A stretch of 10,644 nt of DNA from Desulfosoma sp. (GCA_037481835.1 JBBFKW010000029.1:1-10644), one strand, 5' to 3'. Shown: positions 1 to 10,644, numbered from the stretch's first letter. A program made the numbers and translations. The notes: generated by a model from the letters alone, not told the origin.

Positions 1-97
1 TGATGATCGCCCATATCGACAAGAAGCGGGAAGCCTTGGGGATCATGGGCCCGCGGGAACGCAAGCTCTTCGATATGGCCGACCGCCGCGCCCTGGA

Positions 98-101
<4 letters not shown>
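1..101 (+). CDS. cooS: 3' end (partial) of probable anaerobic carbon-monoxide dehydrogenase catalytic subunit
   Basis: Frame from nt 3 reads MIAHIDKKREALGIMGPRERKLFDMADRRALD* (TAG 99-101). This matches from memory the C-terminal HIDKKRxALGI...RERxLFDMxxRR tail of deltaproteobacterial Ni-CODH. Only 32 aa are visible. Confidence 0.7.
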
Positions 102-2155
<2,054 letters not shown>

Positions 2156-2156
2156 G

Positions 2157-2855
2157 TCATAACCTCTCATCGTCCGAGCGTGGCGGCGGATCGAAACGAT
2201 CCACGCTGACCGAAAATTCCTCACCGGCCGAAGGCCGGACGGTGTAAATGCGATCGGCGTGTTCGCGGAAAAGATCGATGTTGTGGTGACTGATGACCAG
2301 CACCTGAAACCCCAGCTTGTGGGCGATGGTGTGCACGATCCCCATGAGGCGCGGGACCAGATCGGGCCTCAGCCAGCAGTCCTGTTCGTCCAGCACGAGA
2401 AAGCGCCGGTGTTCCCGTTCGTCCAATTGGGACAGCGCGATGAACCGAAGCCCGACCGAAAGGACATTGCACACGGATCCGCCCTGGCCCCGCAGGATGT
2501 CTTCCGGCATCCCGTCCCGCTCGATCCCGAACTGGATATGCACCTTCCCGTACTTCACGTCCCGGGACGTGACCACGCGGAGATCCTGGCCCAGGATATC
2601 CTGTAGGGCGAAGGTGAGGTTGGTTTCAATTTCTTTGAGGATATCGCCGAAATAGGCCCTGGCCAGTTCCTCCAGGCGCTGCGCCGCGGCAGGCTGCACG
2701 GCCAGGAAGTCTTCCTCGGCCCGCAGCTCTTCGAGCTTCCGGAGCCGTTCCTTTTCCAACGCCTGTGCTCGCCACTGAAGGGCCGTCACCCGGTCCCTGA
2801 AGTCTTTCGGGGGTGGCGGTTCCCAAGCGTGGCTCAGGCTTTCTTTTTCAGTCAT
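2157..2855 (-). CDS. C-terminal half of a split SbcC/Rad50/SMC-like ABC ATPase
   Basis: N-terminal helical segment, then signature-position motif ILRGQGGS, Walker B FLVLDE, D-loop region QDCWL, H-switch VLVISH and a terminal ADRIYTV strand. No Walker A. ATGA overlap (2852-2855) with the upstream gene. Confidence 0.85.
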   Translation of the reverse strand: MTEKESLSHAWEPPPPKDFRDRVTALQWRAQALEKERLRKLEELRAEEDFLAVQPAAAQRLEELARAYFGDILKEIETNLTFALQDILGQDLRVVTSRDVKYGKVHIQFGIERDGMPEDILRGQGGSVCNVLSVGLRFIALSQLDEREHRRFLVLDEQDCWLRPDLVPRLMGIVHTIAHKLGFQVLVISHHNIDLFREHADRIYTVRPSAGEEFSVSVDRFDPPPRSDDERL

Positions 2856-3199
2856 GAAGCCGGCTCCGTATCCGCCTGCGCTTCGATGCGCTCCAGGGCG
2901 TCTTTGATGGAGGCGATGTGTTCCTCATAGGCGGCCACTTTCTGCGCGTTTTCTTCCCGCCAGCGGGCCAGCAAGGCCTTGAGCTCCTCTACGTCGCTCG
3001 TGCCGTATTCTTCTTCAGCGCGTCTTTTCAGATCTTCCAGCTGTTCTTTGAGATTCTGAAGGGTCGTGTCGGTTTCGATCTTTTTCTTCTGCAGGGCATC
3101 GTGTTCCTTGCGGAGCTTTTCCAGGGCTTCTTGAATTTTCTTGTCTTCCGCCGGAACGGTTTGGGTGTTCGACCCCGAGCGATCAGGCTTTGGCGACAC
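2852..3199 (-). CDS. Small coiled-coil protein (~115 aa), accessory subunit of the split SbcCD-like operon
   Basis: Heptad-like E/K/L-rich helices either side of a YGTSD turn. Start reassigned to GTG 3199 (GAGGAGG 9 nt upstream); the track's extension to 3349 overlaps the nuclease gene and looks non-coding. Confidence 0.8.
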   Translation of the reverse strand: MSPKPDRSGSNTQTVPAEDKKIQEALEKLRKEHDALQKKKIETDTTLQNLKEQLEDLKRRAEEEYGTSDVEELKALLARWREENAQKVAAYEEHIASIKDALERIEAQADTEPAS

Positions 3200-4178
3200 G
3201 GTCCATGACCTCCTCGTAGAGTTTCCAAATGATGGGCGTTGCGGGATCCTGGGGATCCAGGTTGGCTTCCAAAAAGGCCTTAAGACCCACGCCTTCCGTG
3301 GTTTTCCGAAGGGCGAGGTTTTCCAGGCCGCGGATGAAGCGCGACGCATCCGGCGTCTCGTCCGCAGCCGTCAGGGCGTCGTCCATGGGCGGAAACACTT
3401 CGTCGAAAGGGGCGTGAGGGACGTCGAGACGAGCGGGTTCCGGCATGTCCGGGGTCCAGAGGGCGGCGGCGGGTCGGACGGCTCGCGTGACGCCGCTTCG
3501 GGTGATACGGGTGAGGCTCCCCGGGTTGACCCACAAGGTGCTTCCGCGCCGTTGCGGGGGTTTGGGGGTGTGGATGTGCCCGTTGACGACGAGGTCCACG
3601 CCGGGAATTTCCCGAAGGGCGATGCGGCCGGCGTCGTAATCGGGAAAGCTCACGTTGTGATGCGTCACCCACACGACCACGTCGTGCCCGCACGGGTCCA
3701 CGGCTGAAGGAATGTCCGTCCAATCGGGGGAGGCTCCCAGGAGCACACGCGTGGATCCGCATTGGAGGCTCGCTGCCGGACCGGGCCGATCCAGAAGGAC
3801 GATCACGCGGGCGGCGTCCAGGACAGCCAGGGACACGTCCCGGGTCAGGCGGGCTTCGTGTTTGTCGTGGTTTCCCACGAGCACCCACGGCTTCACGGGC
3901 CGGAACAGGTCCATGAGTTCCACGAGAAGGCCGTTGGGATTATCCCGGGGCACATGAAAGAGATCCCCGAGAATCACTGGAAGGAGCCGGCGTTTCGCGG
4001 ATTCGCGAAGGCAGAAGTCCAGCTTGCCGAGGACGGCCGTCCTGTAGTCGTCCATGCGATGTCCCGGGGGATAGGCGGCCACGTGGGGGTCCCCGATGAA
4101 AAGGATGCCGCGAAAGCCTTCCATGACGGGGAGCGAACCGCCGCCGCCGTTTCCGGTTGCGCCGTTTCGTTCAGCCAT
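3183..4178 (-). CDS. Mre11/SbcD-like calcineurin-fold metallophosphoesterase (putative nuclease)
   Basis: All five motifs are present: IGDPH, LGDLFH, VGNHD, THH, NGHIH, followed by NPGSLTR typical of SbcD/Mre11. GGAGG RBS; 8-nt overlap with the upstream stop. Confidence 0.9.
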   Translation of the reverse strand: MAERNGATGNGGGGSLPVMEGFRGILFIGDPHVAAYPPGHRMDDYRTAVLGKLDFCLRESAKRRLLPVILGDLFHVPRDNPNGLLVELMDLFRPVKPWVLVGNHDKHEARLTRDVSLAVLDAARVIVLLDRPGPAASLQCGSTRVLLGASPDWTDIPSAVDPCGHDVVVWVTHHNVSFPDYDAGRIALREIPGVDLVVNGHIHTPKPPQRRGSTLWVNPGSLTRITRSGVTRAVRPAAALWTPDMPEPARLDVPHAPFDEVFPPMDDALTAADETPDASRFIRGLENLALRKTTEGVGLKAFLEANLDPQDPATPIIWKLYEEVMDRVAKA

Positions 4179-5736
4179 GGTCGGCCTCCAGGAAATGCTC
4201 GGCGTCTATGGGTTGGCGGCAAAAGGGGCACAGGGGCATGGCGGCGATCAGTTCTTGAACGGCCTGGCGTTTTTCTTCCAGCTGCCGATCCAGGCTTTCC
4301 TGCTGATGGTGCAGGCGTTCCCATTGGCGGTGGAGCCTTTCCAGGGGATCGAGGATCCGAAGGATGGGTTCCAGATCCTTCAAGGGCGGAGGCGGGTCGA
4401 GGGAATCCAGGCGCCGCCGTTTCATTTCCAAAACGTCCACGGCGTGCTGGAAGGTTTCCAAGGCGGCCGTCGTTCGGATCAAGTCGTGGGGATCGCGAAC
4501 CTCGGGAGGCGGACTCAGGCGGTTCAATTCCTGGCATTTGGCCTGAGCGGTGTCCAGGGATCGGCGCAGGGATTCCATTGTTTCGCTGGTTCGGGCCAGA
4601 TCCTGTACGGGACGAAGTTCGGGCGGCGTTTCCAGGGGTTCCATGGCCCGCCTTCGGTGCTCTTCCCGGTGCCGGCGCCCGACGGTTTCTTCCATCCGTC
4701 GGGTGAGGTGCGCCAAGGTGGCCGTATCCCGAAGGGGCGGTGGAGGTTCCGTTCGGTTGTAGACCGCCGCTTGGAAGGAAAGGCGGGAGACGCTGCGGTC
4801 CATGCGGCCGAGGGCTTCGAGCAGGCCGTCGAGTCGGGCCGTCTCTTTGAGGGGCGGCGGGGCGTCCAAGGGGGTGAGGGCGGCTGCGGCGCGTTCGGTT
4901 TTGTCGAGCAGGGCGAAAATATTGTGGAGCTTTTCCAGGGCGGCGTGCAGAGGGGGCACGTCGTGGAGCCGAGGGGGTGTTTGAAGGCTTTCCAGTTCGA
5001 GGGATGCCTGGGACAAGGTGCGCGACCGATCCAAGAGGCTTTGGGCTCGCCGGATCACGGCGTCCAGAGCCGGCATGGCCCGGCGCAAAGTTTCGATCCG
5101 CTTGTGGAGCGCCTCGGCTTCGTCCATGGTTTGGGCGATCTGAGGCAGAGCCTCGAAGGCGGCCAGATTGTTTTCGATTCTTTGGATGGCTTCCTGGAGC
5201 CGCTTGCGTTCCCTCTGGGCTTGGGCGGCGCGTTCCTTGAGGGCCTGCTGCATGGCCAGGAGGTATTCGGCTTCCGTGGATGCCGCGAAGAACCCGGCGG
5301 CTTGGCTTCCCGACTGGTCCAAAAGGAAGATGGGGGTGCGCTGATTGCCGATGTGGACGTCCACGGAGCCGGATTCGGTTTCCAGGCTGTGGAGGCGAAG
5401 CAGCCGGCGGATGTCGTCGGGCACAACCCCGCGGCCGACCTTGGCGTAGGTTTCTTCCGTCCCGTCGGGAAAACGCGCCCGGTAGACGACCGATCCCGCC
5501 GTCCGTTCCCATTGGATCCAGGCGCCGTCGTCCAGCTCCAGGCGCACCACGGCCTTGTCCGCCCCGTGGCGGATGAGCGGCGCCGACGGCGGGTTTTCCG
5601 CCACACAGCGGATCGCTTCCACCACGGCGCTTTTGCCCGTGTTGTTCGGTCCCGTGAGGACCGTGACGCCCCGGTGCAGGTCCAACACCGTATGGCGGTG
5701 GGTCATGAAGTTTTCGATGACGAGTCGATGGATCAT
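4171..5736 (-). CDS. N-terminal half of a split SbcC/Rad50-like ATPase ending in a CxxC zinc-hook motif
   Basis: MIHRLVIENFMTH start typical of SMC/SbcC, Walker A GPNNTGKS (5629-5652), Q-loop-like HIGNQ, long helical arm, and CPFC (4219-4230) 15 aa before the stop. No signature or Walker B. ATG 5736 has a GAGG RBS; 5769 is the alternative start. Confidence 0.88.
   Translation of the reverse strand: MIHRLVIENFMTHRHTVLDLHRGVTVLTGPNNTGKSAVVEAIRCVAENPPSAPLIRHGADKAVVRLELDDGAWIQWERTAGSVVYRARFPDGTEETYAKVGRGVVPDDIRRLLRLHSLETESGSVDVHIGNQRTPIFLLDQSGSQAAGFFAASTEAEYLLAMQQALKERAAQAQRERKRLQEAIQRIENNLAAFEALPQIAQTMDEAEALHKRIETLRRAMPALDAVIRRAQSLLDRSRTLSQASLELESLQTPPRLHDVPPLHAALEKLHNIFALLDKTERAAAALTPLDAPPPLKETARLDGLLEALGRMDRSVSRLSFQAAVYNRTEPPPPLRDTATLAHLTRRMEETVGRRHREEHRRRAMEPLETPPELRPVQDLARTSETMESLRRSLDTAQAKCQELNRLSPPPEVRDPHDLIRTTAALETFQHAVDVLEMKRRRLDSLDPPPPLKDLEPILRILDPLERLHRQWERLHHQQESLDRQLEEKRQAVQELIAAMPLCPFCRQPIDAEHFLEADHG
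4294..4995 (-). repeat. Six tandem 39-aa (117-nt) degenerate protein repeats within the ATPase arm
   Basis: Units begin LESLQTPPRLHD, LTPLDAPPPLKE, YNRTEPPPPLRD, MEPLETPPELRP, LNRLSPPPEVRD, LDSLDPPPPLKD at an exact 39-residue spacing (counted by hand). Confidence 0.9.
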
Positions 5737-5768
5737 GGGCGTCCTCGGATTGGCCCCCCTCGTGTCCA

Positions 5769-5797
5769 TCTATACTTGGTCGGGCAAGCCATGTAAA
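5769..5797 (-). promoter_or_regulatory. Possible sigma70 promoter for the split-SbcCD operon
   Basis: Minus strand TTTACA-N17-TATAGA. Good -35 and spacing, but the -10 lacks the conserved final T. Confidence 0.3.
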
Positions 5798-5865
5798 CTG
5801 GTTGCGCCGGGAACGAGGAAAATCGAAGGATCGCGATCCACTGCCGCGGAAAGGAATGCATTTCC

Positions 5866-6921
5866 ATGGAAAAGACCAACGCCGAAGCACGCCCTCTGTC
5901 TTTCACCCAACCCAACGAAGGCGTGGACGAGCTCATCGAAAGGCTCATGGACGAAGCCGGCGGGGTGCAGCATCGACCCCTGGTTCGGGAAATGATCCTG
6001 GCGGCCCTCAAGGCCGGCCAGGAAAGCCGCTCCATCCTGGACCTCAAGCTCATGAACACCACCCTCAAAGAAATGCGCTTTACGGCCAAGGTGTTCGCGC
6101 CCTATCGCCATGTGCGGAAAGTCACCGTGTTCGGTTCCGCTCGAACCCCCGCCCACGAACCCATTTACGCCATGGCGAGGGATTTCGGCAGATGTCTTGC
6201 GGAAGCCGGGTTTATGGTCATCACGGGCGGAGGCCCCGGGATCATGCAGGCGGCCAACGAAGGTGCGGGCCCTGAGCATTCTTTTGGGGTCAATATCCGG
6301 CTGCCGTTCGAGCAGACGACGAACCCGGTGGTGAACCAGACGCCCCGATCCATCACGTACAAGTATTTTTTCAACCGCAAGGTGGCGTTTCTTAAAGAGG
6401 CGGCTGCGGTGGCGCTGTTTCCCGGAGGGTTCGGCACGCTGGATGAAACGATGGAAACGCTGACCCTGCTCCAGACGGGAAAGCACAATCCCATTCCCCT
6501 GGTGCTTCTGGAAGAACCCGACGGCACCTATTGGGTGCGCTGGATGCGTTTCCTGGAAGACGAACTCTTGTCCAGGGGGCTTATTTCCCCGAACGATTTC
6601 TACCTGTTTCGGCGCATCCCGTCGGTGGACGGGGCGGTGGACGAGATCCGCCGATTTTACAGGCGCTATCACAGCCTGCGCTATGTCAAGGAAAGCCTGA
6701 TCCTTAGACTTTCCGAACCGCTGCCGGAAGGCGTCGAAGGGCGACTTAACCGGGAATTTCAAGACATCCTGAGGCCCGGCGGGACGATCCGGATCGGCCC
6801 GCCCCACGAAGACGAAAAGGATGAGCCCGACTGCGCCCGCCTCACGCACCTTTACATGGATTTCAACCGGCGCGATTTCGGCCGGCTCCGCCAGCTCATC
6901 GATGCCGTAAACAATGCCTGA
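5866..6921 (+). CDS. LOG (SLOG superfamily) nucleotide phosphoribohydrolase-like protein, long form
   Basis: VTVFGSAR, ITGGGPGIMQAANEGA, YFFNRK and the diagnostic PGGFGTLDE motif. Confidence 0.9.
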   Translation: MEKTNAEARPLSFTQPNEGVDELIERLMDEAGGVQHRPLVREMILAALKAGQESRSILDLKLMNTTLKEMRFTAKVFAPYRHVRKVTVFGSARTPAHEPIYAMARDFGRCLAEAGFMVITGGGPGIMQAANEGAGPEHSFGVNIRLPFEQTTNPVVNQTPRSITYKYFFNRKVAFLKEAAAVALFPGGFGTLDETMETLTLLQTGKHNPIPLVLLEEPDGTYWVRWMRFLEDELLSRGLISPNDFYLFRRIPSVDGAVDEIRRFYRRYHSLRYVKESLILRLSEPLPEGVEGRLNREFQDILRPGGTIRIGPPHEDEKDEPDCARLTHLYMDFNRRDFGRLRQLIDAVNNA

Positions 6922-7043
6922 CTGTGGATGGCTTTACCCACGCTGCGGGCCAGCATGAGCCCCGTCAGTTCATCCAAGTTGCCAAAGAAGCCCGACTCCA
7001 ATGCCCGATCCCGGCTCTTGAACCGCCGCCTGCGGAAATCATC

Positions 7044-7466
7044 GCCCCGACGGGGCCGAACCCCCATTCCCATCCCCGAAGGGGCCGAAACACCCCTGTG
7101 CCATAGCCCCGAAGGGGCGAAACATTCCAGCCCAGGGCGAAGCCCTGGGAGGCTGTCCGAGAACGAACCCGAAGGCCTCTTCTCCTGGGAGCGCGGGCCT
7201 CCGGCCCGCACGAAAAGCGGGCGAGACGCCCGCCCTCCCAGGAATATGCCATTCTCGGACACGCTCCTGGGGTCCAGGGGCATCCCCCCACCAGCCAGCC
7301 CCGAAGGGGCGAAGGAAGGCCGGGTTTGGCAATCGGCGTCCTCACCTCGCGCGCGGTTTCCATCGGTGTTTGAGAGAGAGCGGCACGGGAGAAGGTCGTC
7401 CTCGCCTCGCGGGCGTTGGGCCCGGGGGCGATACCCGGGCTGTGTTCCTGTGCCCCTTCGGGGCAC
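7044..7466. repeat. Cluster of REP-like palindromes between convergent genes
   Basis: GCCCC-GAA-GGGGC-type hairpins at 7044-7056, 7074-7084, 7106-7118, 7298-7310 and inverted at 7452-7464. Also CCCAGGGC-GAA-GCCCTGGG at 7131-7149 and a second REP doublet at 7183-7243. Confidence 0.8.
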
Positions 7467-7598
7467 TATGGGGCAAAAGCCCCCCTCCTTCCCAAACAAC
7501 CCCTGGAAATCGGTTTCCCCTTCGGCTTGAAATTCCATCCCCAAAAATCTGCCGGGCACCAGTCCCTGCGCGACTCCCGCAATCGCCGAAGGCACCCC

Positions 7599-8372
7599 CT
7601 ACTTCCCTCCAGCCTCTCCTACGGGATAGTTCCCCGCGAGCTTTTGAAGAAACCCCTCCACCTTTGCCCCAACCCCTCGATTTTCCGCCAGGTATCGACA
7701 CCTCAGGGTGACCATGGGGCCTTGCGGCGTGATCCTCGGATAGAGCCCGATTTCCACGCCGGGCTGTTCCGTCACGAAGCGCTCCACCTCTTCCGCGATG
7801 TCCCCCTCGGAAACCTTCAGCGTGAGCTCCACAACCCGCCGTTCTCTTAGCCCCGGGCTCCCGAAGAGCCGCGTCAGGGTTTCTTCCGCCATGGGCCGGA
7901 GCATCTCTGGAAAGCCGGGAAAGGCATACACCGGCTCCACGAAAAAGCCCGGAGCGCCGATGGGGTTGTCGATGAGCCGCGCCCCTTGGGGAAGCCACGC
8001 CATCCTTTGGCGCTGCGCCGTAAACCGGTCCCCGTATCGTCGAGCCAACCGTTCGAAACATTCCTCGTGCTTCACAAGCGGTCGGCCCAATCCCAAGGCG
8101 ATCCCCTTACGGGTTCTGTCGTCATGAGTGCCGCCGATGCCGCCGGAGACGAATATGGGCCGATAGCCTTTCGCGACGAGTGTTGCCGTGTGATCGCCGA
8201 TCACGGCCTCATCATCGGGAAGGATCAAAGCGACGCCTGCCGGAATGCCATACCGGACAAAGGCCTGAAGCAGCCACACGAGATTGTCGTTGGCCCTTTC
8301 CCCGTAGAGCACTTCATGGCCCACGGTGACCACGGCCGGCTTGGCCGCAATGCTCCCCATCTCCCCGCCCAT
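7599..8372 (-). CDS. CinA N-terminal / molybdopterin-binding-fold protein (COG1058), without a PncC domain
   Basis: VTVGHEVLYG..NDN, LPDD, SGGIGGTHDDRT, RMAWLP.GA..IDNP.GAPGF and FPGFPEM motifs; 257 aa. Start may be 8360. Confidence 0.85.
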   Translation of the reverse strand: MGGEMGSIAAKPAVVTVGHEVLYGERANDNLVWLLQAFVRYGIPAGVALILPDDEAVIGDHTATLVAKGYRPIFVSGGIGGTHDDRTRKGIALGLGRPLVKHEECFERLARRYGDRFTAQRQRMAWLPQGARLIDNPIGAPGFFVEPVYAFPGFPEMLRPMAEETLTRLFGSPGLRERRVVELTLKVSEGDIAEEVERFVTEQPGVEIGLYPRITPQGPMVTLRCRYLAENRGVGAKVEGFLQKLAGNYPVGEAGGK

Positions 8373-8476
8373 GCACGGTGCCCCCTAATTCCTGTCAATC
8401 GGTGTGCCTCTTTGAAGGTCTGCTCATCTCGCGATTGCCAGGAAAAATCTTAGAACGGGACGGCGAAAAAATCTTC

Positions 8477-8504
8477 TAAAGTTTTTTCTCCACCCTTCCG
8501 AGAA
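8477..8504 (+). promoter_or_regulatory. Candidate sigma28 (FliA/SigD) promoter
   Basis: TAAAGTTT-N12-TCCGAGAA versus consensus TAAAGTTT-N11/12-GCCGATAA (8/8 and 6/8), 52 nt upstream of the 8557 ATG. Confidence 0.45.
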
Positions 8505-8556
8505 TTCAAGGGGTGAAGCGAATGTCCAACAGAATTCCAAAAAAGGAGGCTGCGCC

Positions 8557-9114
8557 ATGAGAAAAAGCACGGGATTGAGGACTCATCGGGTCTTCGGAGC
8601 GATAGGACTTTTCCTTGCGGTGATCGTCGCCACGTCCGTTTCGGCCAAGGACTACAAGCAGTGCGTGATCCTGGACATCCAAAAGCCGTCCAACAAGGTT
8701 GTCTATTCCGAGGACAACGCCACGGATACCGTTGTCTTGGATTCCAAGATGCTCTTCTTTACCACAGGCGACAACTTCAACGTCGTCGTCTCCAACAAGT
8801 GCAAGGAGCAGGGGGAGCTCTACGTGACGGTTGAAGTGCCGGGCCAACAGGCGGGAAGCGTAAGCAAATATTATCACTACCTGGACTCCACCGCTGGTGG
8901 ATTGCCGGCCATGGCCTTGCAGACGGACAAGAAAGCCTTTGCGGAAGACTTCCCAAAAGGGGCATCCACAACCCTGTGGTCGTTTGTCGTCCCTGAAAGC
9001 TTGTCCTTTGCCGGACCCGTCGTTTTCCAGGCGCACCTCGTATACCCGGACACGGGAAAGACCATCGGATTCGACGCCAAAACCGTTTACATCAACTTCG
9101 GAATCGATCCCTAA
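8557..9114 (+). CDS. Secreted hypothetical protein with Sec signal peptide
   Basis: AAGGAGG RBS; basic N-region, hydrophobic h-region, VSA|KD cleavage site; beta-rich mature region with two Cys. No family recognised. Confidence 0.8.
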   Translation: MRKSTGLRTHRVFGAIGLFLAVIVATSVSAKDYKQCVILDIQKPSNKVVYSEDNATDTVVLDSKMLFFTTGDNFNVVVSNKCKEQGELYVTVEVPGQQAGSVSKYYHYLDSTAGGLPAMALQTDKKAFAEDFPKGASTTLWSFVVPESLSFAGPVVFQAHLVYPDTGKTIGFDAKTVYINFGIDP

Positions 9115-10052
9115 CGCTCGCAAAAAAGGGCGTGCCCGATTGACCCTCTGATGAGATCCAAGAAACGATCCTGTGGAGGGATGCCGGCGCGGCCGCCGAG
9201 GCGGCGGGCGACCTGGGCGGCCGCCCATGAGGCGAAAGCGAGGCGCTCTTCCAGGGGGCGCCCTTCCAGCAGGCCGTAGACGTAGGCTCCGTGGAACACA
9301 TCGCCGCAGCCCGTAGTGTCCACGGCTGCGACGGCGTAAGCGTCTTGGCGGATCAGACGCCCTTTCGCGTAAAAGATGCTCCCTTTGGCGCCCAGGGTCA
9401 CGCCCGTCACCGAAGGGCCGAGGGCCGAGAGGCGCCGGCACGCCCCTTCGGGATCGTCGGCGCCCATGAAGCTCCGGGCGAAGGTTTCCGACGCAATGAA
9501 GTGATCGCTCCACCGGGCCAGATCCAGCATGCCGTCCCGAAGGGACCCGGCGTCCACCACCACGGGGACGGCCCATTCTTTGGCTTTTTTCGCCACGGCG
9601 AGGGCCGCCTCTATAAAGAGCCCGTCCGTCAGGACGACCCGTGATCGCCGTACCGCCTCCCATGGAATTTCTTCAGGCCGGATCGGCACCCCTGTGGGGC
9701 GGCACCAGAAAATCGTTCGCCGTCCCGTGCCGGCTTCGGCGGCAATGAAGGCGAATTGGGAAGAGCACCCCCGCCGCACGTGAATCCCCTCGGTTTCGAT
9801 GCCCTCCCGGGCCAGGGAATCCACAATGGCGGACCCGAAGGCGTCATCGCCCACCACACCGCAAAAGAAGCACCGTTTCCCCCAGCGGCTGAGCGCCACC
9901 AGGGCCGTGGCCACCGGGCCTCCCCCCTGAACCGTCAAATCCCGAAATTCGCACTTGGTGTCGGGATCGGGAAAACGGTCAATGCGGCCGATGTAGTCCA
10001 GGGAACATTGTCCCAGGCCGAAGACGTCCCACGACGAATCGGCGGAAGCCAT
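9111..10052 (-). CDS. PfkB/ribokinase-family carbohydrate kinase
   Basis: GLGQCSLD, GGGPVATALVALSRWG, GVVGDDAFG, VTLGAKG and DTTGCGDVFHGAY. Start placed at ATG 10052 by domain boundary; the track extends to 10133. Confidence 0.9.
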   Translation of the reverse strand: MASADSSWDVFGLGQCSLDYIGRIDRFPDPDTKCEFRDLTVQGGGPVATALVALSRWGKRCFFCGVVGDDAFGSAIVDSLAREGIETEGIHVRRGCSSQFAFIAAEAGTGRRTIFWCRPTGVPIRPEEIPWEAVRRSRVVLTDGLFIEAALAVAKKAKEWAVPVVVDAGSLRDGMLDLARWSDHFIASETFARSFMGADDPEGACRRLSALGPSVTGVTLGAKGSIFYAKGRLIRQDAYAVAAVDTTGCGDVFHGAYVYGLLEGRPLEERLAFASWAAAQVARRLGGRAGIPPQDRFLDLIRGSIGHALFCER

Positions 10053-10238
10053 CGCGTCATCCCGTAAAGACTCATTCCTTTGTTCTTGGCGCGCTTCCAC
10101 GTCGAAGATCCTTCCCGGCGAACTCAGCCGCACTTTGCCTTTTCACGGCCTCCAGCCCGTCACCGTTCGAGCATGGCCGCACTCGCGCCGCCGTGAGGCC
10201 CGGTGAGCCGCTCCGGCATGGGGGCCCCCTTCCGGTCG

Positions 10239-10487
10239 TCAGTGCAGGATTTGGCTGAGGAAGAGCCGGGTGCGCTCGTGCTTGGGGTTGGAGAAAAATT
10301 CCTGCGGCGTGTTTTCTTCCACGATGGAGCCCTGGTCCATGAAAAGGACCCGATGGGCCACGCTTCGAGCGAAGCCCATTTCGTGGGTGACCACGATCAT
10401 GGTCATGCCTTCCTGGGCCAGTTCGATCATGACGTCCAGGACTTCCTTGATCATTTCCGGGTCCAGGGCCGTTGTCCAGGACCTTAA
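10239..10487 (-). pseudogene. glnQ: Disrupted polar amino acid ABC transporter ATP-binding gene (GlnQ family), 3' remnant
   Basis: [14 protein letters not shown]...[25 protein letters not shown]...[16 protein letters not shown] is the GlnQ C-terminus. Similarity stops abruptly at ~10470, where DEPTS is expected. Confidence 0.85.
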
Positions 10488-10644
10488 CCCAAGTTTGTCA
10501 CTTTTGTGTGTAAGGTGTTGCTTTTGCTATGATCTGGTTTTAAATTCTACACTACAAATTTTTCACTCGATTTTCGTTAACCTTCTCAATGGCCGAACCG
10601 GCAGTTCGAGGGCCTTGTAAATTTCCACGTGAACCGGCTCCGGC
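10488..10644 (-). mobile_element. Downstream end (partial) of a probable IS1634-family insertion sequence
   Basis: Abrupt switch to AT-rich sequence. Minus strand ends ...GTGACAAACTTGGG next to TTAA, downstream of a transposase-like C-terminus and TGTAGTG. Family assignment is from memory of such ends; the other end is outside the window. Confidence 0.6.
10563..10644 (-). CDS. 3' end (partial) of probable transposase
   Basis: Reads PEPVHVEIYKALELPVRPLRRLTKIE* (TGA 10565-10563), resembling the PEPxxxxIYxALxL tail of IS1634-type transposases. Confidence 0.6.
   Translation of the reverse strand, partial: PEPVHVEIYKALELPVRPLRRLTKIE

Follow-up and report, generated by a model that had tools for sequence, protein, structure and literature searches.

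Gene organization of the locus

The window analysed here, a 10,644-nt stretch of Desulfosoma sp. DNA, raises the question of how an ATPase of the Rad50 type may be built when the two lobes of its head are encoded by the outer genes of a four-gene cluster, with a nuclease gene between them. The four genes lie on one strand:

4171-5736, minus strand: g1, 521 aa; an ABC lobe at the N-terminus (Walker A, Q-loop), then two long helices, six helical units of ~39 aa bounded by di-prolines (PP), and a terminal CPFC
3183-4178, minus strand: g2, 331 aa; binuclear metallophosphoesterase, nearest to Mre11/SbcD, with a conserved C-terminal region of ~55 aa
2852-3199, minus strand: g3, 115 aa; small and helical, with a YGTSD turn conserved at its centre; of no known family
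2157-2855, minus strand: g4, 232 aa; C-terminal ABC lobe, preceded by ~75 helical residues

The positions given by a sequence-only reading of the locus were all recovered, as were the overlaps of 8 nt between g1 and g2 (4171-4178), 17 nt between g2 and g3 (3183-3199) and 4 nt between g3 and g4 (ATGA, 2852-2855). Shine-Dalgarno-like motifs stand upstream of g1, g2 and g3, as had been noted, and g4 also has a GGAG 8 nt ahead of it. The open reading frame of g1 opens with an ATG at 5769, and the homologues begin at the ATG at 5736 (MIHRL...), which is preceded by GAGGA 5 nt upstream. The GTG start of g3 at 3199 is backed by its homologues and by a GAGGAGG 9 nt upstream; a longer frame from 3349 is also listed.

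Synteny supports the earlier view of an evolved operon rather than frameshift decay, because the order g1-g2-g3-g4 is kept, across several phyla, in 59 of the 62 loci with at least 2100 nt after g1. In the three exceptional genomes the missing genes are located elsewhere, with g1 or g4 away from the rest. A canonical sbcCD locus decaying through frameshifts, or broken by assembly errors, would find some support in the two of 80 related loci where g1 is spread over two or three frames (L021 and L048). Against it stand the same four frames, short overlaps and ribosome-binding sites in the conserved loci, the single start and single stop common to the g1 homologues, the position of g2 between the ATPase parts and, as weak evidence, the lack of any relative of 913-2605 aa among those found. 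Conservation of the four-gene layout refutes this explanation for practical purposes, and we give it almost no weight.

Two lobes of one ABC head

The nucleotide-binding motifs are divided between g1 and g4:

5629-5652, minus strand: Walker A GPNNTGKS, g1 residues 29-36; K35 and S36 invariant in 73 sequences
2475-2489, minus strand: signature-like GQGGS, g4 residues 123-127; G126 and N130 invariant in 89 sequences
2379-2399, minus strand: Walker B and D-loop LVLDEQD, g4 residues 153-159; L155, D156, E157, D159 and W161 invariant in 89 sequences
2283-2291, minus strand: H-loop SHH, g4 residues 189-191; H190 invariant in 89 sequences

Alignment also showed Q132 of g1 (Q-loop) to be invariant. 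The ABC signature usually has the form LSGGQ, in place of which g4 carries GQGGS; the signature, Walker B and H-switch previously assigned to this gene were borne out, with GQGGS, LDE, D159 and SHH conserved. Database searches at E<=0.001 returned 366 relatives of g1 and, among 1.84 billion representatives, 1023 of g4. The Pfam family AAA_23 matches only the N-terminal part of g1 (2.5e-11), and the g1 profile finds Rad50 heads in the PDB at 7e-7. g4 reaches no Pfam family, and its ABC matches in the PDB are weak (0.006).

The relation between the two proteins emerges from relatives in which both lobes lie on one chain. By hhalign, g4 residues 13-223 correspond to residues 4-205 of the fused relatives (E 8.5e-49); g1 residues 2-272 correspond to their residues 217-478 (E 5.8e-44). 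Fused relatives have the lobe order g4-g1, C-lobe first, joined by a linker of ~11 residues, which amounts to a circular permutation. Such C-lobe-first fusions make up 86 of the 150 best g4 representatives, and the canonical order with the N-lobe first was seen in none of these 150. The fused chains measure 440-959 aa (600-700 aa in the nearest relatives of the window's ATPase), and 85 of the 86 carry a CxxC within their last 60 aa. The AF2 model of one fused relative has pLDDT >90 across most of residues 1-440. When its stretch 215-360 is fitted onto residues 1-160 of P. furiosus Rad50, 144 residues align (Z 11.5, rmsd 2.7), and the fit to Smc1 gives Z 12.0. For this relative the best Foldseek matches are separate N-half and C-half chains of Rad50/SMC heads; the entries for solved Rad50 heads, 1f2u for instance, likewise list two chains (148 and 142 aa).

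By these alignments, g1 with Walker A and g4 with the signature, Walker B and H-loop are the two lobes of one Rad50/SMC-type ABC head. The head would assemble in trans from separate chains, because both proteins align end to end with the lobes of one-chain relatives and because g1 or g4 is encoded apart in three genomes. This agrees with the sequence-only reading, which had proposed a head built from separate chains. That reading had also described a canonical Rad50 cut at its hook: the lobes are indeed separate, but the one-chain relatives that were found are circularly permuted and not canonical. Homologues in a single fused frame, which it had counted against its proposal, are common, yet with a swapped lobe order that it did not foresee. 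Fused operons are arranged as g3-[g4g1]-g2, with g3 first in 72 of 77 loci and g2 last in 56 of 62, and the order g1-g2-g3-g4 of the window is a cyclic rotation of this arrangement.

A segmented arm with a terminal cysteine pair

The remainder of g1 consists of a repeat arm and a putative hook:

4357-4977, minus strand: g1 repeat arm, read from the sequence, with PP at residues 254, 293, 331, 371, 409 and 448, spaced 38-40 aa apart
4219-4230, minus strand: CPFC, g1 residues 503-506, a Rad50-hook-like Cys pair 15 residues before the stop; C, P and C invariant in 21 split homologues

The description of g1 as a Walker A protein with an arm and a terminal CPFC was accurate in each of its parts, although the arm is a chain of PP-bounded units of ~39 aa rather than an unbroken coil. 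Profile comparison with the PDB finds the hook fragments 6zff (1.6e-4) and 1l8d (0.005), and positions 315-449 of the NCBIfam Rad50 model PRK03918 align with g1 residues 390-525. The protein nevertheless falls below the curated NCBIfam SbcC/Rad50 cut-offs, the best match being PRK03918 with 58 bits against a cut-off of 700. The AF2 model of g1 has a pLDDT of 70.8.

The CPxC of g1 sits at the C-terminus without a descending helix. Homologues of g1 range from 407 to 604 aa and differ by whole proline-bounded units of ~40 aa, while the lengths of g3 and g4 are constant and show no matching change (Spearman 0.10, p 0.47, n=54). Given this difference, g3 and g4 are ruled out as a return strand for the arm in its full length, and the earlier suggestion that they rebuild an antiparallel arm had to be abandoned: g1 varies by up to 200 aa without compensation. 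H525, F526 and H531 (532 numbering) are nearly invariant in the 21 split homologues, and the near-invariant His after the CPxC in the split clade could complete the site within one chain.

The phosphoesterase g2 and the small protein g3

The active-site residues of g2 fall into the phosphoesterase motifs DxH, GD, GNHD, H and GHxH. One of them is placed as follows:

3864-3875, minus strand: GNHD motif III, g2 residues 102-105; invariant in 29 sequences

In these 29 sequences D30, H32, D72, N103, H104, H173, H201 and H203 are all invariant. The protein matches Pfam Metallophos (6.4e-8), and its profile finds T. maritima SbcD/Mre11 (1.4e-7) and P. furiosus Mre11 (5e-4) in the PDB, with all others at 0.03 or worse. 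With Mre11/SbcD as the best profile match among solved structures and every metal ligand kept, the earlier assignment to this type stands. The match is confined to the first ~85 residues of the core (profile positions 25-108), and the curated SbcD model TIGR00619 is absent among the NCBIfam matches of g2. The conserved C-terminal region of ~55 aa might take the role of a capping domain or of a Rad50-binding helix-loop-helix.

g3 accompanies the other genes in 59 of 62 split loci, and 72 of 77 fused loci also have it. Searches of Pfam, NCBIfam and PADLOC gave only sub-threshold coiled-coil matches, and its profile finds only generic coiled coils in the PDB. The protein had been described as a pure coiled coil; it is helical, but its alignment has two helical stretches flanking the conserved YGTSD turn, which suggests a helical hairpin and not one long coil.

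Distribution, gene neighbourhood and possible roles

Of the 60 flanking proteins taken from 19 split loci, all but a MazF and a HicB-like protein have metabolic or housekeeping functions. In locus L076, g3 and g4 are separated by a gene for a methylpurine DNA glycosylase. The neighbours of the fused relatives include RecJ, LigD, a UvrD-like helicase, a topoisomerase, ThyA and Rep/Par genes. No relatives turned up in IMG/VR. The g2 tree largely follows taxonomy, and the split forms constitute one clade (SH-aLRT 99). Among 31 genomes of the class, g2 occurs in 10 of the 14 that belong to the window's taxonomic order and in none of the 17 others, whereas SbcD (TIGR00619, E<=1e-10) occurs in 0 of the 14 and 9 of the 17; this complementarity follows one phylogenetic split and therefore represents about one independent contrast. 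The sequence-only reading had asked after a separate canonical sbcCD. The window's genome has a canonical-length SbcC-like gene beside recB/recD, which counts against the repair reading; TIGR00619 has no match in the whole genome at E<=0.001. In the phylum sample the system is patchy (9 of 301 genomes), and in a same-genus genome the operon is deleted.

The context favours DNA repair over defence because of the housekeeping flanks, the complementarity with SbcD (10/14 against 0/14) and the deletion of the operon in the same-genus genome. An accessory or conflict role fits as well, because the system is patchy at phylum scale, deleted within the genus and has its nearest relatives on mobile replicons. 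Defence against plasmids or phages in the manner of Lamassu or Wadjet, where recognition of foreign DNA ends or structures by an SMC-like ATPase releases a phosphoesterase on invader or host, nonetheless seems quite improbable. By PADLOC, g1 comes closest to LmuB (PDLC03859, 3.6e-15), yet only the N-half of that model is aligned (positions 5-343 of 611), none of the LmuA, LmuC and Jet partner proteins was matched, and g2 has no PADLOC match. The patchy occurrence and loss would suit a defence system, as would the self-contained cassette in varied neighbourhoods and the presence of relatives on megaplasmids, which often carry defence genes. The split loci, however, are not flanked by defence islands, the system is common within the window's order, where SbcD is missing, and on megaplasmids the relatives are placed in the Rep/Par/RecJ backbone and not in cargo regions. 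The anti-plasmid or anti-phage role proposed from the sequence thus gains no support from flanks, IMG/VR or SbcD complementarity.

The neighbourhood of the fused relatives raises a further explanation, unlikely in our judgement, that the genes of the window are a megaplasmid maintenance module copied in rearranged form to the chromosome. The family would keep very large replicons intact through replication-linked processing of breaks or hairpins, and the split form would have been domesticated or tolerated. The fused ATPase occurs on 21 PLSDB plasmids, each between 253 kb and 1.32 Mb in size; on pMPPla107 the replication initiator is 1.6 kb away from the module, which adjoins RepB-ParB-ParA-RecJ on an 801-kb plasmid of Variovorax, and metagenome loci echo this neighbourhood, with RecJ in 7 of 22 scanned. 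The outgroup-rooted g2 tree nests the split clade after two fused rows (supports 83 and 88), but a monophyletic fused group survives the AU test (p 0.745), and the change may have run in either direction. Moreover, L045 and L056 place the split form on complete chromosomes, no plasmid was found to carry it, and it is inherited largely along taxonomy. This explanation concerns origin and is compatible with a mechanism of the Mre11-Rad50 class.

Proposed mechanism

Four polypeptides, one from each gene, probably make up a single ATP-driven DNA nuclease in the Mre11-Rad50/SbcCD class, with a likely repair function in this lineage. A short neck of two strands would form where the ~75 helical residues that open g4 pair with the initial ~100 residues of the g1 arm. 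Beyond this neck the g1 arm, with its three to eight helices of ~39 aa bounded by di-prolines, would have no return strand from g3 or g4, and the helical hairpin of g3 would be a structural accessory. The terminal CPxC would bind zinc together with that of a second g1, joining two complexes tip to tip, with the two arms possibly side by side. ATP-driven engagement of two heads would clamp DNA ends or hairpins, which g2 would then cut. Within the lineage the nuclease would most likely stand in for the housekeeping work of SbcCD on hairpins and on blocked or broken ends for recombinational repair.

A broader proposal can be offered tentatively, and we consider it possible rather than probable: a Rad50-class machine with a single-strand segmented arm and a terminal zinc hook, its lobes either fused in swapped order or separate, which began as a replication-linked module for genome integrity on megaplasmids and became chromosomal in Syntrophobacterales/Desulfovibrionales, replacing SbcCD. 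In Rad50 the textbook rule is an arm formed by one chain folded back on itself. If the proposal is true, this rule is broken, and beyond a short neck the arm pairs with that of a second complex.

Comparison with known systems

The window shares with SbcCD/Mre11-Rad50, of which T4 gp46/gp47 is a phage example, a Rad50/SMC-type ABC head, a CP-x-C at the far end of the arm, an adjacent binuclear phosphoesterase and translational coupling of the genes. In contrast, two separate proteins supply its head lobes, and the nuclease gene and a fourth gene stand between theirs; its arm has a variable number of PP-bounded units and no same-chain return strand, the 115-aa g3 is additional, and its proteins reach no curated SbcC, SbcD or Rad50 cut-off. 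Both lobes on one chain with the N-lobe first and an intramolecular antiparallel coil, the features by which Rad50/SbcC is recognized, are not found here.

Closer in composition is an unnamed three-gene family, g3-[g4g1]-g2, on pMPPla107, Bosea pANAM02 and plasmids of Variovorax and Vibrio, annotated as 'hypothetical protein / AAA family ATPase / metallophosphoesterase'. It has the four homologous protein modules, the repeat arm, the terminal CxxC and the same cyclic gene order, but it is fused and plasmid-borne beside Rep/Par, whereas the window has a chromosomal form with split lobes and a rotated gene order. An N-terminal ABC lobe with a helical arm behind it is also seen in Lamassu LmuB and other defence ABC ATPases of PADLOC; unlike Lamassu, the window has no equivalent of LmuA or LmuC, and its nuclease is a metallophosphoesterase. 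For Wadjet/MksBEFG, PADLOC gave a JetC match (1.9e-6) on the Walker A stretch of g1 only and none to JetA, JetB or JetD. The PADLOC check suggested earlier matched the four genes to no catalogued system, no published description of this four-gene design was found, and the conserved split is apparently undescribed. That an N-half and a C-half chain can form one head is seen in the two-chain Rad50/SMC structures 1f2t/1f2u, 1ii8, 3kta and 9a9j; these are laboratory truncations of one-chain proteins, whereas the split in the window is natural and conserved.

The four genes and the conservation of their order

The window comes from a 3.63 Mb genome that is 99.4% complete, and is itself an entire contig of 10,644 bases. 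The four-gene cluster recognized in the sequence-only reading was confirmed, with genes, strand and overlaps as read there:

4171-5736, minus strand: g1, 521 aa, Walker A lobe, arm and terminal CPFC
3183-4178, minus strand: g2, 331 aa, Mre11/SbcD-like phosphoesterase
2852-3199, minus strand: g3, 115 aa, GTG start, small helical protein
2157-2855, minus strand: g4, 232 aa, C-terminal ABC lobe

The g1/g2, g2/g3 and g3/g4 junctions overlap by 8, 17 and 4 nt, and GAGGA, GGAGG, GAGGAGG and GGAG are found 5-9 nt upstream of the four starts. Longer frames given by an ORF tool, with g1 starting at 5769 and g3 at 3349, disagree with the homologues and were rejected. A PAS-GAF-PAS histidine kinase gene (98-2155, minus strand) starts 1 nt past the g4 stop and may be co-transcribed with g4. 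A similar kinase with a receiver domain immediately follows g4 in Desulfacinum infernum (L003:9558-12428), and in other lineages the genes adjoining g4 are unrelated to this kinase.

Among the candidates scored, at least 366 g1 relatives were found at E<=0.001, the best 120 of which are mostly 470-640 aa long and derive from Desulfacinum, Desulfosoma, Desulforhabdus, Desulfobacca and many metagenomes. Scanning one genome per species returned 293 g1 relatives, and the best 80 of these loci were used for the synteny comparison that had been proposed as a check. Where at least 2100 nt were available past g1, the order g1-g2-g3-g4 was retained in 59 of 62 loci. The remaining three loci are from genomes that encode the missing genes at another site, as g2-g3-g4 without g1 in two genomes and as g4 by itself in one; the genes thus always co-occur and must work as separate polypeptides. 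Extra DNA separates g3 from g4 in L016, L040, L069, L072 and L076, and g1 is in broken frames at two loci (L021 and L048). The insertion is a methylpurine DNA glycosylase gene in a Planctomycete (L076:9075-9668) and a CAAX-type protease gene in a Desulfovibrionaceae genome (L072:8616-9503).

Relationship of the proteins to Rad50 and Mre11

The Pfam matches of g1 (AAA_23, AAA_15 and SMC_N) are confined to its N-terminus. A profile of 21 g1 homologues retrieved Rad50 heads as top matches in the PDB (7e-7), while its C-terminal end matched the Rad50 hook fragments 6zff (1.6e-4) and 1l8d (0.005). This end carries an invariant C-P-x-C, located 15 residues ahead of the stop and followed by nearly invariant H, F and H residues. 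The g2 profile matched Thermotoga maritima SbcD/Mre11 (1.4e-7) and Pyrococcus furiosus Mre11 (5e-4), with all other phosphoesterases ranking lower, and the metal-ligand residues are all invariant; the protein does not pass the curated SbcD model. No Pfam family was found for g4, whose motifs GQGGS, LDE-x-D and SHH are conserved across 89 sequences. The alignment of g3 shows a conserved YGTSD turn flanked by two helical stretches, and searches of family models and the PDB gave neither a known family nor a specific solved relative. No homology was detected between g3 and the g1 arm (hhalign probability 1.5%). An automatic Atlas label, 'ADP-ribosyltransferase', on otherwise unnamed g3 clusters has no family behind it and was disregarded.

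Fused relatives carry the lobes in swapped order

Searching 1.84 billion representatives with g4 produced 1023 matches at E<=0.001, 419 of them at 1e-10, and the architectures of the best 150 were counted.

Table. Architectures among the best 150 of the 1023 g4 matches
g4-like then g1-like part on one chain: 86/150; 440-959 aa, median 651.5; CxxC within the last 60 residues in 85/86
Stand-alone g4 form: 57/150; <=300 aa
g4-like part with ~300-aa extension of unknown kind: 6/150
Fragment: 1/150
Canonical lobe order on one chain: 0/150

In P0131, P0132, P0140, P0147 and P0148 the ~300-aa extension, which has no Pfam family, replaces the g1 part behind the g4-like C-lobe and makes up a third architecture.

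Residues 13-223 of g4 correspond to residues 4-205 of the fused proteins (alignment E 8.5e-49), and residues 2-272 of g1 to residues 217-478 (single g1 sequence against the fused alignment, E 5.8e-44), so that the break in the window falls within a linker of ~11 residues. The AF2 model of one fused member (pLDDT 80, pTM 0.57, with values >90 over most of residues 1-440) places, from N to C, two helices, the C-lobe, the N-lobe, two more long helices, a repeat arm of low prediction quality and a final helix that bears the knuckle. Residues 215-360 of this model superpose on residues 1-160 of Rad50/SMC heads (Z 10-12, rmsd 2.5-3.0), and its best Foldseek matches are half-head chains. Judging from the predicted structure, the Rad50/SMC head is circularly permuted in the fused form. 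The earlier proposal of a head built from separate chains is upheld by the alignments, in which g1 and g4 appear as the two lobes of one-chain relatives, encoded here as separate polypeptides.

A probable segmented single-chain arm

Rad50/SbcC and SMC proteins are thought to use a long intramolecular antiparallel coiled coil, through which movement is relayed from hook or hinge to ATPase head and back. The AF2 model of g1 (pLDDT 70.8, pTM 0.31) has a strand-rich N-lobe, two long helices, six arm helices of 25-44 residues each with loops between them, and a cysteine knuckle. The arm loops of the window protein carry PP at residues 254, 293, 331, 371, 409 and 448, a spacing of 38-40. Across 54 loci the length of g1 varies from 407 to 604 aa in classes ~40 aa apart, with g3 at 107-119 aa (sd 2.1) and g4 at 220-249 aa, except for one copy truncated at the end of its contig. 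The rank correlation between the length of g1 and that of g3 plus g4 is 0.10 (p 0.47). Since g1 changes in length with no matching change in g3 plus g4, these cannot form the return strand of the whole arm, and the data do not support the view of the cluster as a canonical Rad50 severed at its hook, with genes 3 and 4 closing the arm again. A search for longer forms found no g1 relatives of 913-2605 aa, which is weak evidence.

The system is best explained as an Mre11-Rad50-class nuclease with a head assembled in trans from separate chains, in which g1 and g4 would form a short neck, the arm would be one segmented chain with the hook at its terminus, and g3 would be accessory. In this natural, widespread family the head, hook motif and Mre11-like nuclease are retained with the head lobes separate or swapped in order, and the shifts in arm length by whole repeats, with no partner strand changing, offer a natural test of which arm features are needed.

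One rearrangement separates the split and fused operons

Both lobes are in one frame at 80/80 metagenome loci, a set biased by having been fetched with a fused query. At these fused loci, g3 lies directly upstream in 72 of the 77 with room and g2 downstream in 56 of 62. The resulting order, g3-[g4g1]-g2, is related to the g1-g2-g3-g4 of the window by cyclic rotation, and either could be converted to the other if the genes were duplicated in tandem and the two ends then trimmed. A g2 tree of 73 rows sets the split forms apart by a single branch (SH-aLRT 99), and both midpoint and SbcD-outgroup rooting place the split clade within the fused diversity; with eight SbcD outgroup rows, two fused rows diverge before it (supports 83 and 88). 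Monophyly of the fused group was not rejected by an AU test (p 0.745). One rearrangement event, in either direction, separates the two forms. The fused row nearest the split clade (support 88) is from a locus with another order (L100:4540-10472), in which [g4g1] is followed by a gap of ~1.5 kb and g3-g2, and another metallophosphoesterase gene is found upstream, on the opposite strand.

Occurrence on megaplasmids

By tblastn the fused ATPase was found on 21 of 72,556 plasmids, every one between 253 kb and 1.32 Mb in size, from Pseudomonas (including pMPPla107), Variovorax, Vibrio, Bosea, Alteromonas, Aeromonas, Rhizobium, Acidiphilium and Methylorubrum; nine of the 21 also carry a g2 homologue at E<=1e-8. 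On pMPPla107 the module lies past topoisomerase, lytic transglycosylase and helicase genes, with the replication initiator 1.6 kb further, and on a Vibrio plasmid its neighbours are identical in kind. The Variovorax plasmid (L182) reads RepB-ParB-ParA-RecJ-DUF2726 ... g3-ATPase-phosphoesterase-ThyA-SLT, LigD adjoins the module on the Bosea plasmid, and the plasmid neighbours recur in metagenome loci. In L182, L128, L144 and L152 the module is part of a recurring backbone block, in which RepB, ParB, ParA, RecJ and DUF2726 precede it and ThyA, SLT transglycosylase and gyrase subunits come after; several metagenome contigs show this block. Plasmid annotations give the module as 'hypothetical protein', 'AAA family ATPase' and 'metallophosphoesterase'. 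The family also draws attention to an unannotated module of three genes within the replication backbones of megaplasmids from Pseudomonas, Vibrio, Variovorax, Rhizobium and others. The passages of PMC6482414 that deal with pMPPla107 make no mention of SbcC, Rad50 or AAA.

Role in the lineage

DNA repair is the most likely role of the system, with a function in defence and an origin in plasmid maintenance remaining as rivals. The megaplasmid backbones described here bear on the latter. As for defence, 60 proteins flanking 19 split loci are metabolic or housekeeping in kind, apart from one MazF and one HicB-like protein, and the operon matched no system in PADLOC-DB 2.0.0. In viral sequences, IMG/VR gave five weak partial matches to the fused ATPase alignment, nothing usable, and none to the g4 alignment, and the sole match among GenBank phages is a partial one, over the N-lobe and arm only, to the exonuclease of Bacillus phage 0305phi8-36 (6e-9).

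The distribution of g2 also bears on the role. It is present in 9 of 301 genomes in a phylum sample and, in a class sample of 31 genomes, in 10/14 of the window's order and 0/17 others. SbcD (TIGR00619, E<=1e-10) shows the opposite pattern, with 0/14 in the order and 9/17 in the others, and no genome of the 31 holds both. This complementarity follows one phylogenetic split and is therefore no more than suggestive of an SbcCD-like role for the system in the order. As for the separate canonical sbcCD that was to be looked for, the window's genome has an SbcC-like gene of canonical length (G000:C19:42668-46309, equal to L170:4669-8310; 1213 aa), directly after recB- and recD-like genes and with no phosphoesterase beside it, but SbcD is absent genome-wide by TIGR00619. 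The family may explain how hairpins and broken ends are processed in an order of sulfate reducers and syntrophs that has no recognisable SbcD.

A same-genus genome, G238, has the same neighbourhood without window bases 2106-5535, a 3.4-kb deletion that removed g4, g3, g2 and most of g1. A broken g1 stub of codons 1-68 persists between the kinase and LOG genes (G238:C13:2172-2590, L188), which indicates that the operon was already present in the ancestor of the genus and is open to loss. In the part of the literature covered, no description was found of a metallophosphoesterase paired with a Rad50/SbcC-like ATPase in split or permuted form; the ABC ATPase classification of Krishnan et al. (2020) may already catalogue the family.

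Other features of the window

A 680-nt stretch (6922-7598) contains no credible gene and reaches a G+C of 68%. It matches the Rfam Acido-Lenti-1 sRNA, especially at 7105-7149 on the minus strand (46.6 bits, gathering score 37), and holds four copies of a hairpin motif of the GCCCCGAAGGGGC type together with several longer inverted repeats. A gene at 8557-9114 on the plus strand lies in the part of the window with the lowest G+C (0.54). Its 185-aa product is hydrophobic at the N-terminus, has no Pfam family and is 56% identical to its counterpart in the same-genus genome.
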